This document shows, piece by piece, positions 1-64,000 of a stretch of DNA of 64,000 bases. Under the pieces are notes generated by a model. The model did not search any database. It saw only the letters and a list, made by a program, of their open reading frames with translations, and was not told the DNA's origin. Origin of the DNA: Escherichia phage FL08; the sequence record PP400785. One strand, given 5' to 3'. A program made the position numbers and the translations under genes. Numbering within the stretch: the stretch's first letter is position 1; each line of letters starts with the position of its first letter.

Positions 1-615
1 GAAGTAGAAAAAAATAAAGAAGAAGCAGAAGAAAAAGCTGAGAAGAAAATCGCTGAGCAAGCTTCTAAATTCCTTGACCATCTTGCAAAAGAATGGCTCA
101 CTGAAAATAAATTAGCAGTAGATAAAGGTATCAAAGCCGAACTGTTTGAATCCATGCTTGGTGGATTGAAAGAGCTCTTCGTTGAACACAACGTTGTTGT
201 TCCAGAAGAATCAGTTGATGTTGTAGCTGAAATGGAAGAAGAACTGCAAGAACATAAAGAAGAATCAGCTCGTCTGTTCGAAGAACTCAATAAGCGTGAC
301 GCATATATCAATTATGTGCAGCGTGAAGTGGCATTGAGCGAAAGTACTAAAGATCTGACTGAGTCTCAAAAAGAAAAAGTCTCTGCTCTGGTCGAAGGTA
401 TGGATTATTCAGATGCATTCTCAAGTAAATTGAGTGCAATCGTAGAAATGGTGAAGAAATCTAATAAAGATGAAAGCACTATTACTGAGAGTATAAATAC
501 TCCTGATACTGAAGCAGCCGGGCTGAATTTCGTCACTGAAGCTGTAGAAGATAAATCTGCACAAGGTGCAGAAGATATTGTAAGTGTATATGCGAAAGTC
601 GCATCTCGTTTCTAA
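1..615 (+). CDS. 22: prohead core scaffold protein gp22, 3' portion (5' end outside window)
   Basis: Frame 1 is open from nt 1 to the stop at 613-615; Lys/Glu-rich acidic protein directly upstream of the major capsid gene, as in T4. Confidence 0.75.
   Translation, partial: EVEKNKEEAEEKAEKKIAEQASKFLDHLAKEWLTENKLAVDKGIKAELFESMLGGLKELFVEHNVVVPEESVDVVAEMEEELQEHKEESARLFEELNKRDAYINYVQREVALSESTKDLTESQKEKVSALVEGMDYSDAFSSKLSAIVEMVKKSNKDESTITESINTPDTEAAGLNFVTEAVEDKSAQGAEDIVSVYAKVASRF
492..499 (+). promoter_or_regulatory. late promoter (TATAAATA) upstream of gene 23
   Basis: Exact TATAAATA inside the gene 22 3' end, about 135 nt upstream of the gene 23 ATG. Confidence 0.55.
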
Positions 616-633
616 TTTTAAAGGTTAACACAA

Positions 634-2199
634 ATGACTATCAAAACTAAAGCTGAACTTTTGAACAAATGGAAGCCATTACTGGAAGGTGAAGGTTTAC
701 CGGAAATTGCTAATAGCAAACAAGCGATTATCGCTAAAATCTTTGAAAACCAGGAAAAAGATTTCCAGACAGCTCCGGAATATAAAGACGAAAAAATTGC
801 TCAGGCATTCGGTTCTTTCTTAACAGAAGCTGAAATCGGTGGTGACCACGGTTACAATGCTACCAACATCGCCGCAGGTCAGACTTCTGGCGCAGTAACT
901 CAGATTGGCCCAGCTGTTATGGGTATGGTACGTCGTGCTATTCCTAACCTGATTGCTTTCGATATTTGTGGTGTTCAGCCAATGAACAGCCCGACTGGCC
1001 AGGTATTCGCGCTGCGCGCAGTATATGGTAAAGATCCAATCGCTTCCGGCGCTAAAGAAGCATTCCACCCAATGTATGGTCCAGATGCAATGTTCTCTGG
1101 TCAGGGTGCTGCTAAGAAATTCGCTGCTTTGAAAGCAAGTGATACTCTTGAAGTCGGAACTATTTACACTCACTTCTTCCAGGAAACTGGTACAGTATAT
1201 CTGCAAGCTACAGCAGCTAAACAAATTGATTCAGGCGCATCTGACGCAGACAAATTAGATGCTGAAATTAAGAAACAAATGGAAGCTGGTGTACTGGTAG
1301 AAATCGCTGAAGGTATGGCTACTTCTATCGCTGAACTTCAGGAAGGTTTCAACGGTTCTACCGATAACCCATGGAATGAAATGGGCTTCCGTATCGATAA
1401 ACAAGTTATCGAAGCTAAATCTCGTCAGCTGAAAGCTGCTTACTCTATTGAATTAGCACAAGACCTTCGCGCTGTTCACGGTATGGATGCTGATGCTGAA
1501 CTGTCTGGTATTCTGGCTACCGAAATTATGCTGGAAATCAACCGCGAAGTTGTTGATTGGATTAACTACTCCGCTCAGGTTGGTAAATCTGGTATGACCC
1601 TGACTCCGGGTTCTAAAGCTGGTGTATTTGACTTCCAGGACCCAATCGATATTCGTGGTGCTCGCTGGGCAGGTGAATCCTTTAAAGCTCTGTTGTTCCA
1701 GATTGACAAAGAAGCAGTTGAAATTGCTCGTCAGACCGGTCGCGGCGAAGGTAACTTCATTATCGCTTCCCGTAACGTAGTTAACGTTCTGGCTTCAGTT
1801 GATACCGGCATTTCTTATGCTGCACAAGGTCTGGCTACTGGCTTTAACACTGATACTACCAAGTCAGTATTTGCTGGTGTTCTGGGTGGTAAATACCGTG
1901 TATATATCGACCAGTATGCTAAACAGGATTATTTCACCGTAGGTTATAAAGGTCCGAACGAAATGGATGCTGGTATTTACTATGCTCCATATGTAGCTCT
2001 GACTCCGCTGCGTGGTTCCGATCCGAAGAACTTCCAACCGGTAATGGGATTCAAAACTCGTTACGGTATCGGTATCAACCCATTTGCAGAATCCGCTGCA
2101 CAGGCTCCGGCTTCTCGCATCCAGAGCGGTATGCCTTCTATTCTGAATAGCCTTGGTAAAAACGCTTACTTTAGACGTGTATATGTTAAAGGTATCTAA
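634..2199 (+). CDS. 23: major capsid protein gp23 precursor
   Basis: 521 aa, same length as T4 gp23; N-terminal ...FLTEAE/IGGDHGYNA fits the prohead-protease L-x-E cleavage motif; ATG start. Confidence 0.95.
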   Translation: MTIKTKAELLNKWKPLLEGEGLPEIANSKQAIIAKIFENQEKDFQTAPEYKDEKIAQAFGSFLTEAEIGGDHGYNATNIAAGQTSGAVTQIGPAVMGMVRRAIPNLIAFDICGVQPMNSPTGQVFALRAVYGKDPIASGAKEAFHPMYGPDAMFSGQGAAKKFAALKASDTLEVGTIYTHFFQETGTVYLQATAAKQIDSGASDADKLDAEIKKQMEAGVLVEIAEGMATSIAELQEGFNGSTDNPWNEMGFRIDKQVIEAKSRQLKAAYSIELAQDLRAVHGMDADAELSGILATEIMLEINREVVDWINYSAQVGKSGMTLTPGSKAGVFDFQDPIDIRGARWAGESFKALLFQIDKEAVEIARQTGRGEGNFIIASRNVVNVLASVDTGISYAAQGLATGFNTDTTKSVFAGVLGGKYRVYIDQYAKQDYFTVGYKGPNEMDAGIYYAPYVALTPLRGSDPKNFQPVMGFKTRYGIGINPFAESAAQAPASRIQSGMPSILNSLGKNAYFRRVYVKGI

Positions 2200-2225
2200 T
2201 CTCTAACGATAGAAACACAATTTTA

Positions 2226-2250
2226 GGGAACCTTCGGGTTCCCTTTTTCT
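2226..2250 (+). terminator. rho-independent terminator after gene 23
   Basis: GGGAACC-UUCG-GGUUCCC hairpin followed by UUUUUCUAUUUU. Confidence 0.75.
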
Positions 2251-2920
2251 ATTTTATACGATAGCAATCAGGCATATCATCCGCATTTATCCAATTGCGA
2301 ATAGTTTTAGGACTAACTTTAAAATGCTCCGCTGCGTAATCAGGATTATCAAATTTAACGCCCTTTATACATATTGGAATAAATTTTTTAATACCGCCAA
2401 GTTTTTCAGAAATAGCTTTACGATGTGAAATCGATATAGGTTTATTTTTTCGTGGATGAACATGTGTTTTATAATATTCATTGCGCCCTTTAACTCGCTT
2501 CGCAATAGTTTCATCAGATTGCTTAACGCCTGTTTTTGCCTTTGATATTTTTCGTTTAGCTTCCACAGTCATTCCTTCTTTTGTTCGTATTGATAACATA
2601 TTACGATATGAAGGATCTTGCAAATGAACTATAACTGGATTTCCTCTGCCACCAATAGCAGCATTATAGGTATCAGTTCTCATAACGAATTCCTCATTGA
2701 CTAGTAAAGCTTCCATTTTATACATCTCCTCAGATGAGGAGAAAGAATAAAGAATTTCTTTTTTAAAGTTATGAATACCATATTTTTTGATGGACTTTTT
2801 GATGTTTACGCCAGAACCCATATAACCATCGTTTTCGTCAAGAGTAGCATGAGCTCCGATGTAAATTTTTCCATTGATGATATTAGTAATTTGATATATT
2901 AAATATTTCATTTTAAACAT
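2249..2920 (-). CDS. GIY-YIG homing endonuclease (seg-like), free-standing between genes 23 and 24
   Basis: N-terminal KYLIYQITNIINGKIYIGAH... is a GIY-YIG motif. The ORF track starts at 2950; an ATG at about 2911-2920 is more likely. Position matches T4 segD, which is an inference from gene order. Confidence 0.75.
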   Translation of the reverse strand: MFKMKYLIYQITNIINGKIYIGAHATLDENDGYMGSGVNIKKSIKKYGIHNFKKEILYSFSSSEEMYKMEALLVNEEFVMRTDTYNAAIGGRGNPVIVHLQDPSYRNMLSIRTKEGMTVEAKRKISKAKTGVKQSDETIAKRVKGRNEYYKTHVHPRKNKPISISHRKAISEKLGGIKKFIPICIKGVKFDNPDYAAEHFKVSPKTIRNWINADDMPDCYRIK

Positions 2921-2975
2921 CACTCCGTTTGTATATGAATATAATATCATATTACTTTGGTCTTGTAAATAACTT

Positions 2976-2983
2976 TATAAATA
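2976..2983 (+). promoter_or_regulatory. late promoter (TATAAATA) for gene 24
   Basis: Exact TATAAATA 28 nt upstream of the gene 24 ATG. Confidence 0.7.
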
Positions 2984-3010
2984 GTATTATATTTCAACAA
3001 GGAAAATACA

Positions 3011-4294
3011 ATGGCTAAAATCAACGAACTTCTGCGCGAATCAACCACAACGAATAGCAACTCAATCGGTCGCCCAAATCTCGTTGCTTTGACTCGCGCT
3101 ACCACTAAATTAATATATTCTGACATTGTAGCAACGCAAAGAACTAATCAACCTGTTGCTGCTTTTTATGGTATCAAATACCTTAACCCGGATAACGAAT
3201 TTACATTTAAAACTGGTGCTACTTACGCCGGCGAAGCTGGATATGTAGACCGAGAACAAATCACAGAATTAACAGAAGAGTCTAAATTAACTCTCAATAA
3301 GGGCGATTTATTCAAATATAATAATATCGTTTATAAAGTATTAGAAGATACACCATTTGCTGATATTGAAGAAAGCGATTTAGAATTAGCTCTTCAGATT
3401 GCAATTGTTCTTTTAAAGGTTCGTCTATTTTCTGACGCAGCGTCAACAAGCAAATTTGAAAGCTCTGATAGTGAAATTGCGGATGCTAGATTCCAGATTA
3501 ATAAATGGCAAACCGCAGTTAAATCTCGTAAACTTAAAACTGGTATCACAGTTGAATTAGCACAAGATTTAGAAGCAAATGGATTCGATGCTCCTAATTT
3601 CTTGGAAGATTTGCTTGCAACTGAAATGGCAGATGAAATCAATAAAGATATTCTGCAGTCTTTGATTACAGTGTCAAAACGCTATAAAGTTACAGGAATT
3701 ACTGATACTGGATTCATCGATTTGAGTTATGCATCTGCACCTGAAGCTGGTCGTTCATTATACCGAATGGTATGTGAAATGGTTTCGCATATCCAAAAAG
3801 AATCAACTTATACAGCAACGTTCTGTGTTGCTTCAGCTCGTGCTGCTGCGATTCTTGCTGCATCAGGTTGGTTAAAACATAAACCAGAAGATGATAAATA
3901 TCTTTCACAAAATGCCTATGGGTTCTTAGCTAATGGTTTACCGCTTTATTGCGATACTAACAGCCCATTAGATTATGTAATCGTTGGTGTAGTAGAAAAT
4001 ATCGGTGAAAAAGAAATTGTTGGATCAATTTTCTATGCTCCGTATACAGAAGGTCTTGACTTAGATGACCCTGAACATGTAGGTGCATTTAAAGTTGTTG
4101 TTGATCCAGAAAGCTTACAACCATCTATCGGTTTATTAGTTAGATATGCTTTATCAGCAAATCCTTATACCGTAGCAAAAGATGAAAAAGAAGCAAGAAT
4201 CATTGATGGTGGAGACATGGATAAAATGGCGGGTCGTTCAGATTTGTCTGTTTTATTAGGTGTTAAGCTACCAAAAATTATCATTGATGAATAA
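3011..4294 (+). CDS. 24: capsid vertex protein gp24 precursor
   Basis: 427 aa as in T4 gp24; N-terminal ...ELLRE/STT protease-site motif; TATAAATA late promoter 28 nt upstream. Confidence 0.93.
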   Translation: MAKINELLRESTTTNSNSIGRPNLVALTRATTKLIYSDIVATQRTNQPVAAFYGIKYLNPDNEFTFKTGATYAGEAGYVDREQITELTEESKLTLNKGDLFKYNNIVYKVLEDTPFADIEESDLELALQIAIVLLKVRLFSDAASTSKFESSDSEIADARFQINKWQTAVKSRKLKTGITVELAQDLEANGFDAPNFLEDLLATEMADEINKDILQSLITVSKRYKVTGITDTGFIDLSYASAPEAGRSLYRMVCEMVSHIQKESTYTATFCVASARAAAILAASGWLKHKPEDDKYLSQNAYGFLANGLPLYCDTNSPLDYVIVGVVENIGEKEIVGSIFYAPYTEGLDLDDPEHVGAFKVVVDPESLQPSIGLLVRYALSANPYTVAKDEKEARIIDGGDMDKMAGRSDLSVLLGVKLPKIIIDE

Positions 4295-4297
4295 AAC

Positions 4298-4322
4298 AAA
4301 GGGACCTTTCGGTCCCTTTTTA
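4298..4322. terminator. bidirectional terminator between gene 24 (+) and rnlB (-)
   Basis: aaaGGGACCtttcGGTCCCttttta: hairpin flanked by A-tract and T-tract. Confidence 0.7.
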
Positions 4323-4323
4323 T

Positions 4324-5328
4324 TTAGCTCACCAACTCAATCCAAGCTGGACGAAGTACATCTTGTACCATTTTAACTAATTCCTTTTTAATCAAAGAAG
4401 GATTATCTGCTTGAGTTAGAGTAATACCTTCACGAGAAGTTTCTTCCAAAATATCTTGAACAGTTAGCCCCATCACCTTTCCAAAATCCTTTGGACCAAT
4501 TTCGCCAATTTTAGAAATAACGTTATTTACTCGGTTCAGTGTAACGTAACAAGCTAAAATTCCCACCAATTTGTTATCAGCTTCTGATAATTCAACTTTA
4601 GCTTTAATAGGCTTATCAGACTTTTTCTTTTCACTAAATTTGGAATTCTTGCATTTAATTGCTACACGATTTCCATTACGAAGCCAAGAAGGATAACAAG
4701 GTTTCAATACATATCCTTCAGCGGTAAATACTTCGCCTTTTGCTTCGGCATTCCAAATGCATTTATTTGCATCAACTAATCCGGCATGGTCTACTGTAAA
4801 ATTATAATCTTGGACGACAGAATCTAAATCATTTGGCAATTTAATAAGCTCTTCAAATTTACCACGACCTAAAAGTGGAGCCATTTTAAATTTAAATGTA
4901 TTACAGAATGATTCCATCATATAATCGTCGACATAAGTCACATCACCACTTTCTGTAGTGACAATAATGTCAAATACATAAAAATCTTTATCGCCATAAT
5001 CAACATTCTTCTGAATGCCAGGTCCAGCGAATTCGCCAAAGACTTGATAAGATACAACCGCTGAGGTTTCCATAATATCTTGTACTGCTTTAATGGAATC
5101 AGCGTAATTCTTTAGAATAATTTCATACCCAAAGAAATCTTCAGCGGGAAGAATCGGTCCAGTACGTTTAGCGCAAGTTACTTTATCACGCTCAATAATC
5201 AATGAGAAATTTGTACCGTGAATCTTTTCACGAGCTACCCACTCCCCACCAGTCAATCCCAAGCTATAAAGTTTTTCAATAAATTTAGAGTTGTAATGAT
5301 TTTCAAGACTGCTATACTTTTTAAACAT
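4324..5328 (-). CDS. rnlB: RNA ligase 2
   Basis: 334 aa as in T4 Rnl2; nucleotidyltransferase lysine motif KIHGTN near the N-terminus; position between 24 and hoc. Confidence 0.85.
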
Positions 5329-5337
5329 AATTAATCC

Positions 5338-5616
5338 TCAAAATGTAATTTCTAACCAATCACCATCACGCTGATCACTATTGACTTTAAAGCTGAATCC
5401 TTCTTTTCTCAGCCAATCACCAATTTCTTCAGTAATCAATTTATCACGAGCAATACAATAATAATTAAAATGTGTTTTACCTTGTTCAGCTGCTTTATTA
5501 GCAAGTTCCGAAAAATCTTTAATAAAACACTCTAGCTTAAACTGTTTACTTTTAAGTGCTTTTTCGCGTAATTGATTAGCAAAAGATTCATTTTCATAAA
5601 GATCATACTGTTCCAT
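5338..5616 (-). CDS. hypothetical protein (24.2-like position)
   Basis: 92-aa ORF with ATG start, tightly packed between rnlB and the next ORF. Confidence 0.55.
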   Translation of the reverse strand: MEQYDLYENESFANQLREKALKSKQFKLECFIKDFSELANKAAEQGKTHFNYYCIARDKLITEEIGDWLRKEGFSFKVNSDQRDGDWLEITF

Positions 5617-5818
5617 TTTTCACCTTTTTATTGATATGTCTTTTTCTATAGACAACTTTTTCTCGAGTTTCAAACTTATTCTTAGCAGTCATAGCTCGAG
5701 CCCATAATACAGCCACTTCTTTCGCCTGTAAGTTTAATTCACGAGCAATTTCAATGAATGACTTTCCAGACTCATGAAGAGTAAACACCACAACCTCAGT
5801 TCTCATAATCAATCTCAT
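5603..5818 (-). CDS. hypothetical protein (24.3-like position)
   Basis: 71-aa ORF, ATG start, overlaps the downstream ORF by 14 nt. Confidence 0.5.
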   Translation of the reverse strand: MRLIMRTEVVVFTLHESGKSFIEIARELNLQAKEVAVLWARAMTAKNKFETREKVVYRKRHINKKVKNGTV

Positions 5819-5879
5819 GTTATCGAGTTGGTGCCATTATATACATCATTTTCTGAGTGTGTTTTGTGTGCTTTCAAAA

Positions 5880-5902
5880 TGAAGAAAGGGGGCCGAAGCC
5901 CC
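5880..5902 (-). terminator. terminator-like hairpin after hoc
   Basis: GGGGGCC-GAAG-CCCC on +, giving a UUCG-type loop on -, followed on the - strand by UUUCUUC. Confidence 0.5.
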
Positions 5903-5908
5903 TTATGA

Positions 5909-7039
5909 TTATGGATAGGTATAGATAATACCAGTTTCTAAAGCAGTTTTATGAATGATGTATCCATTACGTGATTCTTGGACATCAACTTCTGGATAGT
6001 CTTTCATCATCTTCTGAAGAGTGTAACGATGCAGGTAGTATTTACTATCTGGATCTTCAGTTTTCCAATCTTTACCTTCTTCAGTCATTTTTTGGATTTC
6101 ATCCATGACCCACCAACCGCACCAGATGTAAGCTGAGCTACGGTGTGGAAGAGGATGAACATAAGGTAATTCACCTTCTGGTTCTGGAGCAACTTTATCA
6201 GTCACTTGAACTTGACCTTCTGCCGTAATAGTTTTGCTATCATAATCAGCAGCAGTAACAGTCGCAGTAACTTCAATAGTTTGACTTCCAATAGATGAGG
6301 TATCAACGGTATATACATTAGTTGACCCTTCTACAGGAGAAGAATCTTTCTTCCATGAATACTCAATTTGCGCTTCTTCTGGAGCATCAGTAACATTAGC
6401 AGTAAATGTAGCCGAAGCATCTTGTTGAACGTTAATAGAAGGAGGAGTCAATGTAACCTGTGGATTCATTGTCTTCTTATTAACTGTTAATGATACTTCA
6501 TTAGAAGTAACTTCCTTTTCATTGTAATTTTCAGCAGTTACTTGGGCTACGCATTTAATTCTTTTTACTCCACTTGTAGTTGGAGTATAGCTAAATGTAG
6601 AGTTAGTTTCTCCACCAACTTGTGAATCATCTACATACCACTGATACGTAGCAGATGCACCTGGTGGCTGCGAAGCTAAAGCGGCAGTAAATTCAATAGC
6701 TGTTCCGATTACTCCAGCGTCAGGGCTATTAGGAGTTACAGCTAAGGTGGTCGTTTGTGTCTTATTTTGAACTGTGATAGTTGTAGTAGCTTCTGCTGTT
6801 TCAGCTTCAGCTTCTGGAACTGTATTTGTTGCAACTACTTTAATAGTCTTTTGACCGGCAGGTCCTTTTAATACATAACTAAAAGTTGCTTCAGCTCCAT
6901 CTTGTGGAACATCATCTACAGTCCAAGCATAGGTAATAGGTCCATCTCCAGTTTGACCACTGGGTGTAGCAGTAAACTGCTGAGTCTGATCTATAACTCC
7001 AGTAGGTGTTTTAGGAGTTATATCAACTGTAAAAGCCAT
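5909..7039 (-). CDS. hoc: highly immunogenic outer capsid protein Hoc
   Basis: 376 aa as in T4 Hoc; repeated Thr/Val-rich beta-type segments consistent with tandem Ig-like domains; ATG start. Confidence 0.85.
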   Translation of the reverse strand: MAFTVDITPKTPTGVIDQTQQFTATPSGQTGDGPITYAWTVDDVPQDGAEATFSYVLKGPAGQKTIKVVATNTVPEAEAETAEATTTITVQNKTQTTTLAVTPNSPDAGVIGTAIEFTAALASQPPGASATYQWYVDDSQVGGETNSTFSYTPTTSGVKRIKCVAQVTAENYNEKEVTSNEVSLTVNKKTMNPQVTLTPPSINVQQDASATFTANVTDAPEEAQIEYSWKKDSSPVEGSTNVYTVDTSSIGSQTIEVTATVTAADYDSKTITAEGQVQVTDKVAPEPEGELPYVHPLPHRSSAYIWCGWWVMDEIQKMTEEGKDWKTEDPDSKYYLHRYTLQKMMKDYPEVDVQESRNGYIIHKTALETGIIYTYP

Positions 7040-7048
7040 AAGTTATCC

Positions 7049-7729
7049 TTATTTTAATGTTACGAAAGAAGAATTGCGTGTTTCACGAATTAAAACTGAT
7101 CCGTCGCGGTTAATGTAATAAATTAAGCTAAATAAAGTTTGGTGTGCTGACGCATGTTCAAAACTAGTTGGGTGAGATTTCCAATCCGGAGTTTCAGCAA
7201 TCCATTGATAAATCCACCAAGGAACAGTACAGAATCCTGGATTTTTTCCAATCAGCTGAAGATTCGGACTAAAGTTTTCCGGAAGAGTAAATACAGACGG
7301 CTTTTCAGATTCAACAATCTCAGCTACAGCCTGTTCGAATTTTTCTTCAACAAAAGGAGTATCTTCAATCAAAACTGAGGTATTTTCAGGAATTTTATCC
7401 GTTTCTACTACTTCAATTTTAATGTCAGATTTAACCGGAGAATCAATCAGAAGTGCTGCTTCTGGATTGACTTCTTCATCGTCATATTTTAATCCCTCTG
7501 CGGCATCAGCAGCATCAATTAGGTCTTTAATAGATAACCCATCAGTCTCTGGCATAGGTTCACTAGCGAGCTTCTGGAGGGCTTCTTCAATATCAACAAC
7601 GATATTATCAAAAGATTTATTCTTTTTGACCTTTATACCAAACTGTTCAGCATATTCAGCTAATTTAGCTTTAGCTTCTTTGTTATCATCAAGAGCCTTC
7701 AGCTCTGCAATATAATCTTTATCTATCAT
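7049..7729 (-). CDS. inh: Inh, inhibitor of prohead protease
   Basis: 226 aa, adjacent to hoc as in T4; acidic protein; ATG start. Confidence 0.7.
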   Translation of the reverse strand: MIDKDYIAELKALDDNKEAKAKLAEYAEQFGIKVKKNKSFDNIVVDIEEALQKLASEPMPETDGLSIKDLIDAADAAEGLKYDDEEVNPEAALLIDSPVKSDIKIEVVETDKIPENTSVLIEDTPFVEEKFEQAVAEIVESEKPSVFTLPENFSPNLQLIGKNPGFCTVPWWIYQWIAETPDWKSHPTSFEHASAHQTLFSLIYYINRDGSVLIRETRNSSFVTLK

Positions 7730-7742
7730 AATATTTCCTCAG

Positions 7743-7750
7743 TATAAATA
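7743..7750 (+). promoter_or_regulatory. late promoter (TATAAATA) for uvsW
   Basis: Exact TATAAATA 30 nt upstream of the uvsW ATG. Confidence 0.7.
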
Positions 7751-7779
7751 TAGATATATTTATTACATGGTATTTAGAC

Positions 7780-9291
7780 ATGACTGACATTAAAGTACAT
7801 TTTTATGATTTTAGTCACGTGAGAATTGACTGTGAAGAAAGTACATTTCATGAACTCCGTGATTTCTTTAGCTTTGAAGCTGATGGGTATCGTTTTAATC
7901 CGAAATACAAATATGGCCACTGGGATGGACGAATCCGTCTTTTAGATTATAATCGTCTTCTTCCATTCGGCTTAGTCGGGCAAATTAAAAAGTTCTGTGA
8001 TAACTTTGGCTATAAAGCCTGGATTGACCCACAAATTAACGAAAAAGAAGAATTATCAAGAAAAGATTTTGATGAATGGCTTTCTAAATTAGAAATCTAT
8101 TCAGGAAATAAAAGAATTGAACCACACTGGTATCAAAAAGATGCAGTGTTCGAAGGATTAGTTAATCGTCGTAGAATTCTTAATCTTCCAACATCTGCAG
8201 GTAAATCTTTAATTCAAGCTTTGCTTGCGCGATATTATTTGGAAAATTATGAAGGTAAAATTCTTATCATTGTTCCAACAACTGCTTTAACAACTCAGAT
8301 GGCTGATGACTTCGTTGACTATCGTTTATTCAGTCATGCAATGATAAAGAAAATAGGTGGAGGAGCATCAAAAGATGATAAATATAAAAATGATGCACCA
8401 GTCGTTGTTGGTACATGGCAAACTGTAGTAAAACAACCGAAAGAATGGTTCTCACAGTTTGGAATGATGATGAATGATGAATGCCATCTTGCTACAGGAA
8501 AAAGTATTTCATCCATCATATCAGGTTTAAATAACTGCATGTTCAAATTCGGTTTGTCTGGTTCATTACGTGATGGCAAAGCTAATATCATGCAGTATGT
8601 TGGGATGTTTGGTGAAATATTTAAACCAGTAACGACTTCTAAATTAATGGAAGATGGACAAGTAACTGAGTTAAAAATTAATAGTATTTTTCTTCGCTAT
8701 CCCGATGAGTTCACTACTAAATTAAAGGGAAAAACTTACCAAGAAGAAATAAAAATTATTACTGGGCTCAGTAAAAGAAATAAATGGATCGCTAAATTAG
8801 CTATTAAGCTTGCGCAAAAAGATGAAAACGCTTTTGTCATGTTTAAACATGTATCGCATGGTAAAGCTATTTTTGATTTAATTAAAAATGAATACGATAA
8901 AGTTTATTACGTATCAGGGGAAGTTGATACCGAAACCCGCAATATAATGAAAACCTTAGCTGAAAATGGTAAAGGAATAATTATAGTAGCGAGTTATGGT
9001 GTATTTTCTACTGGTATTTCAGTTAAAAATCTGCATCATGTTGTTTTAGCGCACGGCGTTAAATCAAAAATCATTGTATTACAAACAATCGGTCGTGTAT
9101 TACGTAAGCATGGTTCTAAAACAATCGCAACGGTCTGGGACCTCATAGATGACGCGGGCGTAGTTTCTAAATCAAAAACATCTTCTAAAAAATACTCGCA
9201 TTTAAACTATCTTTTAAAACATGGACTTGATCGTATTCAGCGTTATGCTGATGAAAAGTTTAATTATGTGATGAAAGAGGTTAAACTTTGA
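7780..9291 (+). CDS. uvsW: UvsW ATP-dependent DNA/RNA helicase
   Basis: 503 aa; Walker A PTSAGKS and DECH box; late promoter 29 nt upstream; ATG start. Confidence 0.93.
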   Translation: MTDIKVHFYDFSHVRIDCEESTFHELRDFFSFEADGYRFNPKYKYGHWDGRIRLLDYNRLLPFGLVGQIKKFCDNFGYKAWIDPQINEKEELSRKDFDEWLSKLEIYSGNKRIEPHWYQKDAVFEGLVNRRRILNLPTSAGKSLIQALLARYYLENYEGKILIIVPTTALTTQMADDFVDYRLFSHAMIKKIGGGASKDDKYKNDAPVVVGTWQTVVKQPKEWFSQFGMMMNDECHLATGKSISSIISGLNNCMFKFGLSGSLRDGKANIMQYVGMFGEIFKPVTTSKLMEDGQVTELKINSIFLRYPDEFTTKLKGKTYQEEIKIITGLSKRNKWIAKLAIKLAQKDENAFVMFKHVSHGKAIFDLIKNEYDKVYYVSGEVDTETRNIMKTLAENGKGIIIVASYGVFSTGISVKNLHHVVLAHGVKSKIIVLQTIGRVLRKHGSKTIATVWDLIDDAGVVSKSKTSSKKYSHLNYLLKHGLDRIQRYADEKFNYVMKEVKL

Positions 9292-9980
9292 ATTATAAAT
9301 TAATATATGATAATTTAATTAATAGAGCCCAGAATCGGGCTCGCCTTAATGGATACACTGAAACACATCATATAATTCCTAGATGTATGGGTGGTACAAA
9401 TGATAAGTGTAATTTAGTAGAACTAACGGCTGAAGAACATTTTATAGCCCATAAACTTTTAGCTAAAATTCATCCAAACCATTACGGTATAATTAAAGCT
9501 GTTATATGTATGGGGATGAATTCAAATACTCATGAAAGACACGTCAATAAATCTTACGCATGGGAACGTCGTAAAATGGCAGAACTTCAATCCGGCGAAG
9601 GTAATCCATTTTACGGAAAACACCATACGGAAGAACATAAACAATATATGTCAAAACTCATGAAAAGTCGTCCAATTACATGGGGAAATAAAATTAGTAA
9701 AACTAAAAGAATGAACCCAACGAAATGGACTGAAGAAGCTAAAAGATTACATTCAATCAATCAATCGGGTAAAAATAACGGCATGTATGGAAGGAAACAT
9801 TCCGCTAAATCTATTCAGAAAATTAAAGATAACATGCCAGATAATTCAGGAGCTAATAACCCAGCTGCTAAACCTATAGAAGTAAATGGTGTTAAGTATA
9901 AATGTATGAAAGATGCTTCTAAAGCTACTGGATTATCAATGTACAAACTAAGAATACTTAGAAAAACAGTTAATTTATAA
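9288..9980 (+). CDS. HNH-family homing endonuclease (mob-like), TTG start overlapping the uvsW stop
   Basis: The first 60 aa (NYKLIYDNLINRAQNRARLNGYTETHHIIPRCMGG...ELTAEEHFIAHKLL) are clearly homologous to the HNH ORF at 36938..37579. The first in-frame ATG is only at codon 33, so the TTG at 9288 with AAGAGG 6 nt upstream is the likely start. Confidence 0.7.
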   Translation: MNYKLIYDNLINRAQNRARLNGYTETHHIIPRCMGGTNDKCNLVELTAEEHFIAHKLLAKIHPNHYGIIKAVICMGMNSNTHERHVNKSYAWERRKMAELQSGEGNPFYGKHHTEEHKQYMSKLMKSRPITWGNKISKTKRMNPTKWTEEAKRLHSINQSGKNNGMYGRKHSAKSIQKIKDNMPDNSGANNPAAKPIEVNGVKYKCMKDASKATGLSMYKLRILRKTVNL

Positions 9981-9996
9981 GGGCTTCGGCCCTTTG
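9981..9996 (+). terminator. UUCG-loop hairpin between the HNH gene and uvsW.1
   Basis: GGGC-UUCG-GCCC then UUUGG; short U-tract, so it may be an attenuator or processing/stability hairpin rather than a full terminator. Confidence 0.45.
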
Positions 9997-10005
9997 GAGA
10001 AAAAG

Positions 10006-10236
10006 ATGTTACTAGAATTTAAACAATTTCTTTATGAAGCTTCTATTGATGAATTTATGGGTAAAATTGCCTCTTGTCAAACATTAGAAGGTCTAGAAGA
10101 ACTTGAAGCTTATTACAAGAAAAGAGTTAAAGAAACTGAATTAAAAGATACTGATGACATCTCTGTGAGAGATGCTTTGGCAGGAAAAAGAGCTGAATTA
10201 GAAGATTCAGACGATGAAGTAGAAGAAAGCTTTTAA
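10006..10236 (+). CDS. uvsW.1: UvsW.1-like small acidic protein
   Basis: 76 aa from the ATG at 10006 (GGAG 6 nt upstream); the ORF track starts at a TTG at 9994. Position and size match T4 UvsW.1. Confidence 0.6.
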   Translation: MLLEFKQFLYEASIDEFMGKIASCQTLEGLEELEAYYKKRVKETELKDTDDISVRDALAGKRAELEDSDDEVEESF

Positions 10237-10291
10237 ATTAAAAAAGGCCCAACCAAAAAGGAAGGGCCAAAACTATAGACTAAAGGTCACA

Positions 10292-10459
10292 CTATAGCAA
10301 AAGTTGTGTTTCATTTAATTGTTCTTCCGAACTTTCTGAAACTGGTAGTTCTTTAATGTAATTATAACAAGGCCCAGGATGTACAGGACCTTTGTCTGTT
10401 TCAACAACCAATGCAGAATCGATTGGAGTTTTACAGACAACGCAAATCTTATCTGACAT
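10292..10459 (-). CDS. small Cys-containing protein (uvsY.-2 position)
   Basis: 55-aa ORF MSDKICVVCKTPIDSALVVETDKGPVHPGPCYNY... not in the ORF track (<60 aa); GAGGAG SD and a TATAAATA late promoter immediately upstream. Confidence 0.45.
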   Translation of the reverse strand: MSDKICVVCKTPIDSALVVETDKGPVHPGPCYNYIKELPVSESSEEQLNETQLLL

Positions 10460-10486
10460 GATTGTCTCCTCTAAATTATATATATC

Positions 10487-10494
10487 TATTTATA
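10487..10494 (-). promoter_or_regulatory. late promoter (TATAAATA) upstream of the small Cys ORF and uvsY region
   Basis: The - strand reads TATAAATA, 28 nt upstream of the ATG at 10459. Confidence 0.55.
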
Positions 10495-10714
10495 TAACTC
10501 TCATATGCATATCAATGCCCATATCTTTAGAATAAAAATATTCATCAAGATATCCGGCAAATTTTCCTTTAATATAAAGGACATCTTCACCGCACGGGTG
10601 GTCGGCCAGGATACGAATATCCTGACGCTTAAGATTATGCTTTTTCATTAAGAATTGAATTTCCGTTTCAAATTCTTCTTCATAATTAAAAGCATCATCA
10701 ATGCTATATCTCAT
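10490..10714 (-). CDS. hypothetical protein (uvsY.-1 position)
   Basis: 74-aa ORF, ATG start overlapping the uvsY stop. Confidence 0.55.
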   Translation of the reverse strand: MRYSIDDAFNYEEEFETEIQFLMKKHNLKRQDIRILADHPCGEDVLYIKGKFAGYLDEYFYSKDMGIDMHMRVI

Positions 10715-11127
10715 TATTTTCCAGCCTCAAATGCCCGCATGTCTTGAATATGCTTAATAGCAAATCCACGTGATTTAATAGCATCAAGAGCTCCGCTACA
10801 GAAATCTAATAAAATCCCCCAATACTGTAACGAGGTATCAACCTTTAAAACATCCTTATCAGCTGATAGAACTGTCTTCATTTCTGATTTCTCGTAACGA
10901 TCCATACTAAATTCATCACCATCTCCTCGTCCCGAGTAGTAGTCTAATTTAGCTTTAAGAGCAACTTTCTTTTGCGCGTCAATTCTAAGCATTTCCTTTT
11001 TAATACTTGAATGCTTATTAAGCCATTTACTATATAACATCACATTATTAGCTGCTTCATACTGTAATTTAGTCGAATCTATAAACACATCTTTCTTCAA
11101 TTCTTCTTGAAGATCTTCTAATTTCAT
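10714..11127 (-). CDS. uvsY: UvsY recombination mediator protein
   Basis: 137 aa as in T4 UvsY; MotA-box middle promoter upstream. Confidence 0.88.
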   Translation of the reverse strand: MKLEDLQEELKKDVFIDSTKLQYEAANNVMLYSKWLNKHSSIKKEMLRIDAQKKVALKAKLDYYSGRGDGDEFSMDRYEKSEMKTVLSADKDVLKVDTSLQYWGILLDFCSGALDAIKSRGFAIKHIQDMRAFEAGK

Positions 11128-11167
11128 ATTGTTCTCTATTCAATTGTTATTGGATGGACTTAGATTC

Positions 11168-11195
11168 ATTATACCACGTTTTAACGTGAAGCATT
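11168..11195 (-). promoter_or_regulatory. MotA-dependent middle promoter for uvsY
   Basis: The - strand reads aaTGCTTCA (MotA box), a 13-nt spacer, then TATAAT; about 40 nt upstream of the uvsY ATG. Confidence 0.65.
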
Positions 11196-11592
11196 ATACT
11201 CTGTTACTGGAAGCCAGTTGTAGTTTTATTTGCTCAATATCATCGGGGTTATCGATGACCGAAAAGCGTATTTCTACTATCAGAGTATAATCATCATAAA
11301 CTGGTATTACATTAACTGCTAATTTATCAATACGTGGCTCATAGTTTCTTACTGCGCTTTCGATATTACGCTCAACTGTGTCAGCAGTAAGAGGAGTCAT
11401 ATTTTCAAAAAGCTGGTCTGATAAATCACATCCAAATTCAGGGTCAAACGGTCTTGAACCTTTTCTTGTTGTAATAATTCCCAAAAGACTGTTTTTAATT
11501 GACCTTAATCCAAGTGATCTGGAAACATCTTTGTTCCAATCCATTTTCATTTCCGGGTCAATATCAGAATAAAGCTTATTAATATTTGCCAT
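11194..11592 (-). CDS. 25: baseplate wedge protein gp25
   Basis: 132 aa as in T4 gp25; in the 25-26-51-27-28-29-48-54 baseplate cluster. Confidence 0.85.
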   Translation of the reverse strand: MANINKLYSDIDPEMKMDWNKDVSRSLGLRSIKNSLLGIITTRKGSRPFDPEFGCDLSDQLFENMTPLTADTVERNIESAVRNYEPRIDKLAVNVIPVYDDYTLIVEIRFSVIDNPDDIEQIKLQLASSNRV

Positions 11593-12218
11593 TATAGTAA
11601 CTCAAAGAACTCTTTGAGGCCTCTTATTACATGAGCATGGGTTTTTCCACACTCTGGACATTTAATTGGAACAGCCAAATAAACGGTAGGCTTTAAAAGC
11701 ATATCTTTTATAGCTACAATATCTGACTCTGTGATGATAGAATATAAATCTTCCAGTTCTTTTTCATTTAAGTCTTCAACTGGAATGCTTTCCCCGTTAG
11801 CATGAATCGTTTCTATACATGATACTATCATGTGGGCTATATTTTTATCATCAAAAATTTTAGGGTATCGGAATTTAATTTTAATGTCACCCAGTGTATA
11901 CCAGAGGTCTTCTGGTGCATCTATTTGTGTATGTAATAGATTTATATGGGTTGGTATTTCAGTTCCACAGGTGCACTTCCAGGAGTTTTCGTGATTAACT
12001 TCACCGAGAGAATGTGCCCATAAATGAATCAACAATAGTTCTGATTCTTGGCGGTTTAAATCTTTTGCATTTGTGCAGTCTTTGATTAGCTTTTTAACAA
12101 TTACTTCTACGGAACCATTATTTTTGGCAGTAATAAGTTCTAGATATTCTTTAAGCGTGAATGCGCGACAATTGATTATTTTAGAACCAACTCTCACATC
12201 AAATTTGTATTCATACAT
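11592..12218 (-). CDS. 26: baseplate hub protein gp26
   Basis: 208 aa as in T4 gp26; divergent from gene 51 with a late promoter in the intergenic region. Confidence 0.8.
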
Positions 12219-12239
12219 ATTTAGCTCCTTTATTTATCA

Positions 12240-12251
12240 TATTTATAAATA
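12240..12251. promoter_or_regulatory. back-to-back late promoters in palindrome TATTTATAAATA (gene 26/25 leftward, gene 51 rightward)
   Basis: TATAAATA on + at 12244-12251 (18 nt before the gene 51 ATG) and on - at 12240-12247 (22 nt before the gene 26 ATG). Confidence 0.65.
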
Positions 12252-12268
12252 GAATAAAAGGAGCATCT

Positions 12269-13018
12269 ATGGCAAACATTATTCGTTGTAAATTACCAGA
12301 TGGTGTTCATCGTTTTAAACCATTTACGGTAGAAGATTATCGAGATTTTTTGTTAGTTCGAAACGATATAGAGCATCGGTCACCACAAGAACAAAAAGAA
12401 ATAATTACTGATTTAATTGATGATTATTTTGGAGACTATCCGAAGACTTGGCAACCATTTATATTTTTGCAGGTATTTGTAGGTTCAATAGGTAAAACTA
12501 AAGTACCAGTCACATTTGTATGTCCAAAATGTAAAAAAGAAAAGACAGTTCCATTTGAAATATATCAAAAAGAATTAAAGGAACCTATTTTTGATGTAGC
12601 TAATGTTAAAATTAAATTAAATTTTCCTTCTGAGTTTTATGAAAATAAAGCAAAGATGATTACTGAAAATATTCATTCTGTTCAAGTAGATGAAATATGG
12701 TATGATTGGAAGGAAATTAGCGAATCAAGTCAAATAGAACTTGTTGACGCCATCGAGATAGAAACATTAGAAAAAATTCTTGATTCAATGAATCCTATTA
12801 ATTTAACATTGCATATGTCCTGCTGTGATAAGTATGTAAAAAAATACACTGATATAGTAGATGTGTTTAAGCTATTAGTTAACCCAGATGAGATATTTAC
12901 TTTTTATCAAATTAATCACACACTCGTAAAAAGTAATTATAGCTTAAATTCAATAATGAAAATGATTCCTGCCGAGCGCGGATTCGTATTAAAACTGATT
13001 GAGAAGGATAAACAATAA
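12269..13018 (+). CDS. 51: baseplate hub assembly protein gp51
   Basis: 249 aa as in T4 gp51; Cys pairs CPKCKK...CCDKY; late promoter 18 nt upstream. Confidence 0.8.
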
Positions 13019-14190
13019 TGAGTATGTTGCAACGCCCTGGATATCCAAATCTCAGCGTTAAATTATTTGAGAGTTATGACGCTTGGAGTAATAATAGATT
13101 TGTTGAATTAGCTGCTACTATTACCACATTAACTATGCGGGATTCTCTTTATGGTCGAAATGAAGGAATGCTACAATTTTATGATTCTAAAAATATCCAT
13201 ACAAAAATGGATGGAAATGAAATAATTCAGATTTCTGTAGCTAATGCAAACGATATTAATAATGTTAAAACAAGAATTTATGGATGTAAGCATTTTTCTG
13301 TATCTGTAGATTCAAAAGGTGATAACATCATTGCTATTGAATTGGGAACTATTCATTCTATAGAAAATCTTAAATTTGGTAGACCATTTTTCCCTGATGC
13401 AGGTGAATCTATAAAAGAAATGCTTGGTGTCATTTATCAAGACCGCACATTATTAACTCCAGCAATAAATGCTATAAATGCTTATGTTCCTGATATTCCA
13501 TGGACTAGCACATTTGAAAACTATTTGTCATATGTAAGAGAAGTTGCTCTAGCGGTAGGAAGCGATAAGTTCGTATTTGTATGGCAAGACATCATGGGAG
13601 TTAACATGATGGACTATGATATGATGATAAATCAAGAACCATATCCAATGATTGTAGGTGAGCCAACTTTAATAGGTCAATTCGTCCAAGAATTGAAATA
13701 TCCATTAGCATATGATTTTGTTTGGTTGACTAAATCAAACCCGCATAAACGTGATCCAATGAAAAATGCTACTATCTATGCTCATTCATTTTTAGATTCT
13801 TCATTACCAATGATTACTACAGGAAAGGGTGAAAACTCTATTGTAGTGTCAAGGTCAGGTGCTTATTCTGAAATGACTTATAGAAATGGATATGAAGAAG
13901 CTATTCGTCTTCAGACTATGGCGCAATATGACGGCTATGCTAAATGTTCTACTGTCGGTAATTTTAACTTGACTCCTGGCGTTAAAATTATTTTTAATGA
14001 TAGTAAAAACCAATTTAAAACAGAATTTTACGTTGATGAAGTTATTCACGAATTATCAAATAATAATTCCGTAACTCATCTATATATGTTCACTAATGCA
14101 ACGAAACTGGAAACAATCGACCCAGTTAAGGTTAAAAATGAATTTAAAACTGATACTACCACTGAAGAAAGTAGTTCTTCCGATAAGTAA
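13018..14190 (+). CDS. 27: baseplate hub protein gp27
   Basis: 390 aa (T4 gp27 is about 391); ATGA-type overlap with the gene 51 stop. Confidence 0.88.
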
Positions 14191-14671
14191 TAAAGAAGTT
14201 TCTATTCCTAAGATGGGTCTTAAACATTATAACATTTTAAAAGATGTTAAAGGTCCTGATGAAAATTTAAAGCTTCTTATTGATTCTATTTGTCCAAATT
14301 TATCACCGGCAGAAGTTGATTTCGTTTCTATTCATTTATTGGAATTTAATGGAAAGATTAAATCTCGTAAAGAAATAGATGGCTATACTTATGACATTAA
14401 TGATGTTTATGTATGCCAAAGATTAGAATTTCAATACCAAGGAAATACATTTTATTTTAGACCTCCTGGAAAATTTGAACAATTTTTAACGGTGAGCGAT
14501 ATGTTATCTAAATGCTTGCTTAAGGTCAACGATGAAGTTAAAGAAATTAATTTTCTTGAGATGCCAGCATTCGTTTTAAAATGGGCAAATGATATTTTTA
14601 CAACTTTAGCAATTCCTGGCCCTAATGGTCCAATAACTGGAATTGGCAATATTATTGGATTATTTGAATGA
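14138..14671 (+). CDS. 28: baseplate hub distal protein gp28
   Basis: ATG at 14138 with AAGG SD gives 177 aa, the T4 gp28 length; the ORF track start at 14096 is probably too far upstream. Overlaps the gp27 3' end in another frame. Confidence 0.7.
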
Positions 14672-16440
14672 AAAAGCCACAAGAAATGCAAACGATGCGT
14701 AGAAAAGTTATTTCAGATAATAAACCAACACAGGAAGCGGCTAAATCCGCTTCCAATACTTTATCTGGACTTAATGACATTTCTACAAAATTGGATGATG
14801 CTCAAGCTGCTTCTGAATTAATAGCTCAAACCGTTGAAGAAAAATCGAATGAAATAATTGGAGCAATTGACAATGTAGAAAGCGCAGTGAGTGATACTAC
14901 TGCTGGTTCTGAGTTAATTGCTGAAACTGTCGAAATTGGCAATAATATTAATAAAGAAATCGGTGAATCGCTCGGAAGTAAATTAGATAAATTAACGAGT
15001 TTACTCGAGCAAAAAATCCAGACAGCCGGAATTCAACAAACAGGAACTAGTTTAGCTACGGTTGAAAGCGCTATTCCTGTTAAAGTTGTTGAGGACGATA
15101 CAGCTGAATCCGTGGGTCCTTTATTACCAGCTCCTGAAGCAGTTAATAATGATCCTGACGCTGATTTTTTCCCTGCCCCTCAACCAGTTGAACCTAAGCG
15201 AGAGTCACCGGAAGAAAAACAGAAAAAAGAAGCATTTAATTTAAAATTATCTCAAGCTTTAGATAAATTAACAAAGACTGTTGATTTTGGATTTAAAAAA
15301 TCCATTTCAATTACTGATAAAATATCAAGCATGCTATTTAAGTATACTGTCAGTGCTGCTATTGAAGCTGCTAAAATGGTTGCATTAATAATGGCTGTTG
15401 TTATTGGAATAGACCTACTGATGGTTCATTTTAAATATTGGTCAGATAAATTTTCAAAAGCCTGGGATTTGTTTAGCACTGATTTTAAAACTTTTTCAAG
15501 CGAAACCGGAACTTGGGGTCCTTTATTACAGAGCATCTTTGAATCTATTGATGAAATTAAAAAGTTCTGGGAAGCGGGAGATTGGGGCGGTTTGACGGTA
15601 GCTATTGTAGAAGGGCTTGGAAAGGTTCTTTATAATTTAGGAGAACTTATTCAGCTTGGAATGGCTAAATTATCAGCAGCAATTCTTCGAGTTATTCCTG
15701 GTATGAAAGATACTGCTGACGAAGTAGAAGGAAGAGCACTGGAAAATTTCCAAAATTCTACTGGAGCATCTCTCAATAAAGAAGACCAGGAAAAAGTTGC
15801 GAATTATCAAGATAAACGAATGAATGGAGACCTTGGTCCGATAGCAGAAGGACTAGACAAAATTGCGAACTGGAAAACTCGTGCATCTAACTGGATTCGT
15901 GGTGTTGATAATAAAGAAGCATTGACAACTGATGAAGAACGCGCAGCAGAAGAAGAAAAATTAAAGCAGCTTTCACCAGAAGAAAGAAAAAATGCTTTAA
16001 TGAAGGCTAATGAAGCCCGTGCCGCGATGATTCGTTTTGAAAAATATGCTGATTCAGCTGATATGAGTAAAGACTCAACGGTTAAATCAGTTGAAGCTGC
16101 CTATGAAGACCTTAAAAAACGAATGGATGACCCGGATTTAAATAATTCACCGGCAGTTAAAAAAGAACTTGCTGCTAGATTTTCTAAAATTGATGCTACT
16201 TATCAAGAGCTCAAGAAAAATCAGCCTAATGCCAAACCTCAAACTTCTGCTAAATCGCCAGAAGCAAAACAAGTCCAGGTAATAGAAAAGAACAAAGCAC
16301 AGCAAGCTCCTATTCAACAAGCATCTCCTTCAATCAATAATACTAATAATGTTATTAAGAAAAATACTGTCGTTCATAATATGACACCCGTAACGAGCAC
16401 GACTGCTCCTGGTGTATTTGATGCGACTGGAGTTAATTAA
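14668..16440 (+). CDS. 29: gp29 baseplate hub / tail-length determinator
   Basis: 590 aa as in T4 gp29; ATGA overlap with gene 28. Confidence 0.88.
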   Translation: MKKPQEMQTMRRKVISDNKPTQEAAKSASNTLSGLNDISTKLDDAQAASELIAQTVEEKSNEIIGAIDNVESAVSDTTAGSELIAETVEIGNNINKEIGESLGSKLDKLTSLLEQKIQTAGIQQTGTSLATVESAIPVKVVEDDTAESVGPLLPAPEAVNNDPDADFFPAPQPVEPKRESPEEKQKKEAFNLKLSQALDKLTKTVDFGFKKSISITDKISSMLFKYTVSAAIEAAKMVALIMAVVIGIDLLMVHFKYWSDKFSKAWDLFSTDFKTFSSETGTWGPLLQSIFESIDEIKKFWEAGDWGGLTVAIVEGLGKVLYNLGELIQLGMAKLSAAILRVIPGMKDTADEVEGRALENFQNSTGASLNKEDQEKVANYQDKRMNGDLGPIAEGLDKIANWKTRASNWIRGVDNKEALTTDEERAAEEEKLKQLSPEERKNALMKANEARAAMIRFEKYADSADMSKDSTVKSVEAAYEDLKKRMDDPDLNNSPAVKKELAARFSKIDATYQELKKNQPNAKPQTSAKSPEAKQVQVIEKNKAQQAPIQQASPSINNTNNVIKKNTVVHNMTPVTSTTAPGVFDATGVN

Positions 16441-16448
16441 GGAATAAT

Positions 16449-17543
16449 ATGGCAATTGTTAAAGAAATAACTGCTGATTTAATTAAAAAGTCCGGTGAGA
16501 AAATTTCAGCCGGACAGAGTACTAAATCAGAAGTAGCAACTAAAACATACACTGCCCAGTTTCCAACTGGGCGTGCTAGTGGTAATGACACTACAGGGGA
16601 CTTCCAGGTAACAGATCTATATAAGAATGGATTATTATTTACTGCATACAATATGTCATCTAGGGATTCTGGAAGTCTTAGAACGATGAGATCTAACTAC
16701 TCTTCTTCATCTTCGAGTATTTTACGTACAGCCAGAAACACTATCAGTAATACAGTATCAAAACTATCAAATGGACTAATATCAGATAATAATTCAGGAA
16801 CAATAAGTAAAGTTCCTGTTGCAAATATTCTTTTACCTAGATCTAAATCTGACGTCGATACGTCATCACATAGATTTAATGATGTTCAAGATAGTCTTAT
16901 TACAAAAGGTGGAGGTACTGCTACTGGTGTGCTAAGCAATATGGCTTCAACCGCAGTATTTGGAGCGCTGGAAAGTATAACACAAGGTATAATGGCTGAT
17001 AATAATGAACAGATTTATACGACAGCCAGAAGCATGTACGGCGGTGCTGAAAATAGAACTAAAGTGTTCACTTGGGATTTGACTCCGCGCTCAACAGAAG
17101 ATTTAATGGCTATTATTAATATCTATCAGTATTTTAACTATTTTTCTTACGGTGAAACTGGTAAATCTCAATATGCTGCTGAAATAAAAGGATATCTAGA
17201 TGAGTGGTACCGTTCTACTTTTATTGAGCCGTTAACTCCAGAAGATGCAGTTAAAAATAAGACGTTATTTGAGAAAATGACATCGAGTTTAACTAACGTT
17301 CTTGTAGTTTCAAACCCGACAATTTGGATGGTGAAAAACTTTGGTACAACATCTAAGTTTGATGGAAAAACGGAAATATTCGGTCCATGTCAAATCCAGA
17401 GTATCAGATTTGATAAAACACCTAATGGTAACTTTAACGGATTAGCTATTGCTCCAAATCTCCCTAGTACATTTACTCTCGAGATTACTATGAGAGAAAT
17501 TATCACGTTAAACCGTGCTTCTTTATATGCGGGGACTTTTTAA
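16449..17543 (+). CDS. 48: gp48 baseplate tail-tube cap
   Basis: 364 aa as in T4 gp48. Confidence 0.85.
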   Translation: MAIVKEITADLIKKSGEKISAGQSTKSEVATKTYTAQFPTGRASGNDTTGDFQVTDLYKNGLLFTAYNMSSRDSGSLRTMRSNYSSSSSSILRTARNTISNTVSKLSNGLISDNNSGTISKVPVANILLPRSKSDVDTSSHRFNDVQDSLITKGGGTATGVLSNMASTAVFGALESITQGIMADNNEQIYTTARSMYGGAENRTKVFTWDLTPRSTEDLMAIINIYQYFNYFSYGETGKSQYAAEIKGYLDEWYRSTFIEPLTPEDAVKNKTLFEKMTSSLTNVLVVSNPTIWMVKNFGTTSKFDGKTEIFGPCQIQSIRFDKTPNGNFNGLAIAPNLPSTFTLEITMREIITLNRASLYAGTF

Positions 17544-18508
17544 TGTATTCTTTAGAGGAATTTAATAATCAAGCAATAAACGCAGATTTCCAACGTAATA
17601 ATATGTTCAGCTGTGTTTTTGCTACAACTCCATCAACTAAAAGCTCTTCGTTGATAAGTTCAATTAGCAACTTTTCTTATAATAACTTGGGCCTAAATTC
17701 AGATTGGTTAGGATTAACTCAAGGCGATATTAATCAGGGAATTACTACGCTAATTACAGCTGGCACACAAAAACTGATAAGAAAATCAGGGGTTAGTAAA
17801 TATCTTATTGGTGCCATGAGTCAACGTACAGTTCAAAGTTTATTAGGCTCATTTACAGTTGGTACATATTTAATTGACTTCTTTAACATGGCATATAACT
17901 CATCTGGATTGATGATATACTCTGTAAAAATGCCAGAGAATAGATTATCCTATGAAACTGACTGGAACTATAATTCTCCTAATATTCGTATAACTGGGAG
18001 AGAATTAGACCCTTTGGTTATTTCATTCAGAATGGATTCAGAAGCTTGTAACTATCGTGCAATGCAAGACTGGGTTAACGCTGTTCAAGACCCAGTAACT
18101 GGATTGCGTGCTTTGCCGCAAGATGTCGAGGCTGATATTCAGGTTAATCTTCATTCTCGCAATGGATTACCACATACTGCGGTGATGTTCACTGGATGCA
18201 TTCCAGTGTCCGTAAGCGCTCCTGAGTTATCATATGATGGAGATAACCAAATAACTACATTTGATGTTACTTTTGCGTATAGAGTCATGCAGGCTGGAGC
18301 AGTTGATAGACAAGCTGCGCTTGAATGGCTTGAATCTGCTGCTATAAATGGTATTCAAAGCGTTCTCGGAAATAGTGGAGGTGTCACTGGACTATCTAAT
18401 TCGCTTTCACGACTTAGTAGATTAGGGGGAACTGCAGGAAGCATTTCAAATATTAACACTATGACAGGAATTGTCAATTCGCAAAGTAAAATATTAGGAG
18501 CAATATAA
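17543..18508 (+). CDS. 54: gp54 baseplate tail-tube initiator
   Basis: 321 aa (T4 about 320); followed by a UUCG-type terminator. Confidence 0.85.
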   Translation: MYSLEEFNNQAINADFQRNNMFSCVFATTPSTKSSSLISSISNFSYNNLGLNSDWLGLTQGDINQGITTLITAGTQKLIRKSGVSKYLIGAMSQRTVQSLLGSFTVGTYLIDFFNMAYNSSGLMIYSVKMPENRLSYETDWNYNSPNIRITGRELDPLVISFRMDSEACNYRAMQDWVNAVQDPVTGLRALPQDVEADIQVNLHSRNGLPHTAVMFTGCIPVSVSAPELSYDGDNQITTFDVTFAYRVMQAGAVDRQAALEWLESAAINGIQSVLGNSGGVTGLSNSLSRLSRLGGTAGSISNINTMTGIVNSQSKILGAI

Positions 18509-18513
18509 CAATG

Positions 18514-18540
18514 GGGACCTTTCGGTCCCCATATTTTTAT
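18514..18540 (+). terminator. rho-independent terminator after gene 54
   Basis: GGGGACC-UUUC-GGUCCCC followed by AUAUUUUUAUUU. Confidence 0.7.
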
Positions 18541-18827
18541 TTACGGAATGAAATGAAAGCAGCAACTGAAGCAACTAAACTGTCTTCAATATAAACTTCA
18601 ATTTTTACCGGAGCTTCTGACTCAAATTTACCTGTTACTACACCCTGAAAAATACTTTCAGTCTGTTCTGGCTTTGAAAAATTTTCAGAAGGAAAAATTC
18701 CGAACTTTTTATCTGTTCCAAAAATTTTGATAAATTCATCGTAAACTGCTTCATTAAAAGCATTATCAGCAGGAATAACGCCTTCAACTACAAGTTCTTG
18801 ACCTAAAAAGCGCAAAGAAGATTTCAT
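18537..18827 (-). CDS. hypothetical protein (alt.-3 position)
   Basis: 96-aa ORF, GAGGAA SD, preceded by an early promoter cassette. Confidence 0.5.
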   Translation of the reverse strand: MKSSLRFLGQELVVEGVIPADNAFNEAVYDEFIKIFGTDKKFGIFPSENFSKPEQTESIFQGVVTGKFESEAPVKIEVYIEDSLVASVAAFISFRK

Positions 18828-18834
18828 TTTGTGT

Positions 18835-18888
18835 TCCTCATGTTATGTCAGTAAGACTACTATAACACAACACGAGGGACTTGTAAAC
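18835..18888 (-). repeat. 54-bp promoter-leader cassette, copy 1 (copy 2 at 34091..34144)
   Basis: tcctcatgttatgtcagtaagaCtaCtataacacaacacgagggacttgtaaac; 52/54 identical to the copy upstream of alc. Confidence 0.8.
18859..18888 (-). promoter_or_regulatory. early promoter (GTTTAC-N18-TATAGT) for the ORF at 18537..18827
   Basis: The - strand reads GTTTAC aagtccctcgtgttgtgt TATAGT; part of a 54-bp cassette repeated at 34091..34144. Confidence 0.55.
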
Positions 18889-20945
18889 TACATCTTGAAC
18901 TTTTTAGACATTCCGTTGATGTTAACCAAAGAAGCTAAGATTTGAGAAACTTCGTTTTCCTCTTCTTTTGATTCTTCTACAAGGAATTGATTAAATCCAG
19001 CCATTGGACGAACTTCACCAGTTTCCATTAGATGGTCGCCATCATATACTGATTCTTCTAATTGTTCAGAAGGAGGAACGATTGTACCTTCGATTAGATA
19101 CTTGTTATAAGCAGTTTCTTTCATAAAGTAAGTACTTACTTTATTAATCTTCAGTAAAATTCCACGTGGTAGAATAACTTCAGCTTCTGACGGAAATCCT
19201 GATAAATGACCCGGAACGATAACTTTGATTCGCTCAGCTCCTTTAATTACCATACCCACGCTAGTTTCAGCATCTTCATTAGCATATGTAGAATGACTAC
19301 CCATATGCATCAAATCTTCTGCATCAACGGAACCTTCTCCTTCACCAGAAAATACTGCGCCGGAATCATCTAGAGCCATATAGTTTTTACCATGCTCACC
19401 GAAGATATTTGGTTTAAGCGATGTGGATACGAAGTTCTTGAAATAGAACATTTTATTTTCAATGTTATGACGCAAAGTTTTAAAGGTAACTTCTTGTCCA
19501 CGGTAAAGTGTAGTTCCTGGAGGAAGAACTGAACCTTTAGCGAATGCAGAATCAAGCGTCTCAATATGTTTAATAGCTCGTTCCATATATTCTTCACGGG
19601 TAGAATCTGGTTTACCCAAAAGGAACGAGTTCATTTCAACATATGAATCTGCACAATAATCTTCAATTACATCAGATTCAGCTTGAGTTAATCCTTTTGG
19701 AGTTACTTCAGTGCTTGCGTATTCATATGCCTGAGCAGCAGATTCATTAATCAATTTATAAATGCCATTCATGACAAATTGAATAATAGCTGTCTTTTCA
19801 TCTGGCGTAGCTTTAGAACCTTTAACCAAATCATTGATAATTTTCTTAATAACATCAAAGCTATTAGAAATATTAATATCAGCAAGATCGCTTAAAATTT
19901 TATCAGTCTTATAATCAAAGAATTCTTTATTCTTTAAATATTCTTGAGAACCTTGATATGTTATATCGCTCTGTAACTTGATAGATGGATCACGTAAACG
20001 TGCATGGGCTAATGCAATATGATTTCGGAAGCTTTCGAGTTCATAATCACTAGATTTAAAACGAGAAGCGCTTCTCATACCGCCTATAGCTCCTTTGCTG
20101 AAGTTTGAACCAATTTGAATAACGCCAGAGTTCATTGGTCCTTCTGCTTTATACACCGGAACTTTAGATTCAAACTCTTGATATTTCTTAGCAGCGAAGC
20201 TATCACCCTGAAGTGAAGCATCAACAGTAGAATATTGAGCTTGTGCTGCTAATCGACGACTAATTTTAGTTTTCTGAATAACAGCTTGGTCCGTGCGCTT
20301 ATCATTTTCTAAAGCAATAGAAGCAGCAACAGCAACAGCTTTAGGAACAGCATTACCTGTTTTAACATCTACATAAACATCACCAACCTTTGATTCAACT
20401 TTTGTGAATAACTCAGTTGAAATAGGAGGTACACCTGGAATGTCTTCTAAATTGGCATTTTTACGATAAACCATAATATATGCGTACTTTTTATCATAAT
20501 CCCAGATTTCCTTTAAAAGAACATATCGACCTGCTCCTTTAGTACGTACTAAACGGTCAGCAATAACTTGCATTTGACGAGCAGCGCCATTTGTTTTACT
20601 CTTTAGTACGCGGAATAAGCATGCATCAATTTTATACTGTTTCATTGTTTGAAGAGCAGTATCAAAAACAGCGTTAATGACGCCAATTGGATTTCCACCC
20701 AAGTTTCTAAGTTTAACCAGTGATAATTTCTCGTTGACACCTATCATTACGATATGCATCATTTTATCGCCCGGCTTAACGTTTTTATTTGTATCACCTC
20801 CAGAGGTGTATGTACAAAATCTAAATCCAGGAAGCACGCTTTCTTCGCCGGCTTGAATAGCAAAAATTTGAGGTATTTTATGCTTAGGATTTAAGTTAAC
20901 AACCGGCGCCGAAGCGCCGTCAAATAATTCTGTAATAAGTTCCAT
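18888..20945 (-). CDS. Alt-family ADP-ribosyltransferase paralog (distal copy)
   Basis: 685 aa; N-terminus MELITELFD... and first ~230 aa clearly homologous to the upstream alt ORF; C-terminal region has R (TLYRGQ), STS (FVSTSL) and E-x-E (SEAEV) ART-like motifs; translationally coupled (TAA-atc-ATG). Confidence 0.8.
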   Translation of the reverse strand: MELITELFDGASAPVVNLNPKHKIPQIFAIQAGEESVLPGFRFCTYTSGGDTNKNVKPGDKMMHIVMIGVNEKLSLVKLRNLGGNPIGVINAVFDTALQTMKQYKIDACLFRVLKSKTNGAARQMQVIADRLVRTKGAGRYVLLKEIWDYDKKYAYIMVYRKNANLEDIPGVPPISTELFTKVESKVGDVYVDVKTGNAVPKAVAVAASIALENDKRTDQAVIQKTKISRRLAAQAQYSTVDASLQGDSFAAKKYQEFESKVPVYKAEGPMNSGVIQIGSNFSKGAIGGMRSASRFKSSDYELESFRNHIALAHARLRDPSIKLQSDITYQGSQEYLKNKEFFDYKTDKILSDLADINISNSFDVIKKIINDLVKGSKATPDEKTAIIQFVMNGIYKLINESAAQAYEYASTEVTPKGLTQAESDVIEDYCADSYVEMNSFLLGKPDSTREEYMERAIKHIETLDSAFAKGSVLPPGTTLYRGQEVTFKTLRHNIENKMFYFKNFVSTSLKPNIFGEHGKNYMALDDSGAVFSGEGEGSVDAEDLMHMGSHSTYANEDAETSVGMVIKGAERIKVIVPGHLSGFPSEAEVILPRGILLKINKVSTYFMKETAYNKYLIEGTIVPPSEQLEESVYDGDHLMETGEVRPMAGFNQFLVEESKEEENEVSQILASLVNINGMSKKFKM

Positions 20946-20948
20946 GAT

Positions 20949-22997
20949 TTATCCTTGAACGAACTTGTAAGGCATGTTTGTAATATCTATGCAAGACGCA
21001 ATAATTCCAAGAGATGATTCTACTTTCTGTTTAACATTTGATGAAACAAATGATGCAAAGTCAACTCTATCTTCTATATCACCTGTCATTGTAACTACTT
21101 CGCCGGTTTCCATTAAACGGTCACCGTCATAAATTACTGATTCGGTGAGTTCTTCGGTGGTCATAACTTCAGCTTGAATAAGCTTGTTGTTAGTTTTGAC
21201 TGTTCCATCATTGTAAGATGCATCAGTTATTTTATTAACTTTGACCATTAATCCACGTGGCAAAATGACTTCCATTTCATTTGAAGGCGCTAAACTTCCA
21301 CCGGGTAAAACAACATTGACTTTATCAGCCCCAGTAATAACCCATCCAATTCCGACTAAATTATCGCTAGAATTAACAAGCCCTTCATCATTTTTATCGA
21401 TAGAAATGTTTAGACGCTTTTCATCTGGTAAAACACCAACAGCTGAATCAGTCATCCAAGTACCAAAAATGTTTGGATATAATGATGTTGATACAAAATT
21501 TCTAAAATAAAAAACTCGATTTTTTACCATTGCTTCGTATATTGAAGGTAACATTCGTTGTGAACGATACAAAGTAATACCTTTTGGTAATCGTTCACCA
21601 TTTTTAAAGGCTGAATCTAAATTATCAATAGCTTTTTCTATGTCAGATGCTGTCAAAATACTTGTACGCTCATCTGGATTATATAATCCCAAAAGAGCAT
21701 TATTTATGTCTACATATCCTGAACCTACGTATTCACGAATTCCGCGTTTTTGTGCTGGTGTGTATTTAGATGAATCTTTATTTTCGACTATAGGATGTAA
21801 TGACCATCCAGCTGTAAGAGCATATCCACGTAATTCTCTTCGAATAATCTTTGTTTTTATTGCATTCCAAGAATTTTGTACTAACTCATTTGCAGCATCT
21901 TGGTTTAAATGCGAATGTTTGTTAATATTTCTTTCAAACCAAGCACCTTTATATTTTTCTAAAGTATCATCGACGATAGAAGCAATAGTTTCTAAAGTTT
22001 TTATTGAAGTAATAGATTCTTTTCGTAATTTTTCTAAAGCTTTATTTTTTATTTCTGCATTAATAATGGATTCTTTATCTTCAGGAATTATAGAAGCTTC
22101 TCTGAATGCCATCCCAGCTGTAACACTGCTAAGAGCATTCTCTAGTGCAAATCCTGAAGTAGAAATTACCGTTAATTCATTAGAATCAGAAATTAAAGGC
22201 GCATCAGCGGGTTTATTTAATTCTGCTGCTGAAGCCTCAAATTTTTGAAACATCGGTGTTTCAAATCTAGAAGATTCCAATGACTGACTTTGTGCAATTG
22301 CTCTACGGGAAATTTTAACTTTAACGATTACAGCTTGGTCAGAACGTTTATCATTTTCTTGTGCAATAGATGCTGCAATTGCCTCATTTTTGGTTACTTG
22401 AGCTCCGGTATCTTTATTGATATAAACATCACCGACCTTCGATTCAACTTTAGTAAAGAGCTCGGTACTAATTTCCGGAACTCCTGGAATGTCTTCTAGT
22501 GATACATTTTTGCGATGTATAAGAATATATGCATACTTTTTATCATAATCCCAGAGTTCCTTAAGAAGGACGTATCTGCCACCTGAACGACTACGGATAA
22601 GTCTATCAGCAATAACTTGAATTTGTCGAGCTTGACCAGCGGTTTTAGACTTAAGAATACGAAGCATACAAGCATCAATTTTATACTGACGCATTGTTTG
22701 CATTGCAACAGTAAAAACTGAATTGATATAATTAATTGGGCTTGGACCAAGACCTTTTAATTTAGCAATTGAACCTTTAGCGGTTAATGTAAAAGGAACA
22801 ATATGCATCATTTTATCGCCCATTTTTAAATCGCGATTAGTATCACCTCCAGATGTATAGGTACATAAACGAAAGCCTGGTTGTTCAATTGCATCATCAA
22901 CATGAACTGAAAAAATTTGCGGTATTTTCTTCTTTGGATTTAAGTTTGTAATCGGAAGAGTAGTATCTTCGTCAAATAATTCTGTAATAAGTTCCAT
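20949..22997 (-). CDS. alt: Alt ADP-ribosyltransferase (packaged, proximal copy)
   Basis: 682 aa from the second ATG (GAGAGG SD), equal to the T4 Alt length; MELITE/ protease-site motif; R (LYRSQ), STS (FVSTSL), E-x-E (NEMEV); late promoter upstream. Confidence 0.82.
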   Translation of the reverse strand: MELITELFDEDTTLPITNLNPKKKIPQIFSVHVDDAIEQPGFRLCTYTSGGDTNRDLKMGDKMMHIVPFTLTAKGSIAKLKGLGPSPINYINSVFTVAMQTMRQYKIDACMLRILKSKTAGQARQIQVIADRLIRSRSGGRYVLLKELWDYDKKYAYILIHRKNVSLEDIPGVPEISTELFTKVESKVGDVYINKDTGAQVTKNEAIAASIAQENDKRSDQAVIVKVKISRRAIAQSQSLESSRFETPMFQKFEASAAELNKPADAPLISDSNELTVISTSGFALENALSSVTAGMAFREASIIPEDKESIINAEIKNKALEKLRKESITSIKTLETIASIVDDTLEKYKGAWFERNINKHSHLNQDAANELVQNSWNAIKTKIIRRELRGYALTAGWSLHPIVENKDSSKYTPAQKRGIREYVGSGYVDINNALLGLYNPDERTSILTASDIEKAIDNLDSAFKNGERLPKGITLYRSQRMLPSIYEAMVKNRVFYFRNFVSTSLYPNIFGTWMTDSAVGVLPDEKRLNISIDKNDEGLVNSSDNLVGIGWVITGADKVNVVLPGGSLAPSNEMEVILPRGLMVKVNKITDASYNDGTVKTNNKLIQAEVMTTEELTESVIYDGDRLMETGEVVTMTGDIEDRVDFASFVSSNVKQKVESSLGIIASCIDITNMPYKFVQG

Positions 22998-23020
22998 CAT
23001 AGCCTCTCTAGTGTTTATTC

Positions 23021-23028
23021 TATTTATA
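23021..23028 (-). promoter_or_regulatory. late promoter (TATAAATA) for alt
   Basis: The - strand reads TATAAATA about 20 nt upstream of the alt ATGs, just downstream of a terminator hairpin. Confidence 0.7.
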
Positions 23029-23033
23029 AAATT

Positions 23034-23051
23034 AAAGGCCCGAAGGCCTTT
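23034..23051 (-). terminator. terminator hairpin after the ligase operon, preceding the alt late promoter
   Basis: The - strand reads AAAGGCC-UUCG-GGCCUUU followed by AAUUUUAUAAAUA. Confidence 0.6.
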
Positions 23052-23238
23052 AGTAATCTAGTGGTAAGAGAGTACGATATATTTCAAACTTTGGTCCTTT
23101 TTCATAGGCATCAAATGTTTCTGTAAATTTATTATAAGCGTATGCATCTACAAATTCGAGAATGACTTGTGATACAGAAGTAGAAACATCTCCACCTTCT
23201 TTTTGAGCAATGACAATTGTTTCTAAGTAAGCTTTCAT
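23050..23238 (-). CDS. hypothetical protein
   Basis: 62-aa ORF coupled to the ligase stop (ATGA overlap). Confidence 0.45.
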   Translation of the reverse strand: MKAYLETIVIAQKEGGDVSTSVSQVILEFVDAYAYNKFTETFDAYEKGPKFEIYRTLLPLDY

Positions 23239-24698
23239 AAACCAGTTACCTCATGAAAATCACCAAATACATCCTCGAATGTATTAGCTTTAGTTTTATC
23301 TTCACGTAAACGAATCGCAATCGGAAGAAATAATTTAACGTAATCAGTGCGGCCATCAGATTTTAACCAACCGTTGCATTCGCACTCTAGAATTTTTCCA
23401 ATATAATAATTTTGGTTTTCCATAATGCGAGTACGGTCAAGTTCATGCGATTTTACACCGGCTTTATCTTTTAAGCCTGAACCAGCATTTACCTTAATTT
23501 TTCCACACTCTGATTCAAGAATAAATCCACCCGCTTTAGTAGGGTCTTTACGGTGAGGATAAATTCCTACAATTTTTAAATCAACATCAATTACTTCTTT
23601 AAATTTATAGAGATTTTTTGAACGAGCATTTTCCCACAATCCATCGGTATTTTTGAGAATAATACCTTCAAGACCTTGGTCAATATACTTTTTATAAATT
23701 ACCTTAGCTTCATCTAGGTTATTTACTACCTGGTTTTCAATTAAAATTACTTTATCATAACCTGATGTCATTTGTTCTAGTTTAGAAAAACGTACATCAT
23801 ATTTCAAACGAAATGCAGGAAGACCGTATATTTCTACCAACGGGACATAATCCCAGACCTGAAACTTCATGCATTGAGCTTCTTTTTCAGAAATGGTTCC
23901 CTTTAAAGATTTATTGGCGATGCCATTAGATGCAGTACGTGATTCAGCTACTTCGGCGAATTCTTTAGCTTTACTAATTTCAGGATAAGCATCAAAAAGA
24001 AAATCTAGGCCTTCTGACTCCTTTTCAACTTGCTCATGGTATACCAATTCGCCATCAATTAACACACCTTCTGGATGAATCTGGCGAGCTTCTGCAGTCA
24101 TTTTGATTAACTCTTCCTTAAGAAGATCTAATCCTAGATATTCATTACCAGCTCGCGATAAAAGACGAACATCATCTAATTCATCGCCTCGGACTTCAGC
24201 AAAACACCGAGCTCCATCTGCTTTTAATTGCGCAAAGGCTGGAAACTTGATATTCTTACTAATGCCTTTTTCATCATAAGAACTTGCCAGCATTTGAGGT
24301 TGTTCAGGAATTAAACCTGGCCAAACTTTGTTTGCAATAGATACTGAAGCACCGCATTCAAGGTCTCGCATCATCACTCGACGCAAAACTTCAACATCAT
24401 CCTTTTTACCATCAGTGATATATCCAGTTAATTCCTCAATTGCTGCATTTCCAGTCAATTTCCGAGTAGCTAACGTGAATTCAATGAAGTCAAGCATATC
24501 GGTAATGGTCAGCATTCCAAAACTCTGGGTAGCAATACCAGGTTTAGGCCATTTCTTAATATAATACTGTAACCCACGAGAATAAGTCAGACGATATACT
24601 CGTTTAAGCAATTCATTATCTTTATTCTTTTCAAGAATTGCTTGCTTCTGCTTAGTTGATCCAATAGATGCTATTTCATTCAGAATTTTAAGAATCAT
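23235..24698 (-). CDS. 30: DNA ligase gp30
   Basis: 487 aa as in T4 DNA ligase; adenylation motif KADGAR; N-terminal MILKILNEIASIGSTKQKQAILEKNK. Confidence 0.95.
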   Translation of the reverse strand: MILKILNEIASIGSTKQKQAILEKNKDNELLKRVYRLTYSRGLQYYIKKWPKPGIATQSFGMLTITDMLDFIEFTLATRKLTGNAAIEELTGYITDGKKDDVEVLRRVMMRDLECGASVSIANKVWPGLIPEQPQMLASSYDEKGISKNIKFPAFAQLKADGARCFAEVRGDELDDVRLLSRAGNEYLGLDLLKEELIKMTAEARQIHPEGVLIDGELVYHEQVEKESEGLDFLFDAYPEISKAKEFAEVAESRTASNGIANKSLKGTISEKEAQCMKFQVWDYVPLVEIYGLPAFRLKYDVRFSKLEQMTSGYDKVILIENQVVNNLDEAKVIYKKYIDQGLEGIILKNTDGLWENARSKNLYKFKEVIDVDLKIVGIYPHRKDPTKAGGFILESECGKIKVNAGSGLKDKAGVKSHELDRTRIMENQNYYIGKILECECNGWLKSDGRTDYVKLFLPIAIRLREDKTKANTFEDVFGDFHEVTGL

Positions 24699-24964
24699 TG
24701 TTCATCCTTCAGAGTTTGATTTACATCTCTATTATAAATCAATTCATCATTAAGCTCAGGCAAAGACTTATGATATGCCGTTCTAACTTTATTTCCTTGC
24801 ATCCAGTGCTTGACGTAAATGAAACCTTGCTCTACACATTTTTTAAAAATTCGTTCATCCTTTTGAGCACGGAACTCTGGATTACATCTAAAAAATTGAT
24901 TTACGTGACCGTAATCACGTGTAGTATTACCTTCATTTTCATAAATAGTATGAACAACAAACAT
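24695..24964 (-). CDS. hypothetical protein (30.1 position)
   Basis: 89-aa ORF, ATGA-coupled to ligase. Confidence 0.55.
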   Translation of the reverse strand: MFVVHTIYENEGNTTRDYGHVNQFFRCNPEFRAQKDERIFKKCVEQGFIYVKHWMQGNKVRTAYHKSLPELNDELIYNRDVNQTLKDEQ

Positions 24965-25803
24965 TAGAATGCTCCTTGAAAAATATTATCACCACTAGTA
25001 GGTCTATTATACAAATACTCTATGCCACCAGGTTTAATATAGTTCCATGTCTGAAACGGATGTGTCTGATATGGATGATATAGATGATTATAAGGATTAA
25101 CTCCAGGTGTTCTCCAGGTAGTATTCCAAGGAAAAGAATTGTTTTTAACCATCTTCTCAATTACATCTTTTATAGCTTTTTCACTATCAAAACTTTCTTT
25201 ATTTTCCTTTGGTGAAAAAAGCTTATTTTCTACATCATTCCATGTATAAACTCGCTGCGCAGTTTTTGGAATATTGTCACGCTCTCCTCGAGCCATCCAA
25301 TAAACAGGAACATTTAATATTTCACTCGCATGATCGCAGTGATGAGCGAGATCGTCAATATAACAAATCACGTTATATTTCTCTTTTGCCTTTTTGAACA
25401 GCTCTTCTTTTGAAGAATCATGACCACACATCATTACTTCTGAGAAGGCACCAGGAAAAAGAGCATTCAAATTAAATTGACGATTCAACAGAGCGTCAAT
25501 AGAATCACCCAATGCGGTAACAGCTACAAAATTATAATCTTCTTTTAATTTGTTAATCACACACAGGGCATCTTTATATGGAGACAAGTAACGAATAAAA
25601 TCTGAACGATTGTATTTTTCAATTAACTTGACGCCAAGTTCTTCATCACAATTAAAGAGTTTACCCGGAGAAATAAATTTCTCATCTTGGATCATTTTTA
25701 AAATATGTTCTAACGGAAGATTATATTTCTGGGCAAAATAAGGAAGGCCTGATTGCCAGCTTAAACAAACTCCATCAATATCAGTTAAAATAGTTGGCTT
25801 CAT
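24964..25803 (-). CDS. HAD-superfamily hydrolase-like protein (30.2 position)
   Basis: 279 aa; N-terminal TDIDGV matches the HAD motif I DxDx(T/V). Confidence 0.6.
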   Translation of the reverse strand: MKPTILTDIDGVCLSWQSGLPYFAQKYNLPLEHILKMIQDEKFISPGKLFNCDEELGVKLIEKYNRSDFIRYLSPYKDALCVINKLKEDYNFVAVTALGDSIDALLNRQFNLNALFPGAFSEVMMCGHDSSKEELFKKAKEKYNVICYIDDLAHHCDHASEILNVPVYWMARGERDNIPKTAQRVYTWNDVENKLFSPKENKESFDSEKAIKDVIEKMVKNNSFPWNTTWRTPGVNPYNHLYHPYQTHPFQTWNYIKPGGIEYLYNRPTSGDNIFQGAF

Positions 25804-26264
25804 AGAGAGTCTCTTAATAGGTTTAACACATCAATAAATTCAGCTTCGGTTAGTATTGTATCATCTTTTGTTAGACCACTAGCCATGCTGTGCTTCAAAA
25901 CTTTTCCTTTCGAGGCTTGTAATGCATCACGAAAGCCCCTGTTTTGGATCGCTGCTTCAAAATATGCATTTGTGTATAATTCTTTCCATGCTTCGGAATA
26001 TCTTGAAAATGGAACTCCAAGCCAGAAGAGGGTCCCACGGTCCTGAGCTCTAGCATAAGCTCGTCCAGCTTGTTGGGCGGCAAGCCCGGATAACCCAAAT
26101 ATACGTCTTTGCTGCTCAACATTTTTCACCTTGCATCCTTGGAGGAATCCTTCAAGACCTCCGAATTGAATACCATCCATGACGAAAGGCCATTGGGCGA
26201 AATTACTTAATGCGCATGATGGCCATCTAAAATTGCTTCTAATCTCTAACTCAGACATTTTCAA
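25800..26264 (-). CDS. NADAR/YbiA-like protein (30.3 position)
   Basis: 154 aa; ...LSNFAQWPFVMDGIQFGGLEGFLQGCK... resembles the YbiA/NADAR signature (SNF..DG..F..E..FQ..K). Confidence 0.55.
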   Translation of the reverse strand: MKMSELEIRSNFRWPSCALSNFAQWPFVMDGIQFGGLEGFLQGCKVKNVEQQRRIFGLSGLAAQQAGRAYARAQDRGTLFWLGVPFSRYSEAWKELYTNAYFEAAIQNRGFRDALQASKGKVLKHSMASGLTKDDTILTEAEFIDVLNLLRDSL

Positions 26265-26457
26265 TACTTATAATTTCAACATCAGCCCAATGACCATAGC
26301 AAGGAAGACGAAATTCAACTGGCCAGTTAGGGTCCTTTTCTAATATAATAGACTTAACTTGTGGTTCTTCATGTTCATCAGTATATGGATTTTTATCTGT
26401 TACTTTATATGTGACCTTAATGTATTGAATTCCAAAAATCTTATTAATTATATTCAT
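26251..26457 (-). CDS. hypothetical protein
   Basis: 68-aa ORF in the densely packed 30.x early block; start not verified. Confidence 0.45.
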   Translation of the reverse strand: MNIINKIFGIQYIKVTYKVTDKNPYTDEHEEPQVKSIILEKDPNWPVEFRLPCYGHWADVEIISIENV

Positions 26458-26651
26458 ACTAATTCCTTTAATCCGTAAATAGGAGACAATTCATCACCCA
26501 TACGAAGGTCTTCATTTCCATCTACCCAGGAAACAATATAAGCCTCTTTTATTTGAACACCACTCCATTTAAATGGAGGTAGAACCTTAGAAATTAATCC
26601 AGGTATACCAACTCCCTTTAATTCAACAGTTTGACCTAAAAAGAATTTCAT
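26454..26651 (-). CDS. hypothetical protein
   Basis: 65-aa ORF, overlapping neighbours. Confidence 0.45.
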   Translation of the reverse strand: MKFFLGQTVELKGVGIPGLISKVLPPFKWSGVQIKEAYIVSWVDGNEDLRMGDELSPIYGLKELV

Positions 26652-26938
26652 TAGAACCTCATCTGAAAACCATGCGATTTAACATTACCGCCGCCAATAT
26701 CAGAAATATTAATTTCACGCGCAATCGAAGGATCGATGTCAATTTCACGATTAAGTTTAGCGATAGCTAAAGTATCACGCCCATTTACAGTACGGAACTC
26801 TAAAGGACAAACCACATCAACGTAATTTTTAATTGATTCACTGGTAGGTTGCAAATGAGCAGGAAGGTCTTTGGGCGCCTTTGAGAAAACCACTTCACAG
26901 AAATTTTTACGGGTATCAAAATAAGTAGTCATAAACAT
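26651..26938 (-). CDS. hypothetical protein
   Basis: 95-aa ORF; GAGG SD; a UUCG hairpin lies immediately 5' in the mRNA. Confidence 0.5.
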   Translation of the reverse strand: MFMTTYFDTRKNFCEVVFSKAPKDLPAHLQPTSESIKNYVDVVCPLEFRTVNGRDTLAIAKLNREIDIDPSIAREINISDIGGGNVKSHGFQMRF

Positions 26939-26954
26939 AGTATTTTCCTCAGTA

Positions 26955-26968
26955 AGGGGCCGAAGCCC
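26955..26968 (-). other. UUCG-tetraloop hairpin in the 5' leader of the ORF at 26651..26938
   Basis: The - strand reads GGGGC-UUCG-GCCCC followed by UUACUGAGG(SD)...AUG; no U-tract, so it is more likely an RNA stability or processing element than a terminator. Confidence 0.45.
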
Positions 26969-26979
26969 CTCATTTTATT

Positions 26980-27345
26980 TTAAATATCAAATTCATTAAG
27001 AACTACATCAAAGATTGCTTCAAGATGCTCAGGTTTAGCTCTGTTACTCAGAATATGACGAATCCAAGTTTTAACCAAAAGCTTGCGATTATCACCATTC
27101 CAGCAAGGATGAGTCCCTAAATCGCGTTGACGAAAATCATCATCCAGAGCGATTTTAAAGTTGGAACCTTCCATTGTGATTGAAACCGTGATGCCATTTT
27201 CAAATCGCATATAAACGTAATTAGGAGTCATATACTGTTCAATTTCGCATACTGATCCATTTTGATGTTTCCAAAGGCAAATAGTATCAATAGAACCTGC
27301 AATACCATTAGAAACATATTTACGTTCAAAGTTGATGTAGTTCAT
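26980..27345 (-). CDS. hypothetical protein
   Basis: 121 aa from the ATG at 27345 (GGAG SD); the ORF track starts at a TTG at 27357; early promoter upstream. Confidence 0.5.
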   Translation of the reverse strand: MNYINFERKYVSNGIAGSIDTICLWKHQNGSVCEIEQYMTPNYVYMRFENGITVSITMEGSNFKIALDDDFRQRDLGTHPCWNGDNRKLLVKTWIRHILSNRAKPEHLEAIFDVVLNEFDI

Positions 27346-27381
27346 TTTATTCTCCAAGATGTTTAATTGCGGTACAGGTAT

Positions 27382-27410
27382 ATAATATCATATCCTGTAC
27401 CAAAGTAAAC
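27382..27410 (-). promoter_or_regulatory. early promoter (GTTTAC-N17-TATTAT) with flanking inverted repeat
   Basis: The - strand reads GTTTAC tttggtacaggatatga TATTAT; the -10 sits between the inverted repeat GGTACAGG/CCTGTACC. Confidence 0.5.
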
Positions 27411-27412
27411 AA

Positions 27413-27745
27413 TTATTTTACTACTTTCCAGTGTTGCATGTCAAGTTTACCGACTTTTTTCATCTTCTCAATTAAGCGTTCGGCACGTTGGCGAGCTGTA
27501 ACATAATGCCATTCGCCTAATTCATTTTGTTCAATTTTTCCAACGATTACTGTATTCAATTCATAAATCCAACCAGTAAAGAAATTATGAACTTGAATTG
27601 TAAAGGTGAAATCTGTTCCCATACCTTCTGTTGTTTCTACTTCAATAATATCACCTTCAACTGCCATTAAGAACCACATAGTTTCATCATATTTACCATT
27701 GAAGCATTTAGTTTTAACTGCAGCGTTCAGATTAATCGTTTTCAT
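27413..27745 (-). CDS. hypothetical protein
   Basis: 110-aa ORF. Confidence 0.5.
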   Translation of the reverse strand: MKTINLNAAVKTKCFNGKYDETMWFLMAVEGDIIEVETTEGMGTDFTFTIQVHNFFTGWIYELNTVIVGKIEQNELGEWHYVTARQRAERLIEKMKKVGKLDMQHWKVVK

Positions 27746-27821
27746 TTTATTCTCCTTTGTTTGTGTAAAATAATACTATCACAAAGGAACCATACTGTAA
27801 ACAACTTTGTGCAATCTTTGG

Positions 27822-27850
27822 AAAATAAAAAAGGACTCCCGAAGGAGTCC
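27822..27850 (-). terminator. rho-independent terminator after the basic small ORF
   Basis: The - strand reads GGACUCC-UUCG-GGAGUCC followed by UUUUUUAUUUU. Confidence 0.7.
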
Positions 27851-27855
27851 TCAAC

Positions 27856-28074
27856 TTATGCTTTCTGCTTACCAAAACGAGAAGCATCATCTCGAAGAAC
27901 CGCACGTGCTCGGCGCATGATCTTCTCAACAGTTTGATTGATACGAGAGTTCGACCCACGCTTGTAGCCAGCGCGTTTAGAATCACCAACTTTCTTTTCA
28001 ACTGCTTTCTTTGCTTTAACTTGTTTTGCCATTATAAATTCTCTTTTAAATGAAAATGCAGGACTTATTGGCAT
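27856..28074 (-). CDS. hypothetical small basic protein (30.9 position)
   Basis: 72-aa ORF, or 58 aa from the internal MAKQVKAKK...; very Lys/Arg-rich; no convincing SD for either start; terminator just downstream. Confidence 0.4.
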   Translation of the reverse strand: MPISPAFSFKREFIMAKQVKAKKAVEKKVGDSKRAGYKRGSNSRINQTVEKIMRRARAVLRDDASRFGKQKA

Positions 28075-28277
28075 TGCCTGCGCAAGCCCTCAAGGGGAAC
28101 ATAGGTTTTTGGGTATTTAACGACCAGGATAACCATAAACCCGTCATCATTCACATTCAAGAGGTACACCATAAAACTGCCGGGGTCTTAAAACTATAAT
28201 GATTCGCAAATCATTAATCAGACAGTTCGATGGCTCCTCGATTTTAGCTCACACTAAGGCAGTGAATCTCCAATAAA

Positions 28278-28526
28278 TTACTTCAATGTTACCACAAAGT
28301 GACGAACTGCTTTTCGCGCAGCAGAAGCCAGAGGCTTAGCATACTTAAGTTCATCTTTTTCCTGAAGCTCAGCAGCTAATGCAGTTTGAGCAGGATTCAA
28401 ATGTTTGAAATAACGCAGGATTTCAAGAGCTTCGGCTTCAACATCAATAGATGCGCCATAGTTTTCGTGACCATTATTCCATGCGTTTCGTTGCAGTTCA
28501 AGAGCGTGTTGTAATTGTTTAATCAT
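28278..28526 (-). CDS. rIII: rIII lysis-inhibition accessory protein
   Basis: 82 aa as in T4 RIII, immediately downstream of gene 31. Confidence 0.72.
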   Translation of the reverse strand: MIKQLQHALELQRNAWNNGHENYGASIDVEAEALEILRYFKHLNPAQTALAAELQEKDELKYAKPLASAARKAVRHFVVTLK

Positions 28527-28665
28527 TTAAAAATTCTCGTTAGAGATTAAAACTCGGTAGTCACGTTCTTCTGAATTTCATCTTCTTTCGACAGATCTCT
28601 CAGTTGTAGACTACCACGTAGAATTGTTCGGTTAACTTATTATTCCGACACCCAATTCATATTAT

Positions 28666-28673
28666 TATTTATA
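28666..28673 (-). promoter_or_regulatory. possible late promoter (TATAAATA) at the start of the rIII leader
   Basis: The - strand reads TATAAATA immediately after the gene 31 stop, about 140 nt upstream of rIII; could be a chance match in AT-rich DNA. Confidence 0.35.
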
Positions 28674-29009
28674 TCACTTATAAAGACACGGAATAGCTTT
28701 ATAGTGACAAGTAACGAATTTTTGTTTAATTTCTTTTGGCTGCTTAAGACCCAGAGCTACAAAAGGATGCGGAACATTTCGAATTTGACCAACTGGAAGA
28801 GAAGTCAAATCACCGACTTCGCAGAAACCTTCAGGAACATCAGGACCAACAGAGTGAACTACACACAGTTCAGGAACTTCACCTTGGACACGTTTACCAA
28901 TAATAAGTCCTGATTCTGTAACTTCTTCATCACCGGCTTGCGCAGGTTCAGAAACTAAAATAACATATTCACCGACAGCACGAATTGGTAGCTGTTGTAC
29001 TTCAGACAT
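28674..29009 (-). CDS. 31: gp31 co-chaperonin (GroES-like)
   Basis: 111 aa as in T4 gp31. Confidence 0.85.
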
Positions 29010-29065
29010 CGTTTTTCCTTTTTGTTAACAGATGAATTAATAATAACAAATAATTCTTAAAGCAT

Positions 29066-29374
29066 TTATTTACCAATAAATTGGAGTAAATGCTCAACTT
29101 TCATACCATTAACAGAAATCAATTTGTCAATAGAAAAACCTCGCCATGCACCGAGTTCAACATCAAATATCGGAATCATATCAGTAGATTCTTTCCGAGT
29201 AGATTCAGTCAATTTACCGGTTTGCATAGTTGGCATAAAGTCAGCATCACGAGTGCCTTTCATAGTACGAATAGTACCATCAGACTTTTCAAAAACCACG
29301 TTTGAAATACCCATGGACAATTTAGTTTTCAAAATTTCACGAATTGCTACTTTCTGTTCAGTTGTCAATTTCAT
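29066..29374 (-). CDS. hypothetical protein (31.1 position)
   Basis: 102-aa ORF. Confidence 0.5.
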   Translation of the reverse strand: MKLTTEQKVAIREILKTKLSMGISNVVFEKSDGTIRTMKGTRDADFMPTMQTGKLTESTRKESTDMIPIFDVELGAWRGFSIDKLISVNGMKVEHLLQFIGK

Positions 29375-29611
29375 TTATTTACCTATTACAGTTTTAATAT
29401 GGGTTGTTCCACGTTCTTTAAGAGTGGAAAGCAATTTTTGGCATTTTTCTAAATCAGATTTCCAACTATACGGTCTATCAATACAAACCCATTCTGACTT
29501 ATAATACTGCTTCCATTTAGAGAAAAAATATTTCTTATACTCTACAGCAAATGAAATGTTCTCGTTAGAATAAGAACTAATTGCTGTGAGCTGTACCAAA
29601 CGAAATTTCAT
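29375..29611 (-). CDS. hypothetical protein (31.2 position)
   Basis: 78-aa ORF. Confidence 0.5.
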   Translation of the reverse strand: MKFRLVQLTAISSYSNENISFAVEYKKYFFSKWKQYYKSEWVCIDRPYSWKSDLEKCQKLLSTLKERGTTHIKTVIGK

Positions 29612-30192
29612 TATTCACCACAGAATTCGTTGATATTTTCCCAATTTAACTTATTTAAGTTTTTCTTAGGAACATTAAACACTTCAATACCCGCATTTCG
29701 CAGAATATCATCCCAGCCAGGTTTATTTTTATCGTATGTTTCGCAATAAACCAACTTTTTAATTCCAGATTGAGCTATCGCTTTTGCACAATCTGGGCAA
29801 GGAGAAAGTGTTACATACATAGTAGCACCTTCAATTGAAGAACCATTTCGCGCAGCAAACAAAATCGCATTTAGTTCAGCATGAATTTCATTTTTAGACG
29901 ACCATTCAGAGTGAGCGCTACGGTGTTCTTTCGCCAAGACAAAGCGATCAGTTGAACCAAATGATACGCATTCAGGCTTATGGCCTTGAATGATAGTGTG
30001 TTTAGGCTTATTCAACAACCAACCTTGCTCAGCAGCATAATCACAACAGTTCACACCTCCTGCGGGTGAACCATTATATCCGGTAGAAATAATACGTCCA
30101 TTCTTTTCAATTACTGCTCCTACCTTCCAGGAGCAACATTTTGATTCTTGTGATACTAAATATGCAATTTGAAGTACTGTACTCGCTTTCAT
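29611..30192 (-). CDS. cd: dCMP deaminase
   Basis: 193 aa as in T4 Cd; zinc-binding deaminase motifs HAELNA and PCPDCAKAI. Confidence 0.93.
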   Translation of the reverse strand: MKASTVLQIAYLVSQESKCCSWKVGAVIEKNGRIISTGYNGSPAGGVNCCDYAAEQGWLLNKPKHTIIQGHKPECVSFGSTDRFVLAKEHRSAHSEWSSKNEIHAELNAILFAARNGSSIEGATMYVTLSPCPDCAKAIAQSGIKKLVYCETYDKNKPGWDDILRNAGIEVFNVPKKNLNKLNWENINEFCGE

Positions 30193-30527
30193 TTCATAAT
30201 CACCAGATAAGCAGATTTAGCAGTTTCAACACGATAAATTTCGTGACGAAGTTTAGTTATACTTTTAATAACAGAACTAATTATATTCTGCCCATCTTTA
30301 AAGCGGTTTTTCTTATCAATAAAAATTGCACCAGCCATCTTTTTGTGAAGCTCAACTGGATACTTCGTCACAATAATAGCATCATACACAGAAGGATGAA
30401 TACTATTCACTAGAGTGTCATTCATTAAAGTTATTCTAATGAACTGTGCTGTGTCAGAGTCAAGCGCTCTATGATCGCCAGTATCATTTTCAAGACAATT
30501 ATCAATTATATCAGTTAAATTCATCAT
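30189..30527 (-). CDS. hypothetical protein
   Basis: 112-aa ORF coupled to cd. Confidence 0.5.
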   Translation of the reverse strand: MMNLTDIIDNCLENDTGDHRALDSDTAQFIRITLMNDTLVNSIHPSVYDAIIVTKYPVELHKKMAGAIFIDKKNRFKDGQNIISSVIKSITKLRHEIYRVETAKSAYLVIMK

Positions 30528-30760
30528 AGTACGCCATACACCCTTTGTGCTTCAACTAATCCATCAAAATCCAATTTGAGATGTGTTATTTGGTCACCAT
30601 CACCTGGATTCACAATTACTAATACTGAACGAGGAGTTTCGGTAATAACACGAACCGATGTTTCAGGAAATCGTTCAGAAACCTTATTTACCAATTCCTG
30701 AGCAAATAGTTTAACTTTTTCTTGGAATTCTTTAACAGTAATTGGTTTTTCACTTAGCAT
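30524..30760 (-). CDS. hypothetical protein
   Basis: 78-aa ORF; early promoter upstream. Confidence 0.5.
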   Translation of the reverse strand: MLSEKPITVKEFQEKVKLFAQELVNKVSERFPETSVRVITETPRSVLVIVNPGDGDQITHLKLDFDGLVEAQRVYGVL

Positions 30761-30790
30761 TTCAATTTCCTCATTTGTTTTGGTAGAGCT

Positions 30791-30820
30791 ATAATATCAC
30801 AACTCTACCAAAAAGTAAAC
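30791..30820 (-). promoter_or_regulatory. early promoter (GTTTAC-N18-TATTAT) with flanking inverted repeat
   Basis: The - strand reads GTTTAC tttttggtagagttgtga TATTAT; inverted repeat GGTAGAG/CTCTACC flanks the -10; similar in sequence to 27382..27410. Confidence 0.5.
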
Positions 30821-30822
30821 TA

Positions 30823-31104
30823 TTAAATTGCCTTGAATTCTGATGTCTGTGATTCAAAGCGAATATCGCCTTTGATGACTAGCTCAGCATCAAGACCAAA
30901 TACGACAATGATATGCGCGGAACCCGGATACAGCGTAATTGCAATAGAATCCACCTGGTCTGGAAGCAAAGTATTCAATACATGAGTCACTTGAGCATGA
31001 ATTCGAAGCTCGGCTGCGTTATCAAGCTTTTCAAACATATTATTAGCGATAATTTGACTAAACACTACTTCTACGATTTTAGAATAAGTCGGAAACATAT
31101 TCAC
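30823..31104 (-). CDS. hypothetical protein
   Basis: 93-aa ORF. Confidence 0.5.
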   Translation of the reverse strand: MNMFPTYSKIVEVVFSQIIANNMFEKLDNAAELRIHAQVTHVLNTLLPDQVDSIAITLYPGSAHIIVVFGLDAELVIKGDIRFESQTSEFKAI

Positions 31105-31293
31105 CTCACATAATTTTCTTCAAGCCAATTAATAACATCCAACGCATTATCAAAAGTTGAACCATCTACTATTTCTTCTGTTTCATAATCAAGAATATCT
31201 AAGTCTACTCTTCCATCAACAATAGGCCATAAACAAAATAGATATTTCTTTTCTTTTTCAATTTTATCACAAAGTCGATAAATCTTTTCTATG

Positions 31294-31301
<8 letters not shown>
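31101..31301 (-). CDS. hypothetical protein
   Basis: 66-aa ORF. Confidence 0.45.
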
Positions 31302-32712
<1,411 letters not shown>

Positions 32713-32716
<4 letters not shown>

Positions 32717-32943
32717 TTATTTTTCTCAACTAATGATTGAATATAATCATGCAGATCTTTAGACGCCTTAGCCCAATTATTTTGATATTCATTTTTAAGA
32801 TTAGCACGTGATTGAGCTAATAAAACATCATTAGTTGGAGGTAAAGATTCTAACCGCTGAATCTGGCGTCCGTAAATCATTGCAGCCATCTCGGATTCAT
32901 AAATCAATCCTTTGAGATGTTCAAATTGATGCCATGAAATCAT
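32713..32943 (-). CDS. hypothetical protein
   Basis: 76-aa ORF. Confidence 0.5.
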
Positions 32944-33239
32944 TTACATTTATCCTCTTTTAACTCTTGACGATAATAACATATCATAGTTTTTTGATCA
33001 TGTACATATCGTTTTACATCATTAAGCCAAATACGAAATTCCTGGGAATCTTCAAATGGCATACCGACCCAAGCTTTACCATCAATAACTTTAACTTGCC
33101 AAGATAGTTTAGCTTCGTCATATGACTTTATTTGTACAGGCCAATTAGGATGAACTGTTTCTTTCTTTACTTCTAGAGGCTTTGTCGAACAACCAACTAG
33201 AAGACCAATAGATAATATTACTGCTGATAGTTTAATCAT
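32940..33239 (-). CDS. predicted outer-membrane lipoprotein, o-spanin candidate
   Basis: 99 aa; signal peptide with lipobox MIKLSAVILSIGLLVGC; adjacent to and overlapping the TM/coiled-coil ORF. Confidence 0.65.
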   Translation of the reverse strand: MIKLSAVILSIGLLVGCSTKPLEVKKETVHPNWPVQIKSYDEAKLSWQVKVIDGKAWVGMPFEDSQEFRIWLNDVKRYVHDQKTMICYYRQELKEDKCK

Positions 33240-33589
33240 TTAGAAAGGTCCTGGATGTCTTCTGCGAACTTGTTGAAGGAGTTGTTGATTTGTTTTTCAA
33301 CCAATCCTGGCTTACGAGCCACCACATCCGCCTTCTTTGCGTCTTTGCGCAGCTTTTCATTTTCACGCTCAATAGCAGCAATTGCCTCACGATTTTTATT
33401 ATTCATCGCGTCAATATAATTATACTGAATTCGCAAATTATTTAATGCTAAGGCGTTTTCATTGGCCGTTTTTGTAATTTCAGTAACTGATGTTTCTAAT
33501 CTTTCTACCTTATTTTTTAAAATAATAGATGTTCCGCCTAATGCTATTACAATTAATAGCAAACCTGCTGTAGTATTACTTAATTGCAT
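33236..33589 (-). CDS. predicted inner-membrane coiled-coil protein, i-spanin candidate
   Basis: 117 aa; N-terminal TM segment AGLLLIVIALGGTSIIL followed by a charged coiled-coil-like region. Confidence 0.65.
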   Translation of the reverse strand: MQLSNTTAGLLLIVIALGGTSIILKNKVERLETSVTEITKTANENALALNNLRIQYNYIDAMNNKNREAIAAIERENEKLRKDAKKADVVARKPGLVEKQINNSFNKFAEDIQDLSK

Positions 33590-34083
33590 AAAGTTTTAAT
33601 AACCTCTACAATATCATCTTGAGAAAGACCGTTAATTAAAATATGATGTTCAGCCGGAGATTTAGAAATTTTAAAGCATGCCTCAACATCTTCTGCCATA
33701 TCCGATGCACTACGATTTGGATTACTAATTCCAAGACGATGCTTTCCAGTCAAAGGATTAACGATGATATAGCATTTACAGCTATTGATATGAACATTGG
33801 GCTGAGTCTGATTAATGAACACTTCGCACTCATACTTAGCGAGTTGATTTTCTAAAAAGACTTTCATCTCTTCAACCGCATCAGGAAGCATATCGCGGGC
33901 TTGCTCAAGACGACGATTTCGATATTCTTTAATGGTAGTTTTCCGCTTGACTTGCTTAGCTAAATCTTTCTTAAGATCGGTGATATATCCAACTCGACGA
34001 TTTCCTTTGAATACAGAAATCCCATCTGTAGTATCACCGTATGCTTCAACGACCATCTCAGTAGTAATAAGCTGCAAATCCAT
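33580..34083 (-). CDS. alc: Alc, host transcription elongation inhibitor
   Basis: 167 aa as in T4 Alc, between the pseT block and rnlA. Confidence 0.78.
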   Translation of the reverse strand: MDLQLITTEMVVEAYGDTTDGISVFKGNRRVGYITDLKKDLAKQVKRKTTIKEYRNRRLEQARDMLPDAVEEMKVFLENQLAKYECEVFINQTQPNVHINSCKCYIIVNPLTGKHRLGISNPNRSASDMAEDVEACFKISKSPAEHHILINGLSQDDIVEVIKTLCN

Positions 34084-34090
34084 TATAAAG

Positions 34091-34144
34091 TCCTCATGTT
34101 ATGTCAGTAAGATTATTATAACACAACACGAGGGACTTGTAAAC
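34091..34144 (-). repeat. 54-bp promoter-leader cassette, copy 2 (copy 1 at 18835..18888)
   Basis: tcctcatgttatgtcagtaagaTtaTtataacacaacacgagggacttgtaaac. Confidence 0.8.
34115..34144 (-). promoter_or_regulatory. early promoter (GTTTAC-N18-TATAAT) for alc
   Basis: The - strand reads GTTTAC aagtccctcgtgttgtgt TATAAT, then a leader with GAGGA SD before the alc ATG. Confidence 0.6.
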
Positions 34145-34147
34145 AGC

Positions 34148-35735
<1,588 letters not shown>

Positions 35736-35757
35736 AATAAAATGGGCCTTGCGGCCC
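35736..35757 (-). terminator. GNRA-loop hairpin between nrdB and denA
   Basis: The - strand reads GGGCC-GCAA-GGCCC followed by AUUUUAUU and then the denA AUG. Confidence 0.5.
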
Positions 35758-35762
35758 ACTCC

Positions 35763-36941
35763 TTAAAAGTATTTTTTAAAACTCATCATAACTTTATCAT
35801 CAACATCATTATCAATCTGTGCAACAAGGTAAGATGACAGTTCTACTTCTTGTGGCGCGGATTGAACATTATCAGAATTAAGATATTCACGAATCCAAGG
35901 ATACGGATGTTTAACCGGAGCATCGGTAATTGGGCATGGAAGACCACACTGTTTCATACGAGATACAGTTAAGTAATCAATAAAGCTCCACATGCTATTT
36001 GTATTTAATCCAGGAACATCGCCGTCTTTAAATAAATGAACTGCCCAATCTTTTTCTTGGCGGTTAACTTCCATGAAAATATCAACTGCTTCTTGTTCAC
36101 ACTCTTGAGCAATTTTAACCCATTCATCGCCATCAGTACCAGATTGAAGTTGACGAATAATATATTGGGTGCCTTTAAGGTGAAGCTGTTCATCGCGTGC
36201 AATGAACTTCATAATCTTGGCATTACCTTCCATGATTTCCATGTTTTTATGGAAGTTAAAGGTACATGCGAAAGATACATAAAAACGAATAGCTTCCAAT
36301 GCGTTGATTACATGCAAACAGAGGTAAAGAGATTTCATTAGCTCATGCTTCCAATATGTCTCATGCTCAATAGCATCTTCAATAACGTCTTCGTCTGCAT
36401 TAATTTCTTTTTGGTATTCGATATCAGCTTTAGCGTTTTCCCAATAACGAGTTTTAATCAGAACATCATCATAATAACGTCCAATGGATTCAGCACGTTT
36501 CATAATAGCTTCATCTAATACAATCTCATCAAATACCTTCGATGGATCAGTATAAAGATTTCGCATGATATGTGTATATGAACGGCTGTGAATAGTTTCA
36601 CTAAAAGTCCATGTAGCAACCCATGTATCAAGACTCGGGTCTGAAATTAATGACATAAGTACAGCAGATGGCGCACGACCCTGAATGCTATCCAAAAGTG
36701 ATTGATACTTCAGGTTATTAGTAAAAATATTTTGCTGATACTGAGGAAGCTTATTAAACTGTGCAGCATCCATCATTAAGTTTACTTCTTCAGGACGCCA
36801 AAAAAATGATAAAGATTTCTCAATAAGTTCTTCAAATACTCTATGTCGTTGAATATCATATCGAGCTAAACCCAATCCAGAACCAAAAAACATCGGCTCA
36901 GTCAAAATATTAACAGGGGATGTATTAAAAACTGTACTCAT
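35763..36941 (-). CDS. nrdB: ribonucleotide reductase small subunit, uninterrupted
   Basis: 392-aa continuous ORF, so no group I intron as in T4 nrdB. Confidence 0.92.
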   Translation of the reverse strand: MSTVFNTSPVNILTEPMFFGSGLGLARYDIQRHRVFEELIEKSLSFFWRPEEVNLMMDAAQFNKLPQYQQNIFTNNLKYQSLLDSIQGRAPSAVLMSLISDPSLDTWVATWTFSETIHSRSYTHIMRNLYTDPSKVFDEIVLDEAIMKRAESIGRYYDDVLIKTRYWENAKADIEYQKEINADEDVIEDAIEHETYWKHELMKSLYLCLHVINALEAIRFYVSFACTFNFHKNMEIMEGNAKIMKFIARDEQLHLKGTQYIIRQLQSGTDGDEWVKIAQECEQEAVDIFMEVNRQEKDWAVHLFKDGDVPGLNTNSMWSFIDYLTVSRMKQCGLPCPITDAPVKHPYPWIREYLNSDNVQSAPQEVELSSYLVAQIDNDVDDKVMMSFKKYF

Positions 36942-37579
36942 TTAGAATCCTTAAATTTACATTTATCATAATGCCATCTTAAAGCATTGCCTTTATTAAC
37001 TTTCTTGCCACAATGCGGACAAGGCGGATACTCTGTACCTTGCTTAGTTCTCAAAGAAATCAAATCACGGGTTTCTTTAGTATGAGGAACATCTCTTGTC
37101 GGAGAGATTGTACCATACATCGGATTAAGCACGCCGACTTTAGCAGCAGCTATATTCTTTTTAGCTTCTTCGGTTTTAGGTTTTCTCATGCGAGCTAAAT
37201 GCTCTTTGGTAAATTTCCTTCCTTTAAGGGCTCTACTTATCTTTTCTCTGGTTTCCATAGAAACTTCACGTCCTGTAGCAGCTTCAGATAAACGTCGTCT
37301 ACCTAATTCGTACAGTTGAGAAGAAATTTTATATGAGCGATTTTTACCAGTCAAGCACATTAAACCAAAAGCTTTCTTTAATCCTGGAGTGTCATATATT
37401 TTACATAAAAGCCAATGAGCTATAAAATGCTCTCTACCTGTTAATTCAACTAAATTTTCCTTATCATCAGAACCTCCCATACATTTAGGGATTATATGAT
37501 GTGTCTCTTTATATTCTAGTAAAGATTCCCGAGCCTGAGCTCGGGAAATTAGGTCGTTATAGATTTTTTGATAATTCAT
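36938..37579 (-). CDS. mobE: HNH homing endonuclease inserted between nrdA and nrdB
   Basis: 213 aa; HNH region ...THHIIPKCMGGSDDKENLVELTGREHFIAH; ATG overlaps the nrdA stop and its stop overlaps the nrdB ATG; same position as T4 mobE. Confidence 0.75.
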   Translation of the reverse strand: MNYQKIYNDLISRAQARESLLEYKETHHIIPKCMGGSDDKENLVELTGREHFIAHWLLCKIYDTPGLKKAFGLMCLTGKNRSYKISSQLYELGRRRLSEAATGREVSMETREKISRALKGRKFTKEHLARMRKPKTEEAKKNIAAAKVGVLNPMYGTISPTRDVPHTKETRDLISLRTKQGTEYPPCPHCGKKVNKGNALRWHYDKCKFKDSK

Positions 37580-39843
37580 TACAATTTACATGCTGCGCAA
37601 TCATCGGCTTTTGGAGTTTCTATTTCATAATCATCAGTACCAGAACCATCGCGGGTATTATGATAATAGAAATTTTTTCCGCCAAAATACCAAAAATACA
37701 AAAGGTCATCAATCATTATTGACATTGGAACCTTGCCTTTAGGGAAGATTTGGGGGTCATAGTATGTATTCGCCGAAGCTGATTGACAAACCCATTTCAG
37801 CATAATAGCTACCTGCGTAAGATAAGGTTTATTACCTTTCTTAGCTAATTTCCATGTATAGTCGTAAAGGTCTATGTTATGCTCAATATTGGGCACGACC
37901 TGATTAAAGGAGCCCTCTTTTGATTCTTTAACAGAGACTGGTCCACGTGGAGGCTCGATACCGTTTGTACTGTTAGAAACTTGGGAAGATGACTCACATG
38001 GCATAAGTGCTGATAATGTGCTATTACGGATGCCAAAGAGCTTAAGGTCTTCCCGCAGCGACGACCAGTCACAAACGTATTTTGGAGCTGCGATTTGGTC
38101 AATCTTTTTATTGTACCAGTCGATAGGTAATTCGCCTCGAGACCAACGAGTGTCTGAATAATATTCGCAAGGTCCTTTTTCTTTGGCGAGCTTAATGGAT
38201 GCTTTAATGAGTCCATACTGTAATCTCTCAAATAGTTCATGTGTTAAATCGTTAGCATCTTCATAAGAAGCAAAGTTACTTGCCAGCCAAGCTGCATAGT
38301 TGGTAACACCTACGCCAAGGTTTCGACGCTTTTTAGCTTTTTCTGCTTCAGGAACTGGATATCCTTGATAATCCAAAAGATTATCAAGAGCACGAACTTG
38401 AACTTCTGCCAATTCATTAATTTTATCTTGGTCTTGCCAGTCAAAATTATCTAGTACGAATGCAGAGAGAGTACACAATCCAATTTCAGCATCAGGACTG
38501 TTCACATCATTTGTTGGAATAGCAATTTCACAGCACAAGTTACTCTGACGAATAGGTGCCTTTTCACGAATAAACGGAGTATAGTTATTCGTATTATCAA
38601 TGAACTGCACATAAATCCTTGCTGTTCCTGAACGTTCAGTCATGAGCAATTCAAATAGTTCACGGGCTTTAATACGCTTTTTACGAATATTAGGGTCTTT
38701 TTCTGCTGCTTCGTATAATTCACGGAAACGGTCTTGGTCTTTAAAATAAGAATAATAAAGCTCGCCACCCATTTCATGCGGACTGAACAAAGTAATGTAA
38801 TCGTTCTTTCCGAATCGTTCCATCATCAAATCATTCAGCTGAACACCATAATCCATATGACGAATGCGGTTTTCTTCTACGCCTTTGTTATTTTTCAAAA
38901 CGAGAAGATTTTCAACTTCCAAATGCCAAATAGGATAATAAGCAGTAGCAGCGCCGCCACGAATTCCACCCTGTGAGCATGATTTAACTGCAGTCTGAAA
39001 ATGTTTCCAAAAAGGAATAACACCAGTATGACGTACTTCACCCATGCCAATCTTAGAACCTTCGGCACGAATCATACCAACATTAATACCAATTCCAGCG
39101 CGTTTAGAGATATATTCAACAATTGAAGCGGAAGCCTTATTGATAGACTTCAATGAATCACCTGCCTCAATAACAACACATGAACTAAACTGTCGAGTCG
39201 GAGTACGACAACCAGCCATAATAGGAGTTGGCAATGAAATCTGTCGAGTAGATACTGCTTCATAAAAACGGATAACATGTTTTAATCTATCAACAGATTC
39301 ATCTTGATGCAGTGCCATTCCAATAGTCATAAATGCAAACTGCGGAGTTTCATAAATTTGACCGGTGGTTTTATCTTTGACTAGATATTTTTCTTTTAAT
39401 TGCATCGCTCCGGAATAAGTAAATTCCATATCCCGCTCGTGCTTAATTTTTGATTCTAAAAATGTAATTTCTTCCGCAGAATATTTTGACAATAATTCAG
39501 GGTCATATTTCCCTTCATTTACGCAATAAGAAATATGGTCAATAAATGAACGCGGTTCATACTGCCCGTAAACATGCTTACGAAGAGCAAACATTAAACA
39601 GCGTGCAGCTACATATTGATAATCAGGCTCTTCAACCGAAATAGAATTCGCAGCAGCCTTAATGACAATAGTCTGAATATCATCAGTTGTCATTCCATCA
39701 CGGAGATAAGATTTAATATTTTCATATAATTCATAAGGATCTACTGATGTTCCTTCAGCTGCCCAAGATAAAACTTTAATAATTTTTTGTGGGTCGAAGC
39801 TCTGAGAAACACCACTACTTTTGATAACATTAATTAATTGCAT
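37579..39843 (-). CDS. nrdA: ribonucleotide reductase large subunit
   Basis: 754 aa as in T4 NrdA; N-terminal ATP-cone and C-terminal Cys pair (CAACKL). Confidence 0.95.
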   Translation of the reverse strand: MQLINVIKSSGVSQSFDPQKIIKVLSWAAEGTSVDPYELYENIKSYLRDGMTTDDIQTIVIKAAANSISVEEPDYQYVAARCLMFALRKHVYGQYEPRSFIDHISYCVNEGKYDPELLSKYSAEEITFLESKIKHERDMEFTYSGAMQLKEKYLVKDKTTGQIYETPQFAFMTIGMALHQDESVDRLKHVIRFYEAVSTRQISLPTPIMAGCRTPTRQFSSCVVIEAGDSLKSINKASASIVEYISKRAGIGINVGMIRAEGSKIGMGEVRHTGVIPFWKHFQTAVKSCSQGGIRGGAATAYYPIWHLEVENLLVLKNNKGVEENRIRHMDYGVQLNDLMMERFGKNDYITLFSPHEMGGELYYSYFKDQDRFRELYEAAEKDPNIRKKRIKARELFELLMTERSGTARIYVQFIDNTNNYTPFIREKAPIRQSNLCCEIAIPTNDVNSPDAEIGLCTLSAFVLDNFDWQDQDKINELAEVQVRALDNLLDYQGYPVPEAEKAKKRRNLGVGVTNYAAWLASNFASYEDANDLTHELFERLQYGLIKASIKLAKEKGPCEYYSDTRWSRGELPIDWYNKKIDQIAAPKYVCDWSSLREDLKLFGIRNSTLSALMPCESSSQVSNSTNGIEPPRGPVSVKESKEGSFNQVVPNIEHNIDLYDYTWKLAKKGNKPYLTQVAIMLKWVCQSASANTYYDPQIFPKGKVPMSIMIDDLLYFWYFGGKNFYYHNTRDGSGTDDYEIETPKADDCAACKL

Positions 39844-40160
39844 AAGTCCTCAACTTGAAAATCGTCTTTAAACACTCGGTTAACTATATGAGCTATTATA
39901 TCACCATGACACGGCTTTGGTTTACATGTGCATCCTAGCCTCATTCCACGTAAAGGCTCTAAATGTGCTTTAGTTATTTCTCCGGATTTAATTCGACGTA
40001 TAAAATCTTTTTTGAATAATTCAATGGCAGCCTCCCGGCTGCCAGCATCTTTACCGACGTAATTTCCCCAAAATGTACCGCGGTGAATATTAACATCAAA
40101 GTCGGATTTGTATTTATTCACTACCCGGCATAGACGGCCCACGCTGGAATAATTCGTCAT
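39834..40160 (-). CDS. hypothetical protein (nrdA.1 position)
   Basis: 108-aa ORF. Confidence 0.5.
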
Positions 40161-40377
40161 ATTGTTTTTCCGTTAAAACAGTAATATCGTAGTAACAGTC
40201 AGAAGAAGTTTTAACTGTGGAAATTTTATTATCAAAATACTCACGAGTCATTTTATGAGTATAGTATTTTTTACCATAAATGGTAATAGGCTGTTCTGGT
40301 CCTGGAACTTCTAACTCGCTTGGGTTAGGAAGTGTAAAAAGAACAACGCCAGAAGTATCTTTAAATCGTAAAATCAT
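40114..40377 (-). CDS. hypothetical protein (nrdA.2 position)
   Basis: 87-aa ORF. Confidence 0.45.
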
Positions 40378-41234
40378 ATTGCCATTTTCCCTTTAATTGC
40401 TGGATGCGATTCATAATTTTCAAGGATAAAATCTTTCGGTTTCATGTATTCAGTTAACCAGTAAAGCTGTGTTTCGGTGTCACAATTTCCAAACTCTATA
40501 GGCCAATCAATTTTAAGTTCACATAGTTCTTTAGGCTCACGACGTAAAATTTCTTTACATTGCTCAGTATGATTCATATAGATGTGAGTATTACCACCAG
40601 AAAATATCAAATCTCCTGGGATAAGATTACACATCTTAGCCACAATATGCGTCAAGGCAGCGTACGAGGCAATGTTGAATGGCAAGCCCAAGAAAACATC
40701 TACACTTCTTTGGTACCATTGTAAATCAAGATAACCATTACGCACATTAAACTGATAGAACATATGACAGGGCGGTAATGCCATTTGATTGATTTCAGCT
40801 GGATTCCATGCTGAAACGATTTGACGTCGATCAGTTGGTAATTTTTTAATACGATCAATAGTTTCAACTAATTGATCCACACCACCGAAATCACGCCATT
40901 GTTTACCGTATATAGGACCAAGTTCACCACTATGATATCCTAGGTCTTTAGCCTGGTTTTCATAGTTATCGTCCCAAATAGTTTTACCTTGAATAAGACT
41001 ACCATGAGTGCGAAGACGTAAATCATTAACATTGGTAGAACCGGAAATAAACCATAAAAGCTCAGCAATGCATGCATTCCAGGCGAGCTTCTTAGTTGTT
41101 ACTGCAGGAAAACCTTTAGTTAAATCCCAACGCAATTTAGTACCGAACAAAGCAATTGTTCCTGTGCCTGTTCGGTCATCGGTTTCATAACCATTTTCAA
41201 AAATGTCTTTAATTAAATCTTGGTATTGTTTCAT
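40374..41234 (-). CDS. td: thymidylate synthase, uninterrupted
   Basis: 286 aa continuous, the length of the spliced T4 Td; catalytic-Cys region [11 protein letters not shown]; no intron. Confidence 0.95.
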
Positions 41235-41278
41235 TTAGTACCTTATATAAATTATAATACATTTTATGAAGCTAATAA

Positions 41279-41626
41279 TTAATACGGTTTAGCATCAAAT
41301 TTTCTCTCAATTTCAGGCGTGAAATATAATTCTTTACCGCGTTTGGAAAAGCGACCAATAATATGATAATTATTCTCATCAAACGTGATATTACCAATAT
41401 CCATAGCTTTCAACCAAATATCGATATTTCTATCCAGCTTTATGTCAAAATTCCAATACGGAGAACTATTACCGAAAATACTGCAAGCGGATTCAGTGAA
41501 ACAGCTACTATAAATCTTGTCTTTAGGAACTACTAATTGATAGACACCTTTAATAAACTGAGGACCCTGCCACTTTGGCTGTTTCGCGTCTTTTTCTAAT
41601 AGAATAGGGTAATAATTAAAATTCAT
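41279..41626 (-). CDS. hypothetical protein encoded on an insertion between td and frd
   Basis: 115 aa from the ATG at 41626 (the ORF track starts at GTG 41638); no recognisable motif; sits where frd and td overlap in T4. Confidence 0.5.
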   Translation of the reverse strand: MNFNYYPILLEKDAKQPKWQGPQFIKGVYQLVVPKDKIYSSCFTESACSIFGNSSPYWNFDIKLDRNIDIWLKAMDIGNITFDENNYHIIGRFSKRGKELYFTPEIERKFDAKPY

Positions 41627-41646
41627 ATTTTCCGCCACGCGTTATT

Positions 41647-42473
<827 letters not shown>

Positions 42474-42484
42474 ATCATCTCCAA

Positions 42485-42817
42485 TTAAAAAGGATCAGGA
42501 ACGTATCCGCTAGCTTTAATCATTTTAATTAACGTTAACATTCCTTTGTTAACTGCTCGTGAGATTTCATCAAAAGCTTCAGGATTAAAAAGTTCTAACA
42601 CGCCCTTCTGAACTTTTAATTTACAGCCAACAATTTCTTCATCGCCTATAGTAAATTCATTACCACCAATTCCTCCGAAAAACTTAATTACACCAGTTAA
42701 CTGTCTTCCACGAGAATATGGGTCGTGTGATAAATTAATATGAGTCACCCCGGGTACAGTTTTAAATTGGCAGCGAATGTTTACTTGGGAAATTCCAGTT
42801 ACATGAATATCAGACAT
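42485..42817 (-). CDS. hypothetical protein (frd.2 position)
   Basis: 110-aa ORF. Confidence 0.5.
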   Translation of the reverse strand: MSDIHVTGISQVNIRCQFKTVPGVTHINLSHDPYSRGRQLTGVIKFFGGIGGNEFTIGDEEIVGCKLKVQKGVLELFNPEAFDEISRAVNKGMLTLIKMIKASGYVPDPF

Positions 42818-42827
42818 AATATTTTCC

Positions 42828-43070
42828 TCAAACAGACTTTTTCACAATTTTCCAATCAGCTTTAAACTGTTCAACGTCAGAATGGTAAATCCAGAATCCT
42901 GCGCTTTCTCCGTCTTCATAAAGAGGACATCCATCGCATTCATCTTCCCATCCCATATCACGTAAAAGATGTTCAGCTTTTTCAACAAGTTCAGAATCTT
43001 TACCGATGATATTAAAATACCATTTACCTCTAACTTCCGAATCTTTGATGCTCTGACGTTGTAATCTCAT
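42828..43070 (-). CDS. hypothetical protein (frd.3 position)
   Basis: 80-aa ORF. Confidence 0.5.
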   Translation of the reverse strand: MRLQRQSIKDSEVRGKWYFNIIGKDSELVEKAEHLLRDMGWEDECDGCPLYEDGESAGFWIYHSDVEQFKADWKIVKKSV

Positions 43071-43125
43071 TTTATTCTCCTCAAGTTGATAAGGCTATAG
43101 TATCATTACCATAGCCCGTTGTAAA

Positions 43126-43512
43126 CTACTTTTTGAAAGTTTTTCGCAAAAGTTCAATGATTTCATCTACATTGTTTTCGTCAACAATGCAGTGAATTTT
43201 TGTTACGCCAGAAACTATACCTTCATTAGCGGATTGAGGCTTTTCTAAAGTTACCTCAGTAAAGTATTTGAATTCTTCAGAGTAAATCTCAAAATACGTC
43301 TCAAGTGGGCCACCCGCCATGTATTCAGTGCCATCTTCCATAGTTACACGTACCACACATTCACCAGCACAATCATCACTTTCCATTTCATCTACAACAA
43401 AACTAGGTCCGTGCTTCTCTATTAAATTTAGCATCATCACATTGCAACGGCACTCGTTAGCAAAGTCATTTTTAAATAAAGGGTTAATGATATAAGTTTT
43501 TCCAACTTCCAT
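43126..43512 (-). CDS. hypothetical acidic protein
   Basis: 128-aa ORF. Confidence 0.5.
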   Translation of the reverse strand: MEVGKTYIINPLFKNDFANECRCNVMMLNLIEKHGPSFVVDEMESDDCAGECVVRVTMEDGTEYMAGGPLETYFEIYSEEFKYFTEVTLEKPQSANEGIVSGVTKIHCIVDENNVDEIIELLRKTFKK

Positions 43513-43558
43513 TTTGATTTCCTCATTTTAACGGGGCTATCAAATAGCCCCTTGATAA

Positions 43559-43789
43559 TTATTGCTCAATCAGTCCCATGTAAAATTCTGCGTCTTCAGA
43601 ATCCATGCCATCACAATATTCATTAGCCATAAAGCGGGTAAGGTCTTCAAGAGGACCTTCAATGACAATAGAAAAATTGCAATAATTGGGATCATCATGA
43701 ATACTTGTGATACTAAGTTCAGGATAACGATTACGAATAATCTCTTCAATATATTCAAAATCAACGATGTCAATATCAACTTTAGCCAT
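43559..43789 (-). CDS. hypothetical acidic protein
   Basis: 76 aa from the ATG at 43789 (AAAGAGG SD); the ORF track start at 43915 runs through the upstream promoter/terminator and is unlikely. Confidence 0.5.
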
Positions 43790-43832
43790 ATTATTTTCCT
43801 CTTTAATCATCAGCAGTATTGCCGATAGTTGT

Positions 43833-43862
43833 ATAGTACCATGGAAGGACAAGAATGTAAAC
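43833..43862 (-). promoter_or_regulatory. early promoter (GGTTTAC-N18-TACTAT) downstream of the gene 32 terminator
   Basis: The - strand reads ...tttcacaaaacGGTTTACa...ggtaCTATACAACTATC; shares extended sequence with the motA promoter. Confidence 0.5.
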
Positions 43863-43883
43863 CGTTTTGTGAAAAAAATTTTT

Positions 43884-43913
43884 GAAATAAAAAAGGGGAC
43901 CTCTAGGGTCCCC
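43884..43913 (-). terminator. rho-independent terminator after gene 32
   Basis: The - strand reads GGGGACC-CUAGA-GGUCCCC followed by UUUUUUAUUUCAAAAAUUUUUUU. Confidence 0.8.
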
Positions 43914-43935
43914 AATTAATTAGTAATATAATCTA

Positions 43936-44841
43936 TTAAAGGTCATTCAAAAGGTCATCTAGGTCCGTGTCATCAGCACTAGATGAACTGCCAGAGCTTG
44001 AGCTCATAAAATCATCTTCAGTTTTTGTATTGAAGTCATCAACATTGAATGCATCCAAATCATCAGCAACTTTATCAGCTTTCTTAGCAGCAGTTGCAGC
44101 AGCACCGCCCATCACAGCAGTTCCCATAACTTGACCGAATTTAGTGCTCAGTTCTTCAAACGATTTGAATTTATCTTTAGAAGTCATTTCAGAAAGGTCA
44201 ACCATTTGTTCGAACAGTTCTTTCTGGAAAGATTCATCGTCAATGTTTGGAATCGCAGATTGATTCAGGAATTTAGATTCGTCGTAGTTACTAAATCCAG
44301 AAACCTGTTTAACTTTCAGTACAAAGTTAGCACCTTCCCACGGACAAGTTACATCAACCGGAGTTTCACCCATTTCAACATCAACCGCAATCATCGCGTT
44401 GATTTTATCCCAGATTTTCTTACCGAAACGATATTTAAATACTTTACCTTCGTTTTCTGGAGCAGCTGGGTCTTTTACAACAAGAATATTAGCCCAGTAA
44501 GAAGTTTTACGTTTAACAAGACTGTACTCTTTATTGTCAGTGTTGTACAGATCATTTTTACTGATGTACTGACATACTGGACAAGAATCGTAATCACCAT
44601 GGGTAGATGAACATGTTTCAATATACCATTTACCATTTTTCTTGAAACCGTGATTTACAAGAATTGCGAATGGTGCTTGTTCATCATTTTTAGACGGAAG
44701 AAAACGAATTACTGCTTGACCGTTACCCGCATTATCGAGTTTCAGTTTCCACTCGCCTTTATCTTCAGAAGAAAAACCTTTATTGCCATTCAGTTTAGCC
44801 ATTTGTGCAGCAAGTTCAGCAGTAGATTTACGTTTAAACAT
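43936..44841 (-). CDS. 32: gp32 single-stranded DNA-binding protein
   Basis: 301 aa; [24 protein letters not shown]-terminus; zinc ligands [15 protein letters not shown]; acidic C-terminus [12 protein letters not shown]; translational operator in the 5' leader. Confidence 0.95.
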
Positions 44842-44930
44842 TTTATTTCCTTTTTAATTTAATTTAATTAACAGTTGGTGCTATGACACTTTACCTCATA
44901 GCTGGCATAATTCGCAATACTCTGGGTCTT
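44842..44930 (-). promoter_or_regulatory. gene 32 translational operator (pseudoknot plus unstructured A/U-rich leader)
   Basis: Leader reads ...GCCAGCUAUGAGGUAAAGUGUCAUAGCACCAACUGUUAAUUAAAUUAAAUUAAAAAGGAAAUAAA-AUG, matching the T4 gene 32 autoregulatory element as I remember it. Confidence 0.8.
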
Positions 44931-45528
44931 CGAGAGGTATCCAACCTGAGTTGAAATACTTTACCATCGATTTAGCAGTTGTATCAGTTATATTTATATT
45001 ACCTTTAACTCTTCGCCATCCAGGAGTTTTACCGTACAGATTAGAGGATAATAATAACACATAATTCTCGTAAGCAATATGAGATAATTTCCAAGACTCT
45101 ATATTAGCTCGTGATGTTTTCCAAGGTCTAAAATCGTCACGGTTCATATAATTAGCCAATCTCATATGCTCTCTAACTTCCGGGTCTTTGGCTGGATGAG
45201 TTTCACCACTCACACCAAATCCACCACCAGCATATACCAGATTAAAATAGTCTGGATTATCTCTGGCATTTACTTCAAGTTGGTATTTTCGTTCTGCTTC
45301 AATAACATCCAAGTCATCATCAATTTGAATTATTTTAACGCTCGGTTTTTGAAGCATTAGCGCATTCAAAAATCTTTTTTGTTTACATGAGCTCCAGTAT
45401 TCCTTTCCGGAAGAGTCATATATTATTCCGTTCTCAAATGAGCAATTTAATTTACTACCGATATAATAGTATGGCGGAGTCTTATTTTTGACACGGTCTT
45501 CAAATGTAAACCAATATACTATATTCAT
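44896..45528 (-). CDS. GIY-YIG homing endonuclease (seg-like) between genes 59 and 32
   Basis: 210 aa; N-terminal IVYWFTFE...YYYIGSK GIY-YIG-type motif; position matches T4 segG. Confidence 0.72.
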   Translation of the reverse strand: MNIVYWFTFEDRVKNKTPPYYYIGSKLNCSFENGIIYDSSGKEYWSSCKQKRFLNALMLQKPSVKIIQIDDDLDVIEAERKYQLEVNARDNPDYFNLVYAGGGFGVSGETHPAKDPEVREHMRLANYMNRDDFRPWKTSRANIESWKLSHIAYENYVLLLSSNLYGKTPGWRRVKGNINITDTTAKSMVKYFNSGWIPLEDPEYCELCQL

Positions 45529-45529
45529 A

Positions 45530-46183
45530 TCAATACTTGCAAGATTTCACAGTTTCAATGAAAACACTTTTAGCTTTCTGTGAATCAATATTTAAAATTT
45601 TTCTATAAGCCTTTAACTTTATAGAATAATTGTTCCAAACTAAATTATCAGTTTGTTCATCATGTTTATCAATTATATTTAAAAACGAATCAAGCAAGAT
45701 AAACGTCTCAAACGAAATTATGTTCGATTGCAGAAGTTTAAAAATATAACTTGACTGAACCTTTGGATTATATTCAAAGATTTCTTTAAAAGCAGAAACT
45801 TCAACTTTTTTACTAAAATAATAAATGTTGCGAATATCTTCTTCAAACTTAAATTTAATTTGCTTTAAGCGTCCGATATATTCACGATAAAACACAAGTG
45901 CATCAGCGTCAGAGATGTCACCAATCCAAGCATCTTGGTTAGCAACCAAATTGCTTATAAAGATTAAAGCAAGTTCCTTTAATTTATATTTTTCTGATAA
46001 CTTCTGGAAAAAATACTTATCCCTTCGCTTTTGATAAGCGGCATCAGACACCCGCATGCACCAATTATACTTAATAACATCATACTTTCCATTCATATGC
46101 TGTTTTATCATTAAGTATAATTTATAAACTGATTTACCATCAATGTATCTTTCACCACCAGCAGGCATGCGGAGTTTAATCAT
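45530..46183 (-). CDS. 59: gp59 helicase loader
   Basis: 217 aa as in T4 gp59. Confidence 0.88.
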   Translation of the reverse strand: MIKLRMPAGGERYIDGKSVYKLYLMIKQHMNGKYDVIKYNWCMRVSDAAYQKRRDKYFFQKLSEKYKLKELALIFISNLVANQDAWIGDISDADALVFYREYIGRLKQIKFKFEEDIRNIYYFSKKVEVSAFKEIFEYNPKVQSSYIFKLLQSNIISFETFILLDSFLNIIDKHDEQTDNLVWNNYSIKLKAYRKILNIDSQKAKSVFIETVKSCKY

Positions 46184-46518
46184 AGCAGAAAATCTAATGT
46201 ATTAGTTTTTTCACAACGAACAACAGAAGGACGTAAAAGATTTTCGTCAATAGCTTCTGACTGAATTTTTTCAATTATACCCGAAGGAATAAATTTAGCA
46301 AATTGAGTTTCAGGAATAGAGTTTTCTTCCAAGAATGCTGTCGTAGCTTCAAGATAACTCATTCCAAACTCTTCTACCATTTTTTCAATAATAAATCCAT
46401 TTTCTTGACGATCAAGAAGCTTTGCTATTTCATCCTTTTCTTTTTTGATTGAAAGTTCTTTTTCTGAAAGACCGGTCTCATCGACCGGACGAATATCATT
46501 TAGAGAAAACTGTGTCAT
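46180..46518 (-). CDS. 33: gp33 late transcription co-activator
   Basis: 112 aa from the ATG at 46518; the ORF track gives 115 aa from 46527. Confidence 0.72.
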   Translation of the reverse strand: MTQFSLNDIRPVDETGLSEKELSIKKEKDEIAKLLDRQENGFIIEKMVEEFGMSYLEATTAFLEENSIPETQFAKFIPSGIIEKIQSEAIDENLLRPSVVRCEKTNTLDFLL

Positions 46519-46765
46519 AAAGTTCAACTACCTCTTCAGTTTCAGCTTCAAACACATCACGGTTATCTTTATGATACAAAGCTAACAGACGATTAAACAT
46601 CTTGCCATCAACACCAAGTTCATCTTTGGCACGAATTCGAATATCTTTAATCAGTTCATTATAACCGGAAATTTTCAGTTTATGATCAGATGCTTCTTTA
46701 ATAAATTTAGCCAAGTCTTCGCCATGGATAGCTTCATCAAATTCAACCATTTCTTTTTTAGCCAT
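46496..46765 (-). CDS. dsbA: DsbA double-stranded DNA-binding protein (late transcription)
   Basis: 89 aa as in T4 DsbA; between rnh and 33. Confidence 0.72.
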   Translation of the reverse strand: MAKKEMVEFDEAIHGEDLAKFIKEASDHKLKISGYNELIKDIRIRAKDELGVDGKMFNRLLALYHKDNRDVFEAETEEVVELYDTVFSK

Positions 46766-46773
46766 TATTCACC

Positions 46774-47691
46774 TCAAAATTCATTAATGCTATTAGTTAA
46801 TTTAGAAAGACCCGCTTTTACAAAATATGAATAAATTTTGCCACGCGGTGGTAATTTATATGAATTATAGTAATTCACAATGTTTGAAGCAATATTATCA
46901 GGAATATAATCAAAATCAATTAGAACTAAATTTTCTTTATAACGATTATATTCAGATTCTGTGAGAAGCACCTTAGCTTGCTCACGGTCATTAGCAATAG
47001 CTTCAACGATTGAAGTTTTCATTGAAGGAGTTCGTTCACCTTCAACTTTGGTAAACCAAAAGTCAGATCGTACTTTAACTGAAGCAACGTTATCCTTTTT
47101 GTCGCCTTTAAGGATTTTAGTCATGCAATCAATTTCAGCAGAACCGCTTTTAATTTTAACCCATTTCTTATGCATCGGTGACCATTGCTTAACATTTGGG
47201 TATTTGTGAAGCTGTGTAAAGTCACCATCCGATGAAATGATTAAAATCTTATGTCCTTCTAAAGAGAACTTTTTAACAAGAACAGCAATATGGTCATCTG
47301 CTTCATACTTATCAATATCCATAACAATGTATGGCATATAAGCTTTCAATTCATCTATAACTTTATGGCTGGATTCAAAATAACCTTCCCAGTCCCAAGT
47401 AGATTCTTCTCGTGCTTTTCCACGGTTTTTCTTGTAATAATACGCAAAATCACGACGCCAGTATCCAGATTTCGCGTTATCAATACACAGTACAATTTTA
47501 GTGTATCCAAGCGTTTTTGCTTTTTTGACATTAAACTTAATTGAGTTCAATATCAAATGACGAACCATTGATAAATTAATTTTTTCTTTATCTGGGAAGT
47601 TTACCAAAGCAGTTGAAAGCGCAATTTGACTAAAGTCAATAAAGCAAATTCCTTCTTTGTAGTCTTCATCCAGCATCATTTCTAAATCCAT
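46774..47691 (-). CDS. rnh: RNase H (5'-3' exonuclease / flap endonuclease)
   Basis: 305 aa from the ATG at 47691 (MDLEMMLDEDYKEG...); acidic active-site residues; early promoter upstream. Confidence 0.88.
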   Translation of the reverse strand: MDLEMMLDEDYKEGICFIDFSQIALSTALVNFPDKEKINLSMVRHLILNSIKFNVKKAKTLGYTKIVLCIDNAKSGYWRRDFAYYYKKNRGKAREESTWDWEGYFESSHKVIDELKAYMPYIVMDIDKYEADDHIAVLVKKFSLEGHKILIISSDGDFTQLHKYPNVKQWSPMHKKWVKIKSGSAEIDCMTKILKGDKKDNVASVKVRSDFWFTKVEGERTPSMKTSIVEAIANDREQAKVLLTESEYNRYKENLVLIDFDYIPDNIASNIVNYYNSYKLPPRGKIYSYFVKAGLSKLTNSINEF

Positions 47692-47720
47692 ATGAACCTC
47701 GTTCAATTAGTGAGATTTCT

Positions 47721-47750
47721 ATTATATACCATCCAAATCTTAAAGTAAAC
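47721..47750 (-). promoter_or_regulatory. early promoter (GTTTAC-N18-TATAAT) for rnh
   Basis: The - strand reads GTTTAC tttaagatttggatggta TATAAT, about 30 nt upstream of the rnh ATG. Confidence 0.6.
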
Positions 47751-47753
47751 AAG

Positions 47754-47761
47754 TATAAATA
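47754..47761 (+). promoter_or_regulatory. late promoter (TATAAATA) for gene 34
   Basis: Exact TATAAATA 35 nt upstream of the gene 34 ATG; divergent from the rnh early promoter. Confidence 0.7.
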
Positions 47762-47795
47762 CTTATTATTGAAAACACAATAGGAGCCCGGGAGA

Positions 47796-50700
47796 ATGGC
47801 CGAGATTAAAAGAAAGTTCAGAGCAGAAGATGGTCTGGACGCAGGTGGTGATAAAATAATCAACGTAGCTTTAGCTGATCGTGCCGTAGGAACTGACGGC
47901 GTTAACGTTGATTACTTAATTCAAGAAAACACAGTTCAACAATATGATCCAACTCGTGGATATTTAAAAGATTTTGTAATCATTTATGATAACCGCTTTT
48001 GGGCTGCTATAAATGATATTCCAAAACCAGCAGGAGCTTTTAATAGCGTACGATGGAGAGCGTTACGTACTGATGCAAACTGGACAACTGTTTCATCAGG
48101 ACCTTATCAATTAAAGTCAGGCGAATCAATTTCAGTTGATACTACAGCTGGTAATGACATTACATTTACTTTACCATCTACCCCAATTGACGGTGATACT
48201 ATCGTTCTCCAAGATATTGGAGGAAAACCTGGAGTTAACCAAGTTTTAATTACAGCTCCGGTACAAAGCATTGTAAATTTTAGAGGTCAGCAAGTACGTT
48301 CAGTACTAATGACTCATCCAAAATCACAGATAGTTTTAATTTTTAGTAATCGTCTGTGGCAAATGTATGTCGCTGATTATAGTAGAGAAGCTGTAGTTGT
48401 AACGCCTGCGAGTCTCTATCAGGCGCAATCAAACGATTTTATCGTGCGCAGATTTACTTCAGCCGCGGCGATTAATATTAAACTTCCGAGATTTGCTAAT
48501 CATGGCGATATTATTAATTTCGTTGATTTGGATAAATTAAATCCTCTTTATCACACAATTGTTACTACATATGATGAAACAACTTCAGTACAAGAAGTTG
48601 GAACTCATTCCATTGAAGGCCGTACATCGATTGACGGTTTCTTGATGTTTGATGATAATGAGAAATTGTGGAGATTGTTTGACGGGGATAGTAAAGCACG
48701 TTTACGCATTATAACAACTAATTCTAATATTCGTCCAAATGAAGAAGTCATGGTATTTGGCGCGAATAATGGAACAACCCAGACAATTGAACTTCAGCTT
48801 CCGACTAATATTTCTGTTGGTGATACTGTTAAAATTTCCATGAATTACATGAGAAAAGGACAAACAGTTAAAATCAAAGCTGCTGATGAAGATAAAATTG
48901 CTTCTTCAGTTCAATTGTTGCAATTCCCAAAACGCTCAGAATATCCGCCTGAAGCTGAATGGGTAACAGTTCAAGAATTAGTTTTTAACGGTGAAACTAA
49001 TTATGTTCCAGTTTTGGAGCTTGCTTATATAGAAGATTCTGATGGAAAATACTGGGTTGTACAACAAAACGTTCCAACTGTAGAAAGAGTAGATTCTTTA
49101 AATGATTCTACTAGAGCAAGATTAGGCGTAATTGCTTTAGCTACACAAGCTCAAGCTAATGCTGATTTAGAAAATTCTCCGCAAAAAGAATTGGCAATTA
49201 CTCCAGAAACGTTAGCTAATCGTACTGCTACAGAAACTCGTAGAGGTATCGCAAGAATAGCAACTACTGCTCAAGTTAACCAGGATACTACATTCTCTTT
49301 TGCTGATGATATTATCATCACTCCTAAAAAGCTGAATGAAAGAACAGCTACTGAAACTCGCAGAGGTGTTGCTGAAATTGCTACGCAGCAAGAAACTAAT
49401 GCAGGAACCGATGATACTACAATCATCACTCCTAAAAAGCTTCAAGCTCGTCAAGGTTCTGAATCATTATCTGGTATTGTAACCTTTGTATCTACTGCAG
49501 GTGCTACTCCAGCTTCTAGCCGTGAATTAAATGGTACGAATGTTTATAATAAAAACACTAATAATTTAGTTGTTTCACCTAAAGCTTTGGATCAGTATAA
49601 AGCTACTCCAACGCAACAAGGCGCAGTAATTTTAGCAGTTGAAAGTGAAGTAATTGCTGGACAAAGCCAAGAAGGATGGGCAAATGCGGTTGTAACGCCA
49701 GAAACGTTACATAAAAAGACATCAACTGATGGAAGAATTGGTTTAATTGAAATTGCTACGCAAAGTGAAGTTAATACAGGAACTGACTATACTCGTGCAG
49801 TCACTCCTAAAACTTTAAATGACCGTAGAGCAACTGAAAGTTTAAGTGGTATAGCTGAAATTGCTACGCAAGTTGAATTCGACGCAGGCGTCGACGATAC
49901 TCGTATCTCTACACCATTAAAAATTAAAACCAGATTTAATAGTACTGATCGTACTTCTGTTGTTGCTCTATCTGGATTAGTTGAATCAGGAACTCTCTGG
50001 GACCATTATACCCTTAATATTCTTGAAGCAAATGAGACACAGCGTGGTACACTTCGTGTAGCTACACAAGTTGAAGCTGCTGCAGGAACATTAGATAATG
50101 TTTTAATAACTCCTAAAAAGCTTTTAGGTACTAAATCTACCGAATCGCAAGAAGGTGTTATTAAAGTTGCAACTCAGTCTGAAACTGTGACTGGAACGTC
50201 AGCAAATACTGCTGTATCTCCAAAAAATTTAAAATGGATTGTGCAGAGTGAACCAACTTGGGCAGCAACTACTCTGATAAGAGGGTTTGTTAAAACTTCT
50301 TCTGGTTCATTAACGTTTGTTGGTAATGATACGGTAGGTTCAACACAGCCATTAGAATCATATGAGAAAAATGGTTATGCAGTATCACCATATGAATTAA
50401 ATCGCGTATTAGCAAATTATTTGCCATTAAAAGCAAAAGCTGTAGATAGTAATTTATTAGATGGTCTAGATTCGCTCCAGTTCATTCGTAGGGACATTGC
50501 ACAAACAGTTAATGGTTCACTAACCTTAACCCAACAAACGAATCTGAGTGCCCCTCTTGTATCATCTAGTACTGCTACATTCGGTGGATCAGTTTCAGCA
50601 AATAGTACATTAACTATTTCTAATACTGGAACGGCAACTCGTCTGATTTTTGAGAAAGGACCTCAAACTGGAACAAACCCAGCTCAAACGATGACAGTCA

Positions 50701-51665
50701 GAGTGTGGGGAAATCAGTTTAGTGGGGAATCAGACACAACACGTTCTACCGTATTTGAAGTTAGTGATGAAACGTCTAGTCATTTTTATTCTCAGCGTAA
50801 TAAAGCTGGAAATATAACATTTAATATCAACGGTACAGTAACACCGATAAATGTTAATGCTTCAGGAACATTGAATGCAAATGGTGTAGCAACATTTGGT
50901 AATTCAGTCACTGCAACTGGTGAAATTATTTCTCGAAGCGCAAATGCTTTCCGTGCTATTAACGGAAATTATGGTTTCATTGTTCGCAATGATGGGTCAG
51001 TAACGAATTTTATGCTTACTGCATCGGGTGATCAAACTGGCGGATTTAATGGATTGCGTCCTTTAGCTATTAATAATGCATCTGGCCAAGTAACGATTGG
51101 TGAAAGCTTAATCATTGCAAAAGGTGCTACTATAAGTTCGGGTGGTTTGACTGTTAACTCGAGAATTCGTTCTCAGGGTACTAAAACCTCTGATTTATAT
51201 ACCCGTGCGCCAACATCTGATACAGTAGGATTCTGGTCAATCGATATTAATGATTCAGCCACTTATAACCAGTTCCCGGGTTATTTTAAAATGGTTGAAA
51301 AAACTAATGAAGTGACTGGACTTCCATACTTAGAACGTGGTGAAGAAGTTAAATCTCCTGGTACATTGACTCAGTTTGGTAACACACTTGATTCACTTTA
51401 CCAAGATTGGATTACTTATCCAACGACTCCAGAAGCGCGCACCACTCGCTGGACCCGCACATGGCAGAAAACCAAAAACTCTTGGTCAAGTTTTGTTCAG
51501 GTATTTGACGGAGGTAACCCTCCTCAGCCATCTGATATCGGTGCTTTACCATCTGATAATGCTATAATGGGGAATCTTACTATTCGTGATTTCTTACGAA
51601 TTGGTAATGTTCGCATTATTCCTGACCCAGTGAATAAAACTGTTAAATTTGAATGGGTTGAATAA
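47796..51665 (+). CDS. 34: gp34 long tail fibre proximal subunit
   Basis: 1289 aa as in T4 gp34; internal ~40-aa tail-fibre repeats (ITPETLANRTATETRRGIARIAT..., ITPKKLNERTATETRRGVAEIAT...); late promoter upstream. Confidence 0.95.
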   Translation: MAEIKRKFRAEDGLDAGGDKIINVALADRAVGTDGVNVDYLIQENTVQQYDPTRGYLKDFVIIYDNRFWAAINDIPKPAGAFNSVRWRALRTDANWTTVSSGPYQLKSGESISVDTTAGNDITFTLPSTPIDGDTIVLQDIGGKPGVNQVLITAPVQSIVNFRGQQVRSVLMTHPKSQIVLIFSNRLWQMYVADYSREAVVVTPASLYQAQSNDFIVRRFTSAAAINIKLPRFANHGDIINFVDLDKLNPLYHTIVTTYDETTSVQEVGTHSIEGRTSIDGFLMFDDNEKLWRLFDGDSKARLRIITTNSNIRPNEEVMVFGANNGTTQTIELQLPTNISVGDTVKISMNYMRKGQTVKIKAADEDKIASSVQLLQFPKRSEYPPEAEWVTVQELVFNGETNYVPVLELAYIEDSDGKYWVVQQNVPTVERVDSLNDSTRARLGVIALATQAQANADLENSPQKELAITPETLANRTATETRRGIARIATTAQVNQDTTFSFADDIIITPKKLNERTATETRRGVAEIATQQETNAGTDDTTIITPKKLQARQGSESLSGIVTFVSTAGATPASSRELNGTNVYNKNTNNLVVSPKALDQYKATPTQQGAVILAVESEVIAGQSQEGWANAVVTPETLHKKTSTDGRIGLIEIATQSEVNTGTDYTRAVTPKTLNDRRATESLSGIAEIATQVEFDAGVDDTRISTPLKIKTRFNSTDRTSVVALSGLVESGTLWDHYTLNILEANETQRGTLRVATQVEAAAGTLDNVLITPKKLLGTKSTESQEGVIKVATQSETVTGTSANTAVSPKNLKWIVQSEPTWAATTLIRGFVKTSSGSLTFVGNDTVGSTQPLESYEKNGYAVSPYELNRVLANYLPLKAKAVDSNLLDGLDSLQFIRRDIAQTVNGSLTLTQQTNLSAPLVSSSTATFGGSVSANSTLTISNTGTATRLIFEKGPQTGTNPAQTMTVRVWGNQFSGESDTTRSTVFEVSDETSSHFYSQRNKAGNITFNINGTVTPINVNASGTLNANGVATFGNSVTATGEIISRSANAFRAINGNYGFIVRNDGSVTNFMLTASGDQTGGFNGLRPLAINNASGQVTIGESLIIAKGATISSGGLTVNSRIRSQGTKTSDLYTRAPTSDTVGFWSIDINDSATYNQFPGYFKMVEKTNEVTGLPYLERGEEVKSPGTLTQFGNTLDSLYQDWITYPTTPEARTTRWTRTWQKTKNSWSSFVQVFDGGNPPQPSDIGALPSDNAIMGNLTIRDFLRIGNVRIIPDPVNKTVKFEWVE

Positions 51666-51673
51666 GAGGTATT

Positions 51674-52792
51674 ATGGAAAAATTTATGGCAGAGTTTGGA
51701 CAAGGATATGTCCAAACGCCATTTTTATCGGAAAGTAATTCAGTAAGATACAAAATAAGTATAGCGGGTTCTTGCCCGCTTTCTACTGCAGAAGGACCAT
51801 ATGTTAAATTTCAGGATAATCCTATCGGAAGTCAAACATTTAGTGCAGGTCTTCATTTAAGAGTTTTTGACCCTTCTACAGGAGCATTAGTTGATAGTAA
51901 GTCATATGCTTTTTCTGCTTCAAATAATACTACATCAGCTGCTTTTGTCAGTTTCATGAATTCTTTGTCAAACAATAGACTTGTTGCTATATTAACTAGC
52001 GGAAAGGTTAATTTTCCTCCTGAGGTAGTGTCTTGGCTAAGAGCCGCGGGAACGTCTGCCTTTCCATCTGATTCTATATTGTCAAGATTTGACGTATCAT
52101 ATGCTGCTTTTTATACTTCTTCTAAAAGAGCTATTGCATTAGAGCATGTTAAACTAAGTAATAGAAAAAGCACAGATGATTATCAAACTATTTTAGATGT
52201 TGTATTTGACAGTTTAGAAGACGTCGGAGCTACGGGATTTCCTAAAAGAACGTATGAAAGCGTTGAGCAATTTATGTCAGCGGTTGGTGGAACTAATAAC
52301 GAAATTGCACGTTTACCAACTTCATCCGCGATAAGTAAACTCTCTGATTATAATTTAATTCCTGGCGATGTTCTTTATCTTAAAGCACAGCTATATGCTG
52401 ATGCCGATTTACTTGCGCTTGGAACTACAAATATATCTATCCGTTTTTATGATGAATCGAATGGATATATTTCTTCAACACATGCTGAGTTTACTGGTCA
52501 AGCTGGGTCATGGGAATTAAAGGAAGACTATGTAGTTGTTCCTGAAAATGCGGTAGGATTTACGATATATGCACAAAGAACTGCCCAAGCAGGTCAAGGA
52601 GGCATGAGGAATTTAAGTTTTTCTGAAGTATCAAGAAATGGCGGAATTTCAAAACCTGCTGAATTTGGCGTCAATGGTATTCGCGTTAATTATATCTGCG
52701 AATCTGCTTCACCTCCAGATATAATGGTACTTCCTACACAAGCATCGTCTAAAACTGGTAAAGTGTTTGGACAAGAATTTAGAGAAGTTTAA
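51674..52792 (+). CDS. 35: gp35 long tail fibre hinge
   Basis: 372 aa as in T4 gp35; AAGAGG SD. Confidence 0.88.
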   Translation: MEKFMAEFGQGYVQTPFLSESNSVRYKISIAGSCPLSTAEGPYVKFQDNPIGSQTFSAGLHLRVFDPSTGALVDSKSYAFSASNNTTSAAFVSFMNSLSNNRLVAILTSGKVNFPPEVVSWLRAAGTSAFPSDSILSRFDVSYAAFYTSSKRAIALEHVKLSNRKSTDDYQTILDVVFDSLEDVGATGFPKRTYESVEQFMSAVGGTNNEIARLPTSSAISKLSDYNLIPGDVLYLKAQLYADADLLALGTTNISIRFYDESNGYISSTHAEFTGQAGSWELKEDYVVVPENAVGFTIYAQRTAQAGQGGMRNLSFSEVSRNGGISKPAEFGVNGIRVNYICESASPPDIMVLPTQASSKTGKVFGQEFREV

Positions 52793-52797
52793 ATTGA

Positions 52798-52822
52798 GGG
52801 AGCCTTCGGGTTCCCTTTTTCT
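52798..52822 (+). terminator. rho-independent terminator after gene 35
   Basis: GGGAGCC-UUCG-GGUUCCC followed by UUUUUCUUU. Confidence 0.75.
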
Positions 52823-52823
52823 T

Positions 52824-52831
52824 TATAAATA
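52824..52831 (+). promoter_or_regulatory. late promoter (TATAAATA) for gene 36
   Basis: Exact TATAAATA 24 nt upstream of the gene 36 ATG, directly after the gene 35 terminator. Confidence 0.7.
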
Positions 52832-52854
52832 CTATTAAAATAAAGGGGCATACA

Positions 52855-53511
52855 ATGGCTGATTTAAAAGTAGGTTCAACAACTGGAGGCTCTGTCATTT
52901 GGCATCAAGGAAATTTTCCATTGAATCCAGCCGGTGACGATGTACTCTATAAATCATTTAAAATATATTCAGAATACAATAAACCACAAGCTGCAGATAA
53001 CGATTTCGTTTCTAAAGCTAATGGTGGTACTTATTTAAATAAAGTAATTTTTAATAAAGGAATGACTGTTCCTGGCGCAGGGTCAGGCGATAATGGTATT
53101 TTTGCTGGTCCTGGTGATAGTGCCACGTATGATACTACAAATATGGATATTGTTTCGTGGTATGGTATTGGTTTTAAATCATCACAAGGAACAGCAGGTA
53201 GAACTGTAGTAATTAACACACGAAATGGAGATATTAGCTCAAAGGGCGTAATTGAAGCATCACAAATCCGTGTAACTTCGTTATCACCAGTAAATAATTA
53301 TGACCTTACGCGGAAAGATTATGTTGATGGAGCAATAAATATTGTTACAGCAAACGCAAACTCTAGGGTATTACGCTCTGGAGACACTATGACAGGAAAT
53401 TTAACTGCGCCAAACCTTTTTTCACAGAATCCTGCATCTCAACCCTCACATGTTCCACGATTTGACCAAATTGTTATTAAGGATTCTGTTCAAGATTTCG
53501 GCTATTATTAA
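52855..53511 (+). CDS. 36: gp36 long tail fibre distal connector
   Basis: 218 aa (T4 221); own TATAAATA late promoter. Confidence 0.88.
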   Translation: MADLKVGSTTGGSVIWHQGNFPLNPAGDDVLYKSFKIYSEYNKPQAADNDFVSKANGGTYLNKVIFNKGMTVPGAGSGDNGIFAGPGDSATYDTTNMDIVSWYGIGFKSSQGTAGRTVVINTRNGDISSKGVIEASQIRVTSLSPVNNYDLTRKDYVDGAINIVTANANSRVLRSGDTMTGNLTAPNLFSQNPASQPSHVPRFDQIVIKDSVQDFGYY

Positions 53512-53519
53512 GAGGACTT

Positions 53520-56500
53520 ATGGCTACTTTAAAACAAATACAATTTAAAAGAAGCAAAACTGCAGGAGCACGTCCTGCCGCTTCAGTATTAGCCGAAGGT
53601 GAATTGGCTATAAACTTAAAAGACCGTGTACTTTTTACTAAAGATGACCAAGGAAATATTATTGATCTGGGATTTGCTAAAGGCGGTAGTATTGACGGGA
53701 ATGTTATTCATACAGGCAATTATAACCAAACTGGCGATTATACTTTAAATGGCGTCTTCACTCAGACTGGTAATTTTAATTTAACCGGTACTGCTCGAGT
53801 AACTCGTGATATTATTGCCGCTGGGCAGATTATGACTGAAGGCGGTGAACTTATTACAAAAAGTTCAGGTACAGCACATGTTCGTTTTTTCGATGGCAAT
53901 AGTCGCGAACGTGGAATCATTTATGCCCCGGCTAATGATGGTTTAACTACACAAGTACTTAATATCAGGGTTCAAGACTACGCCGCTGGTGATGAAAATA
54001 CCTACGCGTTTTCAGGTACTGGTCTTTTCACAGCTCCAGAAGTTTCTGCGTGGAAATCTATTTCGTCTCCACAAATTCTGACCGACAAAGTTATTACAAA
54101 CGGGAAGAAGGCAGAAGATTATGATATCTATTCATTGGCAAATAACACCCCATTATCTGAAAGCACTACTGCTATTAATCATCTTCGTGTCATGCGTAAT
54201 GCAGTCGGTTCTGGTATTTTCCATGAAGTTAAAGACAATGATGGGATAACTTGGTATGCAGGTGATGGACTTGACGCCTATCTTTGGTCGTTTACTTGGT
54301 CAGGTGGATTGAAAGCGGGACATTCTATTTCTGTAGGCACCCCAGGCGGCCCCAAAGGATACTCTGAATTAGGGACTGCTTCAATTTCTCTTGGCGATAA
54401 TGATACCGGATTAAAATGGTATCAAGATGGTTATTTCTATGTAGTAAACAATGGTACGAGAACTTTCCTTTATAGTCCTGAATCAACCGTAAGCCTTAGA
54501 AAATTTGTAGCTGGATATTCTACTAACGGAACCGATTTAACTACTCCTCCAACTGAAAACTATGCTCTCGCTACTGTCGTGACATATCACGATAATAACG
54601 CGTTTGGAGATGGTCAGACTCTTTTAGGATATTACCAAGGCGGTAATTATCATCACTATTTCCGTGGTAAAGGTACTACAAACATTAATACTCACGGCGG
54701 TTTGTTAGTTACTCCTGGTAATATTGACGTTATTGGTGGTTCTGTTAATATCGATGGTAGAAATAATAATTCAACTTTAATGTTTAAAGGCTATACCATG
54801 GGTCAAAGCTCCGTTGATAACATGTATATAGCTGTTTGGGGAAATACTTTTACTAATCCAAGTGAAGGTACCCGTAAAAATGTCATGGAAATTTCTGATG
54901 ATATTGGATGGATGCATTATATTCAACGAACAACTGCAGGTAAAGTCGAATCGGTTCTAAACGGCACCCAGATTGTTAATGAAAACTTGACCGTAGTAAA
55001 AAATGCTACATTTGGTGGTACAATCAGCGCAGCAGGTGAAATTTCATCTGGGGCTGTGAATGCGCTTCGTATTTGGAACGCAGATTATGGAGCTATTTTT
55101 AGACGTTCAGAAGGTAGTCTTCATATTATTCCAACTGCTTATGGTGAAGGTAAACATGGTGATATCGGCCCACTTCGCCCGTTTAGTATGGCTTTAGATA
55201 CTGGTAAAGTTACTATTCCAGATTTACAATCAAGTTACAATACGTTCGCAGCAAACGGCTATATTAAATTTACTGGTCACGGTGCGGGCGCTGGCGGTTA
55301 TGATATTCAATATGTTCAAGCGGCTCCTATTTTCCAGGAAATCGATGATGATGCTGTAAGCAAATATTATCCTATTGTTAAACAGAAGTTTTTAAATGGT
55401 AAAGCCGTTTGGTCTTTAGGTACTGAAATTAATTCAGGTACATTCGTTATTCATCATCTGAAAGAAGATGGTTCACAAGGCCATACGTCTCGTTTTAATC
55501 AAGACGGTACTGTTAACTTCCCAGATAACGTTGCTGTCGGCGGCGGTGAAGCTACTATTGCTCGTAATGGTAACATCTGGTCTGATATCTGGAAAACGTT
55601 TACTTCAGCAGGCGACGTAACTAATATTCGCGATGCTATTGCTACTCGCGTTGCCAAAGAAGGCGACACGATGACCGGGCGCTTAACTCTTAATGCAAAC
55701 TCTGATGCCATCGTTATTAACAGCACCGCAACCGAATCTGGCTATTTGAAAGGACAAAAAGCCGGCGTTGATAACTGGTATGTAGGTAATGGTGGGACTG
55801 ATAATGCTATATCGTTTTATAGTTTCCGAACTAATTCAGGCATATATGTTAATAATGGTGGTGATATTGCTTTAAACCCGGAAGGGTCTGCCACTTTTAA
55901 TTTTAATAGGGATCGAATTTATATAAATGGGTCAGTCTGGGCCGCACACCAGGCTGGCGATTGGGGAAATCAATGGCGCCAGGAAGCTCCTGTATTTGTG
56001 GATTTTGGTAATGTCGGTAATGATAGTTATTATCCTATTATTAAAGGAAAATCTGGTATTACTAATGAAGGTTATATATCTGGTGTAGATTTTGGTATGC
56101 GCCGTATCACTAATACATGGGCACAAGGTATTATTCGTGTAGGCAACCAGGAAGGCGATTCTGACCCACAAGCGATCTATGAATTCCACCACAATGGAGT
56201 TCTGTATGCTCCTAATATGGTTAAAACTGGGGCAAGACTATCAGCTGGCGGTGGTGACCCGGTGTGGACTGGACCATGTCTTGTTATTGGTGATAATGAT
56301 ACCGGATTAGTTCATGGTGGTGATGGGCGAATTAACATGGTTGCAAATGGAGTGCATATTGCTTCGTGGTCAGCTGCTTATCAGATCCATGAAGGTCTTT
56401 GGGATTCAACTGGTGCTTTATGGACTGAAACAGGAAGAGCTATTATTTCTTATGGGCATTTAGTCCAACAAAGTGATGCCTATTCCACATATGTCCGCGA

Positions 56501-56849
56501 TGTTTATGTTCGTTCTGATATTCGTGTTAAAAAAGACCTTGTTAAATTTGAAAATGCTTCTGAGAAGCTTTCTAAAATTAACGGTTACACTTATATGCAG
56601 AAACGTGGAACAGATGAAGAAGGTAATCAGAAATGGGAACCTAACGCTGGTTTGATAGCTCAAGAAGTTCAAGCTATTTTACCAGAATTAGTTGAAGGTG
56701 ACCCGGATGGTGAAGCTTTACTTCGTTTGAACTATAACGGTGTAATTGGTTTAAATACAGCTGCAATCAATGAGCATACTGCAGAAATTGCGGAACTTAA
56801 ATCAGAAATTGAAGAACTTAAAGCATTAGTTAAATCATTGTTAAAATAA
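53520..56849 (+). CDS. 37: gp37 long tail fibre distal subunit with C-terminal chaperone-like domain
   Basis: 1109 aa; N-terminus [16 protein letters not shown]; last ~110 aa (SDIRVKKDL...INGYTYMQK...[16 protein letters not shown]...coiled coil) resemble an intramolecular-chaperone/autoproteolysis domain. Confidence 0.9.
56514..56849 (+). other. gp37 C-terminal intramolecular-chaperone (peptidase S74-like) domain
   Basis: Motif S-D-I-R-V-K-K (Ser with Lys five residues later) followed by GYTYMQK and [13 protein letters not shown] and a terminal coiled coil. Confidence 0.6.
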
Positions 56850-56854
56850 TAAGA

Positions 56855-56868
56855 GGGGCTTCGGCCCC
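56855..56868 (+). other. UUCG-tetraloop hairpin between genes 37 and 38
   Basis: GGGGC-UUCG-GCCCC followed directly by the gp38 SD (UUGGAGG); no U-tract. Confidence 0.5.
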
Positions 56869-56880
56869 TTGGAGGTTTAT

Positions 56881-57672
56881 ATGGCAGTAACAGGACCGTG
56901 GGTAGGATCGTCTGCAGTAGTTAATACAGGACAAAATTGGATGGGTGGTGCCGCGCAGAGATTGAGAATGGGAATTCCGTTTTGGATGAGTAATATGATA
57001 GGTCGATCTGTTGAAATAATTCACACGCTTGGAGCAGACCATAACTTCAATGGTCAATGGTTCCGAGATAGATGTTTTGAGGCAGGTAGTGCACCTATAG
57101 TGTTTAATATTACTGGAGATTTAGTATCATATTCTAGAGATGTTCCTTTATTCTTCATGTACGGAGATACACCAAATGAATATGTTCAGTTAAATATTAT
57201 TGGCGCTCATATGTGGGGTAGAGGTGGACAAGGTGGATGGACTCATTCCGGTGGAGATGGTAATGGACAACAAGGCGGGCATTGTATTCAAAACGACATT
57301 GGTGGACGATTAAGAATTAACAATGGTGGAGTAATCTGTGGTGGCGGAGGCGGTGGTGGCGGCATTGCTTACCGTGTTCACTCAGGGGCAAACTGGAAAG
57401 ATATTGGTGGTGGCGGCGGAAGACCATTTGGCCCAGGTGGTGGCGGTGGTTACTCAGGTGGCGCAGCTTCATACGTCGCCCCAGGAGGTGGTTACCAATA
57501 CGGAAATGCTCACTCTGGCCAGGGCGGCGATGCCGGAGGAAATGGACAAAATGCCTGGTCTGATGGTGGTAAAGTTCTAAAGGTTGGTGCAGGAGGAGCA
57601 GCAGGTTATGCTGTCATAGGATCTGCTCCAACTTGGCAAAATGTTGGAGTAATATATGGTCCAAGAGTATAA
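56881..57672 (+). CDS. 38: gp38 T2-type receptor-binding adhesin with glycine-rich motifs
   Basis: 263 aa from the ATG at 56881 (GGAGG SD); poly-Gly blocks ([40 protein letters not shown]) separating variable segments; unlike the T4 gp38 chaperone. Confidence 0.85.
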
Positions 57673-57703
57673 TTTTGAATAAATACCCCTAAAAGGAGGG
57701 TCT

Positions 57704-58360
57704 ATGGCAGCACCTAGAATATCATTTTCGCCCTCTGATATTCTATTTGGTGTTCTAGATCGCTTGTTCAAAGATAACGCTACCGGGAAAGTTCTTGCTT
57801 CCCGGGTAGCTGTCGTAATTCTTTTGTTTATGATGGCGATTGTTTGGTATAGGGGAGATAGTTTCTTTGAGTACTATAAGCAATCAAAGTATGAAACATA
57901 CAGTGAAATTATTGAAAAGGAAAGAAATGCACGCTTTGAATCTGTCGCCCTGGAACAACTCCAGATAGTTCACATATCATCTGAGGCAGACTTTAGTGCG
58001 GTGTATTCTTTCCGCCCTAAAAACTTAAACTATTTTGTTGATATTATAGCATATGAAGGAAAATTACCTTCAACAATAAGTGAAAAATCACTTGGAGGAT
58101 ATCCTGTTGATAAAACTATGGATGAATATACAGTTCATTTAAATGGACGTCATTATTATTCCGACTCAAAATTTGCTTTTTTACCAACTAAAAAGCCTAC
58201 TCCCGAAATAAACTACATGTACAGTTGTCCATATTTTAATTTGGATAATATCTATGCTGGAACGATAACCATGTACTGGTATAGAAATGATCATATAAGT
58301 AATGACCGCCTTGAATCAATATGTGCTCAGGCGGCCAGAATATTAGGAAGGGCTAAATAA
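57704..58360 (+). CDS. t: holin T
   Basis: 218 aa as in T4 T; single N-terminal TM segment (VAVVILLFMMAIVWY) and a large C-terminal domain; AAGGAGGG SD. Confidence 0.93.
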   Translation: MAAPRISFSPSDILFGVLDRLFKDNATGKVLASRVAVVILLFMMAIVWYRGDSFFEYYKQSKYETYSEIIEKERNARFESVALEQLQIVHISSEADFSAVYSFRPKNLNYFVDIIAYEGKLPSTISEKSLGGYPVDKTMDEYTVHLNGRHYYSDSKFAFLPTKKPTPEINYMYSCPYFNLDNIYAGTITMYWYRNDHISNDRLESICAQAARILGRAK

Positions 58361-58633
58361 TTATTTGTTCGTATACATTTCTAGATATCGATATACACCC
58401 TCAAAACCCTCGTTGAATTCATCGATGAGGGTTTTCTTATCTTCTTGAGTTAATTCAGAAACAATTTTACGAAATGAATTCTGATTTAACTTTCTACCTT
58501 CATGCGTTACTCCAATCTCATTAAGAAATGCAATAAAATTAGCACGATTCTCAACAATATCTTCTCTGGAAAATTTAATCAAAATAGATGCAACAGTAAT
58601 AATTTCACGAACTGTATCAATGTTTTTATTCAT
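58361..58633 (-). CDS. asiA: AsiA anti-sigma-70 factor
   Basis: 90 aa; MNKNIDTVREIITVASILIKFSREDIVENRANFIAFLNEIGVTHEGRKLNQNSF... recognised as AsiA. Confidence 0.93.
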   Translation of the reverse strand: MNKNIDTVREIITVASILIKFSREDIVENRANFIAFLNEIGVTHEGRKLNQNSFRKIVSELTQEDKKTLIDEFNEGFEGVYRYLEMYTNK

Positions 58634-58645
58634 TAACTATACCAC

Positions 58646-58798
58646 TCAATTAGTTGACTTTGTTATAATATCATCAGACGCTTGATTTGTAAACTGGTCT
58701 GTGTTATTTTCTTCAAAAATTTTTTCTACGAATTCCTTGAACGACTCGCGTTCCTGAGCTACATTATGCTCGATTACCTTTTCAAGATTATGACTCAT
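58646..58798 (-). CDS. small hypothetical protein
   Basis: 50-aa ORF (MSHNLEKVIEHNVAQERESFKEF...) with an ATGA overlap on the arn stop; below the ORF-track length cutoff. Confidence 0.4.
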   Translation of the reverse strand: MSHNLEKVIEHNVAQERESFKEFVEKIFEENNTDQFTNQASDDIITKSTN

Positions 58799-59073
58799 TC
58801 GAAATAATCTTCAATTTCGTAATCATGGACATAAATCATTATAGTTTTTAATACATCATCAATACTTTTTCCTGGAGCTGGAATTACGTAAAAATATCCT
58901 GCTTTTGAGAGGTCTTTATAAGTTCCAATCAAGAAATCATTATTCTCAAGATGTAACTCTTCAACTAATTCATTGACAATTGAATGGTATAGGTTTGGTA
59001 GAAACTTATATAGCTTTTCTAGAATATCAATTTTGATTGTGTATTGAACCACGGACTGAGAATCAATAATCAT
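58795..59073 (-). CDS. arn: Arn anti-restriction nuclease (McrBC inhibitor)
   Basis: 92 aa as in T4 Arn; MIIDSQSVVQYTIKIDILEKLYKF... Confidence 0.85.
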   Translation of the reverse strand: MIIDSQSVVQYTIKIDILEKLYKFLPNLYHSIVNELVEELHLENNDFLIGTYKDLSKAGYFYVIPAPGKSIDDVLKTIMIYVHDYEIEDYFE

Positions 59074-59150
59074 AGACCTTCCCCTTATGTTTCTGTTTGC
59101 GATTAGATTCTTTAAACGCTTTCTTCTTATCCTTATGGACAGAAGCTTTA

Positions 59151-59375
59151 TTAAAATTGTGTTTTGCGACTAAATTGTTCATAGTGCTGAATTACCTCTC
59201 TCAAACACTTGCATGTGAATGAAAACTTTTTAGCTACACCACATTCAAATATATGTTCTCTTAAATCGCGTGTATCAGTATATCCCATCTCAACAATAAA
59301 ATGCCGTATTAGATTTTTATCTTTATCATTGAGAGAATTAAAATAATCAGATTTTGAATTAATTTCCCTGGCCAA
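59151..59375 (-). CDS. hypothetical protein
   Basis: 74-aa ORF between arn and motA. Confidence 0.45.
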   Translation of the reverse strand: MAREINSKSDYFNSLNDKDKNLIRHFIVEMGYTDTRDLREHIFECGVAKKFSFTCKCLREVIQHYEQFSRKTQF

Positions 59376-59655
59376 ATTGAATCACCTTCAGTTGACGTTT
59401 TAACTCTTTTATCATCTCTTCGTTCATCGCAATATAAAGATCGCGTAAAGCAGGTTTTAGCATTCCATTTACCGGAGAACTAAATGGGCATACATAATCT
59501 TTTCCTACGAGCTTTTTGGTGAATTCCATATCACAGAACTTAAATCCCGGCTCATTGGTATAAATTCCCCAATTAGTTGACATCATTTTATTAGCATATT
59601 CCAGTGCCTGGATTTGATTCATAATTCCATCAATTTGAAACTTTTTAATATTCAT
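59359..59655 (-). CDS. hypothetical protein
   Basis: 98-aa ORF. Confidence 0.5.
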   Translation of the reverse strand: MNIKKFQIDGIMNQIQALEYANKMMSTNWGIYTNEPGFKFCDMEFTKKLVGKDYVCPFSSPVNGMLKPALRDLYIAMNEEMIKELKRQLKVIQFGQGN

Positions 59656-60116
59656 TAGTAAAGGTCCTCAGAGTAAAGTTCTTTTTCACTACCACCACGT
59701 TCAATACGTACTTGTCCGGCATAAGTTGCAATAATCATTGCTTCTTCACGTGTCCAATAATTACTATATTGGTCAATAAATCCTTGGTCATCATCACAAA
59801 CTTGTTGAGTAACTAATTGAGGTTTAACTACATCTAAAACTTCTGCCATATCTTTAGAATAATGACGAGCACCTGGAATAATAAGAGTTCGTCCATCTTT
59901 TAATTTAAAACGATTAGCTGCACAGACAATTCGTCGTTGATACTTTTGGTTTTCATCCCAATATGCAGTCTGCCAACAGATTTCAGGAACTTCTTTCAGA
60001 ATATCTTCTTCTGTGCATTTATAACCATGCGCTTTAAATTTTTCAACAAGACTTTCTGGAGTCTCACGAGATAAAGGAACATTCAGCATTTTTAAACGAT
60101 TGATAAATGAGTTCAT
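59655..60116 (-). CDS. hypothetical protein
   Basis: 153-aa ORF. Confidence 0.5.
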
Positions 60117-60442
60117 TTAAACCATCCTTTAATACGCTGCCACAAAGTTTTCTGTTGAGCTTTGTTGACACCAATTGAGCGAATAACTGGTTGAGATTCC
60201 TGGAATTCTTTATAATCAGCAAGGTAAATTTCGTAAGCTGCATCCGTAAATGAACTTATCGCTGCCATAAAATTATTGCGAATACCTACTGGAGCATCTT
60301 TACTTTCACGAATAATCATGTATTTACCAGTCTTAATCTTTACGATAGTTCCAAGATAAGCTCCATGGTACCAAATATCCCAACCCTCTTGAGTGGGTTC
60401 TGCGCAACGACGAAGTTCATTAACAATTTCTAACTTGTTCAT
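60113..60442 (-). CDS. hypothetical protein
   Basis: 109-aa ORF. Confidence 0.5.
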
Positions 60443-60452
60443 TATTTATTCC

Positions 60453-61088
60453 TCACAGTTCAGATGCTACAGTGATTACTGCTTCAATGTTTTCTGCCGA
60501 GCGTTTAATGTCAAGATACACATTACCGTTTTTAGCGATTTTACATGACATTCCGATATCAGTAAATTTCTGAATATGGTGTTCCATCATTTTGTATCCA
60601 AAAATTCGCATATTTCCATTGTTGTTAATTTCAAAATTACGAATTCCGTGAGTGCGTTTTTCTAAAATAGCGAGATAGTTACTGCGATAAGTTTCAACCT
60701 TTTTAAGAACAAATCCATTTTCATCTAAAAGTTTTAACATGAGGTCTTTATCTTCTTCCATATCAGAAGTAATCTCACGAGCTTTACGAGTTGCTCGTTT
60801 TTTCAGCAGTTCCGGAGCATTTTCTTGTGCGTATAAAGTTGCTGCATTTGAAATAATATCCTGAGCTTCACCAGTAATGATTAATCCATCACCAGATTTC
60901 TCCACCAGGCCTTTTTTAATCAATACCCCAATATTACTATTAACTACTGCGTTACCTAAATCTGGATGCACCTCACGAACTTCTGCAGCTGTAATGAAAT
61001 CTTTCTTAGCAATAGTAATTAAAATCGCAGCAGTTTTTTCATTCAGAACATCGTTAGAAGCTTTGATGATGTAAGTTACTTTAGACAT
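60453..61088 (-). CDS. motA: MotA middle-transcription activator
   Basis: 211 aa as in T4 MotA; early promoter upstream. Confidence 0.92.
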   Translation of the reverse strand: MSKVTYIIKASNDVLNEKTAAILITIAKKDFITAAEVREVHPDLGNAVVNSNIGVLIKKGLVEKSGDGLIITGEAQDIISNAATLYAQENAPELLKKRATRKAREITSDMEEDKDLMLKLLDENGFVLKKVETYRSNYLAILEKRTHGIRNFEINNNGNMRIFGYKMMEHHIQKFTDIGMSCKIAKNGNVYLDIKRSAENIEAVITVASEL

Positions 61089-61129
61089 TTTCTAATCTCC
61101 GTAATTCTGTATCAGTAGTTGATAGTTGT

Positions 61130-61159
61130 ATAGTACCACAGTATGCTTTGGTTGTAAAC
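61130..61159 (-). promoter_or_regulatory. early promoter (GGTTTAC-N18-TACTAT) for motA
   Basis: The - strand reads ...tttcacaaaacGGTTTACa...ggtaCTATACAACTATC upstream of motA. Confidence 0.55.
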
Positions 61160-61177
61160 CGTTTTGTGAAAAAATTT

Positions 61178-61209
61178 TTAAAATAAAAAGGGAGAGCCGA
61201 GGCTCTCCC
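61178..61209 (-). terminator. rho-independent terminator after the gene 52 operon
   Basis: The - strand reads GGGAGAGCC-UC-GGCUCUCCC followed by UUUUUAUUUUAAAAAUUUUUU. Confidence 0.75.
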
Positions 61210-61214
61210 TAAAA

Positions 61215-61364
61215 TTACTGCATGACTGTGATAACTGTCATGATAACACGTTGAATTCCGAACGCAAGAAGACCTCCTGCTACGGCTGGAACAACGCCTA
61301 AACCCGCCAGTAAAATGCTACCAGATACTAATGCAGCGCTTGTAATACCTATGAATGGACTCAT
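61215..61364 (-). CDS. small hydrophobic membrane protein
   Basis: 49-aa ORF MSPFIGITSAALVSGSILLAGLGVVPAVAGGLLAFGIQRVIMTVITVMQ, ATGA-coupled to the gene 52 stop; not in the ORF track. Confidence 0.45.
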   Translation of the reverse strand: MSPFIGITSAALVSGSILLAGLGVVPAVAGGLLAFGIQRVIMTVITVMQ

Positions 61365-62689
61365 TTGATTTCCTCTAAATCTTTAGTGTATTCAGTAACT
61401 ACATCAGTAGTTTTCCAATATTCGTTTTCTTCTTTTTTAGCTTTAGCTTCTTCAGCAAGTTTCTTCGCTTCATCGGAAGTCATATGAAAAATATTCATTC
61501 CAACTAGTTTATCAACATAAGAAGAATACATATCGATTTTCGAAAGTTCTTCGGTCAGTTCTTTACGAGTTTTACCCTGTACAACAATTTCACCTGAAAT
61601 TACTTTCTTAATGAAATGTGCCTTGGCAAAGGCTAAACGAAATGCTGATTCAGTTTCTTTAATTTTGTTATCAATTCGTTTTTGGACATAAGTTTTACGA
61701 ACTTCAACGAAGTCTTTAATTAAATCGACTACGTTATCGTAAACTTGTAGTTTTCCTTTCTCATTAATAACCGTAATATTCTGAGAACGACGCTCAATCA
61801 ACCCGAAGTCTTTCATAATTTTTGCATGGCGTTCTTCTTCGTTATCGCTCAAAGAGTATTCTTTGCGGAATTTAACTTTGAAGCCAAAACCATGCTCACC
61901 GCAAGCATCATCCCATGTAATGAAGCCTTTATCTTCAAGTGGGTCTAAGATTTTACTCACATAAGTTTCACGATCATACTTATATGGAATCTCAGTGATA
62001 TGCATTTGAGTTCGTGAAGTAAACTTATATGTTCCACGAATTTCATACTGCCCATCAATTTCAACAACTTCACCACGAAATTCTGGGAATTCTACCTTCG
62101 GTTTAGTTACTTTCTTTCCTTGAAGAGCTTGCAGTACAGCTTTCTTAATAGAAGAAACACTATGAGGAAGAATGTAAGTTGCATAACCAGTTGCAATACC
62201 GGAAACGCCATTAAGAAGAACAGTAGGAATAATAGGCAAATAGAAAGCAGGCGGAATGTGTTCTTTATCTTGATGTACTGGAGCATATTCAGTATCTTTA
62301 TATACGTTATAGAAATTTTTACTTACACGAGCAAAAATATAACGACTTGCTGCTGCTTTTTGAACGGTACGAGAACCAAAGTTTCCTTGACCATCTAACA
62401 GAGGAAAGTTATTATTCCAAGTATTAGCCATCAAAGCGCCTGCGTCTTGTGCAGAGTTTTCGCCATGGTGATATCCAAGGTCCGCTACACCACCTGCAAT
62501 AGAAGCGAGTTTGTGAAACTTATCTTTATTTCCTCGTGCCAAATCAAGAGCTCGAGCAATAACAAATCGTTGAACTGGCTTAAATCCATCAATCATATTT
62601 GGAATGGCACGATTTTCAACCGTGTACATAGCATAAGCCAATGCTTCATTATCAATGATACTTTTTAAATCGCGATTATTCAGTTGCAT
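61361..62689 (-). CDS. 52: gp52 topoisomerase II medium subunit
   Basis: 442 aa as in T4 gp52; N-terminal ...AIPNMIDGFKPVQRFV. Confidence 0.93.
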   Translation of the reverse strand: MQLNNRDLKSIIDNEALAYAMYTVENRAIPNMIDGFKPVQRFVIARALDLARGNKDKFHKLASIAGGVADLGYHHGENSAQDAGALMANTWNNNFPLLDGQGNFGSRTVQKAAASRYIFARVSKNFYNVYKDTEYAPVHQDKEHIPPAFYLPIIPTVLLNGVSGIATGYATYILPHSVSSIKKAVLQALQGKKVTKPKVEFPEFRGEVVEIDGQYEIRGTYKFTSRTQMHITEIPYKYDRETYVSKILDPLEDKGFITWDDACGEHGFGFKVKFRKEYSLSDNEEERHAKIMKDFGLIERRSQNITVINEKGKLQVYDNVVDLIKDFVEVRKTYVQKRIDNKIKETESAFRLAFAKAHFIKKVISGEIVVQGKTRKELTEELSKIDMYSSYVDKLVGMNIFHMTSDEAKKLAEEAKAKKEENEYWKTTDVVTEYTKDLEEIK

Positions 62690-62693
62690 AAAT

Positions 62694-62834
62694 TTACCAT
62701 ACTAGTGAATGTAGTGCCATAATAACATCAGAAATGAAAAGCACGACTTGAATTAATCCGAACATTACTCCATAATATAGTGCTACCAATAAAGCAGCAA
62801 GGGCTAATGAATAGCCCAAGATTTTCTTAATCAT
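62694..62834 (-). CDS. small hydrophobic membrane protein
   Basis: 46-aa ORF MIKKILGYSLALAALLVALYYGVMFGLIQVVLFISDVIMALHSLVW; not in the ORF track. Confidence 0.4.
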   Translation of the reverse strand: MIKKILGYSLALAALLVALYYGVMFGLIQVVLFISDVIMALHSLVW

Positions 62835-62982
62835 TAGATAACAACACAAATGTTAAATATGCACACATACCCTGGGCTAAAGCTTGTGAAAACACACTGC
62901 TAGCATCGATACAGATAGTTAAAACACATGCTACTATCCAACAAATAAATGAAATAACTCCTAATAATTTTGCGATATTCAT
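62827..62982 (-). CDS. ac: small membrane protein, Ac (acridine sensitivity) candidate
   Basis: 51-aa hydrophobic ORF MNIAKLLGVISFICWIVACVLTICIDASSVFSQALAQGMCAYLTFVLLSND; size and position between 52 and stp as for T4 ac. Confidence 0.55.
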   Translation of the reverse strand: MNIAKLLGVISFICWIVACVLTICIDASSVFSQALAQGMCAYLTFVLLSND

Positions 62983-62989
62983 ATTTTCC

Positions 62990-63070
62990 TCACTGGCGTC
63001 CGAAGACGCCTTTAGTTTTAAGATTATTACGATAGAACTGCATCACATGTTCGTTATGGAAATTACTCAT
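62990..63070 (-). CDS. stp: Stp peptide (suppressor of three-prime phosphatase)
   Basis: 26-aa ORF translating exactly to [26 protein letters not shown]; ATG overlaps the ndd stop by one base. Confidence 0.85.
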
Positions 63071-63528
63071 TAATATGCCTGCAAAACAAATTTAAAGTTA
63101 TCAGCCAACATACGGTTCATTTCTTCAAGTGTTTGATACTCAGAATGATGATTACGAGTAAACGCTAAAGCTAACTGTCCTTTTCCAAATCCCGTCGTCA
63201 GAGGTTTCATCTTAGAAGCAGGCAGATAAAATACTGTGTATGGAACATTGTTATTTGCAATAGTACGTGCAAGCTGAGACCGACGTTGACGAATATGACT
63301 TAGAACTGCACTGAATCCTTGCTTAGAACGCTGATTACCTACATAAAATCGTGCTGACACACATGGATTACTAAATGGACGACCATCTAATTTACTTACT
63401 AAAAAGTAAAATCCAGGTTTAGATAAAATATCTTTATGCGGAGTTCCCAAAAACCACTCACCACCCTTGATTGTACCAATAACAGTAGCGCCTGCATTAT
63501 TCAGATCAGTAACAGTCATGTATTTCAT
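63070..63528 (-). CDS. ndd: Ndd nucleoid disruption protein
   Basis: 152 aa from the ATG at 63528 ([18 protein letters not shown]...; GAGG SD); the ORF track start at 63582 is upstream. Confidence 0.85.
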
Positions 63529-63586
63529 ATTAATTTCCTCTAAATTATTTTCTACTCCAAGGCCGCATGAATACGCAGCCATTAAA

Positions 63587-63802
63587 TTAATCGTCGCAGT
63601 CGACGCTCAATTCCCAAAACTCTTCTACTGTATAAGTTTCAGTATCATTTTCAATACAGAAACGTTCATTACTATTATTTGCTAAAGTAGCATTAACTGT
63701 CGGTTTCTCGCTAGTGCTCTTAAGAGGTGAAATACGAATTAACTGATCACCGTTATCTAAACAGAAAATTTCACCAACTTTTACATCTTTAAAACTTTTC
63801 AT
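63587..63802 (-). CDS. hypothetical protein (ndd.1 position)
   Basis: 71-aa ORF, GAGGTG SD. Confidence 0.5.
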
Positions 63803-63810
63803 AATTCACC

Positions 63811-63921
63811 TCAAGGAGTATAAAATCCAAATGCAGTTGTTGACCATCCCATCCAATATGGGAAATTTGCACCAATGTAAAACATGAGAATATAAAACCA
63901 ACCACTCAGCAAATTCATCAT
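63811..63921 (-). CDS. small hydrophobic protein
   Basis: 36-aa ORF MMNLLSGWFYILMFYIGANFPYWMGWSTTAFGFYTP; not in the ORF track. Confidence 0.35.
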   Translation of the reverse strand: MMNLLSGWFYILMFYIGANFPYWMGWSTTAFGFYTP

Positions 63922-64000
63922 TTTACACCATTCCAAATTGTTTCAACCACAGATTTTAAACCATTTTGATGAATATCCATTCCGACTACCGCCATCAAAT
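63918..64000 (-). CDS. hypothetical protein, 3' end only (5' end outside window)
   Basis: Open frame entering from the window edge, ending ...IWNGVK with the stop overlapping the next ATG. Confidence 0.3.
   Translation of the reverse strand, partial: LMAVVGMDIHQNGLKSVVETIWNGVK

Follow-up and report, generated by a model that had tools for sequence, protein, structure and literature searches.

Processed gp37, polyglycine gp38 and recombination at the conserved motifs of such tail-fibre tips have been described since the 1980s-1990s, with structures following in 2018 and 2026. gp37 processing, the architecture of the tip and Gly-motif recombination are already published, recur in hundreds of phage genomes and are restated here as prior knowledge (PMC3157838, PMC7917993, PMC6851490, PMC12032242). 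In phage S16, gp37 is cut at DLNVS^SDRRIKK and its last 113 residues are shed, which exposes the docking surface for gp38 (PMC7917993, citing Dunne 2018). The S16 structure has been described with gp38 docked on the gp37 tip (PMC6851490, PMC7917993), the tryptophans of gp38 being prongs that enter pockets of gp37 (PMC6851490). The C-terminus of T2 and T6 gp37 is likewise removed by proteolysis, and gp38 caps the fibre (PMC3157838). The role assigned to gp38 in the virion and in receptor recognition is taken from the S16 structure and from the genetics of T2, T6, PP01 and AV119 (PMC6851490, PMC3157838, PMC12892980, PMC12032242).

The window analysed in this study is a stretch of 64,000 nucleotides of Escherichia phage FL08 (PP400785). 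The segment of interest extends from the codon of gp37 Ser999 (56514) to the stop of gene 38 (57672), these ends having been placed to the base by the original prediction. Gene order is 37-38-t, with gene 38 lying between a gene 37 that encodes a predicted cleavable chaperone domain and the holin gene t:

53520..56849, plus strand: gene 37, precursor of the distal subunit of the long tail fibre (ORF, 1109 aa)
56881..57672, plus strand: gene 38, adhesin of the tail fibre, T2/S16 type (263 aa, reading from the ATG at 56881 to the stop at 57672)
57704-58360: gene t (Phage_holin_T, E 2e-117)

For gene 38, the in-frame TTG at 56869, given as its start in the list of open reading frames, was rejected, since a GGAGG (56871-56875) is located 5 nt upstream of ATG 56881, and this ATG yields the 263-aa length of AV119 gp38 and a match to the Gp38_N profile from position 1.

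With a probability of roughly 0.9, the segment encodes the tip by which a long tail fibre of T2/S16 type binds its receptor, on a T4-like Tequatrovirus backbone, a reading that includes cleavage of gp37, docking of gp38 and recognition of OmpA. The domain identities, the conservation of the dyad, the breakpoints and the near-identity to AV119 that carry this reading were computed here, while cleavage, stoichiometry, docking and OmpA are taken from relatives.

The product of gene 38 matched (i) Pfam GP38 over residues 45-263 (profile positions 1-218 of 218, 226.8 bits, E 3.7e-67), (ii) Pfam Gp38_N over residues 1-40 (positions 1-40 of 40, 75.3 bits, E 3.7e-21), (iii) PHROG 2056 ("tail fiber protein; host specificity", E 6e-109), and (iv) the solved adhesins of PP01 (PDB 9V85, E 2e-74) and S16 (6F45_D, E 4e-54). 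It also aligned end to end with gp38 of T2, RB69, AV119 and S16. By these matches gp38 is an adhesin of the T2/S16 type, in which two regions were distinguished:

56881..57000, plus strand: N-terminal attachment domain, gp38 residues 1-40, with Trp7, Trp20 and Trp35 (Pfam Gp38_N)
57217..57621, plus strand: gp38 residues 113-247, hypervariable loops set between Gly-rich motifs (polyglycine-II sandwich, predicted receptor-binding face; 40% Gly)

The DNA of the attachment domain is 100% identical to that of RB51, RB68 and PE37, and its three tryptophans are invariant in six gp38 proteins (window phage, AV119, Jbel, RB69, T2 and S16). Glycine accounts for 26% of all gp38 residues, which is far above chance considering its share in gp37 (12.5%) and gp34 (7%). 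There are 16 runs of at least two Gly, including one of eight (154-161) and two of five, coded by GGT/GGA/GGC repeats with a local GC content of 54%, compared with ~35-40% nearby. Invariant Gly columns border variable stretches in the gp38 alignment, and residues 113-247 could be aligned to the receptor-binding domains and polyglycine sandwiches of PP01 and S16 (9V85, 6F45_D). The original prediction had described gp38 as a 263-aa adhesin of T2 type with poly-Gly blocks separating variable segments, and both the architecture and the family are borne out. By analogy with its relatives, gp38 would form a virion cap docked on the gp37 trimer at a gp37:gp38 ratio of 3:1.

The most likely receptor of this gp38 is E. 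coli OmpA, recognized at its outer loops with the broad type 1 specificity of AV119. Residues 87-263 are identical to those of AV119 gp38 at 176 of 177 positions, the sole difference being K173Q. Infection by AV119 is OmpA-dependent, as determined with MG1655 deletion mutants, and each residue modelled as an OmpA contact in its gp38 (R165-A170, D217, R181 and R262; PMC12032242) is kept here (R165, V166, H167, S168, G169, A170, R181, D217 and R262). A lesser but appreciable chance is that the same architecture serves another receptor (Tsx, OmpC, OmpF or FadL) or binds OmpA together with a second one. Lys173, replaced by Gln in both AV119 and Jbel, lies in a hypervariable loop near the modelled OmpA-contact loop, and a few substitutions suffice to move gp38 between OmpA and Tsx or to broaden its specificity (PMC3157838, PMC12032242). 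Moreover, the top structural score was obtained with PP01 gp38, which binds OmpC (PMC12892980). This score is, however, due to the conserved beta-helix and Gly motifs, the loops being different, and the near-identity of the whole receptor-binding half to the OmpA-dependent AV119 protein argues for OmpA, given that closely related gp38 proteins share their receptor (PMC12032242).

The protein that would carry this adhesin, gp37, matched PHROG 1699 ("long tail fiber protein distal subunit") over its full length (E 0), and its gene shows ~90% nucleotide sequence identity to those of Jbel, RB69 and other T-even phages. The following features were assigned within it:

54771..55220, plus strand: shaft domain (gp37 residues 418-567) with homology to the C-terminal trimerisation domain of gp34 (Pfam Gp34_trimer, E 1e-7)
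56277..56513, plus strand: predicted beta-helical distal tip of mature gp37 (residues 920-998), for gp38 docking (alignment to S16 gp37)
56514..56846, plus strand: gp37 residues 999-1109 (111 aa), intramolecular chaperone / Peptidase_S74 domain with C-terminal coiled-coil helix (Pfam PF13884)
56514..56516, plus strand: codon of Ser999, predicted nucleophile, with the predicted scissile bond between Arg998 and Ser999 (invariance and alignment with the S16 cleavage site)
56529..56531, plus strand: codon of Lys1004, which is predicted to act as general base in the Ser-Lys dyad (invariant Lys five residues past Ser)

The shaft domain also matched gp34 in PDB entries 5nxf/4uxe (E ~5e-17), and residues 920-1109 aligned with S16 gp37 (PDB 6F45 chain A, E 1.9e-43). 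By profile homology, the extreme C-terminus of the fibre protein, residues 999-1109, is a domain of the Peptidase_S74 / intramolecular-chaperone type: PF13884 was matched by residues 999-1058 (profile positions 1-57 of 58) with E 9.4e-13 and 48.7 bits, the curated Pfam cutoff for this family being 22 bits. An S74-like C-terminus of about 110 residues with a Ser/Lys dyad had been proposed from the letters alone. The Pfam search recovered the domain, 111 residues were counted from Ser999, all the peptide strings that had been quoted are present in the translation, and the dyad (Ser999 and Lys1004) was found and is invariant in both alignments made. The two residues fall in an S-D-x-R-x-K motif at the start of the domain, of which Ser999, Asp1000, Arg1002 and Lys1004 are invariant across six T-even gp37 proteins, and the Ser, Asp and Lys across 12 fibres, a second alignment that spans Straboviridae, Demerecviridae, Drexlerviridae, Kyanoviridae, Vequintavirinae and others.

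Cleavage between Arg998 and Ser999 is predicted from relatives. The gp37 sequence DVYVR^SDIRVKK aligns with the S16 autocleavage site, Ser999 corresponding to the second Ser of that site. A profile built from 12 homologues matched MYRF (7DC3, E 1e-14), a tail fibre (8JOV, E 2e-7) and the chaperone of the GA-1 neck appendage (3GUD, E 2e-3) in the PDB, and the chain of 3GUD, a released chaperone fragment, starts at the Ser that aligns with Ser999. The same profile gave weak matches to coiled coils for the C-terminal helix. A single-sequence AlphaFold2 model of residues 979-1109 had a mean pLDDT of 63.6 with the terminal helix alone confident (for the last 45 residues a helix is predicted at pLDDT 72-90 within this weak overall model), and when the model was run through Foldseek against the PDB, nothing was returned at E below 1, so that the assignment of the S74 fold is based on sequence and profile homology.

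It is improbable that the domain has degenerated into a folding aid that does not cleave itself, or that a host or phage protease makes the cut. Cleavage in this phage is predicted from sequence, and Arg precedes the Ser, compared with Ser in S16. T2, however, also has Arg at this position, and gp37 of T2 and T6 is said to undergo processing (PMC3157838); Ser, Asp and Lys are unchanged in distant fibres, and a retained domain would block the docking of gp38 (PMC7917993). In addition, the chaperone domain shares 97.5% identity with its RB69 counterpart and as much as 99% with those of other isolates, which indicates purifying selection. The domain was found by tblastn in 1681 phage records.

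A tip of the T2/S16 type with an active chaperone domain could be assembled as follows. In the 1109-aa gp37 precursor, the last 111 residues (S74 domain and coiled-coil helix) would drive trimerisation and folding of the beta-helical tip. Once the trimer has folded, Ser999, activated by Lys1004, would cut the Arg998-Ser999 bond and the chaperone would depart, laying bare a three-fold symmetric hydrophobic tip on which one gp38 monomer may dock through its N-terminal helical domain, with Trp7, Trp20 and Trp35 inserted into the gp37 tip. The remainder of gp38 would form a beta-helix and a polyglycine-II sandwich, in which the Gly motifs provide a rigid core and the hypervariable loops touch the receptor.

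The close relationship of the surrounding DNA to T4 (97-100% identity on both flanks, in agreement with the original prediction of a T4-like window), together with several records that name the homologous gene "distal long tail fiber assembly catalyst", could suggest that gp38 is a non-structural assembly chaperone and that gp37 retains its C-terminus for binding of the receptor, as in T4. We consider this very improbable. A BLASTP comparison with T4 gp38 gave a best E of 0.78 over 20 residues, as opposed to the adhesin families and structures matched above. In gp37 only the first ~60 residues are near-identical to T4 gp37 (34% identity thereafter), and in the protein alignment no significant match to the C-terminal receptor-binding region of the T4 protein was found past residue ~690, the protein ending in Peptidase_S74 instead. 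On these two grounds a T4-type chaperone was rejected. "Assembly catalyst" is a legacy annotation, and the records of RB69 and T4 themselves call gp38 of the T2 subfamily the adhesin; by sequence, the gp38 of the window is a T2/S16-type adhesin unrelated to the T4 chaperone.

The limits of the segment that differs from T4, and a junction inside it, were located by blastn:

53686, no strand: left end of T4 homology, gene 37 codon ~56 (end of blastn HSP against T4, NC_000866)
57223..57228, no strand: mosaic junction, where RB69-/RB51-type homology ends (57227) in the first Gly motif, GGTGGA (blastn HSP ends)
57679, no strand: right end of the swapped segment, 7 nt past the gene 38 stop (start of T4 HSP, 97.9% identity onward)

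No nucleotide homology to T4 was detectable by blastn between 53686 and 57679. Because T4 homology halts at the first of these positions and returns at the second, the tip module is swapped relative to T4, and the sharp breakpoints agree with the mosaic exchange that had been anticipated. RB69, a member of Mosigvirus, shares ~72% identity in the backbone and 90-99% over 53400-57227; RB51 is 98-100% identical over 56500-57100 (100% for 56800-57000), and AV119 is ~100% identical over 57150-57750. On the evidence of these alignments the module is mosaic, being composed of blocks like those of RB69/RB51 and blocks like those of AV119 that meet at conserved Gly motifs. The DNA coding for the Gly blocks had also been put forward as a recombination substrate, with which the end of RB69/RB51 homology at 57227 and the restart of T2 homology within the last such motif (GGAGGA), at 57592, are consistent, although breakpoints in Gly motifs may partly mirror where conservation permits BLAST alignment, and not crossovers. 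The module would have been acquired and reshuffled through homologous recombination at conserved sequence islands, the putative sites of exchange being the borders between genes 36 and 37 and between genes 38 and t, together with the first Gly motif and the last. Fast local divergence under host-range selection, with no horizontal exchange, might be suspected from the diversifying selection that acts on tail-fibre tips and from the swings in gene 37 identity to any single relative (57%-98%), but it is scarcely plausible, as T4 gp38 and the present gp38 are unrelated proteins, the similarity to RB69, a phage of another genus, jumps across gene 37, and the 100%-identical donor changes from block to block, the latter two observations pointing firmly to recombination as the origin.

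The junction of genes 37 and 38 contains a further conserved element:

56853..56870, plus strand: hairpin with a UUCG tetraloop in the intercistronic region (GAGGGGC-UUCG-GCCCCUU), after the stop of gene 37 and before the ribosome-binding site of gene 38

The hairpin (-15.1 kcal/mol, z -1.7) is kept in AV119, Jbel, RB69 and T2, and in its S16 counterpart two pairs are changed in a compensatory way and the loop is UACG. A matching stretch is labelled "terminator" in the record of phage G4507; a classic intrinsic terminator was rejected, since the scan flagged the minus strand only and the plus strand has no clean T-run. Partial termination, stabilisation of the transcript or damped translation of gene 38 could be its mode of action. 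In the RB51-type block (56500-57100), the chaperone domain, the hairpin and the first part of gene 38 all fall in DNA of 98-100% identity. It is a speculative and rather doubtful idea that this UNCG hairpin, found from Tequatrovirus to Gelderlandvirus, is a dedicated regulator that sets the 3:1 ratio of gp37 to gp38 and travels with the chaperone and attachment domains as one recombination unit. The late-promoter motif TATAAATA was not enriched across the window (12 observed, 9 expected), and no copy of TATAAATA lies directly before gene 37 or 38. Two copies of TATAAATA are placed as in T4, closely preceding gene 34 (47754) and gene 36 (52824). A sigma-70 promoter scan, which is uninformative for late genes, gave 22 sites compared with 19 in shuffled sequences, i.e., no excess.

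As regards annotation and the prediction of host range, gene 38 should be named an adhesin and not an "assembly catalyst", mature gp37 is predicted to comprise residues 1-998, and OmpA, with broad "type 1" specificity, is the probable receptor. The succession of blocks, i.e., an RB69/RB51-type shaft and chaperone, an RB51-type attachment domain and an AV119-type specificity domain, is a tidy natural case of the exchange points exploited in host-range engineering.

Among the known systems, the S16 tip, gp37(3)-gp38 (PDB 6F45; PMC6851490, PMC7917993), has the same gene order, 37-38-t. The last 190 residues of gp37 are 52% identical, with the SD-R-KK motif and the coiled-coil tail in common, and gp38 is also 52% identical, with the three Trp, the beta-helix and the Gly motifs shared, as is the UNCG hairpin. 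S16 gp37 is, however, shorter (749 aa versus 1109 aa), Ser and not Arg precedes its scissile bond, an insertion of 12 residues precedes the cleavage site in the FL08 protein, and the hypervariable loops of S16 gp38 are different, its receptor being Salmonella OmpC. gp38 of AV119 (type 1, OmpA-dependent; PMC12032242) is 96% identical overall and differs at 10 positions, nine of them within the N-terminal 86 residues, the first part being RB51-type here; the AV119 gene 37 is similar in patches of only ~58-98% identity. Gene 37 of RB69 shows ~89% nucleotide identity over most of its length (98% amino acid identity in the last 190 residues); RB69 and RB51 both carry another gp38 specificity domain, and RB69 gp38 is 70% identical overall, with homology gone at 57227.

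T2 resembles the locus in having a gp37 with an S74 domain and an SDIR-K motif (processed, PMC3157838) and, after it, an adhesin gp38 rich in Gly. The label "T2-type" given in the original prediction is apt for the architecture; at the DNA level the likeness to T2 does not hold, as its gene 37 has no detectable nucleotide homology, its gp37 (1341 aa) is 29-34% identical and its gp38 46% identical, and its chaperone domain is devoid of the last ~11 helix residues. The nearest relatives of the module are of RB69/RB51/Jbel/AV119 type. PP01 gp38 (PDB 9V85; PMC12892980) is the best-scoring solved structure, almost identical over residues 37-150 and sharing the polyglycine sandwich, but it differs in the receptor loops and binds OmpC of E. 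coli O157. The chaperones of endosialidase-type fibres and of MYRF (3GUD, 7DC3) have in common with gp37 the Pfam family, the Ser-Lys motif and the C-terminal position followed by a helix, whereas their sequences are distant and their passenger domains unrelated; unlike in these proteins, release of the domain from gp37 would also create the docking site for a second protein.

The region 56514-57672 begins exactly at the Ser999 codon of gp37 (the long tail fibre distal subunit) and ends at the stop codon of gene 38. The locus contains the following features:

53520-56849, + strand: gene 37, ORF of 1109 aa; late gene, in the same orientation as genes 38 and t
56853-56870, + strand: UUCG-tetraloop hairpin (GAGGGGC-UUCG-GCCCCUU, -15.1 kcal/mol)
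56881-57672, + strand: gene 38, ORF of 263 aa counted from the ATG; late gene
57704-58360, + strand: gene t (holin), Phage_holin_T, E 2e-117; late gene

The gene 38 ATG is preceded by GGAGG (56871-56875) with a 5-nt gap. An in-frame TTG at 56869 came only from a mechanical listing of starts, and the GGAGG position favours the ATG at 56881.

The gp38 protein is covered end to end by Pfam GP38 (E 3.7e-67) and Gp38_N (E 3.7e-21), belongs to PHROG 2056 ("tail fiber protein; host specificity"), and matches both solved gp38 adhesins (PMC12892980, PMC6851490), i.e., the receptor-binding domain of PP01 (9V85; E 2e-74) and the S16 protein (6F45_D; E 4e-54). The poly-Gly blocks of the original prediction were found as 16 runs of at least two residues, including one of eight and two of five, encoded by GGT/GGA/GGC codons with a GC content locally up to 54%; glycine makes up 26% of the protein and 40% of residues 113-247. 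In an alignment of six sequences, variable stretches are framed by invariant glycine-motif columns, and Trp7, Trp20 and Trp35, whose S16 equivalents are prongs inserted into gp37 pockets (PMC6851490), are invariant (6/6). The T4-type alternative, in which gp38 is an assembly chaperone, was excluded: T4 gp38 shows no similarity to this protein (best E 0.78), and gp37 is close to its T4 counterpart only in the first ~60 residues, with ~34% identity up to ~690, where the likeness stops.

The peptides quoted from gp37 were all found in the translation, and its C-terminus carries the S74-like domain proposed for it: Pfam Peptidase_S74 ("chaperone of endosialidase") spans residues 999-1058 (E 9.4e-13; 48.7 bits, cutoff 22), and the S16 gp37 construct of PDB 6F45 aligns with residues 920-1109 (E 1.9e-43). 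Ser999, Asp1000, Arg1002 and Lys1004 are invariant in gp37 of this phage, AV119, Jbel, RB69, T2 and S16. The expected Ser/Lys dyad (Ser999, Lys1004) was also retained, together with the Asp, in 12/12 fibres of a wider alignment, which took in the domain from nine further fibres retrieved by tblastn (including Jiaodavirus, Slopekvirus, T5-like Epseptimavirus, Drexlerviridae, Aeromonas, Vibrio and Vequintavirus phages and a cyanophage). The resulting profile matches the autoprocessing domain of MYRF (7DC3; E 1e-14), a tail fibre (8JOV; E 2e-7) and the chaperone fragment released from the neck appendage of phage GA-1 (3GUD; E 2e-3); this fragment starts with a Ser that aligns with Ser999. According to PMC7917993 (citing Dunne et al. 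2018), the C-terminal 113 residues of S16 gp37 cleave themselves off at the Ser^Ser bond in DLNVS^SDRRIKK, exposing the gp38 docking surface. Since DVYVR^SDIRVKK aligns in register with this site, gp37 is predicted to be cut at Arg998|Ser999, freeing 111 residues. A single-sequence structure prediction of the domain was poor (pLDDT 63.6) and a fold search with this low-confidence model gave no matches; the putative fold assignment rests on profile homology, not on the model. Further upstream, residues 418-567 (54771-55220) share homology with the trimerisation region at the C-terminus of gp34, the proximal fibre protein (Pfam Gp34_trimer, E 1e-7; PDB 5nxf/4uxe, E ~5e-17), which indicates that shaft modules are probably shared or duplicated between both half-fibres.

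A nucleotide-identity plot bore out the swapped tip in a T4-like surrounding: both flanks are 97-100% identical to T4, with homology stopping at 53686, around codon 56 of gene 37, and returning at 57679, 7 nt past the gene 38 stop. The T2-type label fits the adhesin architecture but not the descent of the DNA: no T2 nucleotide homology was detectable across gene 37, the gp37 proteins share 29-34% identity, and T2 homology begins again only at 57592, the last Gly motif. T2 itself is not close kin to this module. Judged by identity, the module is assembled from three donor types: (i) RB69 (90-99% over 53400-57227), a phage of a different genus with a ~72% identical backbone, (ii) RB51 (98-100% over 56500-57100), spanning the chaperone domain, intergenic hairpin and gp38 attachment domain, and (iii) AV119 (~100% over 57150-57750). 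Gene 38 is itself mosaic, with an RB51-type 5' part and an AV119-type 3' half. Its first ~130 nt, the hairpin and the chaperone-domain DNA match RB51/RB68/PE37 at 100% identity, against ~88% for AV119/RB69/Jbel, giving six amino acid differences within residues 4-19 (including Ser, not Trp, at position 10) and combining an RB51-type attachment domain with a 98% RB69-type gp37 tip.

RB69/RB51 homology is lost at 57227, within GGTGGA (57223-57228), the first of the Gly motifs. The pattern agrees with what Tétart et al. and Trojet et al. described, namely exchanges in or beside conserved motifs flanking the specificity domain (PMC3157838). The proposal that GGN repeats serve as recombination substrate is therefore reasonable, though already published, and part of the coincidence may merely mark the limits of alignable sequence. 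By DNA, 637 phage records match the module, and 875 match gp38 by protein; over the whole module, no phage in the collection comes closer than Jbel at 90%, so the exact combination of blocks is a new allele, although the design is widespread. Elsewhere, a conserved ~290-nt island (53400-53686) spans the gene 36/37 junction. The middle of gene 36 (52950-53400) is a further diverged patch, 69-78% identical to T4; together with gene 34 (50550-51000) it shows 57-78% identity to T4/T2 and 75-100% to Jbel or AV119, which indicates more small cassette exchanges in proximal and hinge fibre genes.

The gp38 protein is 96% identical to that of AV119, with nine of the ten differences within residues 1-86 and only K173 versus Q from residue 87 to the end. 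AV119 is a member of the "type 1" OmpA group, which has a broad host range, and loses infectivity on deletion of ompA in MG1655; models of this group place R165-A170, R181, D217 and R262 in contact with loops of OmpA (PMC12032242). The gp38 studied here retains every one of them. Given this near-identity and the retained contacts, OmpA is predicted as the primary protein receptor, at odds of three in four or slightly better; the main caveat is that gp38 specificity can be shifted by a small number of substitutions in the loops. Lys173 (57397-57399), which is Gln in both AV119 and Jbel, lies in a loop adjoining the modelled contacts and could tune host range.

The 37/38 hairpin lies directly 3' of the gene 37 stop, touches the gene 38 Shine-Dalgarno sequence and travels with the module. 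This UNCG hairpin is conserved: AV119, Jbel, RB69 and T2 all keep it, and in S16 two pairs are changed in a compensatory way and the loop reads UACG. With a z-score of -1.7, its fold does not stand out. The corresponding stretch of phage G4507 carries the annotation "terminator", but the + strand lacks a clean T-run after the hairpin. Hairpins of this kind are frequent between T4 cistrons. A second CUUCGG-type hairpin with a T-run (GAGGGAGCC-TTCG-GGTTCCCTT; 52796-52831) follows gene 35, and the late-promoter motif TATAAATA occurs immediately after it (52824), upstream of gene 36, and again at 47754, ahead of gene 34. The hinge protein gp35 (51674-52792; 372 aa) matches, at residues 59-124, Pfam ILEI (interleukin-like EMT inducer, PF15711; E 5e-8; 33.8 bits, cutoff 27), a family whose name one would not expect to meet in the hinge of a tail fibre.

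By analogy with S16, T2/T6, PP01 and AV119, the chaperone domain would promote trimer folding, Ser999/Lys1004 would cut the Arg998-Ser999 bond, the domain would depart and one gp38 monomer dock on the exposed three-fold tip, and hypervariable loops carried on a polyglycine sandwich would bind OmpA. What the sequence comparisons show directly is which domains are present, that the dyad, the Gly motifs and the Trp prongs are conserved, where the breakpoints lie, and that gp38 is nearly identical to an OmpA-dependent adhesin. In Klebsiella phages KSKp and KMI10 (Jiaodavirus, Slopekvirus), gene 37 ends in the same cleavable-type domain and the next gene encodes ~175 aa (528 nt), not a 260-aa Gly-rich adhesin, a pairing that differs from both T4 and T2. 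The KMI10 record labels this ~175-aa gene "distal long tail fiber assembly catalyst", the KSKp record only "hypothetical protein". For the module studied here, observation and interpretation of the original prediction both hold, with the S74-like domain, the dyad and the alignment to T2-type adhesins all found: it is a textbook T2/S16-type host-range module, whose kind, mechanism and evolutionary behaviour are already known.
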